Virus record (IMG/VR): IMGVR_UViG_2869271264_000002
Location: 6,179-70,178 of that record
Length of the DNA stretch: 64,000 nucleotides
Origin: a virus
Lineage: Duplodnaviria > Caudoviricetes
Direction: 5' to 3' (one strand)
The translations under genes were made by a program, and so were the position numbers. Positions 1 through 64,000 of this stretch are shown in pieces (position 1 is the stretch's first letter; every line of letters begins with the position of its first letter). The notes beneath the pieces are model-generated. The model had not been told where the DNA came from. It worked only from the letters and a program-made list of their open reading frames with translations, and ran no database searches.

Positions 1-72
1 TCGGAATGTGCCTTTGGCGCGTTTCTCAGCGTCCGTAAGTCTGCCGTTGCCGCCGCTGCCAATACCGCCCAT
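1..72 (-). CDS. terminase small subunit (P27 family-like), N-terminus only; runs off window
   Basis: GGAGGT RBS then ATG at 72: MGGIGSGGNGRLTDAEKRAKGTFR, resembling the GR..K...GTFR N-terminus of P27-type TerS; not in the ORF track. Confidence 0.6.
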   Translation of the reverse strand, partial: MGGIGSGGNGRLTDAEKRAKGTFR

Positions 73-75
73 AAC

Positions 76-267
76 CTACCTCCCGGCCGGCTTAGGCGCT
101 CCGTATAGGCGCTCACCAACAGCGCGGAGCATTTCGCGATCAGCCCAGGATAGTTTCGGATCGTCCAAACGGACTATCACAATGTTTTGGTCATGAAATG
201 CATGGCGCTTGATGGCTTCGTAGTCGACCGTGTTGGCGAAATTGAGCGGCGATCGTAGGCCGGACAT
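76..267 (-). CDS. hypothetical protein (63 aa)
   Basis: co-oriented ORF tightly packed between the GIY-YIG gene and TerS. Confidence 0.55.
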   Translation of the reverse strand: MSGLRSPLNFANTVDYEAIKRHAFHDQNIVIVRLDDPKLSWADREMLRAVGERLYGAPKPAGR

Positions 268-298
268 TACATACTTCTTGAGGATGATGGTTGCAGGT

Positions 299-1195
299 TC
301 ATGTCTTCGCTCTTGCCGCTCTTTGTCGTTCCAGACGCTCTGCCCGCCACATGGGGTCGGCCCATTTTGATTTGAGTTTGGCGGATCGATTGACGGCCGC
401 TTGTTTGGCTACGTATTCCGGGTCCAGCCAACGCTCGCGAGTGCGCAAGGATGACGCATCGCGATTGATCGCCGCCCTCATCTTTGCCTTGGTCGCCTCG
501 CTGTGTTTTCTGCCCAATCTAGACGCTGCCATTTTCAAGCGCGTCTCGATGGGGAGTTTTACTCCTAGACGCTGCTCAGACAGAATTTTCCTTGTCGCCT
601 CAGACACAACCTTGCCGCGCATTCGATCTGCGATTGCTTTCCGGCCCTCTTCGGACCGACAATATCTTCTCGTCCCCTCGTGGAGTTTGGCCAAACTCTC
701 CGGCGTGCACTTCGCCGCCCGCTCGCGCATATAAGCCCGATAAGAGTCGGTGTCTTGACCGCGCTTGACAGCAGCGCCGGTCCTTCTTCTCTCGTTGGGA
801 TTTTGATACCGCTTGGTGGCGCCATCTGAGAGTTTCTTCTTAATTTCCTCGGACATTTTATGCCCGATAGTGCCGTCGCCGCCGATTGTGCCATTCAGCA
901 GTGGCAATCCAACGAAACGAAGATAGCCAATCCAGAATTGCTCGGCCTCTTGCCATGCGTCGGAGGCAACCCTGTCTAATTCGACAATTTCCGGGAATTC
1001 ACCGGCAAGCAGCAGGTCACAGAGCCATTTGTGACGAGGGATATAAGTTCGGCCGCGCCTGACGTCGCTGACATGGGCGAGAAGGCGAGATTTCAAGGAA
1101 TTCTTGGTCTTTCCAACGTAGCGCAGTTGACCATCGCGGGGATCAATCAGGCCATATATGAAGACGGAAATTTGCTGTATGCTGTCGTTAGCCAC
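299..1195 (-). CDS. GIY-YIG homing endonuclease with NUMOD3-like repeats
   Basis: FIYGLIDPRDGQLRYVGKT..RL..H, EQFWI, NGTIGGDG; C-terminal H(K/S)(M)SEE.K.K(L/M) repeats. Confidence 0.9.
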   Translation of the reverse strand: MANDSIQQISVFIYGLIDPRDGQLRYVGKTKNSLKSRLLAHVSDVRRGRTYIPRHKWLCDLLLAGEFPEIVELDRVASDAWQEAEQFWIGYLRFVGLPLLNGTIGGDGTIGHKMSEEIKKKLSDGATKRYQNPNERRRTGAAVKRGQDTDSYRAYMRERAAKCTPESLAKLHEGTRRYCRSEEGRKAIADRMRGKVVSEATRKILSEQRLGVKLPIETRLKMAASRLGRKHSEATKAKMRAAINRDASSLRTRERWLDPEYVAKQAAVNRSAKLKSKWADPMWRAERLERQRAARAKT

Positions 1196-1261
1196 TCGAT
1201 CCTCACATGATCGTTTCGGTTAGGGCCGTCACGGTGCTTCCAACACCGTGGCGGCTCGCTT

Positions 1262-1978
1262 CTATATAGCCCAGTTCGACAATTCTTGCCACCACTCATC
1301 TGCGAATGGAGCGTCTTCATGCCCCAACATGAATGGCAGCCCATCGGTAAAATGGCATATGTCTGGTTCGATTTCCGGATCACTGTGACCGGCCAGCCAG
1401 TTCCACGAACAATCCAGTTCCCCGATGTCCTTATCTTCCAACCAGCAGAAGGCATGTAATTCACGCCCAGGCAGTGAGTTCACCATCTCCACTGTCAAAG
1501 CAGCGTTCGCCGGGTGCGACGCATTGAAAGCGCAAACGCTTGACCAATTTTTTCGAGAATACCTGGTTTGAATTTGACCATCCATCTTGATCCCTTCCGG
1601 CGGCTGAAAGTTGTGCTTGACAACCATCACTGCCTTCGACGGGTCGAGAAGTTTGAACAGCCTTTCGACGTTTGAACGGACTAGCATATCGCTGTCCATA
1701 AAGATTGCCCATCCGCTACCCGCCAGATGAGGGCACAGGAACCTAGAGATCGCAAATTCGGTACTCATTGGAGCACCGGAGATGTCATCCCAAAGGCGAC
1801 CATCGCGCACGGTAGTCGGTCGAGTGTATAGGCCGCGAGCGCGAAGATCCGCAAGAACCAGACCTCTCACGGGGACGGGGGTTATAAGATGTTTGTTCAG
1901 CGAATACCTTGTCACGGCGAACGCCGCAGCCTCGCGCGGATCGAATCCGATGTAGAAGGCGTGCTTGACGTGCCTCAT
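1262..1978 (-). CDS. glycosyltransferase (GT-A fold, GT8-like phage family)
   Basis: YIGFDPRE, STEFAISRFL, FMDSDML (DxD), RKNWSS, WNWL, HFTDGLP. Confidence 0.8.
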   Translation of the reverse strand: MRHVKHAFYIGFDPREAAAFAVTRYSLNKHLITPVPVRGLVLADLRARGLYTRPTTVRDGRLWDDISGAPMSTEFAISRFLCPHLAGSGWAIFMDSDMLVRSNVERLFKLLDPSKAVMVVKHNFQPPEGIKMDGQIQTRYSRKNWSSVCAFNASHPANAALTVEMVNSLPGRELHAFCWLEDKDIGELDCSWNWLAGHSDPEIEPDICHFTDGLPFMLGHEDAPFADEWWQELSNWAI

Positions 1979-2694
1979 TGGTCTTTTCTCTTGCCCTTGT
2001 GATGCTCAGTGCAGGCTGCCAATGGCGTCTTGGGCCAGGCATGCCCGCGGGCGCCGGTCGGATTGAGATCGCTGACCTTCAGTTCCGGTTCCGTCTCGAG
2101 CGCGCGGTCCCAGACGAAGGCGGAATGCCATTCGGTGAGTTTGAACACTGAGTCGTTGAGGTAGAAGTCGGCGAACAGGCGCAGCACGCGCCGCGTACCC
2201 GGGCTCATGCGCATGGCGTAGAAGCCGATTTCCGTGTGACGCCCCGGCCGCCTGATGCAGGCTACGTCCGCGCCGTCGAGCAGCGATTCAATCCAGCCGG
2301 CCGGAACCGTCGCGGTGGTTTCGGTGTCGGCGTCGAACCAGACGAAGATGTCGCCATCCTCAAGACCTTCGATGCCCGGGATGGGTGCCAGCGCCTGCGG
2401 CATCCACTTCACAGCGTCATGGCGCCATGAGTAGCCGTTCTCGTTCGTTTTCGTGCCCGCCGGCGCCCGATGGCCCATGGCGGCCATTTCGCTGCTCCAG
2501 CGGTCCAGGAATGCCCGGTAGCCGTTGATCAGTTCCAGCGGCGCTTGCTTGCCACGCGGGAGGCCAATGAAGCGGTCGGTGACCATGACCAGTTCGACAT
2601 CCGCCGGCCAATAATCCGCGAAAGTCTGCGCGAACGTGCGGCCATAGCGTTCCCATGCCGTGCCCCAGCAAAGGGAGCAGACTCGAACAGTCAT
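1975..2694 (-). CDS. putative glycosyltransferase (GT-A fold)
   Basis: WFDADT DxD motif, TEIGFYAM, EWHSAFVWD, HHKGKRK; start reassigned to ATG 2694 (AAGGA RBS). Confidence 0.65.
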   Translation of the reverse strand: MTVRVCSLCWGTAWERYGRTFAQTFADYWPADVELVMVTDRFIGLPRGKQAPLELINGYRAFLDRWSSEMAAMGHRAPAGTKTNENGYSWRHDAVKWMPQALAPIPGIEGLEDGDIFVWFDADTETTATVPAGWIESLLDGADVACIRRPGRHTEIGFYAMRMSPGTRRVLRLFADFYLNDSVFKLTEWHSAFVWDRALETEPELKVSDLNPTGARGHAWPKTPLAACTEHHKGKRKDQ

Positions 2695-2726
2695 CAGCAA
2701 ATCCTTGTTGGGGAGGCCAGAAACGC

Positions 2727-2750
2727 AAATGGCGGTCCGAAGACCGCCAT
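2727..2750 (-). terminator. intrinsic terminator-like hairpin closing the pentamer array
   Basis: ATGGCGGTC-TTCG-GACCGCCAT, perfect 9-bp stem with UUCG loop, followed by TTGCGTTTC (weak U tract). Confidence 0.7.
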
Positions 2751-2769
2751 ATCCTTGCAAAACAGCAAC

Positions 2770-2879
2770 TTGCCACGCCCTGCGCTACCTAACCTTGGTC
2801 AGCGCCGCCTAACCATGCCGCGCCGGACCACGCCATACAATGCCCGACGATGCGCAGCCTGATCGGACCGTGAGCAGCC
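2770..2879 (-). ncRNA. GGY-NN pentamer array, putative guide RNA of the adjacent RAMP protein (VIPR-like)
   Basis: 22 in-register 5-nt units: GGCTG CTCAC GGTCC GATCA GGCTG CGCAT CGTCG GGCAT TGTAT GGCGT GGTCC GGCGC GGCAT GGTTA GGCGG CGCTG ACCAA GGTTA GGTAG CGCAG GGCGT GGCAA; 14/22 start GGY, 19/22 have G at position 2, 22/22 have a pyrimidine at position 3; begins at the RAMP stop codon and ends before a terminator. Confidence 0.8.
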
Positions 2880-3490
2880 TAAGCTGCCTGTAGAAGACCG
2901 CCGCCGTCTTTCACTATTTCCCATCGGGAAACAACGAAACGACCGAAGGGGCCCTTTCGGGCCGGACGAAAGTCGCCGAGCCCGATCTTCTTACCAGCGT
3001 CATCCACAACTGCACGGACAAGCGATGGTGAAAACATTGTTTCGTCCACGTCCAAGGTGAACTTTGCCGCCCATACGTCTACGCGCGGTCGATGACACAT
3101 GATGCGGCCGCCAGTCGACGGGATAACGACCGAACGGCTATCGACTTCCCATTCCGTCAGCGGATCACCATCAAGGTCAGTCAAATTGCAGACAAGGTCA
3201 TCAACCATGATGCCGGCAGGAATGAGTGATGTCCGCAGCGTGGTTAGTTTCGATTTCCCAGCCTTGTGGAATGTTCCCGCCGCAATGATGCACGCGAAAA
3301 TGTTCGGGCCGGGGATATAGAGTTTGCCGTCACCATCAGCATACCGCTTCGGCTCCGCCTGCTGCCTTGGTGTCCCGCGGTCGCCCTTGAAATTCACCGA
3401 TGTACCGCTTGAAACGGCCACTTCGTTATGCTCGGTGAACCTGTTCATCAACAGGGGCGTAATGCCCTGAATGGTCACTTGGATTTTCAT
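2879..3490 (-). CDS. stand-alone RAMP-superfamily (Cas7/Csm3-like) protein, 203 aa
   Basis: N-terminal strand IQVTIQGITPLLM, YIPGPNIFACI (cf. Csm3 YIPGSSLKG), C-terminal glycine loop GLGDFRPARKGPFGRF; GAGGA RBS before ATG 3490; no other cas genes or CRISPR array in the window. Confidence 0.8.
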   Translation of the reverse strand: MKIQVTIQGITPLLMNRFTEHNEVAVSSGTSVNFKGDRGTPRQQAEPKRYADGDGKLYIPGPNIFACIIAAGTFHKAGKSKLTTLRTSLIPAGIMVDDLVCNLTDLDGDPLTEWEVDSRSVVIPSTGGRIMCHRPRVDVWAAKFTLDVDETMFSPSLVRAVVDDAGKKIGLGDFRPARKGPFGRFVVSRWEIVKDGGGLLQAA

Positions 3491-3531
3491 TCGGTCCTCT
3501 GGTCGCCTTGCCATCCGCCTAAATGGCGAAT

Positions 3532-3591
3532 AACGATTATCGTTTAGGCGAACATATTTCGTCAGTCTAGACTTGTCAAACGATTTTCGTT
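3532..3591. promoter_or_regulatory. paired palindromic operators AACGATTWTCGTT
   Basis: AACGATTATCGTT at 3532-3544 and AACGATTTTCGTT at 3579-3591 flank the promoter; degenerate copy at 3551-3563. Confidence 0.65.
3551..3579 (-). promoter_or_regulatory. sigma70-type promoter of the RAMP-array unit
   Basis: TTGACA (3579-3574), 17-nt spacer, TATGTT (3556-3551) on the minus strand. Confidence 0.7.
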
Positions 3592-3624
3592 ATGGTTATC
3601 GAAAATCACTTGCAAGGAGAAACC

Positions 3625-3861
3625 ATGACAATCACTCCAGAGCAATGCCGGGCCGCTCGCGCTCTCCTCGATATCTCGCAGGCAGATATGGCAGATATGG
3701 CATCAATCAGCCTCAGCACGCTCCGCAACTTTGAGGCCGGAAGATCCACTCCAATGGCAAACAATTTGACAGCACTCGAAGAGGCCATAAAGCGCTCCGG
3801 TGTCATCCTGCTGGCGAAGAATGATTTAATAGACGGCGGCGCTGGAGTTCGACTCTCTTAA
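3625..3861 (+). CDS. XRE-family HTH transcriptional regulator
   Basis: ITPEQCRAARALLDISQADMADMASISLSTLRNFEAG...GGAGVRL; AAGGAG RBS; divergent from the RAMP gene. Confidence 0.9.
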   Translation: MTITPEQCRAARALLDISQADMADMASISLSTLRNFEAGRSTPMANNLTALEEAIKRSGVILLAKNDLIDGGAGVRLS

Positions 3862-4454
3862 CCGTCGACCAATCCGCCGTGCATCCTGATGACGACGTTG
3901 CAGACGTAGGGCTGGAAGTAGATCAATGTCCTCGCCATCGAGGCGACTTCGCTTGCCTCGAGGAATCTCTTCTTCGGGTGCTCATCACGCCGGCGAATGA
4001 GGTTGTCGACGTCAGTCCTGGATGTCGTCATGCGGCAGTCGCCGATGATCCCCGGGGAGATGCCGACCAGTTGCTGATGCTGCGTCAGACGCTTGGTTTC
4101 GATGTAGCTGTGGATCAGCGCCTTCGATGAAGCGTAGTTCTCATCGAATGATCCTCGGTATCCGCTTTCGGACCCAATGATGCAGACCCGGGCGAATTCG
4201 TTGCCGGCGAAGATCAGGTCGCAGGCGCGGACGATCGAGGTGTAGTTTACCTCGATGCCTTCCTTGATCTCGGCTTCAGTCTGATCGTCGTACTTCTTCG
4301 GACGAAGCAGGCCCTGGCAGAACAGATAGCGCTGCGCGTCGATCGGGAAGTTCGGCTCCATCGGCTTGCCGTGGACGGTGACTTCGGCAGAACGGAGAAG
4401 TGTGCGGAACGCTTCGGCTATGGCACTGCGCCAGCCGGTGATGACGATGGTCAT
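3858..4454 (-). CDS. short-chain dehydrogenase/reductase (SDR)-like oxidoreductase
   Basis: IVITGWRS, IEVNY, IIGSESG, YASSK (YxxxK), ISPGII. Confidence 0.75.
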   Translation of the reverse strand: MTIVITGWRSAIAEAFRTLLRSAEVTVHGKPMEPNFPIDAQRYLFCQGLLRPKKYDDQTEAEIKEGIEVNYTSIVRACDLIFAGNEFARVCIIGSESGYRGSFDENYASSKALIHSYIETKRLTQHQQLVGISPGIIGDCRMTTSRTDVDNLIRRRDEHPKKRFLEASEVASMARTLIYFQPYVCNVVIRMHGGLVDG

Positions 4455-4455
4455 G

Positions 4456-4506
4456 TCACAACCCGATAGAGCCGAAAAGATCGGCCAAAAGATCGGCCAA
4501 AGACAT
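4456..4506 (-). CDS. possible 16-aa coupling peptide MSLADLLADLFGSIGL
   Basis: TGATG overlap with the upstream stop; its own stop lies 1 nt before the SDR ATG; contains a 12-bp tandem repeat. Confidence 0.3.
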   Translation of the reverse strand: MSLADLLADLFGSIGL

Positions 4507-5498
4507 CACGCGATCATCCCCTTGATGATCCGCTCGGCCTGTATCACCGCATCGATCTTGCCTGCGCGGACTCTCAGCGCGCGCTCGCCGACGCGAACGA
4601 CGTCAACCAATCGACTGTCTGACCCTGAAAGCGGCATGGCGCGGATGCTGAGGCGGTAATCCGCCACTTGATAGAGATCGCGCACCGCCGGGTAGAAGCC
4701 GGCCATGTCGCTGATCATGAACTGTGCCTGCCGCTCAATGTCCGCGGCGCTCAGACCATCAAGCAGGGCCTTCGCCTCACCCCAGGTCTTGCAGTTCTTC
4801 GAAAACGGCGTCCATTTCGCCGAAGAGAGGCTCGACAGACCGAGATCCTCGTTCCACACGTAAAGGCTGGGGAACGGACCGTCTGTAATTGTGACGCACT
4901 TGTCGGTAGGCCCATTCAGAAGGACCACAAGGCAGGGTTCGTAACGATCGACCCCGGCGCTGTCATTGGCGCAAAAGGTGCAGTCGATACTTAGATCATA
5001 GTCGCGGCTATCGACCTCGCCGACTGTCGTGTTGAACTTGATTGCCCCGTCCAGTTCCTTCGCAAAGAAGGCCTTGGCGTCGTCGACCACGATATGGCGC
5101 TCGCCGAGCATCACGCCGCCCTCGACATAGGTCAGGCCGAACTCGGCCGGATCGTAGAGGGTCAGGAACTCGACTTGATCGCGTAGGATCCTCGTGTAGG
5201 TGCCGAAGTCGATCAGCGAATGGTCACGCGCGACCGCATAGATGTTCACCGGGATTGACCGTGTGAATTGCCCGTATCGCTCAAGGAACTCGACCTGGTG
5301 CTCTTGGCAGGCCTTCTGCGTGGCGGAGGACCGCGGATAGTGCGGAGCTCCAAGATGCAGCCTGGCCGGGATGTTTCCCGATGCGCCGTTGAAGATGCGG
5401 CCGCTGCTCTCATGCACCTCGACGTCATGGCCGGCGGCGATCAGCGCCAATCCGATGGAGCAACCGAACCAGCCGGCGCCAAGGACGCGAACCCTCAT
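4506..5498 (-). CDS. FAD-dependent oxidoreductase
   Basis: VLGAGWFG Rossmann motif, GASGNIPARLHLG..HYPRS; start reassigned to 5498. Confidence 0.8.
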   Translation of the reverse strand: MRVRVLGAGWFGCSIGLALIAAGHDVEVHESSGRIFNGASGNIPARLHLGAPHYPRSSATQKACQEHQVEFLERYGQFTRSIPVNIYAVARDHSLIDFGTYTRILRDQVEFLTLYDPAEFGLTYVEGGVMLGERHIVVDDAKAFFAKELDGAIKFNTTVGEVDSRDYDLSIDCTFCANDSAGVDRYEPCLVVLLNGPTDKCVTITDGPFPSLYVWNEDLGLSSLSSAKWTPFSKNCKTWGEAKALLDGLSAADIERQAQFMISDMAGFYPAVRDLYQVADYRLSIRAMPLSGSDSRLVDVVRVGERALRVRAGKIDAVIQAERIIKGMIA

Positions 5499-6079
5499 AT
5501 GGAGAACCGTTCGACAAAGACGCCGTCGGCGCGCTTCTCGCGCACGGACAGGACGACTTCGATGGGCTTCTCGCGCTTGATCGCCGTCATCCAGCGAGTG
5601 GCGTTCCAGCCGAAAGGATGCAGGTCCGGCTTCTTGAAAACCTTCTTCTTCACCGGCGCGATCTTCTCGGCGATGTAGAGCGCCTTGTTCGACAGCGAGT
5701 AGAGCCGGTCGAGCACCCACGGCAGATCAAGGACCGGAATCGATCCCAAGACATGCGTGCAGATGACCAAGTCGAACTTGCCAATAGGCTCGGCGGCAAA
5801 TGGCGGATAGGCCGGGTCAAATTTGGTGACCGGGATGCCCCAATATTCCTCAATCGTCATGCCGACCGGGATGGACCCGGTCGGATCGGCGTTGCGCCAG
5901 GCGTATTGCTCGCCCTTGCCGCAGCCGTAGTCGAGAATCGTCTCGCAACCCAGGCGCTCGATGATCTCCTTGATGAAAGGAGCGTGCGGCCGCAGGAACT
6001 TGCCGGAATAGGTCTTGTGCTCGGCGTGGTGACGCGTGGCGTCAGCAAGCGCGGCCCGGTACTGCTCGCTCGGTTTCAT
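5495..6079 (-). CDS. class I SAM-dependent methyltransferase
   Basis: ILDYGCGKG motif I, FDPAY, FDLVICTHVLGSI. Confidence 0.85.
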   Translation of the reverse strand: MKPSEQYRAALADATRHHAEHKTYSGKFLRPHAPFIKEIIERLGCETILDYGCGKGEQYAWRNADPTGSIPVGMTIEEYWGIPVTKFDPAYPPFAAEPIGKFDLVICTHVLGSIPVLDLPWVLDRLYSLSNKALYIAEKIAPVKKKVFKKPDLHPFGWNATRWMTAIKREKPIEVVLSVREKRADGVFVERFSI

Positions 6080-6081
6080 GA

Positions 6082-6942
6082 TTACCCGTAAATCTGCGGA
6101 CGGATGATCTGCCACGCCTCGCCGTCTGCGTATTCCGGCAGAGTGAATTGGGCGTATGCAAGATTCGCCAGCCACTGGTTCCGATCACGACGTTTGACCA
6201 TCAGTGGCGACTCGATGTCAGCCAGCTTGACCGACGAGATCGGCTTCGCCACCGCATCACCAAGTACAACGCATGGAATGCCGGCGAGGACAGCTTCAAA
6301 GCAGGCGTTCGAGCCGTGGGTGACGACCGCGTGCGCGCCGTCGAGAACTTGGTCGATGGTCTCGCCTTCCCCGTAGGAGAACCGAGCACCGTCGATCGCA
6401 ACCGCTTCTTTCCAGCTTGGCTTCGGCCGATAAACGATCGGGCGGTCGCTGAACTGGCGGAGATGTCGGACAAGGCTTTCTGCGTATTCAGTGGGCTCCG
6501 GAAGCCCATAGAAAGCGTTGTATTTGGCCGATGATCCAGCGATGACAATGTGGTCACCGATGGTCCGCCATGGCTTGACCTTCAGGCGCAGTCTCTGCAG
6601 CCGGTCCGCCGGCCGCGGCGTCTTCATCAGATACCGCGTCGGGTGATGACCGTCGACCGACACGCGCCAGTATTCCCATGTCTTGATCGGGCCGCCGGCG
6701 CTGTGCCGCGAATAACCCTTATCCAAAAGGATGGTGTGAATCCCTGCGCGCCAGTTCGCCTGATAGAGTTCCTTGCTCTTCACGCCGACCATGACCGCGA
6801 CTTCGCAATCTGAAGCGACCTGAACATCGCCATCCAACTGCCTGACAACCGCCTCGTCGCCGTGTTCGATCACGCCGCGCGCGAAGGCATCGGCAAGCAG
6901 ACCCTCACGGGGTTTAGACGAGCGATAAAAGCAGACCTTCAA
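6082..6942 (-). CDS. KpsC/KpsS-like (GT-B) glycosyltransferase, paralog 1
   Basis: IVYRPKP...VVTHGSNACFEAVLAGIP...R..WL..LAYAQF. Confidence 0.55.
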   Translation of the reverse strand: MKVCFYRSSKPREGLLADAFARGVIEHGDEAVVRQLDGDVQVASDCEVAVMVGVKSKELYQANWRAGIHTILLDKGYSRHSAGGPIKTWEYWRVSVDGHHPTRYLMKTPRPADRLQRLRLKVKPWRTIGDHIVIAGSSAKYNAFYGLPEPTEYAESLVRHLRQFSDRPIVYRPKPSWKEAVAIDGARFSYGEGETIDQVLDGAHAVVTHGSNACFEAVLAGIPCVVLGDAVAKPISSVKLADIESPLMVKRRDRNQWLANLAYAQFTLPEYADGEAWQIIRPQIYG

Positions 6943-7787
6943 GGCAAGAGCCCTTCCGATTTAAGATGCCGCCAGGCGACACCCTCAGTCATTTCCTGCA
7001 CGTCGAACTGGCACCAAGCGATGTCGTTGACGAGTTGCTCGCGGTCACCGTGGCGCCGCGGCTCTTCGATCTTCGATAGGTCAGACAATGCCAACGGAGA
7101 CGCGAGCCCTTCCATGCAGAAGGCAGGCACGCCAGCAATCAATCCATCGATCGAAACATTCGAGTGATGCGTGACCACCGCATGGCAGCCCACCAGCATC
7201 TTCCTGACGTCGTCGCGAGTCTGTTGGAACATCGATCCCGGGATAGGCGACGCACCAAGCCAACTGGGCTTCGCGCGGTAGATGATCGGGCGATCGGTAT
7301 GCCTGCGGAGTTCCGCGACCGCCCAGCGCTCCCATTCCTCCGGTGCAAAGCCGTCAACGACGGCGCCCTTGTCGCTTGTTCCGGCAACCAAGATGTGGCT
7401 ACCTGTCGTCCATTCGCTGAATTTTATCCCGAACTTGGCGGCGCGTGAGCCGTCATGGCTGCGGTTCTGGAAATAGGAGGTTGGGTGCCGACCGTTGACC
7501 GAGACCTTGTGATAACCAGTCCAGCGCCCGAGATCCTTACGGCCCCAATATCCGAGATCGACATAGACAACCGGCCGGCCGGCATCCCGATAGCCCTTGA
7601 AAACAGCCCGGAGCGTTTCGTCAAAGCCATAAAAGACGGCGATATCCGAGTCCGGAGATTTGAAAGACGTCGAAGGCATGACGCGAACATTGTCGCCCAC
7701 CCGATGGATGCCCTGCGCCATTGCCGCGCCGATGAGCATTGACCGCTTGTGCGCCGGAATCTGATAGACCGTTACCCGAGCAGACAC
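6939..7787 (-). CDS. KpsC/KpsS-like (GT-B) glycosyltransferase, paralog 2
   Basis: IIYRAKP...VVTHHSNVSIDGLIAGVP...R..L...IAWCQF. Confidence 0.55.
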   Translation of the reverse strand: MSARVTVYQIPAHKRSMLIGAAMAQGIHRVGDNVRVMPSTSFKSPDSDIAVFYGFDETLRAVFKGYRDAGRPVVYVDLGYWGRKDLGRWTGYHKVSVNGRHPTSYFQNRSHDGSRAAKFGIKFSEWTTGSHILVAGTSDKGAVVDGFAPEEWERWAVAELRRHTDRPIIYRAKPSWLGASPIPGSMFQQTRDDVRKMLVGCHAVVTHHSNVSIDGLIAGVPAFCMEGLASPLALSDLSKIEEPRRHGDREQLVNDIAWCQFDVQEMTEGVAWRHLKSEGLLP

Positions 7788-8539
7788 TTAAACGGCGTTC
7801 CTTCTTGGATTTCCTCGGAGGACCACTGCGCATAGGCAAGACTGCGGAGCATCGGCAGGCGATCGCCAAGGAATGGATTTTCGATGTCACTGACGCCACA
7901 CTTGGCGGCTGGTCCGCCGATCCATGTCGGCATATCGTGGAAGACTGGGACACCAGCAACGATCGACTTGATGCCGGCGCCGCTTGCCCAGGTCACCGCG
8001 GCCCATGCATGCTGCAGGTCCGGATCAGTCTTTTCCTTGCCTGGGTGCGGGCGAATCCTTATCGGCCGGTCCGTCACCTTCCGGAGACGCTCAACGACCC
8101 TTGCCGTCCAGTCAGACGGCATCGCAATGCCAGGTTCACCTATCCCGCGCTGCGGCAGAACAACGATCTCGCCGCCACAGGAGCGCCATGGCAGCAAGTT
8201 GATGCCAAGTTGATCCCATCGGTCGCCGGCGCCCTCAACCCACGCGCCGGCGCCCAGATGGTGCCCCAGCGCAAGCGCATAGAGCAGGTGCCCGTCCCTA
8301 TCTTTCCCGATGTAGCCATTTTCGGCCACCAGAACCCTTGCGCCAGCCTTCTCGTACCGATTGGCGAGATCGTGATTACCTCTCGACCGATTCCAAATCA
8401 GCAAGACGTCCGTCGGACCAGGCCTTTCCTTCGGCGGATGCCCGACTGCATATCCGAGGCGAGCCAATCCTCTCCGAAAGACGTCCCGTCGATAATACGG
8501 CGAGTCGCTGAAGGTGTCGGAGGCGACGCCTATGACCAT
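7772..8539 (-). CDS. KpsC/KpsS-like (GT-B) glycosyltransferase, paralog 3
   Basis: IRIRPHP...AVTWASGAGIKSIVAGVP...R..ML..LAYAQW. Confidence 0.55.
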   Translation of the reverse strand: MVIGVASDTFSDSPYYRRDVFRRGLARLGYAVGHPPKERPGPTDVLLIWNRSRGNHDLANRYEKAGARVLVAENGYIGKDRDGHLLYALALGHHLGAGAWVEGAGDRWDQLGINLLPWRSCGGEIVVLPQRGIGEPGIAMPSDWTARVVERLRKVTDRPIRIRPHPGKEKTDPDLQHAWAAVTWASGAGIKSIVAGVPVFHDMPTWIGGPAAKCGVSDIENPFLGDRLPMLRSLAYAQWSSEEIQEGTPFKCLLG

Positions 8540-9147
8540 TCGGTGTCCAGATTGATCCTTGGCAGCCAGGTGATCGTGCTTTTGATGGTCGCGTTGACCA
8601 CCGCAATCTTGCGGCGCGCGAGCTCGTCGGTCAGGCCGCGGAAATGCTTGCGCCAGTTTTCAGTGTTGGAGTGGAGATCCATCCCGGGACCGTGAGGTCC
8701 GAACCAATGCGACTTGGCGCCGTCGTCGGAGAAATCGAAGGCGACAATGACGATCCGACGGGCGCCGAGTTGCGCGGCCAGATGGACCGCTTGGTAGCCG
8801 CTGTTGCAGCCACCACGGATACAGCCTGGCGTGTCGTCAAAGCCTTCAATGCCGGTGTTCTTGAGCGTCCGGACGTCATGGAAACCGGTGATCTCGAGCG
8901 AGGTCTTCAACCCGCGAAATGCAGGCACTCCCTTGTGCATATTCCACCAGCGCTTGTCGGACGCATGCAGGATATCAGCAAACCAGCAAGGGTAGATCGC
9001 ATCGTTGATGGCAATGACGCGTATCTTGTCCTCGGCGCGCGCCATACCGATCCTGCGAATCTGGCTGAGCGTGAGCGATGGGCCGCCAGCGGCAACAACC
9101 ACCGGCCGATCGCCGAATGGTGCGATGGGGAGGCATGTGACGGCCAT
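8530..9147 (-). CDS. Maf/DUF115 (MptE-like) putative nonulosonic-acid glycosyltransferase
   Basis: VVAAGGPSL, IAINDA, NSGYQAVHLAAQLGARRIVIVAFD, VVNAT. Confidence 0.65.
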   Translation of the reverse strand: MAVTCLPIAPFGDRPVVVAAGGPSLTLSQIRRIGMARAEDKIRVIAINDAIYPCWFADILHASDKRWWNMHKGVPAFRGLKTSLEITGFHDVRTLKNTGIEGFDDTPGCIRGGCNSGYQAVHLAAQLGARRIVIVAFDFSDDGAKSHWFGPHGPGMDLHSNTENWRKHFRGLTDELARRKIAVVNATIKSTITWLPRINLDTEWS

Positions 9148-9150
9148 GAC

Positions 9151-9525
9151 CTATCGAAACTTGGCAAGTTCGCTGTTGCGGTTCGTGCCGATAGACTGAT
9201 TGTCGCGATCATCCGGAATGCCAGACCGTTTCGAACGGCGCCCGGGAGACTGATCAGAATCCGTCCCCTCGAAGAAGGCTGACGGATGGGACGGGTGCAT
9301 GAACTCGATCATCGCGAAATTGGCCGCGTCGATCAGGAACTCAGTGTTCCCAGTTTCTGCATATTTCCTCAAGCGGTCAGTCAGGGAGGTGATTGCGTTC
9401 ACCTTGTGAGGATAGGCTTCGGAGACCAAGCCATACTTGTAGAAGCTGACCACCATCCGATCCTTCATGCCCTGCACGAAGGGGTCGGAAAACTCTGTCG
9501 AAAGAATTGCTTCGACTGAAGACAT
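9151..9525 (-). CDS. all-alpha NTP pyrophosphohydrolase-like phage protein
   Basis: YKYG...GNTEFLIDAANFAMIEF pattern. Confidence 0.45.
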   Translation of the reverse strand: MSSVEAILSTEFSDPFVQGMKDRMVVSFYKYGLVSEAYPHKVNAITSLTDRLRKYAETGNTEFLIDAANFAMIEFMHPSHPSAFFEGTDSDQSPGRRSKRSGIPDDRDNQSIGTNRNSELAKFR

Positions 9526-9548
9526 CTTTGCCTCTTGGGTTTGAAAAT

Positions 9549-9573
9549 GAAAACGGCGGCCCGAAGACCGCCG
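9549..9573 (-). terminator. intrinsic terminator
   Basis: CGGCGGTC-TTCG-GGCCGCCG followed by TTTT; same UUCG design as 2727-2750. Confidence 0.7.
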
Positions 9574-9583
9574 CTGAAACCTA

Positions 9584-9685
9584 TTATTCGGCGCTGCCGA
9601 ATGTCTTCTTGAGGAAAGCCATGATCTCCGCGCGGAAGTACCAACCGGCAGCGCAGGCGATGGCGAGAAGGATAAGCTGTGTCAT
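9584..9685 (-). CDS. small membrane peptide (33 aa)
   Basis: GGAG RBS; MTQLILLAIACAAGWYFRAEIMAFLKKTFGSAE. Confidence 0.5.
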   Translation of the reverse strand: MTQLILLAIACAAGWYFRAEIMAFLKKTFGSAE

Positions 9686-9764
9686 GCTACTCTCCTTTGT
9701 TTGAAAATGGCGCCGCAGCCCCTCGTCCCGCCCATGGCGTTCTGATGTCTACTGCGGTCTTAAT

Positions 9765-9841
9765 TGGTTGCGGGAAACGGATTCGAACCGCTGTCCTTCT
9801 GGTTATGAGCCAGACGAGCTACCAGGCTGCTCTATCCCGCG
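9765..9841 (-). tRNA. tRNA-fMet (CAT), initiator type
   Basis: cloverleaf with C1:A72 mismatch, anticodon arm TCTGG-CTCATAA-CCAGA, GGTTCGAATCC, encoded CCA. Confidence 0.93.
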
Positions 9842-10143
9842 GAAACTGGCCAATAATGGCGGTTGCTCTCACGCGCCCGGGCATGCGCGGCGTCGCGCAG
9901 TTCCCTTGGCGTCATGTCGTCAAACGTGTGATCGAAGAACACTGGAAGCCCGACGGCGATCAGATTCAGATCGCTCGGCTGGCAGACCGCGAGTGTTTTA
10001 CAGCGGCTATCGACATCCGGTCCGCGCAACTCGAGGATGGTGCGCTCGACCACGATGCCGATGTCTTTTGTGGGAACGATGATCAGTGCGCCGGCAGCGG
10101 GCAGAGACATCACCAACGCTGTGGTGCGGCCCATCTGCTGCAT
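9832..10143 (-). CDS. hypothetical protein between the tRNAs
   Basis: GGAGA RBS before ATG 10143; 103 aa. Confidence 0.5.
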   Translation of the reverse strand: MQQMGRTTALVMSLPAAGALIIVPTKDIGIVVERTILELRGPDVDSRCKTLAVCQPSDLNLIAVGLPVFFDHTFDDMTPRELRDAAHARARESNRHYWPVSAG

Positions 10144-10164
10144 GTCGGTCTCCCGATCTGGATT

Positions 10165-10240
10165 TGGTGCCACCGGGGTAGAATCGAACTCCCGGCCCGC
10201 TGCTTACGAGGCAGCCGCTCTACCACTGAGCTACGGCGGC
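10165..10240 (-). tRNA. tRNA-Thr (CGT)
   Basis: GCCGCCG/CGGTGGC acceptor stem, GCTGC-CTCGTAA-GCAGC anticodon arm, TTCGATT, encoded CCA; one bulged A in the T stem. Confidence 0.88.
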
Positions 10241-10245
10241 GAAAC

Positions 10246-10956
10246 TTACGCCGTCGTTGTTGTGAGAATGGTCTGACCGGTGAAGCGGCTGGCGTAGTCC
10301 ATGACCTGCTCCTCAATCAGTACCCTGAACCGCGAATGCCAGTATTTATGATGCGTGGGGCAGAGCGGTATCAGGTTGGCGGGGTCGTTGTTTTCGTGAT
10401 TTTCGTCGAGGTGATGAACCTCAACGATGTTTACCTCGTCGCAAACCACACACTTTTTCTCGTGGTGGCTGAAACACGTCGATCGGTAGGACTCAGTCTT
10501 CCAGTTCGGATGATTGCTGCCGCTTCTGAAATGTGTGTTGGCGCATGCTTTGGAGCAAGTCTCGCCACGCCCTCTTATCGGATCGTCGCAAACGGGGCAG
10601 GATCTGATATTCTCCAGGGCAAGGTGGCACAGGCTCTCGTGGCGCATCAGCCCGCTCGCATGGACTTCCCTGCCACACCATTGGCACGGCCGCTGACCTA
10701 TCGCATTCCTCGCCTTCGCCAAGTTGGCCAGGTGTCGCTCGGAGCCAGTGTAGGCCCCGGCATGCATCTTGACCTTACCCTTCTGCGTGAAATGCGAGAT
10801 GTCGAGACCAGCTTTGGCGATCCTGCGCTTAAGGTAGGATTGGTAACCGCCAGACACCTTGATGCCGAGGATGCGCAAGACCCCTGAATAGGTAGCAGAG
10901 TTTCTTACAGCAGCCCCAAGTTCGTCTTCCGTGAATTGGTGCTTGCGTTCAGGCAT
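10246..10956 (-). CDS. HNH homing endonuclease
   Basis: CVVCD..VEVHHLDENHENNDPANLIPLCPTHH; N-terminal helical DNA-binding segment. Confidence 0.85.
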   Translation of the reverse strand: MPERKHQFTEDELGAAVRNSATYSGVLRILGIKVSGGYQSYLKRRIAKAGLDISHFTQKGKVKMHAGAYTGSERHLANLAKARNAIGQRPCQWCGREVHASGLMRHESLCHLALENIRSCPVCDDPIRGRGETCSKACANTHFRSGSNHPNWKTESYRSTCFSHHEKKCVVCDEVNIVEVHHLDENHENNDPANLIPLCPTHHKYWHSRFRVLIEEQVMDYASRFTGQTILTTTTA

Positions 10957-11350
10957 CCGTTACGGGTCATCGTCCTTTTGAAGCCGGCATCCCACCGGCT
11001 GGCCGCTCATATCCGGACGCCATCCCGGATTAGGCTTCCCAAAGTCGGGGTTCGAGCGGCTTCCCCTTTGATCTGGCTGATTCTGCCTGGGGCACAACTT
11101 TATGTTTCGAGGCGTTTCTGACTCGCCTTTAGGGAGGAACGCAACCCCTAGTGTTTCAGGTTTTTGTTAACACAATTTATGGTACACGCCGAAACTCCAA
11201 TAATGCCAACTATTCTCGCCAGATCGCAACTTTGTTCGCCTCAGTTATCCCTCTTCTGGGCCTCCAATTCCTCGAAAACCCTTGGCACTGTTGACGTTTC
11301 GCCTGTTTCTGTGCTTTGACACTGCCGTCCCGAAACAGGAAGGCAGTTCC

Positions 11351-11656
11351 ATGGTCAACATCGACAACATCAACCTCGAGAACCTCTCGATCTCCGATCT
11401 CTCTGCGCTCGAGGAGCGCATCAGGACTGCCAAGATGGTTCCGACTGGTCTTCGCGCGATCAGCCTGGTCGCCGCACTGAAGGAAACCATGAAGGCCATC
11501 CGCGAGATCGACGATAGCATTCTCGGCGAGGTTCTCGGCCCGATCGCCCCGCAGGCGATGCCGAAGGAGGCAACGACTGCTCGGAAGTATGGCCTATCCG
11601 AGACCCAGGTGAAGAACGCCAAGGACAAAGCGGTCAAGGCGATCGCAGCGCTTTAG
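11351..11656 (+). CDS. hypothetical protein (isolated plus-strand gene, moron-like)
   Basis: 101-aa ORF with GGAAGG RBS, opposite to the surrounding operon. Confidence 0.6.
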   Translation: MVNIDNINLENLSISDLSALEERIRTAKMVPTGLRAISLVAALKETMKAIREIDDSILGEVLGPIAPQAMPKEATTARKYGLSETQVKNAKDKAVKAIAAL

Positions 11657-11698
11657 AATATATTCTGATTTCAGTTTATTCTATTCGGGCGCGGTTGG

Positions 11699-12214
11699 TT
11701 AAGCCGCGTCCGCCGTCGGGAACGTCACTTCGAGGTCGCCGATCTCGAGTCCGAACCGGTACGCCTCTCGGGGAGACCTCGTCTCTGTCATATTGATGAA
11801 TGAATTCTTCAACGTGTAGAGTCCGTTCTCGCCTTGAGACATGGCAAAATCGACTCTTTCGCCCGCCATGAACGTCTCCATCAGCATCTGACGCCCTTCG
11901 CTGTCGAGCATGATATCGACGTCAACTGCCCCCGCAGTTACATACGATACCCCCCTGTGTGTTGGCCGATCAAGGGACGCGAGGTCAACAAAGGTGACAT
12001 CCCGCTCAATCCGCACCATCCACTCCGTCGACTTCCCCAGGAACCGCCAGATGTCATCGACCTTCATGAAGACGTCACCGAGGAGATGATCTGGGAACGG
12101 CAGCGACGGCGCCACGGCGGCCTCGACTGCGGCGAGCGCGGGCATTCCGGCCGCCACAACGCCGGCGGTCGCCATCAGGCCTTTCAGGAAGTTGCGGCGG
12201 GACAGGTCGGTCAT
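11699..12214 (-). CDS. protein with twin-arginine (Tat) signal peptide
   Basis: MTDLSRRNFLKGLMATAGVVAAG..ALA. Confidence 0.75.
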   Translation of the reverse strand: MTDLSRRNFLKGLMATAGVVAAGMPALAAVEAAVAPSLPFPDHLLGDVFMKVDDIWRFLGKSTEWMVRIERDVTFVDLASLDRPTHRGVSYVTAGAVDVDIMLDSEGRQMLMETFMAGERVDFAMSQGENGLYTLKNSFINMTETRSPREAYRFGLEIGDLEVTFPTADAA

Positions 12215-12226
12215 CGTATGCTCCAG

Positions 12227-12841
12227 TTAGATTTCACCGCGCCAGACGGTTGGCCATCCGGGTTGGTTGGTATCAATGATGCTGATCTGCTTGCCATCGC
12301 CTGCCTCGCACTGCGCGGCTGCCCTCGCCCATAGCGTTGCATCGCCTTCGCGGAGCACCTCGAGCAGCGCCAACTTCTCCAGGCGGTAGACCTTCCAGAA
12401 GTTCGGATCCCGTTCCTTGATCGTCAGCGTGTTGTGGATGAGGTCGGCGAGTTTGATCGTCTTGGCCGTGGCCGGCGCCTTGGCTGTGTGTGCCAGGTCG
12501 AGCGCCTTGCGCGCGGCGCGGTTGCCGTCATCCGGTCGCGAGACGTCCGTGAGCCAGCCGACGAGCTCCGCAACTTGGACGCCGAACTCCGCGTCGATGT
12601 CGTCGATCGAAACCGATGGCACGTCTTCAATCACGTCATGCAAGATGGCCGCTGCGATCATCTCCGGCGTGTGTGGGACCGTCTTGACGATCTCGGCGAC
12701 GGCGATCGGATGTACGATATAGTTTTCGCCGGTATATTTTCTCAATTGGCCTTCATGCGCCTTGGTCGCGAAGATCAGCGCTTTCTCCTCCAGCGCCTCG
12801 CCGTACCGGCATATTGGGTAGTTCTCGTGCCATTCAATCAT
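12227..12841 (-). CDS. HD-domain small alarmone hydrolase (SpoT/Mesh1-like)
   Basis: [40 protein letters not shown]. Confidence 0.85.
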
Positions 12842-13110
12842 GTGCCGCCGTCCTGCTTCTTCCACATCCGGCACTCGGCACCGTCTTCCGGCCGCATCCT
12901 CTCGCAATTGCTGCCATCCGGCTCGGCCGTGGATCCGCCGAACAACAATGCGGTCATCCTGGCTTTGCCATACTTGCGTTCCGCCCATATCGGATTGTCG
13001 CCGCCACCTTCGAGTAGAGCGGCATCATCCACGCCGGCGCCACAACTGATCAGTCCGTTGTCGCGAAGCCATCCGCGCGCGCAGGTTCCGCATTTACGAT
13101 CGTCGCTCAT
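12838..13110 (-). CDS. hypothetical protein (Cys-containing)
   Basis: ATGA-coupled ORF within the operon. Confidence 0.55.
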
Positions 13111-13547
13111 TCTGCCGCCTCCGCCAATTTCAACGTCTCGGCATAGGCGGTCACCACCGCAAGGCAGAGCGCGATCGCCGGCGTGCCCGACGGCCGCAGG
13201 TCGATGTCGACGCCGGTATCCCATATGCTGCCCGATTTCGGCTTGCCATATTCCTTCAGCAGTCGCTCGCCATGCACCGGGCAGTTCAGGTCCGGAACCA
13301 CCCATGCATCATCCGAAACGCAGCATGTCCCCACCTTCCATGCGAAGCCTGGCAGGATGCGCTCGAGCAGCTTCACCGGCGCGTTGAGATCCTTGGTGAA
13401 GGCTGGGCAAATAGGCATACCGTTCCGCATGGCGGCGAGCGACAGGTTGAACGGCCGCGGCTCAGGCCACAACGCGCCGATCTCGCGGTCAACCTCTCGG
13501 TCCGGCGCTTCCAACGACTCGAGCCGCGCAATCAGTTCTTCGATCAT
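13107..13547 (-). CDS. conserved phage hypothetical protein
   Basis: 146-aa coupled ORF. Confidence 0.65.
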   Translation of the reverse strand: MIEELIARLESLEAPDREVDREIGALWPEPRPFNLSLAAMRNGMPICPAFTKDLNAPVKLLERILPGFAWKVGTCCVSDDAWVVPDLNCPVHGERLLKEYGKPKSGSIWDTGVDIDLRPSGTPAIALCLAVVTAYAETLKLAEAAE

Positions 13548-13666
13548 GGACGTTCACCTCTCAGGAGTGGGCCCAGCGCTTTGGTCTGGTCCAGCGCAAA
13601 GTCGCCAGGCTGATGCGTGGTGACGCAACCGACGAGGAACAGGCAGATGAGCATCGCGCGGATCAT
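13544..13666 (-). CDS. small lipoprotein (40 aa)
   Basis: MIRAMLICLFLVG-C lipobox; ATGA overlaps on both sides. Confidence 0.55.
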   Translation of the reverse strand: MIRAMLICLFLVGCVTTHQPGDFALDQTKALGPLLRGERP

Positions 13667-14232
13667 GCCGCTATCTCGCCAGTGCGCGAGTTCAGAATGC
13701 CATTGGCGCACGCACGCCATAGCAGCACATCGACCGTGGCGATCTTGTAGCCGCTATCTCGGGCGAGTCGTTCGCACAGTTGCTGTGGCGTCACACCCTC
13801 CCGATCAGCTAGGCGCTGAAGGTGAACATCTGGCTTGGCGACATCGGCCCCGAAGTTCTTGGCGAGGTGATATTTCGTGATGCCGCCGATCCATGGCAGC
13901 GAAGCGCAGAACTCGATCTTGTCGGGGGCAGAGAGATAGGCCGCCAGCAAGTCGTCACGCGTCCGCCAGATAAGGTCGATCGCTTTTGCCTTGCCTGGGT
14001 GGCCGAAGACAGCGAAGGCACTGATGCCGCCCTGTATGGCCGCCATGACCTTGGCGAATATCTTGACCGCGATGGTGTTCTTCATGCCTGAATTGCAGAT
14101 GACGAATATCGCTTCGGATGCAAAGTCGTCAGCGTCGGCCGGCGGCTTGATGTTTTCGGACCATGAGATGTCGTCTTGGCCTTGCTCGCCAAGCAATGAT
14201 ACGATGTGAAGGAAGTCGCTGCGCTCGATCAC
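13663..14232 (-). CDS. HhH-GPD superfamily DNA glycosylase-like protein
   Basis: LPWIGGITK HhH motif, KPDVHLQRLA catalytic Asp region, VDVLLW. Confidence 0.65.
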   Translation of the reverse strand: MIERSDFLHIVSLLGEQGQDDISWSENIKPPADADDFASEAIFVICNSGMKNTIAVKIFAKVMAAIQGGISAFAVFGHPGKAKAIDLIWRTRDDLLAAYLSAPDKIEFCASLPWIGGITKYHLAKNFGADVAKPDVHLQRLADREGVTPQQLCERLARDSGYKIATVDVLLWRACANGILNSRTGEIAA

Positions 14233-14243
14233 AGGGCACCCCC

Positions 14244-14489
14244 ATGCTGCACCGCTTCAAACGCCCCGTAACCATCCGCTGGGAGCGCGGAATGCAGGGC
14301 ATAGGCGATGTCCACGCCGCCTTGGAAGCCATGCGCAACTGGGTGCGCGAGACTGATACCGTCACCCCGGAGATTGAAGCAGCCTATGTTGTCTGTGCGG
14401 AGGTGCTCGATGGGACTAGACCCGCTGAAGATGCTCGGGGAGCATTCGTTGCAGATGCAAGAGGGATGGGGAAACTGCCAGGTGAGTGA
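14244..14489 (+). CDS. DUF982-domain protein
   Basis: FKRPVTI...AL..M..W...A...C...L.G.....ARGAFV..A. Confidence 0.7.
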   Translation: MLHRFKRPVTIRWERGMQGIGDVHAALEAMRNWVRETDTVTPEIEAAYVVCAEVLDGTRPAEDARGAFVADARGMGKLPGE

Positions 14490-14494
14490 GCGGG

Positions 14495-14890
14495 TCATGG
14501 CGCTGGACCGATGGCGGCGCGGACAATATAGCCAGCCTTGCGAAGCCCATCCCGCTCCGGTTTGCCGTCATAGGATCCGCGCATTTGGCCGCCGTCGAGA
14601 TACCGCACATACTCTGCGATCGCGGCGTCTGCGGTCTCCAGCGCTTTCCTTGCCCGCGCTAGATCTGCCTCTGCGGCTTTGGCGCGGATGGCGGCAACCT
14701 GTTGGCCTGCGCGTGCGGCGGATCGATCTGCATCAGCCGCGCCGACTTCCTTCTGCATCCGCTCCAGTTCCACCCTCATCTCGGCTAGGGCTGTATCCTT
14801 GGCGGCGAGGGTGGCTTCGAAACTGGCGGCGATCTTCTTCCACGTTTCGAAGCTGGGTGCACTGTCCTTAGGCCATTCGACGCTGATCAT
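14495..14890 (-). CDS. hypothetical coiled-coil protein
   Basis: 131-aa coupled ORF. Confidence 0.55.
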   Translation of the reverse strand: MISVEWPKDSAPSFETWKKIAASFEATLAAKDTALAEMRVELERMQKEVGAADADRSAARAGQQVAAIRAKAAEADLARARKALETADAAIAEYVRYLDGGQMRGSYDGKPERDGLRKAGYIVRAAIGPAP

Positions 14891-15096
14891 TCGCCCGTCC
14901 CCCTGTTATTCTGAGATAGGGCGAGACGGCCTGCTTCGGTGATGTTCAGCCAGTCAGAAGAAGGGCCACCGTCTCTCCATTCTGCCAAGCGAAGTTCAAC
15001 CAGGCGTCTTGCAGGTTTGTATGAGCCGATGCAGTGCGTCCCGCCAGCATAGGATACTTCAACCAGAAGATGCCATTGCGAGGTTGTCAGCTTCAT
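14887..15096 (-). CDS. hypothetical protein (wHTH-like)
   Basis: MKLT..QW.LL...LV..GL.......IT.AGR.AL pattern. Confidence 0.55.
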   Translation of the reverse strand: MKLTTSQWHLLVEVSYAGGTHCIGSYKPARRLVELRLAEWRDGGPSSDWLNITEAGRLALSQNNRGTGE

Positions 15097-15611
15097 GGCT
15101 TTGTAGAAGCGGTGGAGCGAACGTGCTCGATTGCTTGGTCAGGCGACATGGTTCGCCAGTCGGGCCAGTCGCGGCCTTCGTTCTTGGTCTGCTTGGCGAT
15201 GAGCGCGGCAACGATCTGCTCGGGTGAATGGCCAGCCCGCCAAGCGCCATCCAGCGCCAAGATCGTAACGTCGATCCATTCGGCGATGTCGGAAGGGTCG
15301 GCTTCGATCTCAGACAGTTCCTTGCGGATATGATCGATCACGCCCTTGGTGCGCGGGCCGGGACCGAATGTGGCTTCTGACCATTCCCGCTGGCGAGCCA
15401 GATGCGCCAACATGTCGAAGCCGTCCAGCACCATGCCTGGTACTCCTTCCCCTGGTGGTGCGGTGGAGAGGGCTGCTTCGAGGGCGGCTCGGATGGTAGC
15501 CTCGATGCTCATGTCCTTTACCTGACAGGCGCACCACGCTCTAAACGCCCGCTCGACCATCGCTTCGCTAACTCCCGTAGTGGTGGCTGTAGGTTGGGTG
15601 GTGGTGGTCAT
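15093..15611 (-). CDS. DUF550 dATP/dGTP pyrophosphohydrolase-domain protein
   Basis: WSEATFGPG...HIRKEL.EIEADP....EWIDV..LALDGAWR....P..I..AL..KQ.KN..R.WPDWR. Confidence 0.85.
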   Translation of the reverse strand: MTTTTQPTATTTGVSEAMVERAFRAWCACQVKDMSIEATIRAALEAALSTAPPGEGVPGMVLDGFDMLAHLARQREWSEATFGPGPRTKGVIDHIRKELSEIEADPSDIAEWIDVTILALDGAWRAGHSPEQIVAALIAKQTKNEGRDWPDWRTMSPDQAIEHVRSTASTKP

Positions 15612-16084
15612 GCTGCGGCCTCACTGTAAAACGTCTCAGTTATCTGGCCGGAGTTGTCTCCGCGCTGCCAATGGAAGGCTGCGATAGCGTTGCCCATCGG
15701 GAACCCGAGCTTTGAACCTGTCCCGTACCATCGGATGTTCTTGGTCGAGAGCCCGTAATTTCGGCACTCTCGAACTGTCCCGTACCCGCTAACGATGTTG
15801 CGCGCCGGCACCAGAAATACGACATTATCGGAGATAGAAAACGCATGCTTCATGAACTGCCGGGTTTTGGAGTAGGGAGGGTTTCCTATGATCCAATCCA
15901 CATGGTCGCGGAAATCGAAGAAGTCGCGGCCATCATCAATCTCGCACCACTGTGCGGATGGGATGAAGTCCGTAAATGCTCCTTGACCTCGGCATGGGTC
16001 GAGTATCTTCCCGGCTGGGCTAAAAAACCGAACCATGTCGGAGACGCACCAAGCCGGCGTGTAGACGATGTCGCCTCTCTTCAT
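15608..16084 (-). CDS. small N6-adenine DNA methyltransferase
   Basis: VYTP, ILDPCRGQG, DFF, WIIGNPPYS. Confidence 0.85.
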   Translation of the reverse strand: MKRGDIVYTPAWCVSDMVRFFSPAGKILDPCRGQGAFTDFIPSAQWCEIDDGRDFFDFRDHVDWIIGNPPYSKTRQFMKHAFSISDNVVFLVPARNIVSGYGTVRECRNYGLSTKNIRWYGTGSKLGFPMGNAIAAFHWQRGDNSGQITETFYSEAAA

Positions 16085-16818
16085 GGCTTCGCCACCCCGT
16101 CCGTATCTTGGGCGGAAAGGGCGGCGAGAGCCTTGCGCCATTCGCTTTCGGTTCGCTCCTTGTCTGTGAGGATTCCAGCAGGACACCACGAGTTGCGGCC
16201 ATACTCCCATGCACGTCTAAGCTCGTCTTCCCCACCCTTGGTGGCCGGGATGATGGAAGAGAGGGCAGTCTCGATCTTGTCTTGGAGTTCTTGATCAGGC
16301 GCCGGTGGTGGAGCCAGATAAAGCGGATGGATCGGCATGTTAGGCCCATAAACACCGGCTGGATTTTTGGTCACCGCAACCCATGTCTCATTGTCGTCCC
16401 TGTCTGTGCCCAGGATTAGCCAGGCGACCGGCTCTCCTGCCTTCACGCTCACCGCTACCGGTGCGACAGCGGGGGAGGCGAAGAAGAGAGGGCGGACGTT
16501 GCGGACATCCTTAGGATCGGGGATGTGGCTGGAGTACATCGTGCCGCTCCACCGGTTGTGGTCGTGGCTGTAGCAAAGCTCAAACAGGTAGCCTACCGGC
16601 TCCTCGCTCGGTGCTGCTCCCTGACTATGGATAGCGGAGAGGGCGCGGAGGTCGTCATATTGCTTCCATGCGTCGCAAGCGGCGCAACCCTCGGCATAGT
16701 CAGGGCAGCGCTCGCCGAATGCTTCGGTGATGGCTTCAGCAATGAAATCCGTGGTGGTAGGGCTTTCTTGATGGGTGCCGGAGAGGGCGGTTTCGGATTC
16801 GTCGTGAGCATGGGTCAT
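16081..16818 (-). CDS. hypothetical phage protein (EPV(G/A)Y/W repeat type)
   Basis: two EPV...PL(F/Y).A segments; CPDYAEGCAACDAW. Confidence 0.55.
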   Translation of the reverse strand: MTHAHDESETALSGTHQESPTTTDFIAEAITEAFGERCPDYAEGCAACDAWKQYDDLRALSAIHSQGAAPSEEPVGYLFELCYSHDHNRWSGTMYSSHIPDPKDVRNVRPLFFASPAVAPVAVSVKAGEPVAWLILGTDRDDNETWVAVTKNPAGVYGPNMPIHPLYLAPPPAPDQELQDKIETALSSIIPATKGGEDELRRAWEYGRNSWCPAGILTDKERTESEWRKALAALSAQDTDGVAKP

Positions 16819-16820
16819 GG

Positions 16821-17225
16821 CTAAATTCTTTCCGCTAGCGTTCTCGAAGACCATGCCGGCTGAAACGGGTACCGAAGCGCCGCCATCCAGCAACGAAGTC
16901 GGAAGCCGCAGCCGTCATCATACCCCTGCCCTTCCCTCAACTGTTCATGGTAGCGGATCCGGCCGGCCTGGGTGATGCGATCAAGCCCGGCCAGTTCCAG
17001 TTTCCGCTGCATCTTGCGGTCAGCCTTGTAGCCGGCGTCCAGCCACTTCGGTTCGTCGATCGCCACATAGGGCAGCTTCAACAGGCCGCCGAAGGCGCGC
17101 TCGAGCCGGTCATGAACTTCATTCTCGGCCGCTTCGATATCTGTCAGCACCCGAGCGGCCCGCCTGTCATTGAATGCCGCCTGCTCGAATCCCGTCACCT
17201 CGTCAGGTCTACTGCCTCGCCTCAT
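16821..17225 (-). CDS. hypothetical protein
   Basis: co-oriented ORF with RBS. Confidence 0.45.
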   Translation of the reverse strand: MRRGSRPDEVTGFEQAAFNDRRAARVLTDIEAAENEVHDRLERAFGGLLKLPYVAIDEPKWLDAGYKADRKMQRKLELAGLDRITQAGRIRYHEQLREGQGYDDGCGFRLRCWMAALRYPFQPAWSSRTLAERI

Positions 17226-17227
17226 CG

Positions 17228-17770
17228 TCACCGCCCTCCGCGCGCGGCATCTATTTCGTCTACCGACCATCCGGCCCGACGAAGCGCCATAATCTGCTCT
17301 CGCCCAAGAGGTGGAGATGCATACTCCGCAGCCAGATCCGCGGTTACCTTGCGCTGGCGCCTGTACCGTTCAGCTATTTCTGGATGTTCCTGAAATTCGT
17401 CAGGAAGGATGTCCCCTTCCGCATCGGTAAAGATCGCGTAGAGCCTGGGCCATCGACCAACATCCCCTGCATTGAAACCACTCCAGCCTGCTGGCCCAAA
17501 GACCTCTCGAATTTCAATGTCGCCATCTGATTCATGGCGCCCAATCGAAGTCGAACCTGAGAACGCTATGCCAAGAGTGTCGGCCAGCAGATAGTCCTTG
17601 TGGACCATAAGACTTTCCGTTTTCATCCCGTACCATGGGTCAAGCCGCTCATAGGTTTTGCTCACCTGTTCTAAGGTCAGATCGCGAATGACAGACACGG
17701 TCCCGCCTCGGCTCTTGGTCATTATGGACCAAAGCGATTGCGTCGGATCGTATGCCTGGCCGTCCATCAC
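17228..17770 (-). CDS. hypothetical protein
   Basis: 180-aa coupled ORF. Confidence 0.6.
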   Translation of the reverse strand: MMDGQAYDPTQSLWSIMTKSRGGTVSVIRDLTLEQVSKTYERLDPWYGMKTESLMVHKDYLLADTLGIAFSGSTSIGRHESDGDIEIREVFGPAGWSGFNAGDVGRWPRLYAIFTDAEGDILPDEFQEHPEIAERYRRQRKVTADLAAEYASPPLGREQIMALRRAGWSVDEIDAARGGR

Positions 17771-18069
17771 TTCCCTCCGCGCGCAAGCGTGAGCGCATCT
17801 AGTGCCATTTTGTCCAGTTCATCTGCGCGGGCATTATCGCTGTCGCGCGTCCACCTCATCGGCTCCATAAATTGTTGCAGCGCCTCCAGCGCAGCCACGA
17901 GCTCGTCATGCGCATTGACCGCCTTCATCGCCAGTTGGTAGTTCGGCTCGGACAGCACGCGGCAAGCGACGGGGAATGGATGGCCGTTACTGATCACCCG
18001 CCTATCGCCGGGCCCTACAAAAACAGCCGTGGTGTTGGTCCACGGGGCCGGATCATATTCTGTGGTCAC
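17767..18069 (-). CDS. hypothetical protein
   Basis: NAHDELVAALE phage-type segment. Confidence 0.6.
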   Translation of the reverse strand: MTTEYDPAPWTNTTAVFVGPGDRRVISNGHPFPVACRVLSEPNYQLAMKAVNAHDELVAALEALQQFMEPMRWTRDSDNARADELDKMALDALTLARGGK

Positions 18070-18785
18070 GATGCAGCCCTCACGATATCCTGAATGTGCG
18101 AGCCTTGAACGGTGAGCAGTTCGATGGGTCCGCCCGCCACCGCGTCATCAAAGACGCCGACCACAAGTCGACCGGTGAACCATGCGAACGTGTCGAGGTC
18201 AGACCGACCTTTCAATAGGATCGGGCCGTCCTCGAATTGATGATGGCCGTGCACAACGTGTCGCTTACCATGGCCGCGCTCGTCATCATCAGGGTATATC
18301 TTCCAGCCAAGATCCTGATCATCCTGCTGGTCGAGCGGCTTGAACGGATCGACGCCGGCGTGGACGAAGACGCGGTGTTCGTCGATGTGCATCCGAGGCA
18401 GCGCCTTCATCCAATCCAGATGAGAACTTGGGACCAATGCGGCTGCGACCGCGGCACCATCGCCGATCTTGGCGCCGTAGGAGATCAGCGTGCGGCCGCC
18501 TCCGTTGGGGATCCACCAGCGGCCGACGAGCTCGAGATTAGCGCAGCACTCAACCATGATGTCTTCGTGATTGCCGCGCAGACATATGCGACGCCAGCCC
18601 GGCGGCAGTGCCGGGTCATCCATGAGCCATTCGATGATTTCGCGGCTCTGCGGTCCACGGTCGACGTAGTCACCAAGATGGACAATGGTGCCCGGTATGC
18701 CGAGCGCATGCTGCGAAATGGCGTCGTAGGCCATCTGCAGCAGGTCGAAGCGACCGTGCAGGTCTGCTATCGCGTAGGTTTTCAC
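18066..18785 (-). CDS. Ser/Thr protein phosphatase (calcineurin-like metallophosphoesterase, lambda NinI-like)
   Basis: ADLHG, GDYVDRG, RGNHED, FVHAG, HGH; GTG start with GGAGG RBS. Confidence 0.92.
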   Translation of the reverse strand: MKTYAIADLHGRFDLLQMAYDAISQHALGIPGTIVHLGDYVDRGPQSREIIEWLMDDPALPPGWRRICLRGNHEDIMVECCANLELVGRWWIPNGGGRTLISYGAKIGDGAAVAAALVPSSHLDWMKALPRMHIDEHRVFVHAGVDPFKPLDQQDDQDLGWKIYPDDDERGHGKRHVVHGHHQFEDGPILLKGRSDLDTFAWFTGRLVVGVFDDAVAGGPIELLTVQGSHIQDIVRAAS

Positions 18786-18873
18786 CCGATTCCTCCCATC
18801 TGATAGAACGAACTGATCAAGCCGAGGACAACTAGGACCGCGCCGACGGCGATGCACCAGGCTTCGAAGCGGC

Positions 18874-19062
18874 TCATCCGAGCACTCCGGCGTCGACATT
18901 GAGGCGCCGGAGAAGCGGGAAATTGTAAACACGCCAATGGATGCGCGTGTAACCCGGCTCATTCTCGGCTCGCCTGGCGACGCAGCATGCCTCCGCATCC
19001 TCCGCTTTTTCGAACACTGCGGCGGGAAAATCATTCCCCATGACGACATGCACTTCGGTCAT
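18874..19062 (-). CDS. hypothetical protein
   Basis: 62-aa coupled ORF. Confidence 0.5.
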   Translation of the reverse strand: MTEVHVVMGNDFPAAVFEKAEDAEACCVARRAENEPGYTRIHWRVYNFPLLRRLNVDAGVLG

Positions 19063-19551
19063 TTACACCACCTCGATATGGAACGGAGCTCGAACGCCGT
19101 TGCAATGCGTCTGCGCCGCCTCCAGCGCGGCCAGGACGCGGTCACGCGGGTCGCCTACGCCGCCATGAAGCTTGCCCTGCGCATACGGCCCGCCCTCGCC
19201 CGCGGCCACATAGGACGAATATTCCGCCACCGAGTAGTCGGAACTGACCTTGAACAACCGCCCGCCATGGCCGACCAGCAGTTCATCAATGTCCTTGCCG
19301 GAGATTTCCTTCAGTTTCTCGACGACGTTCAGCACGAGGTGCGCCATGACGTCCTTGCATTCCATCTTGGGCAGCGAGGCGTATTCCAGCATCTGCCCGA
19401 CCCGGTAGGATCCGGTGAAGCCGATCACATAGGGCCCGTTCCGAAACACCTTCCGGTTGGCGCGCACCTCGATGCTCTCGCCGCTGACTGCCGCGCTGTC
19501 GGCGCCGATGTAGACCTTGCCGTTGTCGATGAGCCCGACGATGCAAGTCAC
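19063..19551 (-). CDS. Ntn-hydrolase, HslV/proteasome-beta-like peptidase
   Basis: N-terminal (M)TCIVG, GADS, RKV, IGFTGS, AAGEG. Confidence 0.75.
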   Translation of the reverse strand: MTCIVGLIDNGKVYIGADSAAVSGESIEVRANRKVFRNGPYVIGFTGSYRVGQMLEYASLPKMECKDVMAHLVLNVVEKLKEISGKDIDELLVGHGGRLFKVSSDYSVAEYSSYVAAGEGGPYAQGKLHGGVGDPRDRVLAALEAAQTHCNGVRAPFHIEVV

Positions 19552-19648
19552 TTCAGATCACCATCGCCCAGATGGTCTATGAAGTATGCGAACGCGAGGA
19601 CGATGAGGCCAATAGCCAGACCCAACGGCACTCCAATGATTATATCGC

Positions 19649-19855
19649 TCACGTCCGCCCTCTCCATTTCGACCACACCACCACATAGGCGTAGCCAACT
19701 AGGGCGCCGGCGGCTGCCGCGGAGATAGCCATGAGAAAGTCGAGTGGGACACTCGGGCTATTGAGCGTCAGCGGATCGACAGTGATCGCGGCCGCCAGCA
19801 TGACATCGGCGAGCATGGCGCCGATAAGCGCGCCTTGGACCCTGGCGTTGGTCAC
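19649..19855 (-). CDS. small membrane protein
   Basis: two hydrophobic stretches; GTGA overlap with the upstream gene. Confidence 0.5.
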   Translation of the reverse strand: MTNARVQGALIGAMLADVMLAAAITVDPLTLNSPSVPLDFLMAISAAAAGALVGYAYVVVWSKWRGRT

Positions 19856-20094
19856 TTGTTGCGGCCCTCCCATGGATAGATTGCCTCCATCTGGTTTGGG
19901 TAAAGCGCCCGGCACATCGCCCGGATCGAGGGCGGAGCCCCGTTGGCCTGATAGTTCACGACTGACGCAGCGCTGATGCCCAACGCCTTCGCGGCGGCGC
20001 GCCCGGTGTAGTTCATCGCCGAAAGCCACCGCTTGAACTCCGCGGCAGACATGGAAATGGCCTCTGGAGCGTCGATAGACCGGGTTTTGTTCAC
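19852..20094 (-). CDS. HTH DNA-binding protein
   Basis: EFKRWL..M.YT..AAAKALGISAASVVNY. Confidence 0.75.
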   Translation of the reverse strand: MNKTRSIDAPEAISMSAAEFKRWLSAMNYTGRAAAKALGISAASVVNYQANGAPPSIRAMCRALYPNQMEAIYPWEGRNK

Positions 20095-20167
20095 TGAATG
20101 AATATCCGACCGCTAGGGCATTAATGTTCAGGTCGGAAATTAAATACGCCCATCATTCTATAAATGC

Positions 20168-20183
20168 AATATGCATATCACAT
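20168..20183. promoter_or_regulatory. repressor operator AATATGCATATCACAT (copy 1)
   Basis: identical 16-mer at 54854-54869 and, reverse-complemented, at 56355-56370. Confidence 0.75.
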
Positions 20184-20189
20184 TTTATT

Positions 20190-20600
20190 TTATGCGACTG
20201 GTCGGAACTGCAGCGGCCGCTTTTCCGGCTGCCGGCACCACTCGGGCAGCATATTCAGCAGCCCATTTTCCCGCGCATAGACTTCCATCACGCCCTTCTG
20301 AGCATGGTGGTGCTTGCATAGGGCCCAGAGGTTCGACCAGGTGTATTTCAGATCTGGCCGATCCACGACCGGGATGATGTGGTCGACCAGATCCGTCAGC
20401 GTGTCACGGTCTTGCTGGGCGCACCAGGCGCAGCAAACATGCCGCTTTCGATAGGCGATCGACAGCCTATCCCATTTGGAATCGTACCCTCTATCTCGAG
20501 GCGAGCCGCGGTAATTCCCAGCCTTCACGAGCTTCTGGACGGCGATCGCCATCGGTGCCTGGAAGGGCTTGAACCGCGGCGGCCGGCTGTTTCTTGTCAC
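20190..20600 (-). CDS. HNH endonuclease (packaging-associated type)
   Basis: RGYDSKW, CAWC, VDHIIP, NLWALCKHHH; GTG 20600 with GAAGGA RBS. Confidence 0.85.
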   Translation of the reverse strand: MTRNSRPPRFKPFQAPMAIAVQKLVKAGNYRGSPRDRGYDSKWDRLSIAYRKRHVCCAWCAQQDRDTLTDLVDHIIPVVDRPDLKYTWSNLWALCKHHHAQKGVMEVYARENGLLNMLPEWCRQPEKRPLQFRPVA

Positions 20601-20619
20601 GGTCGAAAATCCTTCTACG

Positions 20620-20770
20620 CCTTGGCTGATATGGGCTTCCGCGTGCCGGGCGGCAAAATGTTTTTCTTTCCTGGACGAAAATTCTTTCCGTGGAGTCTCC
20701 CGTTTTTGGCTGGCAACTCGGTCCGGGAGGCGCGCGCGCGCGGGTTTAACCGGCACCCCCTACCCCCTCG
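20620..20770 (-). other. possible cos/packaging-signal region
   Basis: minus strand GGGGGTAGGGGGTGCCGGTTAAACCCGCGCGCGCGC...GACCG...AAAAAC, like sequence next to cos in HNH/P27-terminase phages; at a transcription divergence point. Confidence 0.4.
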
Positions 20771-20771
20771 A

Positions 20772-20998
20772 GGCGCCGGCGGCCTGGCGTCGACGAGGTG
20801 CGACCCGACGACGACGAGACCGACGAGCGGCACGACGACGAGCGGCGGCACGGCAAGGCGACGAGGCGCGGTTGCGATTGATCCGATTGAGAATGAAGGC
20901 GACGGCATGAGCTTGGCCGTGCGGCGCGGCGCGGTGCGACCTGGCAAAGCGCGGCGCGGCCATGCGCTGCAGCTGGACGGCGCGGCGTGGCACGGCAT
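20772..20998 (+). repeat. degenerate GGY-NN pentamer tract (second, orphan array)
   Basis: 20923-20998: GGCGC GGCGC GGTGC GACCT GGCAA AGCGC GGCGC GGCCA TGCGC TGCAG CTGGAC GGCGC GGCGT GGCAC GGCAT; looser GGC/GACGA units upstream. Confidence 0.55.
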
Positions 20999-21010
20999 AC
21001 GCTTATTAAT

Positions 21011-21060
21011 ATGCGATATGCATTTATTCTATTGACAAGGCGCGCGGGCATAGGCAAGGT
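21011..21060 (+). promoter_or_regulatory. early promoter with operator variant
   Basis: ATGCGATATGCATTTA (13/16 to the operator) at 21011-21026, then TTGACA at 21032-21037. Confidence 0.55.
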
Positions 21061-21098
21061 GTGGATAGTCGATTGTGACTGACCACGGAGCCCGACTA

Positions 21099-21239
21099 AT
21101 GACACCGCACCTCGCAGCCCTTCGTTACATCACGCTGGCAACGTTCAGCCGCCGCGCGGCTATCCGCTTTGCAATGAACTACGAAGCGACATGCGGCAGT
21201 GAAGCGGCCTTTGACGAGTATCTGTCCTATCTCGACTGA
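21099..21239 (+). CDS. small early protein
   Basis: leader hairpin + GGAG RBS; 46 aa. Confidence 0.5.
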   Translation: MTPHLAALRYITLATFSRRAAIRFAMNYEATCGSEAAFDEYLSYLD

Positions 21240-21310
21240 CAAGCATGGGCGCGCCGCAAGGCGCGCCTTTCTACCCCGCCGACAGTGGCGCAACCGGAGC
21301 CTGAAACGAA

Positions 21311-21496
21311 ATGACCCAGCCCAGCCGCTACCAAGTCCGCCGCGCCAAGCGCGCCAGCGCACGGCGTTGGACTGTCATTCGTGAGCGGGCGCTTGTGGCT
21401 GTGTTGTGCATGATGCTTGCGCCGCCGTGCGCGTTCATTCTGTATGCCATAGTGCAAGGCGCGGTCATTTGCCAAACGGAAGGCCGCTGTCTCTAA
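21311..21496 (+). CDS. small membrane protein
   Basis: C-terminal hydrophobic segment. Confidence 0.45.
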   Translation: MTQPSRYQVRRAKRASARRWTVIRERALVAVLCMMLAPPCAFILYAIVQGAVICQTEGRCL

Positions 21497-21536
21497 CCCT
21501 TTCGCCAATCGTGGCGCTGACACTGGAGTCTGAACA

Positions 21537-21758
21537 ATGATCACGCTGACCGAACAACGCACAACCAATATGGGCAATGTGCGCCGTCATTGGGACATGA
21601 TGCGCGACGGCAAGCACGTTGCGAACCTTGGGAAAGACAATGCACCGTGGTCACGCTGGAGCGTCCTTCCCATCGTCGGCAGCAATGAATGCGACCTTGC
21701 CAAATACGATACGTTCAAGAGCAAGGCTGAAGCCCTTGCTTATGCGGAAGCGCTCTAG
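21537..21758 (+). CDS. small early protein
   Basis: leader hairpin + GGAG; FKSKAEALAYA. Confidence 0.7.
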   Translation: MITLTEQRTTNMGNVRRHWDMMRDGKHVANLGKDNAPWSRWSVLPIVGSNECDLAKYDTFKSKAEALAYAEAL

Positions 21759-21810
21759 GCGCGCCTTTCCTTCCATCCTGCCAATCGTGGCGAAACACTG
21801 GAGAACGACA

Positions 21811-22029
21811 ATGTTCAATATCTCAATTCGGAAAATCGGCGGCTTGTATCATTGGCGAGTCGGACGGCTTGGCGGCTCAATCTACGTTGCCAAGCGCTTC
21901 CAGCCAGTCGGCGCGGCGGCAGACGCAAGGCGCGCGCATGAAGCCTATTGGACAGCGCGCAATGCCGACATGCTGGAGGCGCGCGCCTATCTGGCAAGCC
22001 TTCAGACCATGACAGCGAACGATTGGTAG
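21811..22029 (+). CDS. small early protein
   Basis: leader hairpin + GGAG. Confidence 0.65.
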   Translation: MFNISIRKIGGLYHWRVGRLGGSIYVAKRFQPVGAAADARRAHEAYWTARNADMLEARAYLASLQTMTANDW

Positions 22030-22036
22030 GCGCGCC

Positions 22037-22225
22037 ATGACATTCGCCCTAGTCGCCTTCCTCACCATCAATGGCCACGTCAACGCCTATGTGCTTGACC
22101 ATGGTTTGACGCATGAAGATTGCGGCGCGGCCATTGCCGCCGCTCTTCCTTCCGACATTCCGAAAGACCTTGCCGCCATGCTTGCCAATGCGCCGCGCGC
22201 TTGTGAACTGGAGTCGGGCAAATGA
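22037..22225 (+). CDS. small early protein
   Basis: coupled ORF. Confidence 0.55.
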   Translation: MTFALVAFLTINGHVNAYVLDHGLTHEDCGAAIAAALPSDIPKDLAAMLANAPRACELESGK

Positions 22226-22358
22226 TTGTGACTTTTGAAAATCGCGCGGCCGCTGAATCCGCCATTCGTCTTTTGCCGCTGGAATGGCTGATAACCATTC
22301 ATCCGATACCAGGCACGGAAAAGGTGCGCGTTTTCATAACGCCATGGGAGTCGGGCAA

Positions 22359-22586
22359 ATGATTATCGGAAACCGGAAAGAGCTCGACACCGCGCGCGAA
22401 ACGTTGCGCGACCAATTCGACGCGATTTGGCTTGCGTCCGATATCATTGAAGCGAAAGAGGCGCGCGCCATTCGCTGCAGCATCAAACTAGACGCGCCGC
22501 GCCATAATCACCTTGCGCCGAATTGGCGCATATTCCCAGGCGGCCGATTTGTCGGCGGCAAAGATTGCGGTGTTATCCGCGCCTGA
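22359..22586 (+). CDS. small early protein
   Basis: GGAG RBS, part of an 18-bp repeat shared with 22210-22227. Confidence 0.55.
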   Translation: MIIGNRKELDTARETLRDQFDAIWLASDIIEAKEARAIRCSIKLDAPRHNHLAPNWRIFPGGRFVGGKDCGVIRA

Positions 22587-22630
22587 AACTATCCCGCGCG
22601 ATTGTGCGCACCATTGGAGTTTGAAAAATC

Positions 22631-23122
22631 ATGGCCCTATCATTTCCGAACGGAAGCGTCACGCAAGGCGGCTGGAATGTCGGTCGCACCCTGGCGAAAG
22701 GAATTCCGGCCGGCGGCAAGCTTTCCGTTTTCAAAGGCTTTGCGCCGCACCGCGACAAGAAAGGTTTTCCGATAGCGCGGCGCGGCGATTGCGACGGCCT
22801 CACATTCGAAAGCGATTCCGAATATGAAACATTCGTTCGGTCGCGCGGCTATGTGCAACCGTACTTTCGCAACTCGGCAATGTTCAAAGCCATGAACCGG
22901 GCAAACATTCGCCGCTGGACGGCCGATCTTGTCGCGGCCGTCAAATCCGCCGAGTCGCAAGCCGATATCGTGGCGATTGCGGATCGGCAGAAAGCAATCG
23001 TTCGCGCGGCCGGTTGCGACATTCTGGACGCCATGGCGTTCGGCAATGCCGCCTATTGGATCGGCCGCAAGTTTCGGCCGGAGCTCTATCCGCGCGAATG
23101 GCCCTATTCGGTCGCGGCATAG
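22631..23122 (+). CDS. hypothetical early protein
   Basis: leader hairpin + GGAG; 163 aa. Confidence 0.7.
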   Translation: MALSFPNGSVTQGGWNVGRTLAKGIPAGGKLSVFKGFAPHRDKKGFPIARRGDCDGLTFESDSEYETFVRSRGYVQPYFRNSAMFKAMNRANIRRWTADLVAAVKSAESQADIVAIADRQKAIVRAAGCDILDAMAFGNAAYWIGRKFRPELYPREWPYSVAA

Positions 23123-23133
23123 GAGAAACGACA

Positions 23134-23307
23134 ATGCCGAACCAAGCCCAAAAACGCGTTATGCAGCTGCAACGGGCAATCAAAGTCGAGACCGACAAAG
23201 GCCGCAAGCGCGCGCTGCAGTCTCGATTGCGTGACTTGTGCCATGAACTGGCGCGCCGCGACTATCGGGCAAAGCTTGCCGATCTCGGCAATATGGCCGC
23301 TTACTGA
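23134..23307 (+). CDS. small basic coiled-coil protein
   Basis: AGGAGA RBS. Confidence 0.6.
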   Translation: MPNQAQKRVMQLQRAIKVETDKGRKRALQSRLRDLCHELARRDYRAKLADLGNMAAY

Positions 23308-23341
23308 AAACCGCGCGATTGCGCAAACTGGAGTTTGAAAC

Positions 23342-23800
23342 ATGAACTATCTTGCTGACAACTCGATTACAATCAACGGCGCGCGCTACTGGTTTAGCTG
23401 GACGTCCAGCTACCAGGATGAAATTGATTACGATATTTCCGAACCGAACGGCGACCGATTCCGCGCGCATTTGCGCCGCTCACTGCCGGACTACGCGCGG
23501 CGCGGTCTCAACTATGATGCTGCCGGGCTTGAAAAACACGTTGTGGCGTCAATCGGCATTTTGCGCCGTTGCGTTGGCACAAATGCCGGCGAAATTTCCG
23601 CCGACACAATCGCCGCTTTCGATGCCTGGCGCGCGCGGGAATATGATCGGCAAATGTCAACCATGATAAGCCAGCCGCACCGCTACGGCGACGAGGCGAG
23701 CTTGTGCGCAAGCTTTCCCGCGCCGTTGCCGGTCTATGCCGGCCGCTGGACAAGCGAAAGCGGCTGGACGCGCGTTGAACTGCAGTCAATCGCCGCATAG
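23342..23800 (+). CDS. hypothetical early protein
   Basis: leader hairpin + GGAG; 152 aa. Confidence 0.7.
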   Translation: MNYLADNSITINGARYWFSWTSSYQDEIDYDISEPNGDRFRAHLRRSLPDYARRGLNYDAAGLEKHVVASIGILRRCVGTNAGEISADTIAAFDAWRAREYDRQMSTMISQPHRYGDEASLCASFPAPLPVYAGRWTSESGWTRVELQSIAA

Positions 23801-23890
23801 CTCGATTTGCTCTTTCATGGCCGCCGCGCGCGGCCATGCGACGGCAAATTGCCGAACCGGCCGCTTATGGCCATAACTGGAGTTAGACCC

Positions 23891-24160
23891 ATGCCGAACA
23901 ATGCGCCGCATAACGCCTTACGTGCCGCCGTCAATCGCGCCATTGCCAGCGGCGCGCCTGTCTACGTCAATCAAAGCGGCCGGCCGCAAATGGCCGAATT
24001 CTCGAGCGCAAATGAAGCGGTCTTGTATCGCCAGAAATTCGGCGGCTGGATTTTCGTTAAGGAAGGCGAAACGGCCGCGCTTTGGTTCGATGCTGAATTC
24101 TACACGCCTAGCTTTATCTTCCGCCATGCCGCCGCAAGCGGCAATGGCCGATTGATCTAA
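23891..24160 (+). CDS. hypothetical early protein
   Basis: leader hairpin + GGAG. Confidence 0.65.
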   Translation: MPNNAPHNALRAAVNRAIASGAPVYVNQSGRPQMAEFSSANEAVLYRQKFGGWIFVKEGETAALWFDAEFYTPSFIFRHAAASGNGRLI

Positions 24161-24208
24161 AGCCGGAAACTTCAAACCGCCAATTGTGGCAACCATGGGA
24201 GTCTAGAA

Positions 24209-24406
24209 ATGAATAAGCCGCTTGATTCCGCCGCGCGCGCCGATCTGGAAACGATTGCCGCCGCCGATCTGGACGCGTTTTTCTCGCAACATGAGGCACG
24301 CAAGGCAAAGCACGGCAAGCCGTTTTCCAAGCGCATGGAAGGCCGCGACAGGCGCGCGGAGCGTAAGGCTAAAGAGGCGCGCCGCTTCGATTGGTTCAAC
24401 GCGTAA
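24209..24406 (+). CDS. small early protein
   Basis: leader hairpin + GGAG. Confidence 0.65.
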   Translation: MNKPLDSAARADLETIAAADLDAFFSQHEARKAKHGKPFSKRMEGRDRRAERKAKEARRFDWFNA

Positions 24407-24425
24407 GAGCGAAGGGGAAACGATC

Positions 24426-24809
24426 ATGTCAACCGCACCTGAAAGCTTTTTCAACGCCTATCTGGCAACCGCGCTTTGGTCCTCAACCGATGGTGATGGC
24501 AACCCGCTTGATGCCAAGTATGGGCCGGAGGATATCGACGGCGAAACGCTCGACGGCATGTTAGCCGATTGCAACGAATTCTACCGCACCCACTCCGACG
24601 CGATCCAATGCAATGGCGTCACCTTCGGCCCTGATTTCGATCAGGACGGGCGTGCTGGCCACGACTTTTGGCTGACACGTTGCGGCCATGGCTCCGGCTT
24701 CTGGGATGGCGACTGGCCGGAGCCGCAAGCATCGCGCCTCACGGATGCCGCCAAAGCGTTTGGCAATGTGGACCTGTACATTGGTGATGACGGGAAGGTT
24801 CACGCCTAG
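24426..24809 (+). CDS. conserved phage protein with GHDFWLTR.GHG.GFWD motif
   Basis: motif recognised as recurrent in phage early regions; function unknown. Confidence 0.75.
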   Translation: MSTAPESFFNAYLATALWSSTDGDGNPLDAKYGPEDIDGETLDGMLADCNEFYRTHSDAIQCNGVTFGPDFDQDGRAGHDFWLTRCGHGSGFWDGDWPEPQASRLTDAAKAFGNVDLYIGDDGKVHA

Positions 24810-24932
24810 CGCGACCGCTGGCGCGGTCTCATGGCCGCGCCAGCAAGCTATCGCCTTTGAAAGCCCGCGCGCGTTGTTCATGGCCGATTGCCGGCCCAAT
24901 CGCCAATCATGGCGGCAACTGGAGTTAGACCC

Positions 24933-25256
24933 ATGACGGAACAACCGGTTTTCAATCTCTATCTGGAGGAAACGCAATCCGCCCGGATTGGCCGGCCGGC
25001 CGCGTATCGGCTGATAATGCCGGATGAAAGCGGCGTTCTAGATTCCAAGTATGTCGAGCGCAAAACCGGTTTGCTTTTGGCCTGGCCATGCAATCCGCAT
25101 TCGACGGGCGAGCGCATGATTTTGAGTATGCTCAATTGCGACTATCAGCACGGCATAAACGGCGCGGTAACGTGTCCGGGATTCGCGCCGTATGAGTTCG
25201 CGCAACCGGTGACGCGCCGCAAAATAACTGAACTTGCATTTTCGCATAAACTGTGA
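24933..25256 (+). CDS. hypothetical early protein
   Basis: leader hairpin + GGAG. Confidence 0.65.
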   Translation: MTEQPVFNLYLEETQSARIGRPAAYRLIMPDESGVLDSKYVERKTGLLLAWPCNPHSTGERMILSMLNCDYQHGINGAVTCPGFAPYEFAQPVTRRKITELAFSHKL

Positions 25257-25300
25257 AATATAACTGAACCGCCGATTGTGGCGCAACTGGAGTTTGAGAC

Positions 25301-25489
25301 ATGCCGAGACCTTCCATCAAATCGCCTTGCGTGGCGGATCACTACGCCGACAAGAGTTGCGAGCGGATAGCCGAATTTTCAGCGCCGAATGGGAAAGGCG
25401 GGCTTATCAGCATTCGGCAACACGATGACGGCAGCGTTTCAGTTTCCGTCTATCGCATTGATCCTGGCGTTATGGTCATTGCGTCATGA
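25301..25489 (+). CDS. small early protein
   Basis: leader hairpin + GGAG. Confidence 0.65.
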   Translation: MPRPSIKSPCVADHYADKSCERIAEFSAPNGKGGLISIRQHDDGSVSVSVYRIDPGVMVIAS

Positions 25490-25926
25490 CCGGCTACATT
25501 CTCCCCTGCAATCTGCCGAACTTCGATCAAAGCGCGCCGCGTGGCGAAGGCTGGCGGATTGCCTCCAATGATGAACCGCAACACGCCGGCGTGTTGACCT
25601 GGCTCAATCCAGCGACCGGCGAAAGCGTCGTTTGCCCGTCGATCTGGTACAATCTGCCGGCTGTGCGCTATGCGGTCTCGCTCCGATACGACGCCGAACG
25701 CAACGACGAATCCGCAGTCCGCAAGGATTCCGAGGGCATGGCATGGTCTGCCGGCGAGGCCGTCCGGTCTAGACGTCAAGCGCGCCGCCTTCGCGCCATG
25801 GCGCTACTATGCGACCGCAATCCCGCAATCCCGGCCGGCAATATCGACTTTCGCGGGCTAAGTGATCCGATCACGCCGCCCGATGTGGAATTGGCAACAG
25901 TGGAAGCAATCGAGGCCGGCCGCTAA
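25486..25926 (+). CDS. hypothetical early protein
   Basis: ATGA-coupled. Confidence 0.6.
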   Translation: MTGYILPCNLPNFDQSAPRGEGWRIASNDEPQHAGVLTWLNPATGESVVCPSIWYNLPAVRYAVSLRYDAERNDESAVRKDSEGMAWSAGEAVRSRRQARRLRAMALLCDRNPAIPAGNIDFRGLSDPITPPDVELATVEAIEAGR

Positions 25927-25980
25927 CCCGCGCCGAACGTCAAGCCCGCCAATCGTGGCAACAACTGGAGATCGAACGCA

Positions 25981-28293
25981 ATGAACATTGAAACCGCTTT
26001 CCGCCCGGATTCCATCGCCATTGGCGCGCCGGCCTATCATCCCGCCTATTCAAGTTCCGGCCATGTCGTCCAGGTCGAGGCAAGTAACGGCTTCACCATT
26101 GGCGGCGGCGGCATGGTGCGCGACCGGTCGCAACTGACAATCGTTTGGGGCGAAAGCCTCCAGATAACGGAGGTTCCCGAATCCGCCGCCCGGCTATGGC
26201 TGGAGCTTGCGCCGCGCTATCTGGTCGAACCGATTTCAGCCGTACAGGCGGCGGCATTGCTGGCGGCAGCAAAGCACAAGCAAGCCGAATTCCGCCGCAA
26301 GATGAACGAAGCCAGCGAACAAGGCCGCACCGCGCGCGCCGCTTTCGAAGCCGGGGCCGCCAGCAAGATTCCGGCATGGGCAAAAGCCGTCATCATTGGC
26401 GAGTTGATCGAGGATCAATCGGACTCGATGACCGACTATTATGGCGGCAAGACCATTAAAACCGTCATTCTCGGCTTTTCCAAGCATACCCGCGATTTAT
26501 TCCCTGAGCTTCGCCAAGCGGCGCGCAACTTCGCCGACACTGCCGGGCTTGCCGACGCGCCGGAAACTGCCGAACATCGCCAGAAATACAGCATGGGCGG
26601 CGGCTACTTCCTGAAGACTGGCGGCCGCTATTCGAGCGGCTGGAAAGTCTCGAAACAATCATTCTACGGCAACCGGGAACCGGTCAAGAGCCTGCCTTTC
26701 CCTGCCGACTGGCATTTGAGCGCGCCGACGCCGGCAAGCGCTCCAGCGGCCGCGCCTGGCGTTGTGACGCCGGCCGGGATTCGGATCGAGGAACACACGC
26801 ACACGAAAAAGGGCTTTCAAATGTTCATTTGCATCATGCCCGAACGTGTCGAGCGCGACGAGTTCAACCGGCTTCGTGATTTGGCCGAGACTCTTGGCGG
26901 CTGGTATACAAAACCATGGGGCAAGACGCCGGGCGGCTTCGCCTTCAAGAAACAGGAAGCGGCGGATACCTTCGCCAATCCCGAACCATCAGCGGCCGGC
27001 CCCGGATCATGCCCACAATGCCCGCATGGCTTAGGCTTCAACTGTTCGACATGCTGGCCGAAGGGCAAGCCGTCGACCCAAGAACAGCGTGCCGAGGCGC
27101 CAGCGCGTGCCAACGTCGCGACCGGCGACAAGCTGCGCGCCATGGCCGACGCCATGCAAGGCGATATAGACCATAAATTCCGCGACCGGCAGACAAACAC
27201 GCCTAAGCGCCAGCGCGAAGCCGATAGCGCACGGCTTGACGGCTATTGGCTGCAGCGGACGCAACAGGCATTGCGCGCCCTGGCGGCGCACCATGACGCC
27301 GGAACCGTTCCGCTCGAATTGCGCGGCGCAACGTCAAAGAAAGTCGTCCATGACCTGGCGCGCTCCGAGATCGTGCGCAATGGCGGCTATTACGACGCCG
27401 GCCATGATAGCGGCAAACCGGCCAATGACACGCCGGCAACGCGCGCGCTTTGGGCAATGATCGCCGGGCAAAGCGAGGCCGACAAGCAAGCCGAGGAGTT
27501 GCGCCGCAAGGTCCAGGCGCTGCAATTCGCGAAGATTCCCGGTTACTTCCCGACGCCGCGCGCCGTCATCGATCAGATGATTGACCTTGCCGACATGCCG
27601 GCCGGCGAATTCGACATGCTGGAACCGGAAGGCGGCGGCGGCGCTATTCTGGACGCCATGGCGGAAGCCGCTCCGCTGGCCAAGCTCACCACGTTCGAAC
27701 GGCATTTCAGCTTGCGGGAGATTTTGACCGCCAAAGGCTACACGCTCGCCGGATCCGATTTCATGGAAGCCGAGACCGCGCCGCGCTTTGACCGCGTGCT
27801 GATGAACCCGCCCTTTGAAAACGGGCAAGATATCGAGCATGTGCGCCACGCCTTCAAGATGCTGCGCGATGGCGGCCGGCTGGTCGCGGTCATGTCGCCG
27901 GGTCCATTCTTCCGGCAGGATCGCAAGGCAACGGAATTTCGCGCCTGGTTCGATGAGCGCGGCGGCGAAAAGTACGATCTGCCGGCCGGATCATTCAAGG
28001 AAAGCGGAACCGGAACTGGAACCGTCCTTGTCGTGCTGGTCGGCGATGAACTGGCGAAGGAAGCCGCGCCGGTTGCAACCGCGCCGGCAGCTGGTCGCGG
28101 CTATCGTATCGGCACAAGCCATTTCGAAAGCATGGAGGCGGCCAGCCGATACTATCAAGGCAACGACAAACAGACGGCCGAAAAGATAGCCGAGGGCGAA
28201 ATTCACATCGGCCCGCCTTCCACATGCGAACCCGACGAGATCGTGACGCTGAACTGGTCGGAAGGCCGCTACTTCATCGAACGGAGGGGCTGA
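25981..28293 (+). CDS. multidomain (polyvalent-type) protein with C-terminal N6-adenine methyltransferase domain
   Basis: YFPTP, LEPEGGGG, DFM, FDRVLMNPPF, LPAGSFKESGT; N-terminal DSMTDYY..HRQKYSMG.GY.L domain. Confidence 0.85.
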   Translation: MNIETAFRPDSIAIGAPAYHPAYSSSGHVVQVEASNGFTIGGGGMVRDRSQLTIVWGESLQITEVPESAARLWLELAPRYLVEPISAVQAAALLAAAKHKQAEFRRKMNEASEQGRTARAAFEAGAASKIPAWAKAVIIGELIEDQSDSMTDYYGGKTIKTVILGFSKHTRDLFPELRQAARNFADTAGLADAPETAEHRQKYSMGGGYFLKTGGRYSSGWKVSKQSFYGNREPVKSLPFPADWHLSAPTPASAPAAAPGVVTPAGIRIEEHTHTKKGFQMFICIMPERVERDEFNRLRDLAETLGGWYTKPWGKTPGGFAFKKQEAADTFANPEPSAAGPGSCPQCPHGLGFNCSTCWPKGKPSTQEQRAEAPARANVATGDKLRAMADAMQGDIDHKFRDRQTNTPKRQREADSARLDGYWLQRTQQALRALAAHHDAGTVPLELRGATSKKVVHDLARSEIVRNGGYYDAGHDSGKPANDTPATRALWAMIAGQSEADKQAEELRRKVQALQFAKIPGYFPTPRAVIDQMIDLADMPAGEFDMLEPEGGGGAILDAMAEAAPLAKLTTFERHFSLREILTAKGYTLAGSDFMEAETAPRFDRVLMNPPFENGQDIEHVRHAFKMLRDGGRLVAVMSPGPFFRQDRKATEFRAWFDERGGEKYDLPAGSFKESGTGTGTVLVVLVGDELAKEAAPVATAPAAGRGYRIGTSHFESMEAASRYYQGNDKQTAEKIAEGEIHIGPPSTCEPDEIVTLNWSEGRYFIERRG

Positions 28294-28533
28294 AGCCATG
28301 GAAAAGCGCGAATGGTATTTTGCCGGCGGCTGGAATTGGCCGCTGATTGCCGCGCTGCTGTTCACTGCGGCATTCTGGACGGCGGCCTATCAGGCATTCG
28401 CATGATCCGCCATGCCGCCGGCTTCCTCGCAATGGTGGCACTTATGGCTGGCGTCCTAGCGCTGGTCATCATCTTCGACTTGCCGCTACCGCATTAGAAG
28501 ACAATCGCGGAATTCTTATAACCCCGCTCGATA

Positions 28534-28992
28534 GTGAGCGAACAACAGGAGATCGAAATGCCGAAAATGATTTTCCACATGGGCGTTACCCTTCGCTGTT
28601 ACGGCAACGTCGAGGTCGAGGCCGAAAGCGTCGAGGCGGCTTTCCCGCTACTGACTGCCGATTACATCGGCGACAACATCACGATCCATGAAACGACAAC
28701 CGATAGCGGGCAGGATTTGGCCATTATCGACGTTACCGACGAAGAGACCGGCGAACGGTTGGCAGACTATGGCGGGCACTCCCTGCCAAGCGTCTACGAT
28801 CCGCAACCATCGCGGCTCGAACTGGCCGCGCCCGACATGCTGGCCGCCCTGAAGGCGATCAAGCGAGCTCGCGGCAACTGTGGCGCATCGCCATTCGAAC
28901 AAGCCGCCTGCAATCTCATGGATGCGGCTATCCTGAAGGCGGAGGGCGAAGCCGCCGGCATTGCTGATGCGGAGGGCTGCGCCAATGGTTGA
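28534..28992 (+). CDS. hypothetical protein
   Basis: AAPDMLAAL phage motif. Confidence 0.6.
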   Translation: MSEQQEIEMPKMIFHMGVTLRCYGNVEVEAESVEAAFPLLTADYIGDNITIHETTTDSGQDLAIIDVTDEETGERLADYGGHSLPSVYDPQPSRLELAAPDMLAALKAIKRARGNCGASPFEQAACNLMDAAILKAEGEAAGIADAEGCANG

Positions 28993-29356
28993 CGCCAGCG
29001 AAGCCCCGACCACGTTTCATTATGAGCATTGGCGTCATGGCGGATGGTACACGAATGTTTACTATCCGTCCGGCGCTTGCGGTTGCGTGTCGCGCAACTA
29101 CGATGACGGCAAATGGCGCATTGCCTGTGATCCGCGCCCATTCGAGCAACGACCGACATTCAAGAACCGTGACGCGGCGGCGCTTGCCGAATGGCACCTT
29201 GCGGAAGCGGAATGGACGCTTGTCCGCGCGGCGGCTGGCGATCTGTTCGACGCCTTAGACCGCGCTGTCGATCACAAGGCTATCACCGATCCATTCTGCC
29301 TGAAGCTCGCCAAGGAAGCGCTGGCGAAGGCTAAAGGACAAGCCGCCGCTCGCTGA
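28985..29356 (+). CDS. hypothetical protein
   Basis: coupled ORF. Confidence 0.6.
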   Translation: MVDASEAPTTFHYEHWRHGGWYTNVYYPSGACGCVSRNYDDGKWRIACDPRPFEQRPTFKNRDAAALAEWHLAEAEWTLVRAAAGDLFDALDRAVDHKAITDPFCLKLAKEALAKAKGQAAAR

Positions 29357-29421
29357 CACAGAAACACGCCTGGCGCTCGCCCCTGTGGCGGCGCGGCCCT
29401 ATTCGAGAAGGAACCGAACAC

Positions 29422-29847
29422 ATGGAAAGTTTGACAGTGACATCAATCCGCGAAAGCCTGGCCGCACGTTTCAAGCGCTCATCGTTCTATTGGCGCTGGC
29501 GCGGCCGGATCACGCGCTACCGCCTCGCCTGGCGATACGCACGCGGCACCATGACGGCAGATGACGCGCAGTGGATCACTACCGACTGCAGGGACACTGC
29601 CGGTTGGCATCCGCTCGCCTCACTCTGCAATGAGTCCGTTATGGATCTTGCCCTTGACGTGTACGAAGATCATCCCGATCTGGCGCGGCTTGTTGCGGAA
29701 GCCTGCAACCGTGTCGGCGACAAATGGGACGACTATTCCGAGTCGGCTTCATCTGCCGCCGACTGGGCGATGGAAAAGGTGGCTGAGTACGCCAACCTTG
29801 AAAACATCGAACTGATCAAACGTGAAGGATCGGCGGACGACGAATAA
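29422..29847 (+). CDS. hypothetical protein
   Basis: GAAGGA RBS; 141 aa. Confidence 0.6.
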   Translation: MESLTVTSIRESLAARFKRSSFYWRWRGRITRYRLAWRYARGTMTADDAQWITTDCRDTAGWHPLASLCNESVMDLALDVYEDHPDLARLVAEACNRVGDKWDDYSESASSAADWAMEKVAEYANLENIELIKREGSADDE

Positions 29848-29919
29848 ACCTTGCAACTGGCATAGATTTATGCCATGAACTGAATTGCCGATTGTGGCGA
29901 ATAGAGGAGATAGAACAGC

Positions 29920-31347
29920 ATGAACGCACACGCCCATCCCGCGAATTCCAGTGTTTCGGCCATCGCCCTTGGCGCGGTCGTTTCCTTCAGTGCCTATGCC
30001 GCCGCAAAGGCGGTCCAGGCGGAGCCGGAACATGAACCAGAAGTGATCGCGGCCAATGAGGCGACACTCGCCGAAGTCCGCGCCATCTTCCCGGCGGATC
30101 TCGCCGAAAAGGCAATCGCCGCTGGAGCGTTCGATGAACCGGTCGAGATCGCCGAAGAGTCGGTAGAGATCGCGCCGCTTCCGCCGGCAACAGCGCTCGC
30201 CGACCGCGCCGCGCTCAACCGCGCGCTCGATATCGTCGCCAACGTGGTCGAGAAGCGCAGTTGTATCCCCATTCTCGGCAATGTCTGCCTCATCGGCGAC
30301 GGCGAAAATCTGACCGTGACCGGCACTGATCTGGACATTGAAATCGCGGTCAAGATTCCGGCCGCCGCTGATGCCAGATTCGCCGTCACTCTGCCGGCGC
30401 ATACTATGAAAGACCTCCTGAAAAAGGCGACGGCTTCCGAGTTCGTCGGTTTCACGGAACGGCAAGGCGACAGCAACGCCGTCACGGTCGATTTCGAAAA
30501 GGTGAACTACAGGCTGCAGGATTTGCCGGTCGCCGACTATCCGAACCTTTCCGGCGGCAAGCCGTCGCATTCCTTCACGGTTCCCGGCGCCGATCTGGTC
30601 GAGGCCTTCGGCGGCGTGGCGATCGCCATTTCAACCGAGGAAACCCGCTACTATCTGAACGGGGTCTATCTTCACCATGTCGAGCCGCGCGCCATCGATG
30701 CCTATCACGGCGATCACGGCGCATTGCGCATGGTCGCCACCGATGGGCATAGGCTTTGCCGGCAGGATTTGGCGGCCAGCGAGGGCATGAAGGGGATGCC
30801 CGGCGTCATCGTACCCCGCAAGACCGTCGCGCTCCTGCAGAAGCTCCTGAAGGGCAAGGCGTGCCCGGCAGAGGTTCGTGTCGAGATAGGCAAGACCGAG
30901 CATTGGGGAACCATCCGCCTCATGTTCGATGGCGTCACGATCACAAGCAAGCTGGTGGAAGGCTCATTCCCCGACTATCAGCGCGTCATCCCGACCGGCA
31001 ACGACAAGCCGGCAACGTTCAAGGCGGCGGACCTGGCGGAAGGCGTGCGCGCGGTCGAACTGATTTCTTCCGAGCGCGGCCGCGCCGTCAAGCTCACCTT
31101 CAGCAAGGGCAAGTGCCAGCTGGTCGTCAACAATCCCGATCAAGGTTCGGCAACCGCCGACATTGCCGCCGACTATGGCAGCGACGAATTGGAGATCGGA
31201 TTCAACGCCAAGTATGTGCAGGATTTGATCGCTACCGCCTGCTGCGAAGAGATCACGCTTACCATGGCTGATTCCGGCTCGCCGACACTCATGACCGCGC
31301 CGGACCGCAAGGGCTGGCTTGGCGTCCTCATGCCGATGCGTGTGTAG
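29920..31347 (+). CDS. dnaN: DNA polymerase III beta sliding clamp with about 95-aa acidic N-terminal extension
   Basis: PILGNV, TGTDLDIEI, STEETRYYLNGV, ATDGHRL, VPRK, SKLVEGSFPDYQRVIP, IGFNAKY, LMPMRV. Confidence 0.95.
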   Translation: MNAHAHPANSSVSAIALGAVVSFSAYAAAKAVQAEPEHEPEVIAANEATLAEVRAIFPADLAEKAIAAGAFDEPVEIAEESVEIAPLPPATALADRAALNRALDIVANVVEKRSCIPILGNVCLIGDGENLTVTGTDLDIEIAVKIPAAADARFAVTLPAHTMKDLLKKATASEFVGFTERQGDSNAVTVDFEKVNYRLQDLPVADYPNLSGGKPSHSFTVPGADLVEAFGGVAIAISTEETRYYLNGVYLHHVEPRAIDAYHGDHGALRMVATDGHRLCRQDLAASEGMKGMPGVIVPRKTVALLQKLLKGKACPAEVRVEIGKTEHWGTIRLMFDGVTITSKLVEGSFPDYQRVIPTGNDKPATFKAADLAEGVRAVELISSERGRAVKLTFSKGKCQLVVNNPDQGSATADIAADYGSDELEIGFNAKYVQDLIATACCEEITLTMADSGSPTLMTAPDRKGWLGVLMPMRV

Positions 31348-31413
31348 ATTTAGGCCTTGGTCGGGCGCGCGAATGCGCCCACCTTCCATCAATCACGACA
31401 AGGAGGTTTCCCA

Positions 31414-32016
31414 ATGCCGAAGATCATCGCCAAATATACCGATTTCAACGGAAACGTCTCATATGTGAGCGTTCTCGATGGTCACGTCTCCCACGCGCTG
31501 GCCAATGGCATCCCCTATGCGCTCAACAGCATCCCTAGGGATCAAGATGGCATGTCGCTTCGCTTCGCCTGCGAACGATGCACTACGGTCGAACAACTTG
31601 TGGCGACCATCAGCGCGCGCATGTATCTAGGCGGCAAAGCAAGCGTGGAAGCCTTTTCGCCAGCGACAGTCACGCCCGATGTCGCGCCAAGCGCCCGAGA
31701 TCAAGACCGCACCGCCTACATGGAATTCATGCTGGCGGAATCATTCAAGGCTTGGGACGATGAAGAGGACAGCGTGAAGGAAGAGCACGCCGACCTGATC
31801 GCCGAGCTCTCGGACTTTGTTGGCACTTTGGCGAGCCAGCCAGAACGCCAAATAAGCCCCTTCCATGAGAACGGCATGAAAGCCGCCGCGTTTTCGGCGA
31901 TGTTGAAGGCGCTGAAAGGTTTCGTTGATGCCTGTGGTGGCGATGCGCCCGATTGGCTTGGCGAGGAATTCTCCGCCTGCGAAGACGCCATCGAGCTTGC
32001 CGAAAAGGCCATCTGA
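31414..32016 (+). CDS. hypothetical protein
   Basis: hairpin + AGGAGGT RBS. Confidence 0.65.
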   Translation: MPKIIAKYTDFNGNVSYVSVLDGHVSHALANGIPYALNSIPRDQDGMSLRFACERCTTVEQLVATISARMYLGGKASVEAFSPATVTPDVAPSARDQDRTAYMEFMLAESFKAWDDEEDSVKEEHADLIAELSDFVGTLASQPERQISPFHENGMKAAAFSAMLKALKGFVDACGGDAPDWLGEEFSACEDAIELAEKAI

Positions 32017-32056
32017 ACAACTCCGCCAACCGTGGCGAAACACAGGAGACAGAACC

Positions 32057-32332
32057 ATGCCGAAATTCACCGTCCAGCCATGCCAGGCTGATCAAGGCGC
32101 AACCTATGTCATCGCCGACGAGTCCGGCGACATCGTGCTTCGCACATGGAGCAACTCGAAAGAGGAGATCGAGATCGCCGAGCGCGCCGCTGCTGCCTTG
32201 TCTGGCACCGATATAGCCGGTGAGATTCCGGCGCTGCGCAAATGCCTGATGGCGATGGAGCGAGCCAATCTAAGCGAGGCCCACCGACTGCGCGGCGTGA
32301 TCGAGCGCCTCAGCGGAGGACCAGTGACATGA
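32057..32332 (+). CDS. hypothetical protein
   Basis: leader hairpin + GGAG. Confidence 0.65.
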   Translation: MPKFTVQPCQADQGATYVIADESGDIVLRTWSNSKEEIEIAERAAAALSGTDIAGEIPALRKCLMAMERANLSEAHRLRGVIERLSGGPVT

Positions 32333-32476
32333 GCGCGCTCCGCTTCTGCATCGGCTTCGCCGCCGGCATCCTCGACGGATTCGGCACCATCCGCGCTCGC
32401 GATCGCATCCTTCGGCTGGTTCGCTATGATGGCGCGACGATGAATGGCTTCGACCGCGCGGCCGACATGTTCTCGT

Positions 32477-32671
32477 ATGGCCACTGATATGACCAGATGG
32501 GATGAAGTCCTGATCTTCGTGCGCGGCAAATGGGAAATCGCGCACAAGGAGGTCGCCGACGGCGCCAGGCAGATGTGGATCCGCCGCGATATGTCATGGA
32601 TTTGCGACGAAGGCGCGGAGGAGGCGACCTTGCCTATGCCGCCAAAGCCGAAGAAAGCGAAACCAACATGA
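32477..32671 (+). CDS. hypothetical protein
   Basis: coupled ORF. Confidence 0.5.
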   Translation: MATDMTRWDEVLIFVRGKWEIAHKEVADGARQMWIRRDMSWICDEGAEEATLPMPPKPKKAKPT

Positions 32672-32904
32672 CCTACGCCAGACGGAGTTCAGCCATCCGC
32701 GCGGCCAAGAGCGCCTGCAGGAAGGCGCTTGACGCTCCGCACTATCAGGCGGCCCAAGGTGTCGATTTCACCATTCGAGTTCATTATTGGTATCTCGGCC
32801 CGCTTGGGCAGATGGACGACGAATACAGCTTCGATTTGATCGGAGTATGCTTGGAGGCATCCGAGGCCAAGGAAAAAGATCCGACCAACGTCTACCAACC
32901 CTAA
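32668..32904 (+). CDS. hypothetical protein
   Basis: ATGA-coupled. Confidence 0.5.
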   Translation: MTYARRSSAIRAAKSACRKALDAPHYQAAQGVDFTIRVHYWYLGPLGQMDDEYSFDLIGVCLEASEAKEKDPTNVYQP

Positions 32905-32918
32905 ACGGAGGCCAAGTC

Positions 32919-33146
32919 ATGAACGACGTTTTTCTGGTGACCATCCTGTCCAAGTCGGCACCGATCTTCCGCTTTGTCGGCGGAACGGACGAAGGCCGCG
33001 CCAATTACCTCGCCGGTGTGTGCATTGACCGGCTTGCGGATTACCATGGACTGGAGTTCGACTACTCGGTCGAGCGGCTGCCATATGCCGCTACCATGAC
33101 GCCGGAAACCGAGATCGTGCGCTTGGCGCTGGAGTCGGACGTATGA
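32919..33146 (+). CDS. hypothetical protein
   Basis: GGAGG RBS. Confidence 0.55.
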   Translation: MNDVFLVTILSKSAPIFRFVGGTDEGRANYLAGVCIDRLADYHGLEFDYSVERLPYAATMTPETEIVRLALESDV

Positions 33147-33349
33147 GCGCGAACGAATTCAGACTCCAGCGTCGAAAGGATGAGCCCGCTGCTCTGAAGA
33201 TTGCAACCGACAAATACGAGGCGGCCGTCAATTCTCGTGATGCTTCGCCTGAAGGCATCGCCGCATTGGTCGCCGCAAAGCGCAACTATGGCGCGATCCT
33301 GCTTCGCGAGGATAAGAAGTCGCGGCCGGAGATTTACCGCAAAACCTAA
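33143..33349 (+). CDS. hypothetical protein
   Basis: ATGA-coupled. Confidence 0.55.
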   Translation: MSANEFRLQRRKDEPAALKIATDKYEAAVNSRDASPEGIAALVAAKRNYGAILLREDKKSRPEIYRKT

Positions 33350-33506
33350 CCTGAAGCCTGCCAACTGTGGCAAAGAAAGGAGTCTGTCATGATCCGCACA
33401 CTGATGAGGGCTTTACGCCGGCTGTTCGTCGCCGATCCCGTCAAGGAATTCCTTGGCGAATGGGGCGACGAGATCGAGCAGGAAGCGCGCAAAAGGCGCA
33501 ACACCG

Positions 33507-33983
33507 ATGCTTGAGTGGGGACCGATCATCATCCTGATCCTGGTCGCCGCCGGCATAGCCATAGGGCTGTTGCCGGAAGCCCATGACGCGCCGCTGCACA
33601 AGTTCCGCAACCAATGCCGAAGCGAGGGCATGGATTTCCGCGAGACCGAGGCGGCGATCGCCACGCGCATGGCATTTGTCCGGCTGCGAAGGATAGCCTC
33701 CGACCGGTGCATCGCCCAAGGCGGCAAGATCGGCCGCGACGAGATCAATGAGATCGCCGGCCATATCGCCATCGGCTTGGCCGCCTCGCGTGGCACCGAT
33801 GCCGGCCATAAGTTCATCACATGGATCGATGACTGTCCGGACGAGGAGATCCTTTACGATGACGCCAGAGCGGCGCGCCATCGCCATCACGTCGCGGCCT
33901 TGCGTGAACAGGGTCATTACCCGCCCAAGAACGTCAAGCTGCATGATGACTACCGGCACGCTTTCAAGATCGTGAAGCATTAG
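33507..33983 (+). CDS. membrane-anchored hypothetical protein
   Basis: N-terminal TM helix WGPIIILILVAAGIAIGLL. Confidence 0.6.
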   Translation: MLEWGPIIILILVAAGIAIGLLPEAHDAPLHKFRNQCRSEGMDFRETEAAIATRMAFVRLRRIASDRCIAQGGKIGRDEINEIAGHIAIGLAASRGTDAGHKFITWIDDCPDEEILYDDARAARHRHHVAALREQGHYPPKNVKLHDDYRHAFKIVKH

Positions 33984-34121
33984 CGCCGATTTGCCGCCAG
34001 ATTAGCCCGCCAGCACGCGCGGAGGCCTTCCGGCGCAGCGAACTACCCGCCAGATGGAACGCTCGCTGGCGGCCCTGCCCTGCCCTTTCCCCCATTGATG
34101 ACAATAAAGGAGTTTTGACCT

Positions 34122-34670
34122 ATGGATTTGATGCTTGTCGATTCGAAAGCCGATCGTGGCGCTGGCGGAGACGGAATGGCCAACAAATCGAACCCCATAT
34201 TCCGAGCATGGGCCGAGCCCAACAACCGCGGGCCCGGCTTCATCGCCCTGTGGATCGCGCCTGGCCTGGTCGCCGACATTGTGCGACCGGACGGCAAGAC
34301 GCCAGCCATCTTCAGCACAGAGCTCGAGGCCGAGCTCGCAGGATGGCGGCGTATGGCCGAGGTGCTGAACGGACCGAGGATTCGAGCAAATCGGGATCAG
34401 GGCAAGAAAGAACGGTATCAGCGCCTCACTGGGCCGGAGTTCGCCGAGCAGCTGCGCGCCGCCGGGATTACCCCTACCTTCCTCGCATTCATTTACTCCA
34501 CAAGTCCGCACAGAGTTTTGACGTGGCTGGATGGTGCCGAGGATATCCCGCACCCGATCCGCGTGCTTCTGGCGTTGTTCCAAGCCGATGAACGGAACAT
34601 CGATATCGCCGAACGCGTGACCGAGGCCATCACGACCGAGCGCAAGCCTCGCCGGCGCGACACCGGCTAG
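34122..34670 (+). CDS. HTH-domain transcriptional regulator
   Basis: LTGPEF...L...G.T...LA.I.......V..WL.G...IP. Confidence 0.6.
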   Translation: MDLMLVDSKADRGAGGDGMANKSNPIFRAWAEPNNRGPGFIALWIAPGLVADIVRPDGKTPAIFSTELEAELAGWRRMAEVLNGPRIRANRDQGKKERYQRLTGPEFAEQLRAAGITPTFLAFIYSTSPHRVLTWLDGAEDIPHPIRVLLALFQADERNIDIAERVTEAITTERKPRRRDTG

Positions 34671-34891
34671 GCGCTGCCCATGCAGGGCCCGATCGTATCG
34701 GGCTGGCTGTCCATGTATTGATCGATCAATCCGCTGAGATCCTCAACAGTGTTCACCAAGCCCTTGAACGTGAGGACTACGCCGGCGAATGGCTTGCCGT
34801 TCTCGTCGTTCAGGAGGATGCGGACATTTCCCTCATCGTCCATCTGAGCGTCAATCGATGTGGCGTGCGGGACATCAAGAACTTTCACCAT
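34667..34891 (-). CDS. hypothetical protein
   Basis: GGAGG RBS. Confidence 0.55.
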   Translation of the reverse strand: MVKVLDVPHATSIDAQMDDEGNVRILLNDENGKPFAGVVLTFKGLVNTVEDLSGLIDQYMDSQPDTIGPCMGSA

Positions 34892-35219
34892 CCTCCGCCT
34901 CCCGCACCGCCAAGATGTCCAGCGCGGTCCCGATGATGCTTTGCGGCTTGCCACCATCCATGGCGGTCCGCGCGACCGAAGCGCGCAACTCGTCGATGGT
35001 GGCGCCGCACTGAAGCGCGATCGAGATCAACACCGCCGCATCGTGGCAGATCAGGCCGATCGCCGAATCCGATTTCTGCGCATAGATGAACATCTCGCCG
35101 ATCCGGCCATCCGGGTAGAAGCCGACAGTCGAGGTGAATGGCGACCTATTGCCGTTGGTCTCGATGTGGTTGAATTCGATCACTTCGGAAGCGCGGCGGT
35201 CCGGTAAGCGTTCTCTCAT
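34875..35219 (-). CDS. stand-alone TSCPD domain (class II ribonucleotide reductase C-terminal-like)
   Basis: RERLPDRR, TVGFYPDGRIGEMFI, AVLISIALQCG. Confidence 0.75.
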   Translation of the reverse strand: MRERLPDRRASEVIEFNHIETNGNRSPFTSTVGFYPDGRIGEMFIYAQKSDSAIGLICHDAAVLISIALQCGATIDELRASVARTAMDGGKPQSIIGTALDILAVREAEDGESS

Positions 35220-36259
35220 CGTGCCTGCCTCAAAATATCTTCCGCCGCATTCGACATGCGCCTGGCGTCATCACGATCCACAACCTTGACCATCGGCAGT
35301 TCAAATCCCCACCGCGTCGCGAAGGCTGATCGCCCCATCATTTCCTCGAACACCGCCACAACATCGAGGGCTCGCCTGATTGCCTCATAGATGAAGGTCC
35401 GCGCCTGACTACTCGGCACCGTATCCCAGACGAATTCGTCCTGGTCGACGACCCGCTCGATCAACTGGAAGTCCCTGTCCGGCATCATGTCGCGGATCGC
35501 GCCGACCGCGTGAATGGCCTGCAGCCGATAGGCGGAGATTGCCAGCCGGCTGTTTGACCCGGTGCCAACGCGATCGAAGTCGACGCTACTCATGCCGCCG
35601 ACCCGACACCCATCCATGTAACCGCGCAGGATTCGGCCGGCTTCCTTCCGGCGTTCCTTGCTGGAGATTCCGGTCACCTTCTGGTCGACACGCCGCTCGA
35701 TCGGATCTGACAGCGTCCCGATGTCATGCAGATATTCGAGGGCCGATCCATGGAGGCCACGATTGACGGCTCCGCCCATCTCGCGCGCTGCCTGCTGCTC
35801 AACAGCGACCTTCTCCTGATGCCTGGCCTCCTGCTTGCGGCGCTGGATTTCCTTGCGGCCTTCCCGCGTCCTGCCGTCTGGCATGGGCGGCGGTGCCGGC
35901 TTCGTCGGCTTTGGCTTCATGTACGAAGCGAGTGAGCCGAGCACGGACGGCCCGGATTTCGGCGCCTCTTGGGCCTGAGACAGTTCGCACGCGACGAAAT
36001 ACTTGTCCGACAATCTTGCTTCATCGCACCGCACGCTCTTCAAATGATCCAATGCGGTCTGCCGCTCTTCCATCGTCAGTTCCTCGCGCGGCGTCGGTAG
36101 ATTGCGGTGCACGATGCCGCGAATACTCCCCTTTGATCGCCCACTCAGCATGGCAATCCTGCCGATCGACAAGCCGGACAGCCACAGGACAGAGATCGTG
36201 AATGTCACGATGCCCATTTCCTTCTTCTTGATCTTCTTGGCTTCCTTTTCCGAAATCAT
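35216..36259 (-). CDS. putative DNA-binding/late regulator protein
   Basis: N-terminal HTH-like LW.SGLS...IA..SG.S; position downstream of DnaB; function inferred. Confidence 0.5.
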   Translation of the reverse strand: MISEKEAKKIKKKEMGIVTFTISVLWLSGLSIGRIAMLSGRSKGSIRGIVHRNLPTPREELTMEERQTALDHLKSVRCDEARLSDKYFVACELSQAQEAPKSGPSVLGSLASYMKPKPTKPAPPPMPDGRTREGRKEIQRRKQEARHQEKVAVEQQAAREMGGAVNRGLHGSALEYLHDIGTLSDPIERRVDQKVTGISSKERRKEAGRILRGYMDGCRVGGMSSVDFDRVGTGSNSRLAISAYRLQAIHAVGAIRDMMPDRDFQLIERVVDQDEFVWDTVPSSQARTFIYEAIRRALDVVAVFEEMMGRSAFATRWGFELPMVKVVDRDDARRMSNAAEDILRQAR

Positions 36260-36260
36260 C

Positions 36261-37631
36261 TCAGCGCTCCACTTCCCGAAGTTGACCGCGACGGCCATCG
36301 AATTCGAACTCGGCAGTCTCGCCATCCTCACCGCGCCGCCGCTTGAGGCAGCGCGCCTCGATCCTGTTCTTCCAACGCTGCATCTGTTCTGCCCACTCCC
36401 TCCCGTCCTTGCTGTCCATTTCCTGCGGCCGCTGATTCTTCAGCCACCGGTCTCTTCTGAAAAGGGAAACACACCAGTCCGCATCTTGCTCAATGGAGCC
36501 GCCGCCATCCAGGTCGGTCAGATTGGGGAACGGATCATCTCGCCTCTGCGAGGATCTCGTTACCTGGGACAGCGCGATTACAGCAATTCCGAGATCCTTT
36601 GCAAGCGCCTTCAGATCACCGGTGACGAATTCGATCCGGTCGAACTTGTTCGCCGACTTGTTGAACGTCCTCACCAGCCTGATGTGGTCGACCACTGCAA
36701 ACCCGAGACCGTGCCGGCGCTTCATGGCCACACATCTATCCCGCATCTGCTCGATCGCAAGCTTCGGCCGATCGTCGATGACGATTCTGGTGCCTTTCAG
36801 TTTGTCCCTGGCGGATTTCAGATCCTCCAACGCGAAGGCGTCATAAGATCCCGCCTCGATTTCGGCCACCGGCACGTTGGTCTCGCCAGCCATGGCGCGA
36901 GCGGTCAGATCCTCGTCCTTCATCTCGAGCTCGAAGAAGATGCCTGGCGCGTAGTGCTGGGCGCGCATCGCCATCTGGAAGGCAAGCACGGTCTTGGCGT
37001 CGCCGGCGCGCGCTCCGATGAAGCCGAGGTCGCCGGCATGCACGCGGCCGATCAGTTGGTCGAGCGTCGGCAGCCCGGTGTCGAAGCCCGGAACGATGCC
37101 GGTTTCTTTCGTCTTCGACGATCTCGTCAGCACTTTGACGGCGATATCGCCAAGCCACTTCAGCGGCTCCGCCTGGCTGTTGACACTGATGTCCTTGATT
37201 TTCACTTCCATGTCAGACAGGAGGTCGGCTGGCATGACGTTCGGTTTCTTGGCCTCTTTCAGCCCATGCTCAAGGGTTTCGATGAGTTTTCTGTGCCGCC
37301 AATGGTCGATGATTCCTTCGACCTCATCGAGAGCCGATTCGTTGTTCTCTGCATCGCGCAGCAGCGCGGTGAGCAGTGACGATGTGGATTTGCCGTCTTC
37401 ATCGTATTCTGGCCCGAGCCGGCTTTCGAGTATCGCTAATGACATCCGCTTGCCTTCGGTGAGGACGTCGCGGACTGCCTGGTAGATTTGCCCATAGAAG
37501 GCGTTTGCAAAATGGAACGACTGGAGTGCGTCGGCGATTGACCAGAACGACGCCTCGGATTGCAGCACCTTTCCAAGCACCATGCGTTCGGCAACCAGAT
37601 TCTCAAGGTGCTGTGTTTGTGGCTTCGCCAT
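36261..37631 (-). CDS. dnaB: DnaB-like replicative helicase
   Basis: AERMVLG, GFDTG, Walker A ARAGDAKT, FELEM, VVDHI, LSQVTR, SIEQDAD, KRRRG. Confidence 0.9.
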   Translation of the reverse strand: MAKPQTQHLENLVAERMVLGKVLQSEASFWSIADALQSFHFANAFYGQIYQAVRDVLTEGKRMSLAILESRLGPEYDEDGKSTSSLLTALLRDAENNESALDEVEGIIDHWRHRKLIETLEHGLKEAKKPNVMPADLLSDMEVKIKDISVNSQAEPLKWLGDIAVKVLTRSSKTKETGIVPGFDTGLPTLDQLIGRVHAGDLGFIGARAGDAKTVLAFQMAMRAQHYAPGIFFELEMKDEDLTARAMAGETNVPVAEIEAGSYDAFALEDLKSARDKLKGTRIVIDDRPKLAIEQMRDRCVAMKRRHGLGFAVVDHIRLVRTFNKSANKFDRIEFVTGDLKALAKDLGIAVIALSQVTRSSQRRDDPFPNLTDLDGGGSIEQDADWCVSLFRRDRWLKNQRPQEMDSKDGREWAEQMQRWKNRIEARCLKRRRGEDGETAEFEFDGRRGQLREVER

Positions 37632-38799
37632 TCTTTTCGTCCTTCCGATTGCTTTTTTCAAACCGCTGTCTGGCGTTCCACAAGTCCAAGGCGTCGCCAT
37701 CACGGCACACATCATTTACGGCGCACTTGATCCCGACGGCCTTCATGCGCTTCTGCAGTTCCTCGGCGGCATGCTGCCCTGGCGGCGGCAATACGCGCCC
37801 CTGCGGACCGAGAACCGCCTTGTCGCCGTCCTTGAAGATGTTCAGCCGCTCCACGAACATCGGCGGTTCGAAGTTCTTCATGCCGCTGGTCGACATGAAC
37901 GACCACACGGGGCGCCGGCAGCCGTCGAGGAACCACGCCCCCAGCGCCGTCTCCATGCCCTCGGCGCCGTCTATGTGCGCGGCATCGCCGCCGAGTCGGA
38001 TAGCGCCGCCTGCGGTGGTCCCGCGGCCGATCTTAGGGCTCGGAGACAGATCGGCCTTCTCCGGCTTGTCGCGCTTCAGATAGACAATCCAGAGAGCGAC
38101 GTGGGAGTTGAAGGCATCGACCACCTTGCAGACGATTGCCGGGTAGTTGCCGACGTCCCGATCGGGTTCGAAGTCAAGCGCTGGATGAAAGCGGATTGCT
38201 TCATCGGGTTGCCACGGCCATTCGGAAATTGGCGGGATGCCGCGACCGATCAGGTATTGCTCTCCCATGGAGCCAGCGAGCGGCTTGGATTCCGCCCATA
38301 TTTCCTGAACGTTCAAAACCTTGGCTTGTCTCTTCCGCTCCGCTTCGGCCGCCCCCTTCTTGTTGCGCGCGTCTCGTTCTGCCTGTTCTTTGCTTCGGCG
38401 CTCTTCCCTAGCCGCCTTATCTTCTGGCGACTCCGTGCGCTCTTCAGCCATCCCAAGATGCTCGCGGGCGAATTGGAACGCCTCGCGAAAGTCATCCTTG
38501 CTGTTCGGGATGCGATCCGTATGGCCGTAGTATAGGAGGGCAAGCCCATAACCGCCAACGCTCTGCGAGAATCGAAACCACCTGCCCTTGTGTGAGCCGC
38601 TCAGTTCGACCTTAAAGGAACTCGTCAGCTTCCTTGTCTTGGCGGTCTTGCTTGTCGCAACTTTAATCTGCGGCGTCATTAGGCCAATGTCTTGGCCTTT
38701 CTCCTTGACCGGTTTCCAACCCGGCCAGAATTTGGAGCAAATCGATTCGACGTCTTCGTTGAGTCTGTCGGTTATCTCTCTGGCGTCATCCCTGCTCAT
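37603..38799 (-). CDS. phage primase (TOPRIM domain)
   Basis: YL.GRGI, FHPAL, GGAIRL, AEGMETALG, DGD, PPG, DALD. Confidence 0.85.
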   Translation of the reverse strand: MSRDDAREITDRLNEDVESICSKFWPGWKPVKEKGQDIGLMTPQIKVATSKTAKTRKLTSSFKVELSGSHKGRWFRFSQSVGGYGLALLYYGHTDRIPNSKDDFREAFQFAREHLGMAEERTESPEDKAAREERRSKEQAERDARNKKGAAEAERKRQAKVLNVQEIWAESKPLAGSMGEQYLIGRGIPPISEWPWQPDEAIRFHPALDFEPDRDVGNYPAIVCKVVDAFNSHVALWIVYLKRDKPEKADLSPSPKIGRGTTAGGAIRLGGDAAHIDGAEGMETALGAWFLDGCRRPVWSFMSTSGMKNFEPPMFVERLNIFKDGDKAVLGPQGRVLPPPGQHAAEELQKRMKAVGIKCAVNDVCRDGDALDLWNARQRFEKSNRKDEKNGEATNTAP

Positions 38800-39455
38800 G
38801 CCCGTCGCAACCTTTGGTCAACGACCATGCGCATGATCTTGCGCGGCTCTATACCCACCTCGCCGGCAATCTGCGATATCCACCGGCCCGCCCTGAACAG
38901 TACCGATACCCGGTCGCACAATGCGCTTTCCCCTAACGTCGGCGCCGGCGCTGGTTCCGGCTCTTCTGGCGGCAGGACGCCCGTTTCCAGAAAGTCTCTG
39001 CCCCGCGATACCCGGCTCTTGATTGTTCCGACGGCAACGCCGATCAGATCGGCGGCCCGTTCGTAGTCGTTGCCAAGGATGGCCACCAACTCGATCGCCC
39101 GCCGCTGTTCCGTCGGGAGAAGCCGCATGCGTCGCTGTGTGATCTTGAGATCGACTGCGAAAGGTTGACTCGCTTGCACCGACAGATTCTTGGCGAGCAT
39201 GTCGTCGGGGTCTTCGACCAATCTCGCCGACTTTCTCGCCTGGCTGATGTGTTCATTGCGAAGGATCGTGAAGAGCCACGCCTTCAGGTTCGTACCATCA
39301 TTGAATTGTTCCCACTTCTCCATTGCCTTGACGACGGCCTCCTGCACCAGGTCGTCCGCCCTCGCCGGATCGCGCGAAAGACTTATCGCAAAGCGCCGCA
39401 GTGCGGCGTAGGACGCCATGACATCCCGATCAAATGCGGCCGGACGCCCTGTCAT
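38796..39455 (-). CDS. ECF sigma factor, EcfG/RpoE2-like
   Basis: LRRFAISL..D...ADDLVQE, F..GTNLKAWLFTILRN, QRRAI.LV.I.G..YE.AA...G...GTIKSRVSRGR. Confidence 0.9.
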   Translation of the reverse strand: MTGRPAAFDRDVMASYAALRRFAISLSRDPARADDLVQEAVVKAMEKWEQFNDGTNLKAWLFTILRNEHISQARKSARLVEDPDDMLAKNLSVQASQPFAVDLKITQRRMRLLPTEQRRAIELVAILGNDYERAADLIGVAVGTIKSRVSRGRDFLETGVLPPEEPEPAPAPTLGESALCDRVSVLFRAGRWISQIAGEVGIEPRKIMRMVVDQRLRRA

Positions 39456-40297
39456 GCGCCGATCTCGTCATCGAGATAATCGAACAATCTGACAGCCAGT
39501 TCGGTGTGCGTCTGCCTCTTGTTCTTCCGAGCTAGGACGCTCGCCTGATCTAACTCCGGACCGTACTCGAATTGCCCCATGACTGAGATCAGCCGGTACT
39601 CAGGTTTGCACCACGACTTCTCGGCATCGAGCACATGGCAGAGCGCCTTGATGATCGGCGCCTTCACATGCCCGACGTTTCCATCCGGCTTTGACCTCGT
39701 GATTGCGCGCAGCGCAAGGCAGAGGTGATCCGCGCCATAGGTCTTCATGCATTCCTGAAGCGACCGGATGGCGATGGTGTCGCCGAGCTTCATGTTCTTG
39801 GATGGGACCGGGTATCGCAGGATGTTGACGTGTGCCTTTGCGCACGCATCGCGAAGCGCTATCGCGTCGGGTTTGTTTCCGGCGAGCTCCGCCGCGAATA
39901 TCGACAGCGGGTGGATGGCGGTCACGGCGCCGTTGATCGCGGCAAAGGCTTCCGCCTGCTTCTTGGGGTCAGCCTCGATGATGATGCACGGCACTTCGTC
40001 GATCGAGCGCAGAGCGGCAGCTATAACCCGATGCTGGCCGTCGACGATCGCAAACAATCCACCATCGATGTTCGCGACCACTACGACCCCGAACAGGGCC
40101 CAGTCAAACCCCTTCGCTATCTTGAGGACATTCTTGGCGCCGCCCTCGAAGATCTCGCGCTGATAGGCCGGGTCGATCCGCAGCGCGGAGATGGGAAGCC
40201 AGCAGAGCCCGGGCTTGATGCCGAGCGACGTCGTCAATGGTCGGCCGAACGCGGCCGCGAACGGCGTCGGGTCGATCGTCCTCACTTCGGAATTCAT
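39452..40297 (-). CDS. ParB-like N-terminal domain protein
   Basis: L.IDPAYQREI, FDWALFG, IVDGQHR..AA. Confidence 0.75.
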   Translation of the reverse strand: MNSEVRTIDPTPFAAAFGRPLTTSLGIKPGLCWLPISALRIDPAYQREIFEGGAKNVLKIAKGFDWALFGVVVVANIDGGLFAIVDGQHRVIAAALRSIDEVPCIIIEADPKKQAEAFAAINGAVTAIHPLSIFAAELAGNKPDAIALRDACAKAHVNILRYPVPSKNMKLGDTIAIRSLQECMKTYGADHLCLALRAITRSKPDGNVGHVKAPIIKALCHVLDAEKSWCKPEYRLISVMGQFEYGPELDQASVLARKNKRQTHTELAVRLFDYLDDEIGA

Positions 40298-40668
40298 TTC
40301 GTCCCTCTCGGCCGGCCGACCGGCTTTCCCGTCGGCTTCCACTTTTTCAGGCTATATTCCGACAGCCTCTCGGCGCCGGTCTGTTCCGCATGCCGCGCCA
40401 GTGAATAGAGGATGGTTGCGGGGTTCTTGTCGAACCACTTGCCGATCTGCGGCGACGACAGCGACGGCTTGTGGACCTTGATTTTGTAGATCGCCTCCCG
40501 GCGCGCCAGGCAGGCATTGTCGTTGCGAAAATCCATGAGGATGTTGTTCGCGACGACACCATGAGCAGCGGCGACATCCGCGATGATCTCGCGCGCCCAG
40601 ACTGGGATCCGCCGCGCCGACATGATATCGGACTCGAACAGTTTCTTCCTTGCCCTCACGGCGATCAT
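40294..40668 (-). CDS. DnaA domain IV-like HTH protein
   Basis: II..VAAAHGV....I....R....LARREAIY....LS.PQIG.WF.K...TILY.L. Confidence 0.75.
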   Translation of the reverse strand: MIAVRARKKLFESDIMSARRIPVWAREIIADVAAAHGVVANNILMDFRNDNACLARREAIYKIKVHKPSLSSPQIGKWFDKNPATILYSLARHAEQTGAERLSEYSLKKWKPTGKPVGRPRGTK

Positions 40669-42326
40669 GCCGACCTCTTCTGCAAGAACTGCTGAGCCAG
40701 AAGCTTGATGCGGGACTCGTCCGTATAGACCGGCCCGAGCACTGCCCCCGGATCATTGATGCCGCGCTGCTGGTCTTTCTTGATGGCGTTGACAGACATG
40801 AGAACCGGGTCCGAGCCATAGTTCACATAGGGGAACACGACCGTGATTTCGTCGGCCTTCTGTCCCGGCCGATCTATGCGGCCGATCAACTGAGGATCGA
40901 CAACCGCGTTCGACCAATCCATTTCACCAACGATCAAGGTCGAGCATCGCTTTTGCAGCCCATCCAGACCGGCGCCTGATCGAAGGGAAATGATCATCAG
41001 GTTCGTGTCACCGTTGATGAACGCGTTCTTCGTCCGATCCTTCTGCCTTGCCGACTCCGAGCCCGTGTAGAGCATCGGATTGAATTTCTTGAGCTGCTCA
41101 ATCCATTGCGAATAAACGTCCCTGTGCCATCCTGCCAGGATGATCGGGATGCCTTTTTCGAGATACATCTGAGCCAGAATTGCGACGCTCTTGGCTTTTG
41201 CCAGTCCGGTCTGGAGGCGGGCGAATGCATCCAGTTCACGCGCGGCGAGACCGGCTTCCACAAAGGAGCCGTTCATAACCTTGATGGCGAGCTTCTTGGC
41301 GAGTTCGGCGGCGTTGTCGGCGATCTCTTCGTCAAAATCGACTTCGATTGGAATGCGGTTGATCGGCCGACCTTGGCGAAGACGCCGCAGGAAGACGCCG
41401 CTCTCCCGGAGATACGATCCAAGCGCGTCAGGATCCTCCACCCGCCATTTGCCTCCAGATGCCATGACGCACCACTCGCGGACGAAGTCCTCCCATGGGC
41501 CGAGAACTTCCGGGTCGATGACGCTAAGGATATTCCACATTTCCGAGCCAAGATTGTAGACCGGTGAAGCGCTCAACCCGAGCCGGAGAGCGGCGTTCTG
41601 CGCCAGCACCAAAGCTGCCTTGCCCTTCTCCGCCTCAGTGCCGCGGCGAAGTTCCTGAATCTCATCGAAGACCACGGCCTTGAACATGCCGGTAGCGAAT
41701 ATGTCGGTCCAACCGGCGATGTTAGAATAGCGGAAAATGTATAGGTTCGCCGGCGGCAGGCTGTATGGCTTGGTCCCCTGGATGACGTGCGCGTTCATGT
41801 AAGTGAAGGGCTTTATGAATTCATTCACCCATTGACTTGGAAGGTGCGCCTGCACGACGATTGCCGCCGGCAGATATTGCGAGCCGGCCAGGCCGTCCAG
41901 TGCGGCTATGGTTTTTCCGAGACCGACGTCATCGCCGAGCAGCAAGCCCTTCCTGCGATGCCACATCTCGCTGGCTTGTTTCTGATAGTGGTAGGCCTCT
42001 TTCCCGGGCCGAAAGCCGTGGCGCGCCGGCGGCTGCCAGTCAGGGAGCATGATGGCTTCCGATGCAGCGCGATCATCATCGAAGAGAAGCTTGGTAGCCT
42101 CAAGCGCCTGCCGATCTTGAGCCGACATGACGAACGGAAAACGCTGTTGCATCCACAGGAGATCGGCGGCCATTTCCAAAGTGGCCGGCAGATCGAAGAC
42201 CTTCGTCTGGGTCTTCGGTATCCGGGGAAACATGTTCTTCAGCCGGATCGCCACATGCGGCGGGATATCGCTCAACACCCAGCGGTTGCCCTGCAGCGCT
42301 AGTTTGCCGTAGGTGGGCGCCGTCAT
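40665..42326 (-). CDS. SNF2-family helicase
   Basis: YQKQ, DDVGLGKT, FDEIQE, LSASPVYN, SGAGLDGLQ, Q.IGRIDRPGQ. Confidence 0.9.
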   Translation of the reverse strand: MTAPTYGKLALQGNRWVLSDIPPHVAIRLKNMFPRIPKTQTKVFDLPATLEMAADLLWMQQRFPFVMSAQDRQALEATKLLFDDDRAASEAIMLPDWQPPARHGFRPGKEAYHYQKQASEMWHRRKGLLLGDDVGLGKTIAALDGLAGSQYLPAAIVVQAHLPSQWVNEFIKPFTYMNAHVIQGTKPYSLPPANLYIFRYSNIAGWTDIFATGMFKAVVFDEIQELRRGTEAEKGKAALVLAQNAALRLGLSASPVYNLGSEMWNILSVIDPEVLGPWEDFVREWCVMASGGKWRVEDPDALGSYLRESGVFLRRLRQGRPINRIPIEVDFDEEIADNAAELAKKLAIKVMNGSFVEAGLAARELDAFARLQTGLAKAKSVAILAQMYLEKGIPIILAGWHRDVYSQWIEQLKKFNPMLYTGSESARQKDRTKNAFINGDTNLMIISLRSGAGLDGLQKRCSTLIVGEMDWSNAVVDPQLIGRIDRPGQKADEITVVFPYVNYGSDPVLMSVNAIKKDQQRGINDPGAVLGPVYTDESRIKLLAQQFLQKRSA

Positions 42327-43015
42327 ACCGCCACCAAATTGCGCCGGCGCTTGCTGGTGAGGATCACCCGCAGATCCTCAAGCGCCTTGGCCTCTATCTG
42401 CCGGATGCGCTCTTTCGATATCCCATGTTTGCGACCGAGTTCTTCCAGCGTCTCCGGCTCATCGAGCATGAGCCTCGCCTTGATGATCGCGGCTGATCGT
42501 GGCGACAGCTTCTTCAGCGCTTGCCGGATGATCCTTCTCTGCCGCTCGCCGTCGATGGTCGCTTCCACGATTGCATCCGGTAGATCACCGCCGTCGACAA
42601 GTCGGTCGGTCCAGGACTCGCCGTCTTCGAAGACCGGGGCATCCATGGACGTGTCAGAGGCTCGCCGGCCAGCAAAGAACGCCATCTTGTTCTTGCTCGA
42701 AGTCGAACCTCGGACCACCGAGAAGTTGGCGATCACGTACTCCTGCAGGGCGGAGATCACATACCAGCGCGCGAAGGTCGAAAAGCGGTTGCCGAGTTCC
42801 GGGTCGAAGCGTTTCAGGGCATTGAACAGCCCAAGCGACCCTTCCTGTATCATGTCGTCCATTGGCAGATTGAACTTCTGGAACTTCCACGCACGGCTCA
42901 CCACCATCGGACGATGCGCGGCGATGATCTGCCGCATCGCCGCCACGTCCCGGTGATCGCGCCAGCGGACGGCCAGCGCGTATTCATGCTCGCGGGTGAG
43001 GAATTCAGGCGCCAT
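42323..43015 (-). CDS. sigma70-family factor, RpoH (sigma32)-like
   Basis: FLTREHEYALA.RW, DMIQEG.LGL..A.KRFDPE.G.RFSTFA.W, RpoH-box-like segment, TLEELG...GISKERIRQIE. Confidence 0.9.
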   Translation of the reverse strand: MAPEFLTREHEYALAVRWRDHRDVAAMRQIIAAHRPMVVSRAWKFQKFNLPMDDMIQEGSLGLFNALKRFDPELGNRFSTFARWYVISALQEYVIANFSVVRGSTSSKNKMAFFAGRRASDTSMDAPVFEDGESWTDRLVDGGDLPDAIVEATIDGERQRRIIRQALKKLSPRSAAIIKARLMLDEPETLEELGRKHGISKERIRQIEAKALEDLRVILTSKRRRNLVAV

Positions 43016-43021
43016 TGATGA

Positions 43022-43240
43022 TTACGCGACCACCGGCCCACTCCAGCGGAGCACGCAACCATTCACGCCCGGCGCCGGAACGCAGTGAACGACTCCGACA
43101 GAGTCGGTCACGCGATGGGTTTCACCGCCGGGGCGGAATTGAACAGTCTTGGGACTCTCAATGCGGTACACGCGGCCGCCGAAGTCATATTCGCGCCAGT
43201 CTTCAACTCCCGCGACGTCCAGTTTCAATAAATCAGCCAT
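43022..43240 (-). CDS. hypothetical protein
   Basis: GGAG RBS; 72 aa. Confidence 0.6.
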   Translation of the reverse strand: MADLLKLDVAGVEDWREYDFGGRVYRIESPKTVQFRPGGETHRVTDSVGVVHCVPAPGVNGCVLRWSGPVVA

Positions 43241-43261
43241 TTTGATCTCCTTGGTTATCGT

Positions 43262-43780
43262 TCAGGATGCCAACCCAAACATGTCGTGCTGCATGCCGCG
43301 CGCTTTCTCCGGCGGAGGCATGCCTTCTGGCAGAAGTTGCAATGCGAGTAGTCCGCCCTTGGTCTCGCCGCACTCGGCAAAGCCGGCCTTGCGGAAGGTC
43401 CAGCCAAAGACCTCTTGGCCGCGGACGATTATCGGTCGGACCTTCTTTCGATCGATGAAGGTGACCATTCCCAAATCGGGGGGGGTACCGTAGTGAGCCC
43501 GGGTCGCCGCGACAGCCTCAACGATCATGTCGGAGGCGCGGCCGGCGCCCTCATTGCGAAAGGCCGAGCAAATCCATGCGCCCGCCCATGCGTGCTTCAC
43601 CCATTCGGCAAATGGCGCGCTGGTGACCCAGTAGGCCCGCCCAGTCTCTGTCAGCGCCTTGAACACGACACATGACCCAGTCGGCGCGAACTGCGGCGTG
43701 CCGGGTTTCTGCCGCGAATAATGCCTGTCGGCTATACGCGCCGAGAAGCGATCAGCACGATGGGAAAGCTGCCAGATCAA
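43262..43780 (-). CDS. conserved phage protein (GNAT-like fold suspected)
   Basis: DRHYSRQKPG..QF..G, W.CS.FRNEG, PG-like GW.FRKAGF; TTG start coupled to the upstream stop. Confidence 0.55.
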   Translation of the reverse strand: MIWQLSHRADRFSARIADRHYSRQKPGTPQFAPTGSCVVFKALTETGRAYWVTSAPFAEWVKHAWAGAWICSAFRNEGAGRASDMIVEAVAATRAHYGTPPDLGMVTFIDRKKVRPIIVRGQEVFGWTFRKAGFAECGETKGGLLALQLLPEGMPPPEKARGMQHDMFGLAS

Positions 43781-44094
43781 CGAGCGCCGACCTTTTGCTT
43801 CCCCGTCTCCGTTTTCAGCATGCGCGCCATCATCCAGACCGATCCGAATGTGGTCGAGGCGACATAAACGGTGCCGCCGACGGCTATCTGCCACCAATTG
43901 CCGGTTTCGACGGCGTGCCAGACCGTCGACCAGATGAACAACTGCGCCACAAACCAGACGCCGTTGGAGGCGATCGCCCATTTGAAATGGTGACGGACGT
44001 CACCGCTGTTCCTTGATCGGGAGACCGCTGTGAAGGCCGCGTTCTGCACGATCGAGACGCCGGCCAAGCCGAGCATCGTAAGCCAGAAATTCAT
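43777..44094 (-). CDS. membrane protein
   Basis: three hydrophobic segments. Confidence 0.65.
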   Translation of the reverse strand: MNFWLTMLGLAGVSIVQNAAFTAVSRSRNSGDVRHHFKWAIASNGVWFVAQLFIWSTVWHAVETGNWWQIAVGGTVYVASTTFGSVWMMARMLKTETGKQKVGAR

Positions 44095-44095
44095 G

Positions 44096-44980
44096 TCAGT
44101 TCTCCGTTACTGGTTCTTCTTCGGGTCCACAGTGGAGCCCGCATTCGACGTCGTATTCTTCGTCCGGCGAGTCATCGAAAAGATCGGGGGACCGATGCAC
44201 CTCATTGATGAGATCGATGACCCTGTCACGCGAGGAGAAAAAGCCCTCCTGCTCGACCTCCTGCTCATGCCACCACAGCGGCGCCGCCGGCTGCTCACGG
44301 ATGATGCGCTTGCGAAGCCCGCGTCCTTTCAGGAAGCAAAAATCGCAATTGCCCTCATAGTCGCGCAGGCCAAGGTCAAAACCCTGCGGCAGTGGGTGCG
44401 TGAGGTTCTTCGGATCTTTGTTGTCGCCGAGCCAGTAACTCATGACATCCGGCTTGCGCACCCGGGCTCGGGAGAGCGGGTAAGCGCATGTTCGGCCAGC
44501 CTTCTCGGCATTGGCCATACCCTTGATGATGCGATGGCCTTCGTCATAGCGCAGGCCTATCACCTCGCTGTAGTTCCCCGGCGCCCAGCCATATGTCTTG
44601 GCCAACGCGAACAGCGGCAGCAGTTTCAGATAGGTCGTGCACCACCGCTCCTGCCAATTCGGCAACCGTTGCTTTTTGGCGATGAGAGCTTTGAACGGCT
44701 CACCCTTGCGGGAAGCGCTGTTGTAGCCGACCTCCTCATACACACTGTCGCCCGGCCGCCACTCGAGCCAGTGGATCTTGACGCCGAAGCGGACGCTGCA
44801 CTCATGGACGTAGCGAAGCGTCTCCTCGCGCTCCTTGCCGGTGTTTGCAAAAGCGACGACCACATCGTCCGGAAGTTTGCCCCCGTGCGCGCGGACGATC
44901 TGGTCCAGCATGTAGCCGCTGGTGCGGCCACCAGAGAATGAGACCAGCGCCGGACCGGTGATGAGATATGGATTCGTCAT
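44096..44980 (-). CDS. PAPS-reductase-family (PP-loop) protein
   Basis: VSFSGGRTSGYML, FANTGKE, CT..LK, IGLRYDE, YPL, NCDFCF. Confidence 0.85.
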   Translation of the reverse strand: MTNPYLITGPALVSFSGGRTSGYMLDQIVRAHGGKLPDDVVVAFANTGKEREETLRYVHECSVRFGVKIHWLEWRPGDSVYEEVGYNSASRKGEPFKALIAKKQRLPNWQERWCTTYLKLLPLFALAKTYGWAPGNYSEVIGLRYDEGHRIIKGMANAEKAGRTCAYPLSRARVRKPDVMSYWLGDNKDPKNLTHPLPQGFDLGLRDYEGNCDFCFLKGRGLRKRIIREQPAAPLWWHEQEVEQEGFFSSRDRVIDLINEVHRSPDLFDDSPDEEYDVECGLHCGPEEEPVTEN

Positions 44981-45331
44981 CTACAGCCACGCCTTTGCAA
45001 GATTGTGGAAATAGACCGGCTTTCCATTGATCTCCGGCGGGAAGCCCATCGCGACGTTGCTGACGAGGATTAGTTCCTTGATGCTGTCGTGCTGCGCGTA
45101 TCGCTCCACCTGGTGGAAGATCGCGCGCTTGCCGCCCTTTATCTTGACCTCGATCCCGATCTCGCCACACATGAAGTCGATCACATCTTCCGGACTCAAC
45201 CTGACCTCCCGCTCATGGGGAATGTCAGCGAGGGTGAACTCGTCCGAGATTGCCGCCTGCAACCGCTTTTCGTCAGAGAGCGGCAAGCGGATGCCAGCGA
45301 GCAGGCCAATGATCTGCTGCACGGTCGTCAT
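44981..45331 (-). CDS. PD-(D/E)xK nuclease-like protein
   Basis: REVRL...IDF....IEVK...QV.RYA. Confidence 0.6.
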   Translation of the reverse strand: MTTVQQIIGLLAGIRLPLSDEKRLQAAISDEFTLADIPHEREVRLSPEDVIDFMCGEIGIEVKIKGGKRAIFHQVERYAQHDSIKELILVSNVAMGFPPEINGKPVYFHNLAKAWL

Positions 45332-45993
45332 GCTGCGACCTTCCTTAGATCAGCCGGACAGTTCGCCTCGAAATTGGCCAAGGAAAACCCGGCCGGCGTC
45401 GCACTCCTCTGGTCCGCGCGATCATCGCTTGGCGGCAACAGATGCATCTTCGAACCGTCGATCGGATCCACCGGCTTCTTCGGCGGCATGACGAACCCGT
45501 TGAACGTCCACAAACCAGTCTTCTTGGTGTAGGCGTCAGTCGATGGATCGGCGAGATAGCCGGCATACTGGAATGGCTCGAACCAATAGTGCGGCTTGCC
45601 GATATGCGGAATGTTGGACAGAACACCTATCGGGTTCTCAACGAATCCGGGAGCACCAGACCATGCTACGGCTTGGCAGGACGCCTCGAAGGTCTCCAGC
45701 GCATCACGGAGCATGGCGCCTCGCTTCTTCTCGAAATCCCGAGCGCCGCTGACGGCAACGTGCGTGCACGGCGGGAAGGCGCCGACAAAGACTATCCTTC
45801 GCCGCGGGGGGGGGCGCCATGTCCGGACATCACCCCAGACGAAATGGATATTGTTCTTTATGCGGTCTTTGCGGATCGAATGCTCAACGTCAACGCACCA
45901 GCATTCAATGCCGGCCGCAGCCCACGGCCGAGCCGCGATGCCGGACTTGTCGCAGAGGAAGATGGCGACTGGGGTCACTTCTTGCCTTTCCAA
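45328..45993 (-). CDS. C5-cytosine DNA methyltransferase-like protein
   Basis: AFPPCTH, VENPIG, YTKKTGLW, RSATP.GF. Confidence 0.8.
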   Translation of the reverse strand: MERQEVTPVAIFLCDKSGIAARPWAAAGIECWCVDVEHSIRKDRIKNNIHFVWGDVRTWRPPPRRRIVFVGAFPPCTHVAVSGARDFEKKRGAMLRDALETFEASCQAVAWSGAPGFVENPIGVLSNIPHIGKPHYWFEPFQYAGYLADPSTDAYTKKTGLWTFNGFVMPPKKPVDPIDGSKMHLLPPSDDRADQRSATPAGFSLANFEANCPADLRKVAA

Positions 45994-46370
45994 CTCTTCG
46001 ACCTGTCCGGGGCACTCCGCATGATGACGTAGCGGTCAAGATGCAGTTCAGCCGCAGTGAGGATGTTCAAGCCTCGTCGTTTAAACATGATCGTCATCTC
46101 TTCCGCTCCCTTCTGCACCTTGAGTCCTTCAATCAGTTCCCCGAGAAACTTCCTCACATAGTCGATCGTGAAATCTGTCTCTTCGATCCCGACGCCCCAT
46201 TCCCGGTAGACGTCGAGCCAGCGTTTCGCCGCCCAGATCTTGGTGGCCTCTTCCCGCGTCATGTGGACGATCACCTTGAATGACCGTCCGTCTTCCCTCT
46301 CTTTGTTCCGGGTGATGATGCCGCGCAGAAAGTCCCGCGAATCCTCCGGTGAGATATCAGGCAAGTTCAC
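45975..46370 (-). CDS. hypothetical protein
   Basis: 131-aa ORF. Confidence 0.5.
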   Translation of the reverse strand: MNLPDISPEDSRDFLRGIITRNKEREDGRSFKVIVHMTREEATKIWAAKRWLDVYREWGVGIEETDFTIDYVRKFLGELIEGLKVQKGAEEMTIMFKRRGLNILTAAELHLDRYVIMRSAPDRSKSWKGKK

Positions 46371-46938
46371 CGCGCCTGGTCTGTCGGGATGTCATCGTCC
46401 CCGGTTCACGCCGCCGAGGCATGCCGTCGTACATCTTCTTGTGGCAATGCCAGCAATATGGAGACCCCGACTTCACCGGCTTGCCGCAGAAGAAATATAC
46501 CGCCGTGTCCGGCCTCTTGTCGTCATTCCATGTCGGCGCCCTGCACTGACCGCTCTTCACGTCTTCCAGATGCACCCGGTAGTGCAGGTCGGGGAACTCG
46601 TAGACCGGCTCCGCATCGATGATCGCCGGCTTCCTGATTGCCAAAGCCGCAGTGAGCGGTGCCGGCGCCCGGGGCGGCTTCGCTGGCACCTCTTTCTTCG
46701 CCACCGGCGCGGCTTTGTGTTTCTCCGGTCGGCTTTTAAAAAGCGCGTCCGCCTTCATCTTGGCGACTGATGCTGGAGTGGCGACAAGCTTGATCCCTGA
46801 ACGGTAACTGAGCCCGATGATCATATTCCGGTTGCACTTGCCGCCAATGGCCTCTGCAATCTGAGTGGAGCTCATCTTCTCCGCCACTCCATCGCGGATC
46901 GCCTGTATCCGCTCCTCCCTGCTCATCCTCTCCCACAT
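46357..46938 (-). CDS. gcrA: GcrA cell-cycle regulator homolog
   Basis: W......S.TQIA..IGG...RN.IIG...R; C-terminal L.D....QCR.P......FCG.PV..GSPYC..H....Y. Confidence 0.9.
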   Translation of the reverse strand: MWERMSREERIQAIRDGVAEKMSSTQIAEAIGGKCNRNMIIGLSYRSGIKLVATPASVAKMKADALFKSRPEKHKAAPVAKKEVPAKPPRAPAPLTAALAIRKPAIIDAEPVYEFPDLHYRVHLEDVKSGQCRAPTWNDDKRPDTAVYFFCGKPVKSGSPYCWHCHKKMYDGMPRRREPGTMTSRQTRRGELA

Positions 46939-47627
46939 CAAGCGTTGGCCTTGAAAAGCTTCTCGGCTTCCTTGATCTGCAACTGCGCCCTGGTGAGCGG
47001 CTTCTCGGCGAAGAGATCGTTCGCCCGCCGATGGCTGTATGGGTTGAGATGCCGATCCAGCCACCAGCACACGCCCACGCCTTCGGCTGCGTCAACGCTG
47101 GTGATCTCAATGCCGAGTTTCCGGCACATCTTCACCGCCTCAGACTTGGCGTCAGGCGGGCGACCGTTGCCCAAGAAAGCTAGACGCCATGTGGCCTGGT
47201 TGACGAACATGACCGGGATATTCAACTGTGCACACACCCGGCAGGCGATCGCCTCAAGGCCATGAAGCTTGAAAATTGTCTTGAGGCTGATGCCGCCTTT
47301 CTTTTCATAGGTGACCGACTTCCCAGCCCAGTTTGAATTAGTGTCGACGACTGCCTTCTTTCGACCAGCGAAGTCCGTGCGAAGTGGCTCCTCTATTGCA
47401 AGAGATTCAATTCGATTGGTGACCAGCCAGATGCGAACGACACGATCAAACCAGTCGAACACCTTGCCGAGCTCGTTTGCATCCAGCGCCAGCTTTTCAT
47501 CGGCGCCGTCCAAGATGCTCTTTTTCTTCTTCGCGCCGCTATAAACGAACGTCTCCGCTGTGAAGACGCCGTCCTTCAGAAACGCAGCGCCAGTGGTGGT
47601 CGCTATGTCCAACCCGCCGATGACCAT
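46938..47627 (-). CDS. RuvC-like Holliday junction resolvase
   Basis: GLDIATTTG, LAIEEP, TWR..FLG.G, DAAEGVGV. Confidence 0.75.
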   Translation of the reverse strand: MVIGGLDIATTTGAAFLKDGVFTAETFVYSGAKKKKSILDGADEKLALDANELGKVFDWFDRVVRIWLVTNRIESLAIEEPLRTDFAGRKKAVVDTNSNWAGKSVTYEKKGGISLKTIFKLHGLEAIACRVCAQLNIPVMFVNQATWRLAFLGNGRPPDAKSEAVKMCRKLGIEITSVDAAEGVGVCWWLDRHLNPYSHRRANDLFAEKPLTRAQLQIKEAEKLFKANA

Positions 47628-47684
47628 ATTTCACTCTTCAATGTGTGGACGCGGGACGGATCAAGTCCGCCCCGCCAAGGGGCT

Positions 47685-48398
47685 TCAAAGCGTCTCGGCT
47701 GGTTCGCGGTCTGAGATGTCCACGTCATCCGGCCACGGCTCGCCGCCTTCGTCGTCGTCCGAGACATCAGAAGACGCCGTCGATCCGCCATCGGAAGCCT
47801 GATCAAACTCATCGGCGAGACCAGTGACCTCGGCGCCCTCCTTACGAAGGAGTTCGGCCTCCGGAGGCTTCTGACGGATGCCCGCAGCGTTGATAGCCTG
47901 ACCTGCGTGCCAGCCCTCGACGTACTTGTTGTAAGCCTCGGTGCCGGACGCGTGGGACGTGGCGAGCGTCTTGCCCGACATGCCATCACGCTTGCCATCA
48001 TCGAAGGCCCGGTCCTCGACCGGCCGACGGTCTTGGTCGAAAAGCGCACCCTGAGTGCCGATGGCCAAGCCGGCCCAGCGAGCGACCATCGCTTGCCGTT
48101 CCATGTCCGCCTTGATCCTTGCTTCGCCTTCCGGCGTTTCGAGATCCAGCAGGAGTTTGATGTTGGCGAGACCGGTTGCGCCGAGATCCGACTTGATGAT
48201 CTTGTCGAAGTTCATCCGGTCGGCTTTGGTCTTCTTTTCGGCCTCAAGCAGCTTGGCGCGCTTCGCGGCGTGCTGGCGCGTCAGGCCCTGAAGCTGGTCA
48301 TCGCTAAGCTGTTCGGCTGATCTATTGTGTCCGGGACCAGCTGCGCCGCCGACGACGGACAATTTTGGCTTGTTCTTGGATCCGGCTGGACGCGCCAT
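47685..48398 (-). CDS. phage protein (DUF2312/RMF-like motif)
   Basis: AF..G...G..G......Y..GW..GQ segment; acidic tail. Confidence 0.5.
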   Translation of the reverse strand: MARPAGSKNKPKLSVVGGAAGPGHNRSAEQLSDDQLQGLTRQHAAKRAKLLEAEKKTKADRMNFDKIIKSDLGATGLANIKLLLDLETPEGEARIKADMERQAMVARWAGLAIGTQGALFDQDRRPVEDRAFDDGKRDGMSGKTLATSHASGTEAYNKYVEGWHAGQAINAAGIRQKPPEAELLRKEGAEVTGLADEFDQASDGGSTASSDVSDDDEGGEPWPDDVDISDREPAETL

Positions 48399-48399
48399 G

Positions 48400-48672
48400 T
48401 CAGAGCCTCGCCTTCAGATCGGCGCCCGGCTTGAATGTGATTTTCTTCCCGGCTGCGATCTGGACCGTATCCCCAGTCCTTGGATTGCGGCCTTGGCGCG
48501 CCGCCGTCGCCTTGACGCCGAACACGCCGAGCCCGGCGATCTGCACCTTGATGCCGGCAATCAGACTGCCAGCGATCGCGTCGATCGTGGCATTCACTGC
48601 CGCGGCAGCATCTGCTTTCGTCATACCGGTCTCACCGGCAACGATGGCGGCGATTTCGTTTTTCGTGGTCAT
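48400..48672 (-). CDS. hup: HU histone-like DNA-binding protein
   Basis: V.I.GLG.F.V....AR.GRNP.TG..V.I.A.K...FKPG..LK. Confidence 0.95.
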   Translation of the reverse strand: MTTKNEIAAIVAGETGMTKADAAAAVNATIDAIAGSLIAGIKVQIAGLGVFGVKATAARQGRNPRTGDTVQIAAGKKITFKPGADLKARL

Positions 48673-49382
48673 GCTTCTTCCTTCGAATGAGCCGCGTCTG
48701 CGGCGGTTGTCGCCGGGATTCCGGCATCAAGCAGGCCGACCTGGTTTCCCCAGGCCGTCCATTTTTTCCTAGAGCTTCTTGAAAAAAGCTCGACATACGG
48801 CCCATCGAACATCGTCTCGATGCGGTCGTACTGTTCGTCGGGTTTTTGGCTGTGCAGGCGCCGCGGCTGACGGATGGCGTCGAGCGGCATCGCCTCGATG
48901 AAGTCGCGCACGCTGCGCACGCCGGCAGGGATCACCGCGTCGCCGAGCATGTCGCTCTCGATCGGCTGCCTCAGTTGAGGGTTGCCGCGCGTGCACAAAA
49001 TGCACGGTTCGACATTTTTTCGTGTGCCATATCCCCCACCAAATGCATACTTGCCGGACTTCGGATTGTATTTCAGCCATTCCCAGGCAAGGCCGGCGAA
49101 GTTCAGCCCCAACGCTGGGACGACCTCATGCCAGCGCATAGCCAGCGGCCAGGTCATCCAAAGGAACACAGCGGCGTCGTCAGCGAGTAGCGCGGTCAGT
49201 GGGATTTGGCAGATGTCCTCGATCGACATCGTGTCGTAGTGGCGCTGCGGGCCCTTGCCCTGCCCCTTCTCGGAGAAGTGCTCGAAGTCCCACGGGATAT
49301 CGAGAAGCGCGACCTTGAAGCCGCCGGCCGGCCGCAGGGCCGCGAACTCCTTCGTCATTTGAGAGAAGTCAATATTGCTCAT
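48669..49382 (-). CDS. MT-A70-family methyltransferase
   Basis: LDIPW, HYDTM, LFLW, GYGTRKNVEPC, HSQKP, VELFSR, WGNQ. Confidence 0.9.
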   Translation of the reverse strand: MSNIDFSQMTKEFAALRPAGGFKVALLDIPWDFEHFSEKGQGKGPQRHYDTMSIEDICQIPLTALLADDAAVFLWMTWPLAMRWHEVVPALGLNFAGLAWEWLKYNPKSGKYAFGGGYGTRKNVEPCILCTRGNPQLRQPIESDMLGDAVIPAGVRSVRDFIEAMPLDAIRQPRRLHSQKPDEQYDRIETMFDGPYVELFSRSSRKKWTAWGNQVGLLDAGIPATTAADAAHSKEEA

Positions 49383-49593
49383 GGCGGCGTCACCGAGCGA
49401 CCGAACGAAACTTTGGCGGCGTGTCCCGAATGTCCGTTTAGAAATGCCAGCACGGCGCTGGCCCGGTCTGGACTCCCATCCATTTTTGCGCCGGAAGCTT
49501 CGGGGCTTGGTGTGCTCAGGTGGCCGCCGGCACCTGCCGAAAGGCGCGGACCGGGTGTATTCTGTTTGAATGATGCACAGGGCAAGATGGGCC

Positions 49594-49776
49594 TCACCTG
49601 TCCTGCTTGGCGAGATCGTCCACTTCGACACAGCGGCCGATGTAGTTCGCCTCGGGGAAGAACTCGGTGACTTCCATCTTGATCACCTCGTTGCACTTCG
49701 CGACGGACTGGACGCAGCGTGTCTCTAGCGAGAACGCGTTGTCCATCAGGGCGAGGATCATCAGAACCTGGCACAT
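49594..49776 (-). CDS. small hypothetical protein
   Basis: TGATG-coupled. Confidence 0.45.
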   Translation of the reverse strand: MCQVLMILALMDNAFSLETRCVQSVAKCNEVIKMEVTEFFPEANYIGRCVEVDDLAKQDR

Positions 49777-50369
49777 CAGATCTGCTGCTCGTAGGTTGGC
49801 GCCGGCGCGGCTGCAGGCTTGTCGGGGAGTGCCTTCGGCTGAGGGAGCGCCCAGAACTGCTGATCGTGCGTGTCCCATGAGAACTCGAACAACCCAGCAA
49901 TCCCGCCCTTGCCCTTCTTCCCCTGGTCGGGCTGGCCGCCCTCGCCGGAGTTTCCCTCTTCCGACTCCCACGGCCACTTGAACGGCTTTACTGTGATGCC
50001 AGCCTGACCGCCCTCGCCTTTCTCATCCATGGCCTTCTGAAGCTCGTCAGCCGTCTTTGTGCTCCACGGCAGTTTGTAATAGCGTGGCTGCTGCTCGCCG
50101 CGGTCGACGAAGATGTAGATGCCGTCCTCGATCAGCATCTTCGCCGCAAGGATCTGATGATCGCCAGCGGAGAGCGTCACGCCATCGACGAGCGGAACCG
50201 GCCAGCCGAGACTGAAGCCGAGGGAGACGCCAGCAATTGGGCTTGCCAGTAAGAATGCGAGGACGGCCAGGCCACGAGCTCGCGAGAAACCGCGGGCCCA
50301 TATGGCGAGCGAGGCGGCGATGCCGAGAATGACGGTGATCGCCAACCAAACGGTGATGGGGTAGTTCAT
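49776..50369 (-). CDS. membrane protein with two N-terminal TM helices and Pro-rich tail
   Basis: hydrophobic N-terminus; PQPKALPDKPAAAPAP. Confidence 0.65.
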   Translation of the reverse strand: MNYPITVWLAITVILGIAASLAIWARGFSRARGLAVLAFLLASPIAGVSLGFSLGWPVPLVDGVTLSAGDHQILAAKMLIEDGIYIFVDRGEQQPRYYKLPWSTKTADELQKAMDEKGEGGQAGITVKPFKWPWESEEGNSGEGGQPDQGKKGKGGIAGLFEFSWDTHDQQFWALPQPKALPDKPAAAPAPTYEQQI

Positions 50370-50866
50370 GTCACATGTCTCCAAGTTTTGTTCCTGACGA
50401 TCCCGGCTATGAGAGAATGTGACACCCCATACTTCGATGCCAGCGCGCGACAATCACTCCCCTTGACACGAGGAACGTATTCTCGCCTGATCGCCGAAAT
50501 GTCTTCTTCGGTAAGTTTGGATTGGCCGTTCTTTATTCCGCGAATGTCGGTCCCATGTGCGATCCGGTCTGCCTGGTTCGACTCTGGCGTATCCCACCGT
50601 AGATTGTCCAAGCGGTTGTTGTCTGGGTTGCCGTCGTTGTGACAGCCCTCAAGTCCATCCGGGCGCGGGCCAACGAACGCCTCAAGAACCAAAAGATGAA
50701 CATAACAAATCTTCATCATAGCAACCTCTGGGTAGAGGCTGACGATGTGATGCTCCCTAGCAAGGGCGTGACGAAGGATGCCGCCGCGAACACCCCGGAC
50801 GCGGCCCAAGTTGGACACCTCGTGTCGCGGGGCGAAGCTGACAGTTCTCCAAATTTCCACGGTCAC
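50366..50866 (-). CDS. NUMOD4-HNH homing endonuclease
   Basis: EIWR....YEVSNLGRVR-like, VH.LV..AF.G, CHNDGNP.NN...NLRWDT. Confidence 0.9.
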   Translation of the reverse strand: MTVEIWRTVSFAPRHEVSNLGRVRGVRGGILRHALAREHHIVSLYPEVAMMKICYVHLLVLEAFVGPRPDGLEGCHNDGNPDNNRLDNLRWDTPESNQADRIAHGTDIRGIKNGQSKLTEEDISAIRREYVPRVKGSDCRALASKYGVSHSLIAGIVRNKTWRHVT

Positions 50867-51471
50867 TTCTTCGCACTCCGAAGCGGCTTAAAGACGGAAT
50901 TCATGGAGCCGGGAACGATCTCGCCCTTGTCGGTCAGTTTGAACCGGATGGCAGTTCGCTCTTGACCGTCAGTCACCAGTTTCACCGTCGTGTTGACGAG
51001 CGGCTTGAGCGACGACTTACCTGGTTCGCCGCTATTGATCTCGACGACGACCTTCACCTCCTGCGGCAACTGCGGACATCTGAAGCAGTGAACATTTATG
51101 GTGTAATCGCCGCCGACAACGCCGCGCGTAAAAGAGTCCTCATAGTTCAGATCACCGGCGTCCGGCTGCGCGCCGAGATCATCACGCAGGAGATTCCAGA
51201 GAAGCCCACCTTTGTTGCTGTAGCCCACGGGAACCAACTCCCCCGGCCCGTCGACCCAAAGATCGACATCGGTGTCACCCTGCGGCCAGACCGCGTGGAC
51301 GATCATATTTCCTGGCGGCTCGGCGGCCGCCTGCTCCACGGCTTTCTTCACCTGGATCAGGAGAGCCACGATGCCAATGATCATGACCAGGCCGAGAATG
51401 GTGTTCAGCAGGACGTCACGATAGGCGACGCTGTTGATCTCGCTGTCGTAGTCGATCTCGGGCTCGTTCAT
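50863..51471 (-). CDS. ExbD/MotB-like single-TM protein with periplasmic DUF2135-like domain
   Basis: N-terminal TM with Asp (YRDVLL); W....D.DLWV..P, NYED, G.Y.INVH. Confidence 0.6.
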   Translation of the reverse strand: MNEPEIDYDSEINSVAYRDVLLNTILGLVMIIGIVALLIQVKKAVEQAAAEPPGNMIVHAVWPQGDTDVDLWVDGPGELVPVGYSNKGGLLWNLLRDDLGAQPDAGDLNYEDSFTRGVVGGDYTINVHCFRCPQLPQEVKVVVEINSGEPGKSSLKPLVNTTVKLVTDGQERTAIRFKLTDKGEIVPGSMNSVFKPLRSAKK

Positions 51472-52007
51472 TTGATGTACATCCGACCCTTGAGTGCGTC
51501 GGCGTCAATGTGCAGAAGCGCGGTCGCGGTTCGCAGAATGTGCCCATTGACGGCCAGCCAGAGGCCGAGACCTGTGCCGATCAGCGTTGTGTAGAACGCG
51601 ACCTTCATGCCGTCGATCATCTGCGAGATCGCATGCATGGCCGCATCGCTCCCGCCGGAAAGGTTGAGCCCCTCGACCGCCTGGGCAAACCCGGTGATGT
51701 TGCCTATCAGTCCTAGCGTGACCAGCCAGACCGATACGGCCGCAACAAAGGTGTTCTTGATCTTGAACTTCCGGACATCAACCCAGTTGCCGAGCTTGAC
51801 CTCGTTTAGGGCTGCCGACGTCTTCCTGACGCGCTGGACAAAGCCAACCATGGCCACCAGGAAGACAACAACCATGCCGTAGCCGATGCCTGTCGTCTCA
51901 TTGGCGAAGAGAACCTGAACATGACCCTGCATGAAAGCCCAGCTCAGTCCGGCGACGATGCATGCGTTAAAAACGACAATCCTGTACCACAAGAGATTAT
52001 TCAGCAT
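51468..52007 (-). CDS. MotA/TolQ/ExbB proton-channel family protein
   Basis: LGLIGNITGF..A...GMKVAFYTTLIG. Confidence 0.85.
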   Translation of the reverse strand: MLNNLLWYRIVVFNACIVAGLSWAFMQGHVQVLFANETTGIGYGMVVVFLVAMVGFVQRVRKTSAALNEVKLGNWVDVRKFKIKNTFVAAVSVWLVTLGLIGNITGFAQAVEGLNLSGGSDAAMHAISQMIDGMKVAFYTTLIGTGLGLWLAVNGHILRTATALLHIDADALKGRMYIK

Positions 52008-52190
52008 GCACTTCCCCTTTTCAGTCCCGAGTTGTTGATGTTCAGTCCGCCGCAGTGTGCATCTCGATCGGCGCCGACGTCCGCGCGCTCGAGCCGAATG
52101 TGATCAGCAGGATGGTGAAGCAGGCGCCAAAGAAGGCGGCCAGCGCTATCGATCCCTTGAGGGAGACAATGGCCGTGCGCCTCCCGACTC

Positions 52191-52526
52191 TCATGATTCT
52201 CTTCCGCCCGGAACGGGTGCCGCCGGCTTGGTCAGGAACCAGTCAGTTCCGACCGCCAGGACGCACGAAGACCCGTCGGCGTTGACTCCCACCGTCGTCC
52301 ATGTAGCGCCGCCGGCCGAAGCGAAGACCGCCATGAGAAGTTTCTCATTGATGAGGCCGCCACCGATTTGAACCTCGTGGAACTTCTCGGCGAGTGCCTT
52401 CTTCATGTCCGCCCAAGGCGCACAGGATGGCTGATCAGCGGCAAGCGCTGGAGACATTGTCAAAAACGCTGCGAGGAACAGGCATGCTTTCACGGCAAGT
52501 CTCCTAGAGGAATTGGTGCCGGGCAC
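52191..52526 (-). CDS. secreted hypothetical protein
   Basis: signal peptide; C......L..K..E....G......F....G..WT.......SC. Confidence 0.65.
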   Translation of the reverse strand: MPGTNSSRRLAVKACLFLAAFLTMSPALAADQPSCAPWADMKKALAEKFHEVQIGGGLINEKLLMAVFASAGGATWTTVGVNADGSSCVLAVGTDWFLTKPAAPVPGGRES

Positions 52527-52573
52527 GGCCCCCGGCTGGCCAGTTAAGTTGGATTGTCGCCGTTAGGCGACGA

Positions 52574-52762
52574 TCAGGACTTCGACCCCTTAAGCCAACC
52601 CTCGATCGTCTCCATCTTCCACAACGTGAAGATGAGGCTGGCGACGAAGAGGCTCGAGAACAGATCCATGAGCGTGCTGAAAATTACGAATTGCAGCACG
52701 ATCAGGACCAGTTGGATGACGAGAACGGCGCCGAGCGCCTTCTCCTTGAGCCAGGCGAGCAT
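52574..52762 (-). CDS. small membrane protein
   Basis: two hydrophobic helices. Confidence 0.6.
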   Translation of the reverse strand: MLAWLKEKALGAVLVIQLVLIVLQFVIFSTLMDLFSSLFVASLIFTLWKMETIEGWLKGSKS

Positions 52763-52767
52763 ATCGA

Positions 52768-53217
52768 TCAGGCGGCGAGTTTGTCGTAGTTGACGTTGCA
52801 GATCGACGCTATGTCCTTCATGACAGCGACTTCGGCCGGCGAGATGCCGCCTTCATCGGCGACATCAAGGCTGGCAAGAACGATTGCCTGGCCGAGCGAG
52901 CCTGTCTTGTCGCGGGCGATGACCTCGCGGATTTCGTTCTTCAGTTCGGCCTTGCCAGATCGCGTTGTCGTTTTGCCTTGCATCTTGCCGAAGACCGATT
53001 CGATCTGGGTGGAATCGAAGCCGGCGGCGATGGCTGAGTTCGAGCGAATGACGGTCAGCGTCTTCTCGTATTCCTTGTCGTCGATACCGCCTTCGGCCGC
53101 CGCGGTGAGCGCGCACGCGGCGCACATGCCTTCAAGAAAATCCTTGTTCCCAGAGAACTGGTTCATGGCTTCCTTGGCTTTGCCCTTGAACAAACTTCCG
53201 AACAATGTCGTCTCCAT
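52768..53217 (-). CDS. terB: TerB-family protein
   Basis: NKDFLEG.CA..AL.AAA.G.I...E....F....I.....VAD..GI...E..V...I. Confidence 0.85.
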   Translation of the reverse strand: METTLFGSLFKGKAKEAMNQFSGNKDFLEGMCAACALTAAAEGGIDDKEYEKTLTVIRSNSAIAAGFDSTQIESVFGKMQGKTTTRSGKAELKNEIREVIARDKTGSLGQAIVLASLDVADEGGISPAEVAVMKDIASICNVNYDKLAA

Positions 53218-53273
53218 ATTTTGGTTGAGGTTTGGTCGTTCTACTTATCCTGGCGTGGTGGGCCAGAATTCCT

Positions 53274-53723
53274 TCAGGCGAAGCGCTCAGCCATCTTGCG
53301 ACGGCGATCGGCTTCAGCCTTCTGTTGGGCGTTGATCTTTTCGTTGGTCGCCTGGCGAAGGGCGCGTTTGCGCTCGCCGCGCGTCATCGTCTCTTCATCA
53401 TCGACGGCGACAGGCACCATCTTGCGCGAGCTTACAGCCTTCCGGCGCGGCCGTTTACCTACGCGCTCGGCATGCCGCAGGATGGCGGCGAGAGCGCCAC
53501 CTTCGAAGATCGTCTTGCTGCGCTCCTCGCGGATAGCGCGACGGCGTTCACCGCGCAGGAGAGTGGCGCCTGGTGAATTGGTTGGCTGCACTGGCTGGAA
53601 TGACCGCTCCCTGCCAGCCCTAGCCGCGCGCCTGAGTTCTGCGGCAGTCATATAGAGAAGGTCCAACTCGGTCTTTTTGCCAAATCTAGCGCGCGGTGGC
53701 GTTCTGGTCGCAGTAAACATCAC
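53274..53723 (-). CDS. basic hypothetical protein
   Basis: 149-aa ORF; AAGGG RBS. Confidence 0.5.
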   Translation of the reverse strand: MMFTATRTPPRARFGKKTELDLLYMTAAELRRAARAGRERSFQPVQPTNSPGATLLRGERRRAIREERSKTIFEGGALAAILRHAERVGKRPRRKAVSSRKMVPVAVDDEETMTRGERKRALRQATNEKINAQQKAEADRRRKMAERFA

Positions 53724-53827
53724 TTATGCCCTTTCACTGCCGCCGCGACATCTGCCGCCGGCTGAATTCCTGTATCTTCCTATGGATGTCGGACCCCTGC
53801 TCTGTTGGCAGTTCCGGTGCGATCCAT

Positions 53828-54232
53828 TCAGCCAACGAGTTCCCGCAGTTTTGAAACCAGTTCGCCACCTTCAGTCTCCGCATGAGCGGAAATAAACGCC
53901 GCCAGTCGAGCAGCCCTTTTGATTGAGGCATCAAATTCCCCCCGAGCAGCTTCTAAGGCTGCCTGTTCGAGATCCAGCATTTCGTAATTGTCGATCCGTC
54001 GCGCCTGTTTCTTCCAGATCGTCTGGACGCGCCGCTCAGTCCACTGCCGCGGTCGATCGCGCAGAACGTCGATCGGCAGCCTGCGTTCGATTCGCTTGAC
54101 AGCTTCGAAAGCGGCTCCAATGCAGCTCTTTGCGTTTCTGCCCTGGCGAACCTGCCAGGTGTTTTGGACGAGGCTGCTCGCAGTTGCCACATCAGACATT
54201 GCGGAAGCCTTGCCCGAAAAGGGCACGCGCAT
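53828..54232 (-). CDS. CII-like regulator (positional)
   Basis: downstream of cro; WTERRV..IW...ARRI...E...L segment. Confidence 0.45.
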   Translation of the reverse strand: MRVPFSGKASAMSDVATASSLVQNTWQVRQGRNAKSCIGAAFEAVKRIERRLPIDVLRDRPRQWTERRVQTIWKKQARRIDNYEMLDLEQAALEAARGEFDASIKRAARLAAFISAHAETEGGELVSKLRELVG

Positions 54233-54615
54233 GTTCATTTCCTCCGATACGTTGAACACCATCGAAGAACGGCCCACCCCATAACCCCGGGCCGCTGGGA
54301 AAAAGGAAGAACGAAAATGCTCTCGAGACCAGAACAAGGAATTGCTTGCAGGCTGATACTTGTCCGAGATGGAGAGCAGACAAATTCATGGGCGGATCGC
54401 CGCCCCAACTGGTTGATGAAGGCCGAAGGAAATCGCAACAGCGATCGCCAGCCGGCCAACCGAGTAGAAAGCGCGCGAGCCAACGCATGCCGCGCCGGAA
54501 TTGTCGGATCCGCGATTCTCGCTCACCGCAGAGAATGAATCCGAACGCAGAAGACCAGAGGTAGCCGTCACCGCGCCAGCGGGGCGGCAAATGCCGTTCA
54601 TGGCGAAGGCGTTGG

Positions 54616-54846
54616 TCATTCTGCGACCGCAAGCTCAGGGCACAGCGCATCGGCCGTGCCGGCGTCAGCCGCATCTGAAAGAACCTGGAGAGAAATGAGC
54701 ACAGCGCCTTTCGGCGGATTGCCGACGCGCTCCATGTTGGAAACCGTCGACTGATGAACACCCAAGAAACGGGCCAGTCGGCCCTGGTTCCACTTAAGGC
54801 GCTTTCGCAGCGCCTTCATGTCGAGAGGTGAATTCGTTTCGCTCAT
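54616..54846 (-). CDS. Cro-like XRE repressor
   Basis: MKALRKRLKWNQGRLARFLGVHQSTVSNME. Confidence 0.85.
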   Translation of the reverse strand: MSETNSPLDMKALRKRLKWNQGRLARFLGVHQSTVSNMERVGNPPKGAVLISLQVLSDAADAGTADALCPELAVAE

Positions 54847-54852
54847 AATCCG

Positions 54853-54881
54853 TAATATGCATATCACATATTCACAGTCAA
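54853..54881 (-). promoter_or_regulatory. PR-like promoter-operator
   Basis: minus strand TTGACTG-TGAAT-ATGTGATATGCATATTA. Confidence 0.8.
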
Positions 54882-54911
54882 GAGGCGAAACGCATATCGT
54901 TAGCAAGTAAG

Positions 54912-55283
54912 ATGTATTTTATGAAAAAGTTTGATGACCGACCCGACAGATCTCAACGCCTGCAGCAGGCGAGGATCGCCCGCGGCTTCAAGACCGCAAA
55001 GGCCGCCGCCGAATTTTTCGGCTGGAAGGTGCCGACCTACAATCAACACGAGACCGGGCGAACCGGCTATCAGAACTGGCTGACTGACTACGCTAGGGCC
55101 TTCAAGGTGGATGAGTCATGGCTTTGGAGTAACGTCGGCCGCGGACCCGGGGGTGGTCCTGACCTTTCGATACCTGATCACACAAAAGAAAAACTGAAAC
55201 TTCTCGAGCCGGACGACCTGATCGAAGTCTTTGATTATCTCGATGGCATTGTTGACAGGGCAGTCCAAAGAAGCCGAAAGTGA
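54912..55283 (+). CDS. CI-like XRE repressor (no S24 peptidase domain)
   Basis: RLQQARIARGFKTAKAAA...W...TY..HE.G.....YARAFKV...WL; divergent from cro. Confidence 0.85.
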   Translation: MYFMKKFDDRPDRSQRLQQARIARGFKTAKAAAEFFGWKVPTYNQHETGRTGYQNWLTDYARAFKVDESWLWSNVGRGPGGGPDLSIPDHTKEKLKLLEPDDLIEVFDYLDGIVDRAVQRSRK

Positions 55284-55326
55284 TCACGTAAATAAATCGA
55301 GGGGAAACAAAGGGGGTAAGCTTAAA

Positions 55327-55776
55327 ATGGGTGTGGCGCTCGGTGCTGGCCTGTGGTCGGATTCTGGGATGACTGAAGTATCAGAAACCCAACAATTCCA
55401 GTCATGTGAGGCATTTGTTTCCATGGAGGGGGATGTGGCCGATTTTAAAGCAAAATATGAAGGTAAAGAAAATATTACGGTGTCGGTGCCTTTTTCGCTA
55501 ATGGGGATGCTATACCATGAGGTGCGCTACGCCGCGCAGCTTATGATTTACCGGCAAAGGATGAGGGTGGATAAGGGCGTGGAAAAGATGCTTGAGCTAT
55601 GCGCGACGGCACTCAGACCTTCGACCACGGAAGTCATACTGGACAAGGAAACCCGCGACCGCGTGGTAATATACCAATTCGCCGAGCACTCTCCTTTCTG
55701 CGTGCGGATGTCGCCAGATGAGGTGGAAAGCTTCGTGATCAAGCTGAAATCTGTGGATAAGTCAGCCGCTCACTGA
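55327..55776 (+). CDS. hypothetical protein in the immunity operon
   Basis: 149-aa ORF following cI. Confidence 0.55.
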   Translation: MGVALGAGLWSDSGMTEVSETQQFQSCEAFVSMEGDVADFKAKYEGKENITVSVPFSLMGMLYHEVRYAAQLMIYRQRMRVDKGVEKMLELCATALRPSTTEVILDKETRDRVVIYQFAEHSPFCVRMSPDEVESFVIKLKSVDKSAAH

Positions 55777-56186
55777 AAAGATATTCGCCACCAGACCTCG
55801 GAGACGAAGGTGCTCGCGCCTTCTTTCATTTCCTTGAGGCAATCTTTCTTACTACCCTTATGTTTTCGTTCTGCAAACAGGTTCAGCCGGCTATCCTCCA
55901 AAGACCCCCTAACCCCATAGCCTTAGCTACGGAGCTCGGGGGTCTTGGAAAACTCTGCAACTCAGGACGAGCCGACTAGAGCCCCCAGATTTACCTTGCG
56001 GCAAATCAAGCCCTGCAAATCCCGGTGGCGCCGCAGGATGATCTAACCCCGCGCCCGCAGCTTATCCGGCCAGGGATTGCACCTGGTCGCTGCGATGATG
56101 CCCTCGTTTCATGATTGTAATACCAAGTGAGTTCGGCTACACCGAATCACTGGATTTTGGCCACGAACCGAATTCATCCAGTCTTT

Positions 56187-56222
56187 GGCCCCCTTGGGAT
56201 CTCCCATCGGGGCCTTTCTTTT
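56187..56222 (+). terminator. intrinsic terminator
   Basis: GGCCCC-loop-GGGGCC followed by TTTCTTTTT. Confidence 0.55.
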
Positions 56223-56342
56223 TGGCCTTCTCGCCTGAGCGGAACAGCCAACATTTTCGATTTTTATAAATTCTTGCACGCTCAACATGCCGAGCGTTCT
56301 GCATATCGTCAACCAGAAAATATGGATTTACCATTTTTCCTG

Positions 56343-56371
56343 TTGACTGAATTTATGTGATATGCATATTA
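56343..56371 (+). promoter_or_regulatory. PL-like promoter-operator
   Basis: TTGACTG-AATTT-ATGTGATATGCATATTA; 24 of 29 nt are the same conserved blocks as the 54881 promoter. Confidence 0.8.
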
Positions 56372-56509
56372 GAGGGCATTGAAAGCCCATTAAATCGGAA
56401 TCGACTCTCACTCCGGAGGTGCCCTCGTGACGAAGATCTGACCACCCGAATTCGGCACATCGTCAACGGGCTGGCGCGAATGCCAGCCCCTCCCACAAAG
56501 GAGGACAGC

Positions 56510-56731
56510 GTGATCACCTCAATCAACATGTCATGCCCCTTCTGCCGTTCCTTGGACCTCGCCGTGCGAAACTTCGGAACCGGAAAAACCAGACAGTTCC
56601 ACGTCAACTGCCACAACTGCGGCGCTGACGGTCCTCTTGCTGATGGCACTACCGAAGCCTGGGCGCTTTGGAATGAACGGCCGAACGAACCCCAACGGGG
56701 CGACGGCACACCACCTCATCACTCAAACTAG
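56510..56731 (+). CDS. Lar-family restriction-alleviation protein
   Basis: CPFC.S....V.C..CGA.GP......A..WN.R; AGGAGG RBS. Confidence 0.8.
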   Translation: MITSINMSCPFCRSLDLAVRNFGTGKTRQFHVNCHNCGADGPLADGTTEAWALWNERPNEPQRGDGTPPHHSN

Positions 56732-56763
56732 CGCCGTCGGCGCCTCGCACAAAGGGGACCATC

Positions 56764-57147
56764 ATGTCGAAGCCCTTCTATTCCTATCGCGAGCACATCC
56801 TTCCCGCCCGTGAGCAACTGGCGAAGCGGTTCCCTGCAGCTTTCATGCGCAAGGGCGAGCCGGAGAAGAAACCTCTCAAAATCGGAATCGCCAAGGAAGT
56901 CCTGGCGCTGGTCAAGGATATTCCGCGGAAGGTCGTCAAGCGGGCGATCAGCGATTACTGCTCCGGCCCGAAATACACCAAGGCCATGGTCACCGGCGCC
57001 GTCCGCGTCGATCTGGACGGAAAGCCGGCCGGCAATGTGTCGGCCGCTTCCGAGGCCTATGCACGAGCTCGTGAGGCCGAACGCCAGAAGCAATACCACC
57101 AGCGGCATGCGAGCCGGCAGATCGTCACCGAGGAAGCTCGGCCGTGA
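56764..57147 (+). CDS. ProQ/FinO-domain RNA chaperone
   Basis: FPAAF...KPLKIGI, Y....Y.KAM..G..RVDLDG.P.G.V. Confidence 0.9.
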   Translation: MSKPFYSYREHILPAREQLAKRFPAAFMRKGEPEKKPLKIGIAKEVLALVKDIPRKVVKRAISDYCSGPKYTKAMVTGAVRVDLDGKPAGNVSAASEAYARAREAERQKQYHQRHASRQIVTEEARP

Positions 57148-57320
57148 ACAAGACGCTCGCCGCCCTCAATGACGAACTTGCCGAGGCGAAGAAGGCCTAC
57201 GAGCACTGCAGCTTTCACGACAATTACCAGCGCCTGCGTGCATGCCAGGGCGAATGCCAGGTCGAGATCGATCGGTTGAATACGGCGATCGCGGAGGCGG
57301 AAAAGCATGCCGACGCGTGA
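57144..57320 (+). CDS. small coiled-coil protein
   Basis: GTGA-coupled ORF. Confidence 0.45.
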   Translation: MNKTLAALNDELAEAKKAYEHCSFHDNYQRLRACQGECQVEIDRLNTAIAEAEKHADA

Positions 57321-57522
57321 ACAATTTACCACCGAAGAAGAATTCGTCGCTGCTCTGCGCGACTGGTTCGCTGGTCAAGCGCTGGCCGGACTGTTGGCCT
57401 CATGGAGCCTGACAGACGACATTCGGTTTGTTCGGATGAGCAACGTCGACCGAATGAAAATGTTCGCCTTCAATTCGTACATGCAGGCCGACGCCATGCT
57501 CGCCGAAAGGCAGAAGCCATGA
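57307..57522 (+). CDS. conserved phage protein
   Basis: LRDWFAGQALAG....Y..ADAMLAER. Confidence 0.75.
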   Translation: MPTREQFTTEEEFVAALRDWFAGQALAGLLASWSLTDDIRFVRMSNVDRMKMFAFNSYMQADAMLAERQKP

Positions 57523-57665
57523 TGTGGCGGGTCACATTGTATTCCCTCTGCGTCCCGCCGTCGCCGCAACTGTATCGCGACTTCGAAACAGAAGCGGAGG
57601 CCGAGCGCTGGAAAACATGGAGCGCCTGCCTTCCTTGCCATGCAAGATTGAGGCGGCAATCATGA
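57519..57665 (+). CDS. small hypothetical protein
   Basis: ATGA-coupled. Confidence 0.45.
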   Translation: MMWRVTLYSLCVPPSPQLYRDFETEAEAERWKTWSACLPCHARLRRQS

Positions 57666-57934
57666 GCCACAATCCCCTCGCCCAATATCCGATCGTCCAG
57701 TTGCGAGCCTGGGCCGAAGCCAACATCATCTCCACCAAGAAATATGTCGACGAGATCGAGCGCCGCAAGAGCGTCGCGCAATACGAGATCTGCGGCGAGC
57801 TTTGCACCTGCACCGCCTTCTGCGATCGGGTGAACGACGAGATCCAGGCCAACGGTGGCGCGGACGGATTCTCGACCCTGACGGAAGCGGAACTGATCGA
57901 CAGACTGAAGGCAAGTAGCGGGGTGGCGGCATGA
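57662..57934 (+). CDS. hypothetical protein
   Basis: ATGA-coupled. Confidence 0.5.
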   Translation: MSHNPLAQYPIVQLRAWAEANIISTKKYVDEIERRKSVAQYEICGELCTCTAFCDRVNDEIQANGGADGFSTLTEAELIDRLKASSGVAA

Positions 57935-58134
57935 TCCGCTGCCTCGCTCGCGAAGACATGATGGCGCACGCCGCCGAGGCGGTCAGCTTTCACCATGGTG
58001 GCAATCGCTATGCCGCCCTCTTCCATATCCGCATCGCCATGGGACTGGCGTCACGACTGAAGGACGCCGCCGCCCGCAAAGTGCTGATGACCTATCAAAA
58101 TCGCATGAGGAGGAAATCGGCGTGCGCGGATTGA
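57931..58134 (+). CDS. hypothetical protein
   Basis: coupled ORF. Confidence 0.5.
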   Translation: MIRCLAREDMMAHAAEAVSFHHGGNRYAALFHIRIAMGLASRLKDAAARKVLMTYQNRMRRKSACAD

Positions 58135-58313
58135 ACCAGCCATACCCGAAGCAGATCGGCCGCCGAGTCGTGCATGACGAGACTCAAAAGCAGGGCTTCG
58201 TGGTTGTCCAGCCGGGCAGCGACGCAACGCATGTCTATGTGCTCTTCGACGGCGCCGACGAGGCCATACCCTGCCATCCCGGCAGCCTTGAATATGTGGA
58301 GAAGGCAGCATGA
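58122..58313 (+). CDS. hypothetical protein
   Basis: GAGGAGG RBS. Confidence 0.55.
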   Translation: MRGLNQPYPKQIGRRVVHDETQKQGFVVVQPGSDATHVYVLFDGADEAIPCHPGSLEYVEKAA

Positions 58314-58476
58314 TCGACATCATTGTTGAAGGCGCCGCTGCGATCAATCTGGCGGTTCTTTCCGGCACGGTCAAGGCAAACGATACGTTCGCGCTCATCG
58401 CTGCGAAGTTATGTCCAGCTGTGCTTGCTCTCTGCCTCGGTGTGCACGCCTACGGTAAGCTCATGGGCTGGCCGGT

Positions 58477-58680
58477 ATGATCGGCGCCGAAGCCAAGCGC
58501 CGCGTTCTAGCCGCCCTCGAAGAGATCGAGAAGTTCGACACGGACCGCGCGTTCATTCTCGCAGCGCGCCGCCGCTACTGCGATCTGACCCAACCCCACC
58601 TTGCTGTAGTCGAGCCGAAGCGTTGCGACGCTGGCGCCGGCATCGTGATGACGCACTCAAACATTCGGACCGGATACTGA
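58477..58680 (+). CDS. hypothetical protein
   Basis: coupled ORF. Confidence 0.45.
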   Translation: MIGAEAKRRVLAALEEIEKFDTDRAFILAARRRYCDLTQPHLAVVEPKRCDAGAGIVMTHSNIRTGY

Positions 58681-58681
58681 C

Positions 58682-60001
58682 ATGCCCATCTCCTACCTGC
58701 GCATCAACAACTACATGCGCGTCGAGAACGTCGAGTTCAACCCAAAGGGTGGGCTGAATGAGATAACCGGGGCAAACGGCGCCGGCAAGACAAGCACGCT
58801 GAGTGCGCTCGCGACCATGGGCGGAAAGAAAGAGATCGCTTGGAAGCCTATCCGAGATGGCGCGGAAGAGGCGACGATTGAAATTCACGTTGACGGAATC
58901 GGCACGGCGCAGATACGGATCGTCCGCAAATTCTGGACCGACAAGAACGGCAGGCAGGCCGAGTCCCTGATCATTGAAAGCGCCGACGGGGCCAGGTTCC
59001 CATCCCCCCAGAATATGATGACCGGCTGGCTGGGCGCCTTTGCGTTCGACCCCCTTGCTTTCACCCGCATGGATGCAAAGGAACAAGCCGAGATCCTGAA
59101 AAGGTTCGTTCCCGATTTCGACTTCAACGCGATCGACAAGAAGAACCGCGAGGACTTCGAGACTAGGACCGACGTCAACCGGTCGGCGAAGGATCTGCGA
59201 GCTCGCGTCGGCGGCATCATCGTGCCAGCAGACACACCGGATGAACCGATCGATGAGTCCGCTCTCGTGGAGGAACTGCAAAGCGCCGGCGCGCACAACT
59301 CTGACATCGAAAAGCGCAAGGCAAACAGGCAGTCTCTTCAACGAGACATTGATCAGCGCGCAGATGGCGTCGGGCGCTCCCACGCAAAAATCGACGAACT
59401 AAAGCAGCAGATATCAGCCATCGAGGAGAGCATCACCGTCGATGAAGGCTGGATCTCGGAACAAAAAACTCGCTTGGCCAAGGCTGGTGCGTTGCCGACG
59501 CCCATCGACCAGTCGGCGATCACCGCCAAGATCAACGCGGCACGGACGATCAATGTCCACGTCACCCGAAAGATCGAACGCGCTGATCTGACCAAGAAGG
59601 CTGACGCCGCCGAAGCCGAGAGCATCGCCCTCACCGCCGCTATGGACGCCCGCAAAAAGGAGAAGGCGGAAGCCGTCCGGAAGGCCAAGATGCCGGTTGA
59701 TGGGCTGGAATTCGGCGATGACATGGTGCTGTTCAATGGTCAGCCACTCGATCAGGCATCGCAGGCGGAGAAGATCCGGGTTTCTGTCGCGATCGCCGCG
59801 GCAATGAGCCCGAAACTGAAGGTCGCCATCATCAAGGACGGCAGCCTTCTCGACAAGAAGTCGTGGGCGCTGCTTGAGCAGTTCGCGATCGAGCATGACC
59901 TCCAGGTATTCGTCGAGACGGTTGATAGCACGCGGCCGACTGCGATTGTCATAGAAGATGGGTCCATTCGCCAGGAGCAAGCGCTGGAGGCCGCAGAATG
60001 A
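58682..60001 (+). CDS. SMC/SbcC-like ABC ATPase with coiled coil
   Basis: ITGANGAGKTS, long coiled coil, QASQAE signature variant, IIKDGSLLD, QVFVE. Confidence 0.85.
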   Translation: MPISYLRINNYMRVENVEFNPKGGLNEITGANGAGKTSTLSALATMGGKKEIAWKPIRDGAEEATIEIHVDGIGTAQIRIVRKFWTDKNGRQAESLIIESADGARFPSPQNMMTGWLGAFAFDPLAFTRMDAKEQAEILKRFVPDFDFNAIDKKNREDFETRTDVNRSAKDLRARVGGIIVPADTPDEPIDESALVEELQSAGAHNSDIEKRKANRQSLQRDIDQRADGVGRSHAKIDELKQQISAIEESITVDEGWISEQKTRLAKAGALPTPIDQSAITAKINAARTINVHVTRKIERADLTKKADAAEAESIALTAAMDARKKEKAEAVRKAKMPVDGLEFGDDMVLFNGQPLDQASQAEKIRVSVAIAAAMSPKLKVAIIKDGSLLDKKSWALLEQFAIEHDLQVFVETVDSTRPTAIVIEDGSIRQEQALEAAE

Positions 60002-60134
60002 CGTTCGTCTGCTTCAAGGGAGCGACTGCGTGGGAGGCCCAGGTCGGTCGCGTCTGGTTTCATCTTCGGTATAGACGCTTTTGGCGAACGTCCGGTGTTG
60101 GCTTCATCCGCGTCATCAAGAAGGATGCTGACGA

Positions 60135-60878
60135 GTGAGCATGAGTTCTGCCGCCATCATGGAACTGTTCGATAGTCAAACGCGGCGCGACAGGCGCAAG
60201 CGTGGGAAACTGGTGATCGAACAGAAGCCCATTCACCCACTCTTCAAAGATATAACTGGGCGGAAATTCAATCGGCTCACTGCTGCTTCGTATGCCGGTC
60301 GAATGGGATCGGATCATGCGTTTGTGTTTGCATGCGAATGCGGGAACGAAATCATCACTAAGGGCTATCTCGTCTCAACGGAAGTCACGCGTAGCTGCGG
60401 GTGTCTGCTTGTCGACAAAAACCGAGAAATCAGAACGACGCATGGTCTCTCCCATACTCGGGAATGGCGAATTTGGGCAGGCATGAAAAACAGGTGTCTA
60501 AACCCAAGGGTAAAGCGCTTTAGCGATTATGGCGGTCGCGGCATAAAGGTTTGCGACAGGTGGTTGCATGGAGATGGTGAGCGCGGTGGCTTCGAATGCT
60601 TCATCACCGATCTAGGTATGCGCCTCTCGTCAAAGCACTCTATCGAGCGCAAAGAAAATGACGGCAACTATGAGCCTGGCAATGTGGCCTGGGCTACCCG
60701 ACCTGAGCAAGCGAAGAATACGCGTGTAGTTCGGCGGATAGAATTTCGCGGTGAGACCAAAACTAGCCACGAGTGGGCTTCAGCGGTCGGCATCTCCTCA
60801 AATGAGATTAATAAGCGCCTCCGCCGCGGTTGGTCGGTGGAGCGCGCACTAACGCAGCCTATGAGGGAACGGACATGA
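60135..60878 (+). CDS. HNH homing endonuclease (YGGRGI type)
   Basis: G.KFNRLT, CECG, SCGC, W..M..RC, YGGRGIKVCDRW, SIER.ENDGNYEPGN..WAT..EQ..N. Confidence 0.85.
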   Translation: MSMSSAAIMELFDSQTRRDRRKRGKLVIEQKPIHPLFKDITGRKFNRLTAASYAGRMGSDHAFVFACECGNEIITKGYLVSTEVTRSCGCLLVDKNREIRTTHGLSHTREWRIWAGMKNRCLNPRVKRFSDYGGRGIKVCDRWLHGDGERGGFECFITDLGMRLSSKHSIERKENDGNYEPGNVAWATRPEQAKNTRVVRRIEFRGETKTSHEWASAVGISSNEINKRLRRGWSVERALTQPMRERT

Positions 60879-61813
60879 CTGAGATACGTGAATACGTTCC
60901 TGGCACCAAGATCACCGAGTCTGGCGCATATAAAAATGTGCCTATGGAATTTTATCACGGTCAGCCGACGGACGGGCCATCGATCAGTTCCAGTGGATTG
61001 CGCACCATCTTCAATGAGAGCTTAGCCCACTACTGGGATAAGTCGCCGCTAAACCCTGACCGGCAGGAATTCCAGGACACCGAGGCCACCATCTTGGGCC
61101 GTGCAGCGCACTTTTTGCTGCTTGGAGAAGCCGACTTCTCCAACTTCTTCGTCATACGCCCTACTGAGGCGCCGGACGGTCGCGCTTGGAATGGGAACAA
61201 CGCGACTTGCAAGCAGTGGCTGGCTGAGCGTGCGCTGGAAGGACTGACAGTCCTCAAGCCAGAGCAACTCGAGTACATCAAGGGCATGTCGAAGACGCTG
61301 GCCGCTGAGCCGCCGGTGCAGGGCGGCATCCTCAACGGCATGGTCGAGCTCTCGCTGTTCTGGCAGGATCCTGAAACTGGGATATGGCTGAAGAGCCGGC
61401 CGGATGCGGTTCCCAACGATTCCGATGCCGCTGATTTGAAATGCGTTTCGGACATCACCGACGATGGCATCTCGCGCGCTCTCGGGGAAAGAGGGTATCA
61501 CCAACAGGCCGCCCTCGTGAACGAGGCCATGAGCGTCGTTCTGCGCCGACAGATGGAAAACTTCTATCTCGTCTACGTCGAACAGAAGCGTCCGCATTGC
61601 GTGCGCATCGACACCGTCGACCCGAAAGAGATCGACGCCGGCACCGCCGAGAACCATGCAGCGCTGCGCCTGTTTAGGAAGGCGCTGGACACCGGGTACT
61701 GGCCTGGCCCGAAGAACCTTTCTGGCGACGGCGGATTCGTGCGGCGCACGCCGTGGTCGAGAACACAGGCTGAGCGGCGCCTTGCCCTCATAGAGCAGGA
61801 GTTAGCAGCTTGA
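60875..61813 (+). CDS. recE: RecE/exonuclease VIII-like PD-(D/E)xK exonuclease
   Basis: YH....ISSSGL, G.A.H..LL, E.S.FW.D..TG..LK.RPD, DLK, YHQQAA.....F..VE. Confidence 0.85.
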   Translation: MTEIREYVPGTKITESGAYKNVPMEFYHGQPTDGPSISSSGLRTIFNESLAHYWDKSPLNPDRQEFQDTEATILGRAAHFLLLGEADFSNFFVIRPTEAPDGRAWNGNNATCKQWLAERALEGLTVLKPEQLEYIKGMSKTLAAEPPVQGGILNGMVELSLFWQDPETGIWLKSRPDAVPNDSDAADLKCVSDITDDGISRALGERGYHQQAALVNEAMSVVLRRQMENFYLVYVEQKRPHCVRIDTVDPKEIDAGTAENHAALRLFRKALDTGYWPGPKNLSGDGGFVRRTPWSRTQAERRLALIEQELAA

Positions 61814-63069
61814 ACGAGATTACCCGCCAGCCAGAGGGCGAGACGTACCGGCCTTCGGCCGCGATTGATCCTACCCGCTTGGAATACCTTTGGACGCTCA
61901 CGGAGCGCATTGCATCATCGAGTCTGGTTCCGGAAAGCCTTCGCACTGAAGGGCCGGCAAACAAGAAGACCGATCTGCCTCGCGACGTAATTGTCGCCAA
62001 CGTGTTTGCCGTTGTCGAACAAGCGGACCGCTGGAACATCTCACCATTTGCTTTGCTCGCCTGCGCCGCCATCGTCCACGGCCGGCTCGGGTTCGAAGGC
62101 AAGGTGATTGCGGCCGTCCTCGAATCGCTGTTCCACATCAAACTCCACCACTACTTCACCGGCGATCCGCGGAGCGAGCAGCACCACATCTATCTTTGCG
62201 ACGAGCCCCTCCCAGATGACATCATCGCGGAACTGAAGCCAGGCTACCGCCACCCGCGCTTCAAGATCATGGATGGGTCGGTCGCTGAGTGGAAGACGAC
62301 CGGTAACGGTTCACCTTGGCGGCCGGCCACCTATACCAAGATGCTGGTCTACCGCGGAAGTCGCGAATGGCCACGGGTCTACAAACCCGGTGCCATCATG
62401 GGCGTTCTTGGTGATGATGAACTCTATGAGATCGGCATGGAGCGCCAGGCACAGCTTGCGCGGGATATCACTCCATCGCTCAACGAGCGCTTCGGCGGCA
62501 GGCAATCGGCCGACGGCTTCAATCCCGACAACGTGAAGCAACTGACCAACTCCGGCCAGGTCGCCATGGAGACGATCGACCCGAAGACCGGAGAGATTCT
62601 GAAAACTGAGGTACAGCGCACAGCGGCGGTTACGGAAAAGACCACGTCGTCATCTGCGAAAGCGGCCTCAGCAAAGCCGGCATCTGACGATGCTGGCCGG
62701 AGCGGCGGAAACTCATCCCCGGTTGATGACAGCCGCTCCACCAATTCATCGCAGGGTTCCGATGACCGGAGCAAGAGCGATGACGGCGGGAAGAGCGAGG
62801 GCGCCATCCAGCGCCTTCCCGCCGAACTGTTCAAAAAGTACGCGTCGAGTCTCGCCCGCATGCAGACAGAGGCCAATGTCGACAAGGCCTCCGCCATGTT
62901 CTGGCAGGACAACGGCGGCGCACCGAAGGGCGGCGTCGACCGTGCGCTGGCCAAGTCGATCTATGACAAGCAGATGGCGCGCGCCAAGGGCGACACCGAT
63001 GCCGACGGCCTGCTCGACGAAATCCATGCCGACATCGACACCTCATTTTCAGGATCATCTGACCTATGA
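61810..63069 (+). CDS. recT: RecT-like single-strand annealing protein
   Basis: adjacent to RecE; A.RW.I.P......IV.G.L..E.K, W....KML.YR...W. Confidence 0.7.
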   Translation: MNEITRQPEGETYRPSAAIDPTRLEYLWTLTERIASSSLVPESLRTEGPANKKTDLPRDVIVANVFAVVEQADRWNISPFALLACAAIVHGRLGFEGKVIAAVLESLFHIKLHHYFTGDPRSEQHHIYLCDEPLPDDIIAELKPGYRHPRFKIMDGSVAEWKTTGNGSPWRPATYTKMLVYRGSREWPRVYKPGAIMGVLGDDELYEIGMERQAQLARDITPSLNERFGGRQSADGFNPDNVKQLTNSGQVAMETIDPKTGEILKTEVQRTAAVTEKTTSSSAKAASAKPASDDAGRSGGNSSPVDDSRSTNSSQGSDDRSKSDDGGKSEGAIQRLPAELFKKYASSLARMQTEANVDKASAMFWQDNGGAPKGGVDRALAKSIYDKQMARAKGDTDADGLLDEIHADIDTSFSGSSDL

Positions 63070-63998
63070 CCGCGCACGACACCTTCAACCCATCCGAGAT
63101 GACCAACCCTCCAGTCGAGTCGCCACCTACGGTGCGGGTCGTCGATCTGGAAACACTGTTCTCCGAGCCCGAGCCGAACGGCATCGTGGAGATCGGATAC
63201 ACCGACGTCGTCGCGACCCGGACCGATTTGTTTGGCGAGCCGACGCAATGGGAGGTGCGACCAGGGAAGGGATACTTGGTCAATCCCCTGCAGCCCATTC
63301 CGGCCGAGACAATGGCGGTCCACCACATCATGGATTGCGACGTCGTCGGCGCGCCGGTGTGGCGCGAGGTTCACCCGCTGGTCTTCGATGTCGACGTCGT
63401 CGCCTACGCCGCCCATGGGGCTGAATTCGAGCGCAAATGGTTGAGCGAGGAGATCACCGGCAAGGCTCCGTGGATCGATACCTACCGGTGCGCCCTCAAC
63501 CTCTATCCTGACTCACCGACATTCAAGAACAACGGCCTGCGCTATTACCTGCGGCCGGAGGGCATCGACCGCGAACTGTGCATGCCACCGCATCGGGCGC
63601 AGCCGGACTCCTACGTCACGGCGCATACCGTGCGAGACATGCTGAACGCCGGCCACGCCATCGAGCAGCTGGTGAAATTCACCAACAACCCGGCGCCGAT
63701 CCCAACCTGCAAGATTGGCGACACCTACTACAACGGCGGCAAGGGAACGCCGTGGAAGGACGTTGAATGGTCCATGCTAACGTGGATCTTAAAGAAGGAT
63801 TTCGGCGAGGACGTCGTCTTCACCGTCCGTCGCGAGATGGAGCGCCGAGAGGTCGACCAGCGGCTTGAGAACGAGCGCGTCGACCTCAACAGGCAGTTCA
63901 AAGCCAACAGCCTGCCCGAGACGCCACCGGCCCAGGAACTGCCGCCTGTGGCGGCAGTTCCTGGGCCGGTGGCGTCTCGGGCAGGCTGTTGGCTTTGA
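63066..63998 (+). CDS. DEDDh 3'-5' exonuclease (exonuclease X-like)
   Basis: VVDLET, IVEIG, HHI, AHGAEFE, WIDT, HRAQPDSYVT. Confidence 0.85.
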   Translation: MTAHDTFNPSEMTNPPVESPPTVRVVDLETLFSEPEPNGIVEIGYTDVVATRTDLFGEPTQWEVRPGKGYLVNPLQPIPAETMAVHHIMDCDVVGAPVWREVHPLVFDVDVVAYAAHGAEFERKWLSEEITGKAPWIDTYRCALNLYPDSPTFKNNGLRYYLRPEGIDRELCMPPHRAQPDSYVTAHTVRDMLNAGHAIEQLVKFTNNPAPIPTCKIGDTYYNGGKGTPWKDVEWSMLTWILKKDFGEDVVFTVRREMERREVDQRLENERVDLNRQFKANSLPETPPAQELPPVAAVPGPVASRAGCWL

Positions 63999-64000
63999 AC

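What the first reader, a model, noticed from the sequence alone, without database searches (positions are those of the whole stretch)
2727..3490. Stand-alone Cas7/RAMP-like gene followed directly by a GGY-NN pentamer array and terminator: candidate non-CRISPR RNA-guided system
Seen: a 203-aa protein with RAMP hallmarks (TPLLM strand, YIPG, glycine loop GLGDFRPARKGPFGRF). Starting at its stop codon are 22 perfectly phased 5-nt units (2879-2770) with a constant triplet (14 GGY, 22/22 pyrimidine at position 3) and a free dinucleotide, closed by a UUCG hairpin. No CRISPR repeats or cas1/2/3 are present. Established: Cas7-type RAMPs polymerise along RNA with a fixed nucleotide period. Inference: each subunit grips a GGY and displays the NN, giving a programmable guide with no repeat-spacer layout. 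This fits my recollection of recently reported viral VIPR-type systems, which I cannot verify here.
Basis: partly seen in the sequence, partly recalled or inferred. Interest (0 to 1): 0.95.

Follow-up and report, generated by a model that had tools for sequence, protein, structure and literature searches.

The report
VIPR guide-RNA system in Mesorhizobium phage
This is a real RNA-guided gene-silencing module of the recently published VIPR kind, carried as a 1.2-kb insert by a Mesorhizobium phage, and its single guide is predicted to match a gene end in related phages that lack the insert much better than it matches the phage's own copy.

Summary
A 203-aa RAMP protein (2879-3490, minus strand) is followed from its stop codon by 22 in-phase pentamers: 14 GGY, 19 NGY, and a pyrimidine at position 3 in all 22. 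A short conserved handle and a UUCG terminator hairpin follow.

- The protein matches the solved SUSP1 Vipr and shares phrog_4652 with it.
- It keeps the RNA-contacting Arg, Asp, aromatic and Arg residues.
- It folds like Csm3/Cas7 (Z 11).
- 76% of 99 homologous loci carry the same kind of array downstream, against 1.3% of control blocks.

New here is a predicted target. Read with the published one-base-skip rule, the guide matches the last ~22 codons of an SDR-like gene. It matches 34-39 of 44 positions in eight related Mesorhizobium (pro)phage sequences without the cassette, but only 27/44 in the phage's own copy. That site abuts the cassette's insertion point, upstream of glycosyltransferase, terminase and portal genes.

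Verdict: a new member of a known kind. Expression and silencing are untested.

The parts
2879..3490 (-). vipr gene, 203 aa, a minimal RAMP (P0001)
   Evidence: phmmer match to PDB 36pp_D 'SUSP1 Vipr protein', E 1e-5. phrog_4652 at E 4.6e-21 over the full length; a Felixounavirus Vipr hits the same family at 4e-96. hhalign probability 97.2%. AF2 pLDDT 78. Top fold matches are all Csm3/Cas7/Cmr4/Csf2, Z up to 11.1.
2770..2879 (-). vrRNA guide region: 22 in-phase pentamers (NGY + NN), starting in the vipr stop codon
   Evidence: The tract is not significantly structured (z -1.46). Units 1-21 take part in the predicted target match.
2751..2769 (-). 3' handle after the repeats, ending in GCAAGGATA
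   Evidence: The motif CAAGGRW follows the arrays in 42 of 99 homologous loci. It recurs every ~100-110 nt in the multi-guide loci L013, L016 and L047.
2719..2750 (-). Intrinsic-terminator-like hairpin (9-bp stem, UUCG loop) with a T-rich tail
   Evidence: GC-rich hairpins with different sequences, most followed by a T run, sit at the same place in many relatives.
3551..3579 (-). Sigma-70-like promoter (TTGACA, 17 nt, TATGTT) upstream of vipr
   Evidence: This is a consensus match only.
3532..3591 (.). Two copies of a 13-bp palindrome, AACGATTWTCGTT (3532-3544 and 3579-3591), bracketing the promoter; likely operators
   Evidence: The operator role is an inference.
3592..3861 (+). Divergent XRE-type HTH gene (89-aa ORF; called as 78 aa in other assemblies). 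Its stop overlaps the SDR stop.
   Evidence: Pfam HTH_3, E 4e-9; PHROG repressor families; gene calls. It is a conserved neighbour in 11 of 15 loci whose Vipr is at least 75% identical, and in almost none of the more distant loci.
2697..3873 (.). The whole cassette: an insertion relative to related phages
   Evidence: Alignments of L128, L129, L152, L153, L155, L156, L157, L159, L161 and L162 to the window break at ~3873 and resume between 2442 and 2711, at 2694-2711 in eight of the ten.
3867..3932 (+). The phage's own copy of the predicted target site (3' end of the SDR-like gene 3858-4454, minus strand); matches the guide at 27/44
   Evidence: The skipped bases fall on third codon positions.

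Best explanation
This is a VIPR (Viral Interference Programmable Repeat) system carried on a 1.18-kb cassette in a tailed Mesorhizobium (pro)phage. The cassette holds an XRE-type regulator with two operator-like palindromes, a promoter, vipr, one vrRNA and a terminator.

By homology with the solved SUSP1 system, Vipr protomers would polymerise along the vrRNA, one per pentamer. Each would bury the (N)GY bases and present the NN dinucleotides, and the filament would bind double-stranded DNA that matches NN-x-NN-x and block transcription there. That mechanism is inferred, not shown here.

The single 22-unit guide is predicted to recognise the last ~22 codons of an SDR-like gene in related phages that lack the cassette. 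Those codons lie directly next to the place where the cassette sits in this phage. They are upstream of co-oriented glycosyltransferase, terminase, portal and head genes.

The phage's own copy has diverged at 17 of 44 guide positions, so it should largely escape. The likely role is competition between related phages in the same host, for example a resident prophage against an incoming relative, or the reverse.
For: Protein:
- Homologous to the solved SUSP1 Vipr and in the same PHROG as a Felixounavirus Vipr; hhalign probability 97.2%.
- The residues that hold G2 and Y3 in SUSP1 (paper .720927) are kept. R138 aligns with R134, D177 with D173, W178 with F174 and R179 with R175. The two Arg columns are R in 59 of 60 family representatives.
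- RAMP fold over residues 1-200, Z 11.1, rmsd 5.5 A, 170 residues aligned to Csm3.

RNA:
- The phased array is far above chance.
- 76% of 99 non-identical homologous loci have at least 10 of 12 in-phase NGY units within 400 nt downstream, and 58% have them upstream. Control blocks reach that in 1.3% of cases. Of the 17 loci with a low downstream score, 13 score 10-12 of 12 upstream.
- Entropy is 0.37 bits at position 2 and 1.0 at position 3, against 1.9 at positions 4 and 5.
- A conserved 3' handle follows the arrays.

Target:
- An unbiased 8-unit seed scan of IMG/VR found 24 contigs. Only two proviruses extended to the full guide (39/44 and 36/44); the other 22 stayed at 22-27.
- The same site scores 34-39/44 in eight distinct cassette-free relatives and 27/44 in the phage itself.
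- Permuted guides reach 27 anywhere in the phage's own genome in 5 of 300 trials and never exceed it.
- Skipped bases fall on wobble positions, as the papers report.
- The two target proviruses have no vipr and are syntenic with this phage at 70-84% identity.
- TerL and portal genes lie downstream on the same strand.
Against: - There are no expression, binding or silencing data for this locus.
- The guide has 22 units, more than the 9-16 called typical.
- Three units (CTCAC, GATCA, ACCAA) break even the NGY rule.
- No vap1 homologue is present, and the VIPR type (I-VII) could not be assigned because the paper's tables are not held.
- One relative scores 0.77, under the published 0.8 cut-off. 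Two cassette-free relatives (L152, L159) score as low as self.
- The self site keeps five perfect units in a row, so some self-binding is not excluded.
- Whether a block at the SDR gene's 3' end stops expression of the packaging genes depends on operon structure, which was not tested.
Confidence: 0.82

Rival explanations
1. The cassette regulates the phage's own late operon. The guide's partial match (27/44, five perfect units in a row) to the phage's own SDR 3' end, 380 nt from vipr, would be the real site. Vipr would tune read-through into the glycosyltransferase and packaging genes.
For: The self-match is the best in the 70-kb genome and is reached by only 1.7% of permuted guides. It lies next to the cassette with its skips on wobble positions. 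An XRE regulator with operators suggests controlled expression.
Against: The match is 0.61, well under the 0.8 used in the papers. The same site in cassette-free relatives matches much better, at 0.77-0.89. A lower self score than rival score is the published pattern for avoiding autoimmunity. The authors report no self-targeting hit at or above their cut-off for any guide they searched against its own contig.
Confidence: 0.08
2. The cassette is a selfish, homing-like element. It aims at the 'empty site' of relatives and so favours genomes that carry it. Alternatively, the guide was copied from the flanking DNA when the cassette arrived, which would hint at how guides are made. Either would be a special case of VIPR action rather than a different system.
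For: The target's first unit abuts the SDR stop codon, exactly where the cassette is inserted. All ten related sequences examined lack the cassette at this junction. The same junction holds other small inserts in relatives: a MazE/AbrB-like gene in L153 and a methyltransferase in L159.
Against: This rests on one locus. Across 69 other guides of the family, the own locus was the best match in 5 cases against about 1.7 expected, which is weak support, and some of those lie in low-complexity DNA. No nuclease or recombinase sits in the cassette, so no copying mechanism is evident. A cassette-free relative (L152) already carries a low-matching allele.
Confidence: 0.07
3. The protein is a RAMP with another role, such as an RNA-binding or anti-CRISPR decoy. 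The pentamer tract would be a 3' UTR or a compositional oddity without guide function.
For: No transcript or RNP data exist for this locus. Rfam has no family here. Tandem Repeats Finder does not call the tract.
Against: Arrays go with the gene across 99 loci while NN varies freely. The RNA-contact residues of a solved Vipr are kept. The NN string has a near-full-length match in related phages that chance does not give.
Confidence: 0.03

Closest known systems
VIPR systems, type II (Escherichia phage SUSP1 and a Pseudomonas fulva prophage); bioRxiv 10.64898/2026.04.26.720920 and .720927
   Same: - A small single-RRM RAMP with a G-loop and thumb, and the same G2/Y3-contact residues.
- A pentamer guide with a fixed triplet and a free dinucleotide, placed next to vipr in a phage.
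- No cas genes and no repeat-spacer array.
- A predicted target that follows the one-base-skip rule, with skips on wobble positions, in a competing mobile element.
   Different: - About 29% identity over the C-terminal three-quarters of the protein, by tblastn to Felixounavirus records.
- The first base of the triplet is free: G in 46-50% of units across the family.
- The His that reads G1 in SUSP1 is Asn16 here.
- One guide of 22 units, against several guides of 9-16 units.
- The 3' end is a short GCAAGGATA handle plus a plain terminator hairpin; no pseudoknot tail like the one reported for SUSP1 was looked for or seen.
- No vap1 (phrog_5926). Instead there is a divergent XRE-type HTH gene with operator-like palindromes.
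VIPR types with one vrRNA or the alternative YNNNG consensus (same paper, type-classification methods)
   Same: The paper states that some systems encode a single vrRNA, and that NNNGG, YNNNG and NNNNG repeats occur. In the paper's frame, the NGY/NN unit seen here is YNNNG.
   Different: The paper's tables and figures are not held, so I could not check whether this Mesorhizobium clade is among its 667 systems or which type it belongs to.
Class 1 CRISPR backbone subunits (Csm3, Cmr4, Cas7, Csf2)
   Same: Same fold over the whole protein (Z 9-11). One protomer per fixed RNA period, with a thumb that flips bases.
   Different: 12-16% identity. No repeat-spacer array, no Cas1 or Cas2, and a 5-nt period in place of 6. 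By homology with the published systems, pairing with the target would be non-contiguous.
SUSP1-family solo vrRNAs with lower self scores than rival scores (bioRxiv 10.64898/2026.10.15.759431)
   Same: The guide matches relatives' DNA better than the homologous self sequence, and its periodicity follows codons.
   Different: There the targets are vipr genes, vrRNAs or satellite genes. Here the target is a metabolic (SDR-like) gene end beside the cassette's own insertion point in sibling phages.

Membership tests
VIPR system | Vipr protein: a small RAMP (RRM core, G-loop, thumb) homologous to described Vipr proteins | tested here: met
   PDB 36pp_D SUSP1 Vipr, E 1e-5. Shared phrog_4652. hhalign probability 97.2%. 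Z 11.1 to Csm3 over residues 1-198. G-loop motif GLGDFRP...GRF.
VIPR system | Residues that hold the GGY bases in the solved structures (H17, R138, D177, W178/Y176, R179) | tested here: met
   R134, D173, F174 and R175 align with R138, D177, W178 and R179. H17 aligns with N16; that column is N in 24 and H in 19 of 60 representatives.
VIPR system | A tandem pentamer RNA next to vipr: GGY/NN or a related consensus, at least 4 units and typically 9-16 | tested here: met
   22 units, 14 GGY and 19 NGY, starting at the stop codon and above chance. Longer than the typical range.
VIPR system | Scaffold conserved and NN hypervariable among relatives | tested here: met
   Arrays are present in 76% of loci downstream and 58% upstream, against 1.3% of controls. 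Entropy is 0.37 and 1.0 bits at positions 2 and 3, and 1.9 at positions 4 and 5. Relatives with 80-83% identical proteins have unalignable NN strings.
VIPR system | A conserved 3' tail after the repeats | tested here: inconclusive
   A CAAGGRW handle occurs in 42 of 99 loci and is often followed by a GC hairpin. The SUSP1-type pseudoknot was not sought with a model, and no covariation test was run.
VIPR system | A vap accessory gene beside vipr | tested here: inconclusive
   No co-oriented second gene is present. The SUSP1-clade vap1 belongs to phrog_5926, and that family is not among the matches of the HTH gene or the other flanking ORFs scanned. The only conserved neighbour is a divergent HTH_3 gene, found in 11 of 15 close loci. 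The paper says some vap genes are HTH-like, but I could not compare them.
VIPR system | A minimal locus in a virus or provirus, without a CRISPR array or cas genes | tested here: met
   A virus record of 70 kb with TerL, portal and DnaB-like genes. An identical locus lies in a 6.3-Mb chromosome. No Cas1, Cas2 or CRISPR-like repeats.
VIPR system | The guide matches a mobile element under the one-base-skip rule at 80% of NN positions or more, with no self hit at that level | tested here: met
   0.80-0.89 in seven distinct related (pro)phage sequences and 0.77 in an eighth; 0.61 for self. Decoy seeds give 22-27 of 44.
VIPR system | The vrRNA is expressed, co-purifies with Vipr, and directs sequence-specific DNA binding and repression | not testable with these tools
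   Needs small-RNA sequencing, a pull-down and reporter assays.
CRISPR-Cas | A repeat-spacer array with cas1/cas2 or an effector operon | tested here: not met
   The only RAMP is the stand-alone gene.

The most novel reading that the evidence does not exclude
The cassette's only guide is aimed at the 66 bp that border its own insertion point in sibling phages without the cassette. VIPR would then work here as a homing-like 'empty-site' weapon that penalises cassette-free genomes. Alternatively, the guide was derived from the flank on arrival, which would be a first hint at how VIPR guides originate.
Probability: 0.15. Interest if true: 0.75.

Novelty: new member of a known kind. Interest (0 to 1): 0.42.

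Why it matters
VIPR was described only in 2026, and its experiments come from enterobacterial and Pseudomonas phages. This locus is a clean, compact example in a phage of a nitrogen-fixing rhizobial host.

It has one guide, one regulator and one predicted target, with sensitive, self and apparently resistant alleles of that target available in public data. That makes self versus non-self discrimination directly testable, along with the tolerance of a 22-unit guide to mismatches. The link between a relaxed first base in the RNA and the His-to-Asn change in the protein also becomes testable. It does not change the picture of what VIPR is.

Tried and rejected
- **Family libraries.** Pfam and NCBIfam gave no family for the protein. 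Rfam gave nothing for the RNA. Tandem Repeats Finder does not call the array.
- **Own genome.** The best match is 27/44.
- **Mesorhizobium genomes.** In 202 species genomes, units 10-22 with up to 3 mismatches gave no hit. The SDR-like protein gave no hit at E 1e-20 in 401 genomes of the family. The target phages are therefore not in those representative genomes.
- **IMG/VR seeds.** Four exact 9-unit seed scans gave either nothing or chance hits of 25-27/44. They spanned guide units 12 or 22, or in one case units 2 and 4, all of which mismatch in the true targets. An 8-unit seed over units 14-21 succeeded.
- **All guides against all flanks.** 193 guides were scanned against all fetched flanks. 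Apart from this phage's guide, only short guides sitting exactly at the threshold scored, which is probably chance.
- **Is 'target beside the own cassette' general?** The own locus was best for 5 of 69 guides, against about 1.7 expected. This is too weak to claim.
- **Second CAAGGAT at 2700.** I first took it for a second handle. It is the ribosome-binding site of the next gene and is shared with cassette-free relatives.
- **GC-rich tract at 20908-20998.** It was checked as a possible orphan guide. It fits NGY in two phases, is 77% G+C and has no handle, so it remains unresolved.
- **VIPR type.** It could not be assigned because the paper's supplementary tables are not held.

Full report
**What is in the sequence.**
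On the minus strand, an ORF from 3490 to 2879 encodes a 203-aa protein. From the last base of its TAG stop down to 2770 there are 22 pentamers in one register. Fourteen begin GGY, 19 fit NGY, and all 22 have a pyrimidine at position 3. The other four registers hold 0-1 GGY.

No other place in the 64-kb window reaches 7 of 12 phased GGY on either strand. The maximum here is 9, and 100 Markov simulations never exceeded 6.

The repeats are followed by about 20 nt ending in GCAAGGATA, and then by a 9-bp stem with a UUCG loop and a T-rich tail at 2750-2729. A TTGACA-17-TATGTT promoter-like site lies upstream of the gene at 3579-3551. Two copies of a 13-bp palindrome bracket it. A divergent XRE-type HTH gene lies at 3592-3861.

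**The system is already published.**
A literature search found three preprints on 'Viral Interference Programmable Repeat' systems. In them, a small ancestral RAMP called Vipr polymerises on a vrRNA built of alternating GGY and NN. The NN bases pair with double-stranded DNA while one target base is skipped per unit, and binding represses transcription. The systems are mostly phage-borne and are aimed at competing mobile elements.

The paper lists variants with a single vrRNA and with the relaxed consensus forms NNNGG, YNNNG and NNNNG.

**Protein membership.**
- P0001 has no Pfam or NCBIfam family.
- It matches the solved 'SUSP1 Vipr protein' (PDB 36pp_D) with E 1e-5.
- It belongs to phrog_4652 (E 4.6e-21, full length). 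A Felixounavirus Vipr hits the same family at 4e-96.
- A profile of its close relatives aligns to that Vipr with 97.2% probability.
- The AlphaFold model (pLDDT 78) matches only CRISPR backbone RAMPs at the top. Foldseek gives E 2e-6. VIA-align gives Z 11.1, rmsd 5.5 A, 170 residues aligned to Csm3.

The cryo-EM paper names the residues that hold G2 and Y3, and two of them were validated by mutation. Their counterparts here are R134, D173, F174 and R175. The two arginine columns are R in 59 of 60 diverse representatives.

The family is large, with 2,436 clusters at 50% identity and E up to 0.001.

**RNA membership.**
I fetched 119 loci encoding relatives, from genomes, IMG/VR and metagenomes. 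Of 99 non-identical loci with enough flank:
- 76% have at least 10 of 12 in-phase NGY units within 400 nt after the stop codon.
- 58% have them before the gene.
- Control blocks from the same loci reach that in 1.3% of cases.
- Of the 17 loci that score low downstream, 13 score 10-12 of 12 upstream.

Over 3,599 units, position 2 is G in 94-95%. Position 3 is C or T in 98-99%. Positions 4 and 5 are close to random, at 1.9 bits. Position 1 is G in only 46-50%. The unit in this clade is therefore NGY/NN, which is YNNNG in the paper's frame.

The His that reads G1 in SUSP1 aligns with Asn16 here. That this substitution explains the free first base is my inference.

Relatives whose proteins are 80-83% identical have quite different NN strings and array lengths. 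A CAAGGRW handle follows the arrays in 42 of 99 loci and repeats every ~100-110 nt in multi-guide loci.

**Context.**
- The window is part of a 70,178-bp virus record.
- A locus identical in the 212-nt stretch compared (the end of vipr, the array and the start of the next gene), with the same flanking gene order, lies in a 6.3-Mb chromosome and in other assemblies. The phage is therefore temperate.
- The names that sources give to the closest homologues point to Mesorhizobium.
- There is no Cas1, Cas2 or CRISPR-like array.

**A predicted natural target.**
I decoded the guide with the published rule, in which each triplet is replaced by one wildcard. Its best match in its own genome is 27/44, at 3867-3932 on the plus strand. 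That is the 3' end of the SDR-like gene next to the cassette, and the skips fall on third codon positions. Permuted guides reach 27 in only 5 of 300 trials, but 0.61 is below the published 0.8 cut-off.

I then asked whether orthologues of that gene in other phages match better. They do. Two IMG/VR proviruses score 39/44 and 36/44 at the homologous site.

An independent, unbiased scan of all IMG/VR with an 8-unit seed returned 24 contigs. Only those same two proviruses extended across the guide; the other 22 stayed at 22-27.

Six more related contigs reached through SDR homologues score 39, 39, 37, 36, 35 and 34. Two further relatives, with a different amino-acid motif at the site, score 28 and 25.

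The two target proviruses have no vipr. They are collinear with this phage at 70-84% identity over 20 kb.

**The cassette is an insertion.**
In all ten related sequences the alignment to the window stops at about 3873. It resumes at 2694-2711 in eight of them and at 2442 in the two most divergent. In L128 the SDR stop is followed within ~20 nt by the ribosome-binding site and start of the next gene, and the gene calls for L152, L155, L156, L157 and L162 show the same tight spacing. So HTH, promoter, vipr, vrRNA and terminator form one 1.18-kb insert.

The first unit of the target abuts the SDR stop codon, which puts the target directly at the border of the insertion point. The same junction holds other small genes in some relatives.

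The phage's own SDR gene is 75-87% identical to those of the relatives overall. Its mismatches to the guide cluster in units 1-2, 9-13 and 19-20, where its protein reads CNVV in place of the usual SGT(I/V).

**Mechanism, and what is inferred.**
- Shown here: homology, fold, conserved contact residues, array statistics, co-occurrence across the family, the target match, the lower self score and the insertion architecture.
- Inferred from the published work on SUSP1 and P. fulva: filament assembly, gapped pairing and repression.
- Inferred from gene order: that binding at the SDR 3' end would block expression of the rival's downstream glycosyltransferase and packaging genes.
- Inferred from the palindromes: that the HTH protein controls the vipr promoter.

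How the RNA's 5' end is made is unknown. It could be processed from the vipr transcript or come from an internal promoter.

**Verdict.**
This is a genuine VIPR system and so not a new kind of system. Its relaxed first base and single guide fall within variants that the paper lists. I could not tell whether its long guide, plain terminator tail and XRE neighbour do, or which of the seven types it belongs to.

The added value is a concrete target prediction with sensitive, self and apparently resistant alleles. The target also sits beside the cassette's own insertion point. A test of whether that holds for other guides gave only weak support.

Noticed in passing
window 20908-20998 (+): A GC-rich non-coding tract (77% G+C) with 10-11 NGY-type pentamers, then a 1-nt phase slip and four GGY units. 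It fits NGY in two registers at once and lacks the GCAAGGATA handle. Whether it is an orphan vrRNA is unresolved.
   Followed up: partly
window 299-1195 (-): A NUMOD3-type homing-endonuclease-like gene sits between the glycosyltransferase genes and the terminase region. This segment (about 268-1340) is missing from relatives L153, L155, L156 and L157 and present in L159, so it is a second indel in the same operon.
   Followed up: partly
L153:3088-3309 and L159:3091-3750 (junction equivalent to window ~2697/3873): In related phages the same SDR/glycosyltransferase junction holds other small inserts: a MazE/AbrB-like gene in L153 and a Methyltransf_21 gene in L159. This suggests a hot spot for cargo genes.
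   Followed up: no
L152:634-1224 and L159:2501-3094: Cassette-free relatives whose SDR 3' end matches the guide as poorly as the self copy (28/44 and 25/44), with CNVV or NRVV in place of SGT(I/V). They are possible escape alleles.
   Followed up: partly
window 1262-9147 (-): A run of co-oriented sugar-modification-type genes surrounds the cassette: two glycosyltransferase-like ORFs, an SDR, a methyltransferase, a 286-aa ORF with a weak DUF6716 glycosyltransferase match plus two further ~255-285-aa ORFs of the same size and orientation, and a sialyltransferase/DUF115-like gene. They lie upstream of the packaging genes.
   Followed up: partly
window 9765-9841 and 10165-10240 (-): Two phage-borne tRNA genes, Met (CAT) and Thr (CGT). 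The tRNA-Met resembles those of large Caulobacter phages.
   Followed up: no
L151:1406-2473 (-), i.e. G000 1406-2473: An HNH endonuclease gene lies between the portal and head-protease/capsid genes.
   Followed up: no

Follow-up and report, generated by a model that had tools for sequence, protein, structure and literature searches.

The segment between positions 2697 and 3873 of the window (by which we mean the whole stretch of 64,000 nucleotides analyzed here, which belongs to a temperate Mesorhizobium phage with a genome of 70,178 bp) is very probably a VIPR cassette whose guide RNA is aimed at the SDR allele of VIPR-less (pro)phages of Mesorhizobium, and not at the allele of the phage that carries it. 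The elements of the cassette and of the adjoining gene are the following.

2697 to 3873, no strand assigned: the whole VIPR module (XRE gene, promoter, vipr, vrRNA and terminator), a 1,177-bp indel delimited by blastn against the VIPR-less provirus locus L012.
2719 to 2750, minus strand: intrinsic terminator (9-bp stem, UUCG loop, T tract) that closes the vrRNA, from a terminator scan.
2751 to 2774, minus strand: 3' handle, formed by unit 22 (GGC-AA), degenerate units and the conserved GCAAGG motif, common to loci L001-L011.
2775 to 2884, minus strand: guide tract of the vrRNA, units 0 to 21, (N-G-Y)NN pentamers recognized by their phasing and by the pyrimidine at position 3.
2879 to 3490, minus strand: vipr, encoding a 203-aa RAMP/Cas7-like Vipr (P0001), from profile and structure matches.
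3551 to 3579, minus strand: promoter-like site TTGACA-17-TATGTT upstream of vipr.
3625 to 3861, plus strand: XRE-family HTH gene, 78 aa, divergent from vipr (Pfam HTH_3, 4e-9).
3858 to 4454, minus strand: SDR-like oxidoreductase gene of a glycan cluster (weak adh_short match; the Mesorhizobium homologs are named SDR family oxidoreductase).
3865 to 3932, plus strand: resident, diverged copy of the target site, the last 22 SDR codons, abutting the module edge (guide scoring).

VIPR (Viral Interference Programmable Repeat) systems comprise a Vipr protein and a vrRNA in which GGY triplets alternate with free dinucleotides (NN); from computational, in vitro and in vivo work it is known that the NN pairs recognize double-stranded DNA while one base is passed over in each unit, that this skipped base falls mostly on the wobble position of codons, and that either strand can be read, with no PAM (10.64898/2026.04.26.720920). 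Natural targets were accepted at an NN match of at least 80%, and no self hits were found at that level (10.64898/2026.04.26.720920). The systems used as experimental exemplars are type II, from the Escherichia phage SUSP1 and from a Pseudomonas fulva prophage (10.64898/2026.04.26.720920, 10.64898/2026.04.26.720927, 10.64898/2026.10.15.759431). The targets reported are resident prophages, satellites and other VIPR loci, and for those vrRNAs that target other vrRNAs the self-match scores are below the non-self scores (VIPR preprints). The earlier note on this DNA derived the same code from the letters of the array and presented it as new; given that it was published in 2026 (10.64898/2026.04.26.720920), the mechanism is not novel.

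The protein P0001 has no match in Pfam; it is a member of phrog_4652 and has more than 2,000 homologs. A profile of 19 of these homologs matched one solved structure, PDB 36pp, "SUSP1 Vipr protein" (E 9.9e-12), which the single sequence also matched at 1e-5, and an AF2 model of P0001 (pLDDT 82.7) had Csm3/Cas7 chains as its best Foldseek matches (prob 1.00). In a pairwise HMMER alignment the G-loop GDFRP lies opposite GDWRP of SUSP1 Vipr, and the thumb motif HRPR opposite YRPI, so that D173, F174, R175 and R134 of P0001 face D177, W178, R179 and R138. In SUSP1 Vipr these residues of the G-loop (D177/W178/R179) and of the thumb (R138) hold the two guanines and the pyrimidine of each repeat (VIPR preprints); among the 19 homologs D173, R175 and R134 are invariant and position 174 is F, Y or W. 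On the match to SUSP1 Vipr, the conservation of the RNA-holding residues and the Csm3/Cas7-like fold, the module is assigned by homology to the VIPR systems. The features used for this assignment were homology to Vipr, the GGY-holding residues, a vrRNA, hypervariable NN, a natural target at 80% or more and no self target at 80% or more, and each of them was found. A periodic RNA of triplets and 2-nt spacers bound by a TRAP-like or another protein had been a candidate, and it was dropped after the protein was recognized as Vipr by its match to PDB 36pp. Vipr resembles the backbone protein of class 1 CRISPR systems (Csm3/Cas7), its best structural match, in that it polymerizes along the guide and its thumb breaks the duplex periodically; unlike those systems, the locus has no CRISPR repeats and no other cas genes, its RNA periodicity is 5 nt and not 6 nt, and in VIPR only two of every five guide bases pair.

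The array consists of 25 phased 5-nt units on the minus strand (2879 to 2755), beginning at the vipr stop codon. Every unit combines a triplet with a free dinucleotide after it; in the triplets, position 3 is a pyrimidine in 25/25 units, position 2 is G in 21/25, and position 1 is G in 14/25 (about 56%). A vrRNA is expected to have at least four tandem GGY-NN units beside vipr on a transcribed strand; here there are 25 units, with a predicted promoter upstream of vipr and a predicted terminator after the array. Unit 0 (GCT-TA) overlaps the last codon and the stop codon of vipr, and its dinucleotide pairs with the TA of the stop codon in the SDR alleles of VIPR-less phages. Unit 22 is mismatched in every target allele examined, and the vrRNAs of L001-L011 finish with the same ..AA GGCAA / GCAAGG motif. 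The NN strings differ among the arrays of L001-L011 and L097-L099, while the scaffold and the 3' handle are common to all of them; hairpins equivalent to the terminator of the window also follow the arrays of L001, L002 and L006. Rfam gave no match for the array, and in the window it matched only two tRNAs (9768-9841 and 10168-10240, both on the minus strand). A second GGY-like tract (20918-20972) was rejected as a vrRNA, being GC-rich, flagged on both strands and of low complexity in its NN.

The window cassette shares with the published VIPR systems a lone RAMP protein of about 200 aa, homologous to SUSP1 Vipr, in which the G-loop D-aromatic-R and the thumb Arg are conserved, a GGY/NN pentamer RNA that adjoins the gene and has a conserved 3' end, a guide that fits the 1-nt skip code with its skips on wobble positions, a small partner gene for a putative DNA-binding protein, and a target in a competing mobile element at 80% NN or more, with no self match at that level. 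In contrast to the 9 to 16 units of the characterized systems, the window has a single long guide of 21-22 units; the triplets of its scaffold follow the looser pattern N-G-Y, its guide starts within the vipr stop codon, and the 3' end shows a conserved GCAAGG handle followed by a plain terminator hairpin. In the SUSP1 clade the conserved, structured 3' tail is a pseudoknot. The partner gene encodes a divergent XRE protein, and the host is Mesorhizobium, both unlike the published exemplars. An identical prophage occurs in the assemblies GCA_001618825.1 and GCA_029269425.1, and the VIPR-less relatives likewise have Mesorhizobium hosts. XRE homologs (31-44% identity) lie divergently upstream of vipr in L001, L002, L003, L005 and L006, and also in L097 and L099, so that a divergent XRE HTH accompanies vipr in at least eight loci, the window included. 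This XRE protein, a conserved partner of vipr, may be a Vap-type accessory protein or a regulator of the module. The vipr-XRE intergenic region (3516-3624) holds the promoter and the paired palindromes pointed out by the earlier note, an arrangement that fits a putative autoregulation of the cassette by XRE. Pfam and PHROG matches revealed only XRE and vipr in the module, and no nuclease gene.

Read as NN-skip-NN, the guide had been said to match the 3' end of the phage's own SDR gene. The 22 array dinucleotides given for it proved correct when the array was re-read on the minus strand, as did the 27/44 nucleotides, the 10/22 identical units and the run TA GG TG AA TA; the start had to be moved from 3867 to 3868. 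The skipped bases are indeed third positions of SDR codons (gene at 3858-4454, minus strand), and the decoded peptide was right, given that related phages encode TLLYFQPYISGTIIRMHGGLH at the site. The self match at 3868-3932 amounts to 27/44 (61%) for units 1-22 and to 28/44 (64%) for units 0-21. Whichever strand is scanned, no other site in the window or in the 70,178-bp genome scores as high as this 27/44, and the second-best reaches 23. No self target at 80% or more exists anywhere in the 70,178-bp genome, the best being 27/44 (61%); hence the resident allele would be spared as predicted, with 61-64% under the published threshold of at least 80%, which is a bioinformatic criterion and not a measured tolerance.

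When the order of the units was shuffled, as had been proposed for a null, a genome-wide maximum of 27 or more appeared in 1.6-1.7% of the trials (p = 0.017); taken alone, the self match is therefore marginal. This p of about 0.017, together with a score below the published 80%, would agree with the match being a coincidence and the real target of the array lying elsewhere. What decides against such a coincidence is the comparison with relatives that lack the cassette. SDR homologs with DNA available were two IMG/VR proviruses (L012 and L013) and four proteins that gave six loci (L087-L092), these from Mesorhizobium assemblies and read sets. No Vipr homolog was found in the complete proviruses that hold L012 (108 kb) and L013 (113 kb), nor was vipr present in the gene calls within 2.5 kb on either side of the SDR gene in L087-L092. 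At the homologous site of these eight loci (L012, L013, then L087 to L092) the guide scores 39, 36, 36, 36, 39, 39, 39 and 37 out of 44, and the next-best position in each locus 22-24/44. In the frame of units 1-22 the VIPR-less alleles thus match at 36-39/44 (82-89%), in frame and over the published 80%; in the corrected frame (units 0-21) they reach 37-41/44 (84-93%) versus 28/44 (64%) for self, and for units 1-21 the count is 36-39/42. None of the alleles sampled is a perfect target, and the same three half-mismatches recur in all of them.

A chance self match would give about 23/44 or less in the homologs and 36-39/44 was seen, which supports what had been deduced from the window, namely that the guide favors the SDR allele of module-less relatives (36-39/44 in eight loci) over the resident one (27/44). 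Within the footprint, self and L012 differ at 13 sites of codon positions 1 and 2; self mismatches the guide at 13/13 of them, L012 carries the guide base at 12/13, and the guide sides with self at none (joint p about 8e-13). With scores of 36-39/44 in all eight VIPR-less loci, and with 12 of the 13 differences resolved in favor of L012 (rounded, p about 1e-12), we give practically no credence to coincidence. The search with the gapped pattern that had been suggested was carried out with a 9-unit sub-pattern in viral, genome and metagenome collections; it recovered the contig of L012 and otherwise returned chance matches of 22-29/44. In the one-genome-per-species and metagenome collections this sub-pattern gave chance matches only, with no perfectly matching allele, and a scan of genome contigs with the SDR alignment found nothing.

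A different reading of the partial self match is autoregulation, in which pairing with the 3' end of the resident SDR gene would tune the glycan/packaging operon of the phage itself. In its favor, the array and the best site of the genome are 1 kb apart, and this site is inside the operon that the cassette interrupts. But the non-self alleles match far better than self, in published systems self hits are absent and self-match scores are lower, and a regulator is expected to co-evolve toward its own site and not away from it, so that we consider autoregulation very unlikely. The preferred reading continues to be that of a guide directed at the VIPR-less allele.

The site that the guide reads abuts the insertion point of the cassette. 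By blastn, the window and L012 are fully syntenic on either side of the module, at about 80% identity, with homology resuming at 3874 and at 2696; where the window has the 1,177-bp module, L012 has 22 bp. The target footprint starts at 3865 and homology to L012 stops at 3874, hence the target abuts the cassette edge, and the claim that the site lies at the module junction is borne out by this alignment. In the VIPR-less loci no other gene separates SDR from the next glycosyltransferase gene, except for a small MazE-like gene in L087 and L088; the site extends to the SDR stop codon, which leaves about 15 bp up to the next gene. Downstream, a tightly packed string of co-oriented genes (two glycosyltransferases and small ORFs) runs into the TerL gene in the VIPR-less loci, and in the genome of the window phage the string continues through TerL into the portal and prohead protease genes. 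A blastn search of the region against GenBank phages gave no match.

The junction of SDR and the next glycosyltransferase is a general insertion hotspot at which the C-terminus of the SDR varies with the insert: a MazE/AbrB-like gene in L087 and L088 (L087:3088-3309), a Methyltransf_21 gene in L094 (L094:3091-3750) and the VIPR cassette in the window, the junction being empty in L012 and L089-L093. Other mobile elements occur nearby. The window carries on its minus strand a gene for a 298-aa GIY-YIG/NUMOD3 homing endonuclease (299-1195), which forms a second indel with respect to L012 (window 1392 to 268 in place of about 130 bp) and is present in some relatives (L094, L097) and missing from others; a nuclease-type selfish element thus lies 1.5 kb from the VIPR cassette. 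Outside the window, an HNH endonuclease of 355 aa is encoded between the genes for the portal and the prohead protease (G000:C1:1406-2473; L027), which brings the endonuclease-type elements of the packaging region to at least two.

The resident allele is particularly diverged in the footprint. At codon positions 1 and 2 the identity of self and L012 is 70.5% in the footprint versus 88.8% in the 174 upstream codons (Fisher p = 0.003), while third positions are equally diverged (0.64 in the footprint, 0.62 upstream). No other stretch of 22 codons in the SDR gene is as diverged as the footprint with its 13 differences (mean 5.4, maximum elsewhere 11). For a guide that skips wobble positions, first-base switches in six-fold-degenerate codons are the only synonymous changes that are visible. 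Such a first-base difference affects 3/4 of the conserved Leu/Arg codons of the footprint (TTG vs CTG, AGG vs CGG, TTG vs CTC) and 4/26 of those upstream; pooling the window with L001, the switches are found in 5/6 conserved Leu/Arg codons of the footprints versus 4/32 outside, with a Fisher p of 0.0014 in a test that is post hoc. The closest relative of the resident SDR gene (L093, 91% identity) has an empty site and a self-like CNVV allele that scores 28/44, and L094, with the methyltransferase gene at the same junction, has a diverged allele that scores 25/44. The proposal that the window self allele diverged only after the arrival of the cassette was given up as unsupported, the VIPR-less L093 having a CNVV allele too. 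Since L093 already carries a self-like, poorly matched allele, the resistant allele may be older than the cassette in the lineage of the window.

In order to place these observations within the clade, vrRNAs were called in 14 other loci (L001-L011 and L097-L099), and roughly 38 guides were examined. About six of the 38 vrRNAs have a partial match in their own locus that is better than shuffles; all of these keep the reading frame of a plausible ORF, whose third codon positions are the ones skipped, and five of the approximately six matches lie within about 130 bp of the array or of the cassette edge. For instance, the downstream vrRNA of L001 scores 23/32 on codons 6-21 of the adjacent tape-measure gene. 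The same site in L020, a syntenic locus without the 1,166-bp cassette whose flanking proteins are more than 90% identical to those of L001, scores 29/32, and 26/26 for the guide part. Over the first 40 tape-measure codons, L001 and L020 differ at codon positions 1 and 2 only by the six differences of the footprint, among them Arg AGx vs CGx and Leu TTx vs CTx. All five homologs have the guide dinucleotide at the Arg, Leu and Lys/Arg codons of the site, which indicates that the L001 states at these codons are derived. Divergence of the self allele after arrival of the cassette is, on these alignments, better supported for L001 than for the window. The vrRNA of L006 scores 18/22 on its own flanking gene versus 21/22 on a 71%-identical homolog (L100), and the self allele shows a Ser TCN to AGY switch and a Tyr to Phe change; this case is weaker because the background divergence is high. 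In the window, L001 and L006 the self alleles have 3-16 mismatches more than the rival alleles, and the distance from the target to the indel edge is 0 bp in the window, about 20 bp in L001/L020 and about 125 bp in L006.

Judging from these comparisons, targeting of the insertion flank is recurrent but not universal, because most vrRNAs, including all seven of L097-L099, show nothing comparable. No nearby partial self match was detected for these seven, the upstream vrRNA of L001 had no target among the loci examined, and the genes that flank L005 and L006 had no relatives in IMG/VR. The vrRNA of L007 (L007:3763-3827) matches the region of an ARIHIAK-type motif at the start of a 149-aa gene present in several unrelated phages (L033-L040); the homologs that carry the motif score 62-73%, with none above 73%, and this guide may be aimed at a conserved motif instead of a single allele. 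The organization of the arrays is also variable. In L004 (2805-4352) there is one vrRNA upstream of vipr and seven downstream, each ending in GGCAA-GGCAA, and in L005 (2558-4517) the vrRNAs are interleaved with protein genes; two of the latter, d3 and d4, have partial matches (20/24 and 19/24) to the 3' end of the gene that each adjoins.

These loci bear on two further readings of the window. The first is that of a historical relic, in which the guide was derived from, or selected against, an ancestral local sequence, the flank then drifted, and the match has no current function. The adjacency of guide and target would be natural if guides arise from local DNA, and no perfect target was found. 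Against it, the scaffold, the handle, the promoter, the terminator and an intact, highly conserved vipr have all been kept, the same arrangement occurs at three unrelated insertion sites (window, L001 and L006), and the self-specific changes of L001, derived with respect to five homologs and confined to the footprint, resemble selection and not drift. A relic is, in our opinion, very unlikely.

The second concerns the molecule that is recognized, which could be the mRNA of the rival and not its DNA. The guide of the window is antisense to the SDR message, and pairing of Vipr-vrRNA with single-stranded RNA has been observed in published structures, where full filaments require DNA as the third strand (VIPR preprints). 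The guides of L001 and L006 are sense to their target genes and are therefore unable to pair with their mRNA; silencing of double-stranded DNA on either strand has been published. Taking together the orientation of these guides and the DNA requirement of the filaments, mRNA as the physiological target seems highly improbable, and we retain DNA of the VIPR-less allele as the target in what follows.

A mechanism can be proposed from the homology to SUSP1. Vipr protomers would polymerize along the vrRNA and bury the N-G-Y triplet of each unit, leaving the NN pairs exposed to read double-stranded DNA two bases on and one base off. The approximately 22 informative units correspond to the final 21 codons of the rivals' SDR gene and its stop codon. 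By analogy with published repression assays, a Vipr filament at the site in the rival would block the transcription of its packaging genes when both phages share a cell. Given that the target abuts the insertion point of the cassette itself, the guide and the resistant allele would be inherited together. RNP assembly, silencing, a competitive benefit and a selective reason for the adjacency of guide and target are what we infer; the protein homology, the anatomy of the array, the matches, the indel and the synteny are observed directly.

The target of the window differs from those of published VIPR systems, in that it is the allele, in close relatives, of the gene next to which the cassette itself is inserted. 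We did not find, in the main text of the VIPR preprints, a guide set against the cassette-less allele at the edge of its own cassette together with a linked, diverged self allele; the main text of 10.64898/2026.04.26.720920 does not contain the words "homing", "allele" or "insertion", nor that of 10.64898/2026.10.15.759431 "homing", "allele" or "empty site".

In T-even phages, free-standing homing endonucleases carry out intronless homing and marker exclusion: an intergenic selfish cassette attacks the cassette-less allele of close relatives at a site that adjoins its own insertion point, and the carrier genome has a linked, polymorphic version of the site that is resistant. The window is similar in that the recognition site lies beside the insertion point and is altered in the carrier genome; it is different in that the module has no nuclease, recognition relies on RNA, and the action expected is silencing and not cleavage. 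The homing-endonuclease-like logic put forward in the earlier note is consequently well taken as to the target that abuts the insertion point and the diverged, linked self allele, but in the absence of a nuclease from the module the likeness is an analogy of logic and not membership. In published work Vipr is a binding protein (10.64898/2026.04.26.720920).

As a tentative proposal, which we regard as possible rather than probable, the cassette of this Vipr clade could be a nuclease-free, RNA-guided analogue of a homing endonuclease that directs its guide against the "empty-site" allele, is accompanied by its resistant flank and drives through the population. The immunity of that flank would include synonymous switches (Leu CTN to TTR, Arg CGN to AGR and Ser TCN to AGY). 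Rivals would be silenced in mixed infections and only those recombinants that received the cassette and the flank together would survive; if this is true, the cassette would thereby be driven through the phage population.

Insertion-adjacent targeting that discriminates between alleles, and a route to immunity through six-fold-degenerate codons, may be new parts of VIPR biology. As a natural example the locus is clean, since its sequence shows the guide, the target, the insertion point and the resistant allele. The conflicts published for VIPR involve satellites, resident prophages and other VIPR loci; here the opponent is the cassette-less version of the phage's own neighborhood, which links VIPR to the population genetics of selfish elements, i.e. 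poison-antidote linkage and marker exclusion. The locus also gives an explanation of how a phage can be spared by its own guide, and suggests an escape route that the argument of a "wobble-proof" guide misses, that is, the six-fold-degenerate codons; the matched allele pairs described here could be used for measuring the mismatch tolerance of VIPR in a host that is not pathogenic. If true, the reading of the cassette as a homing analogue would show the workings of self/non-self discrimination by VIPR, and of escape from it.
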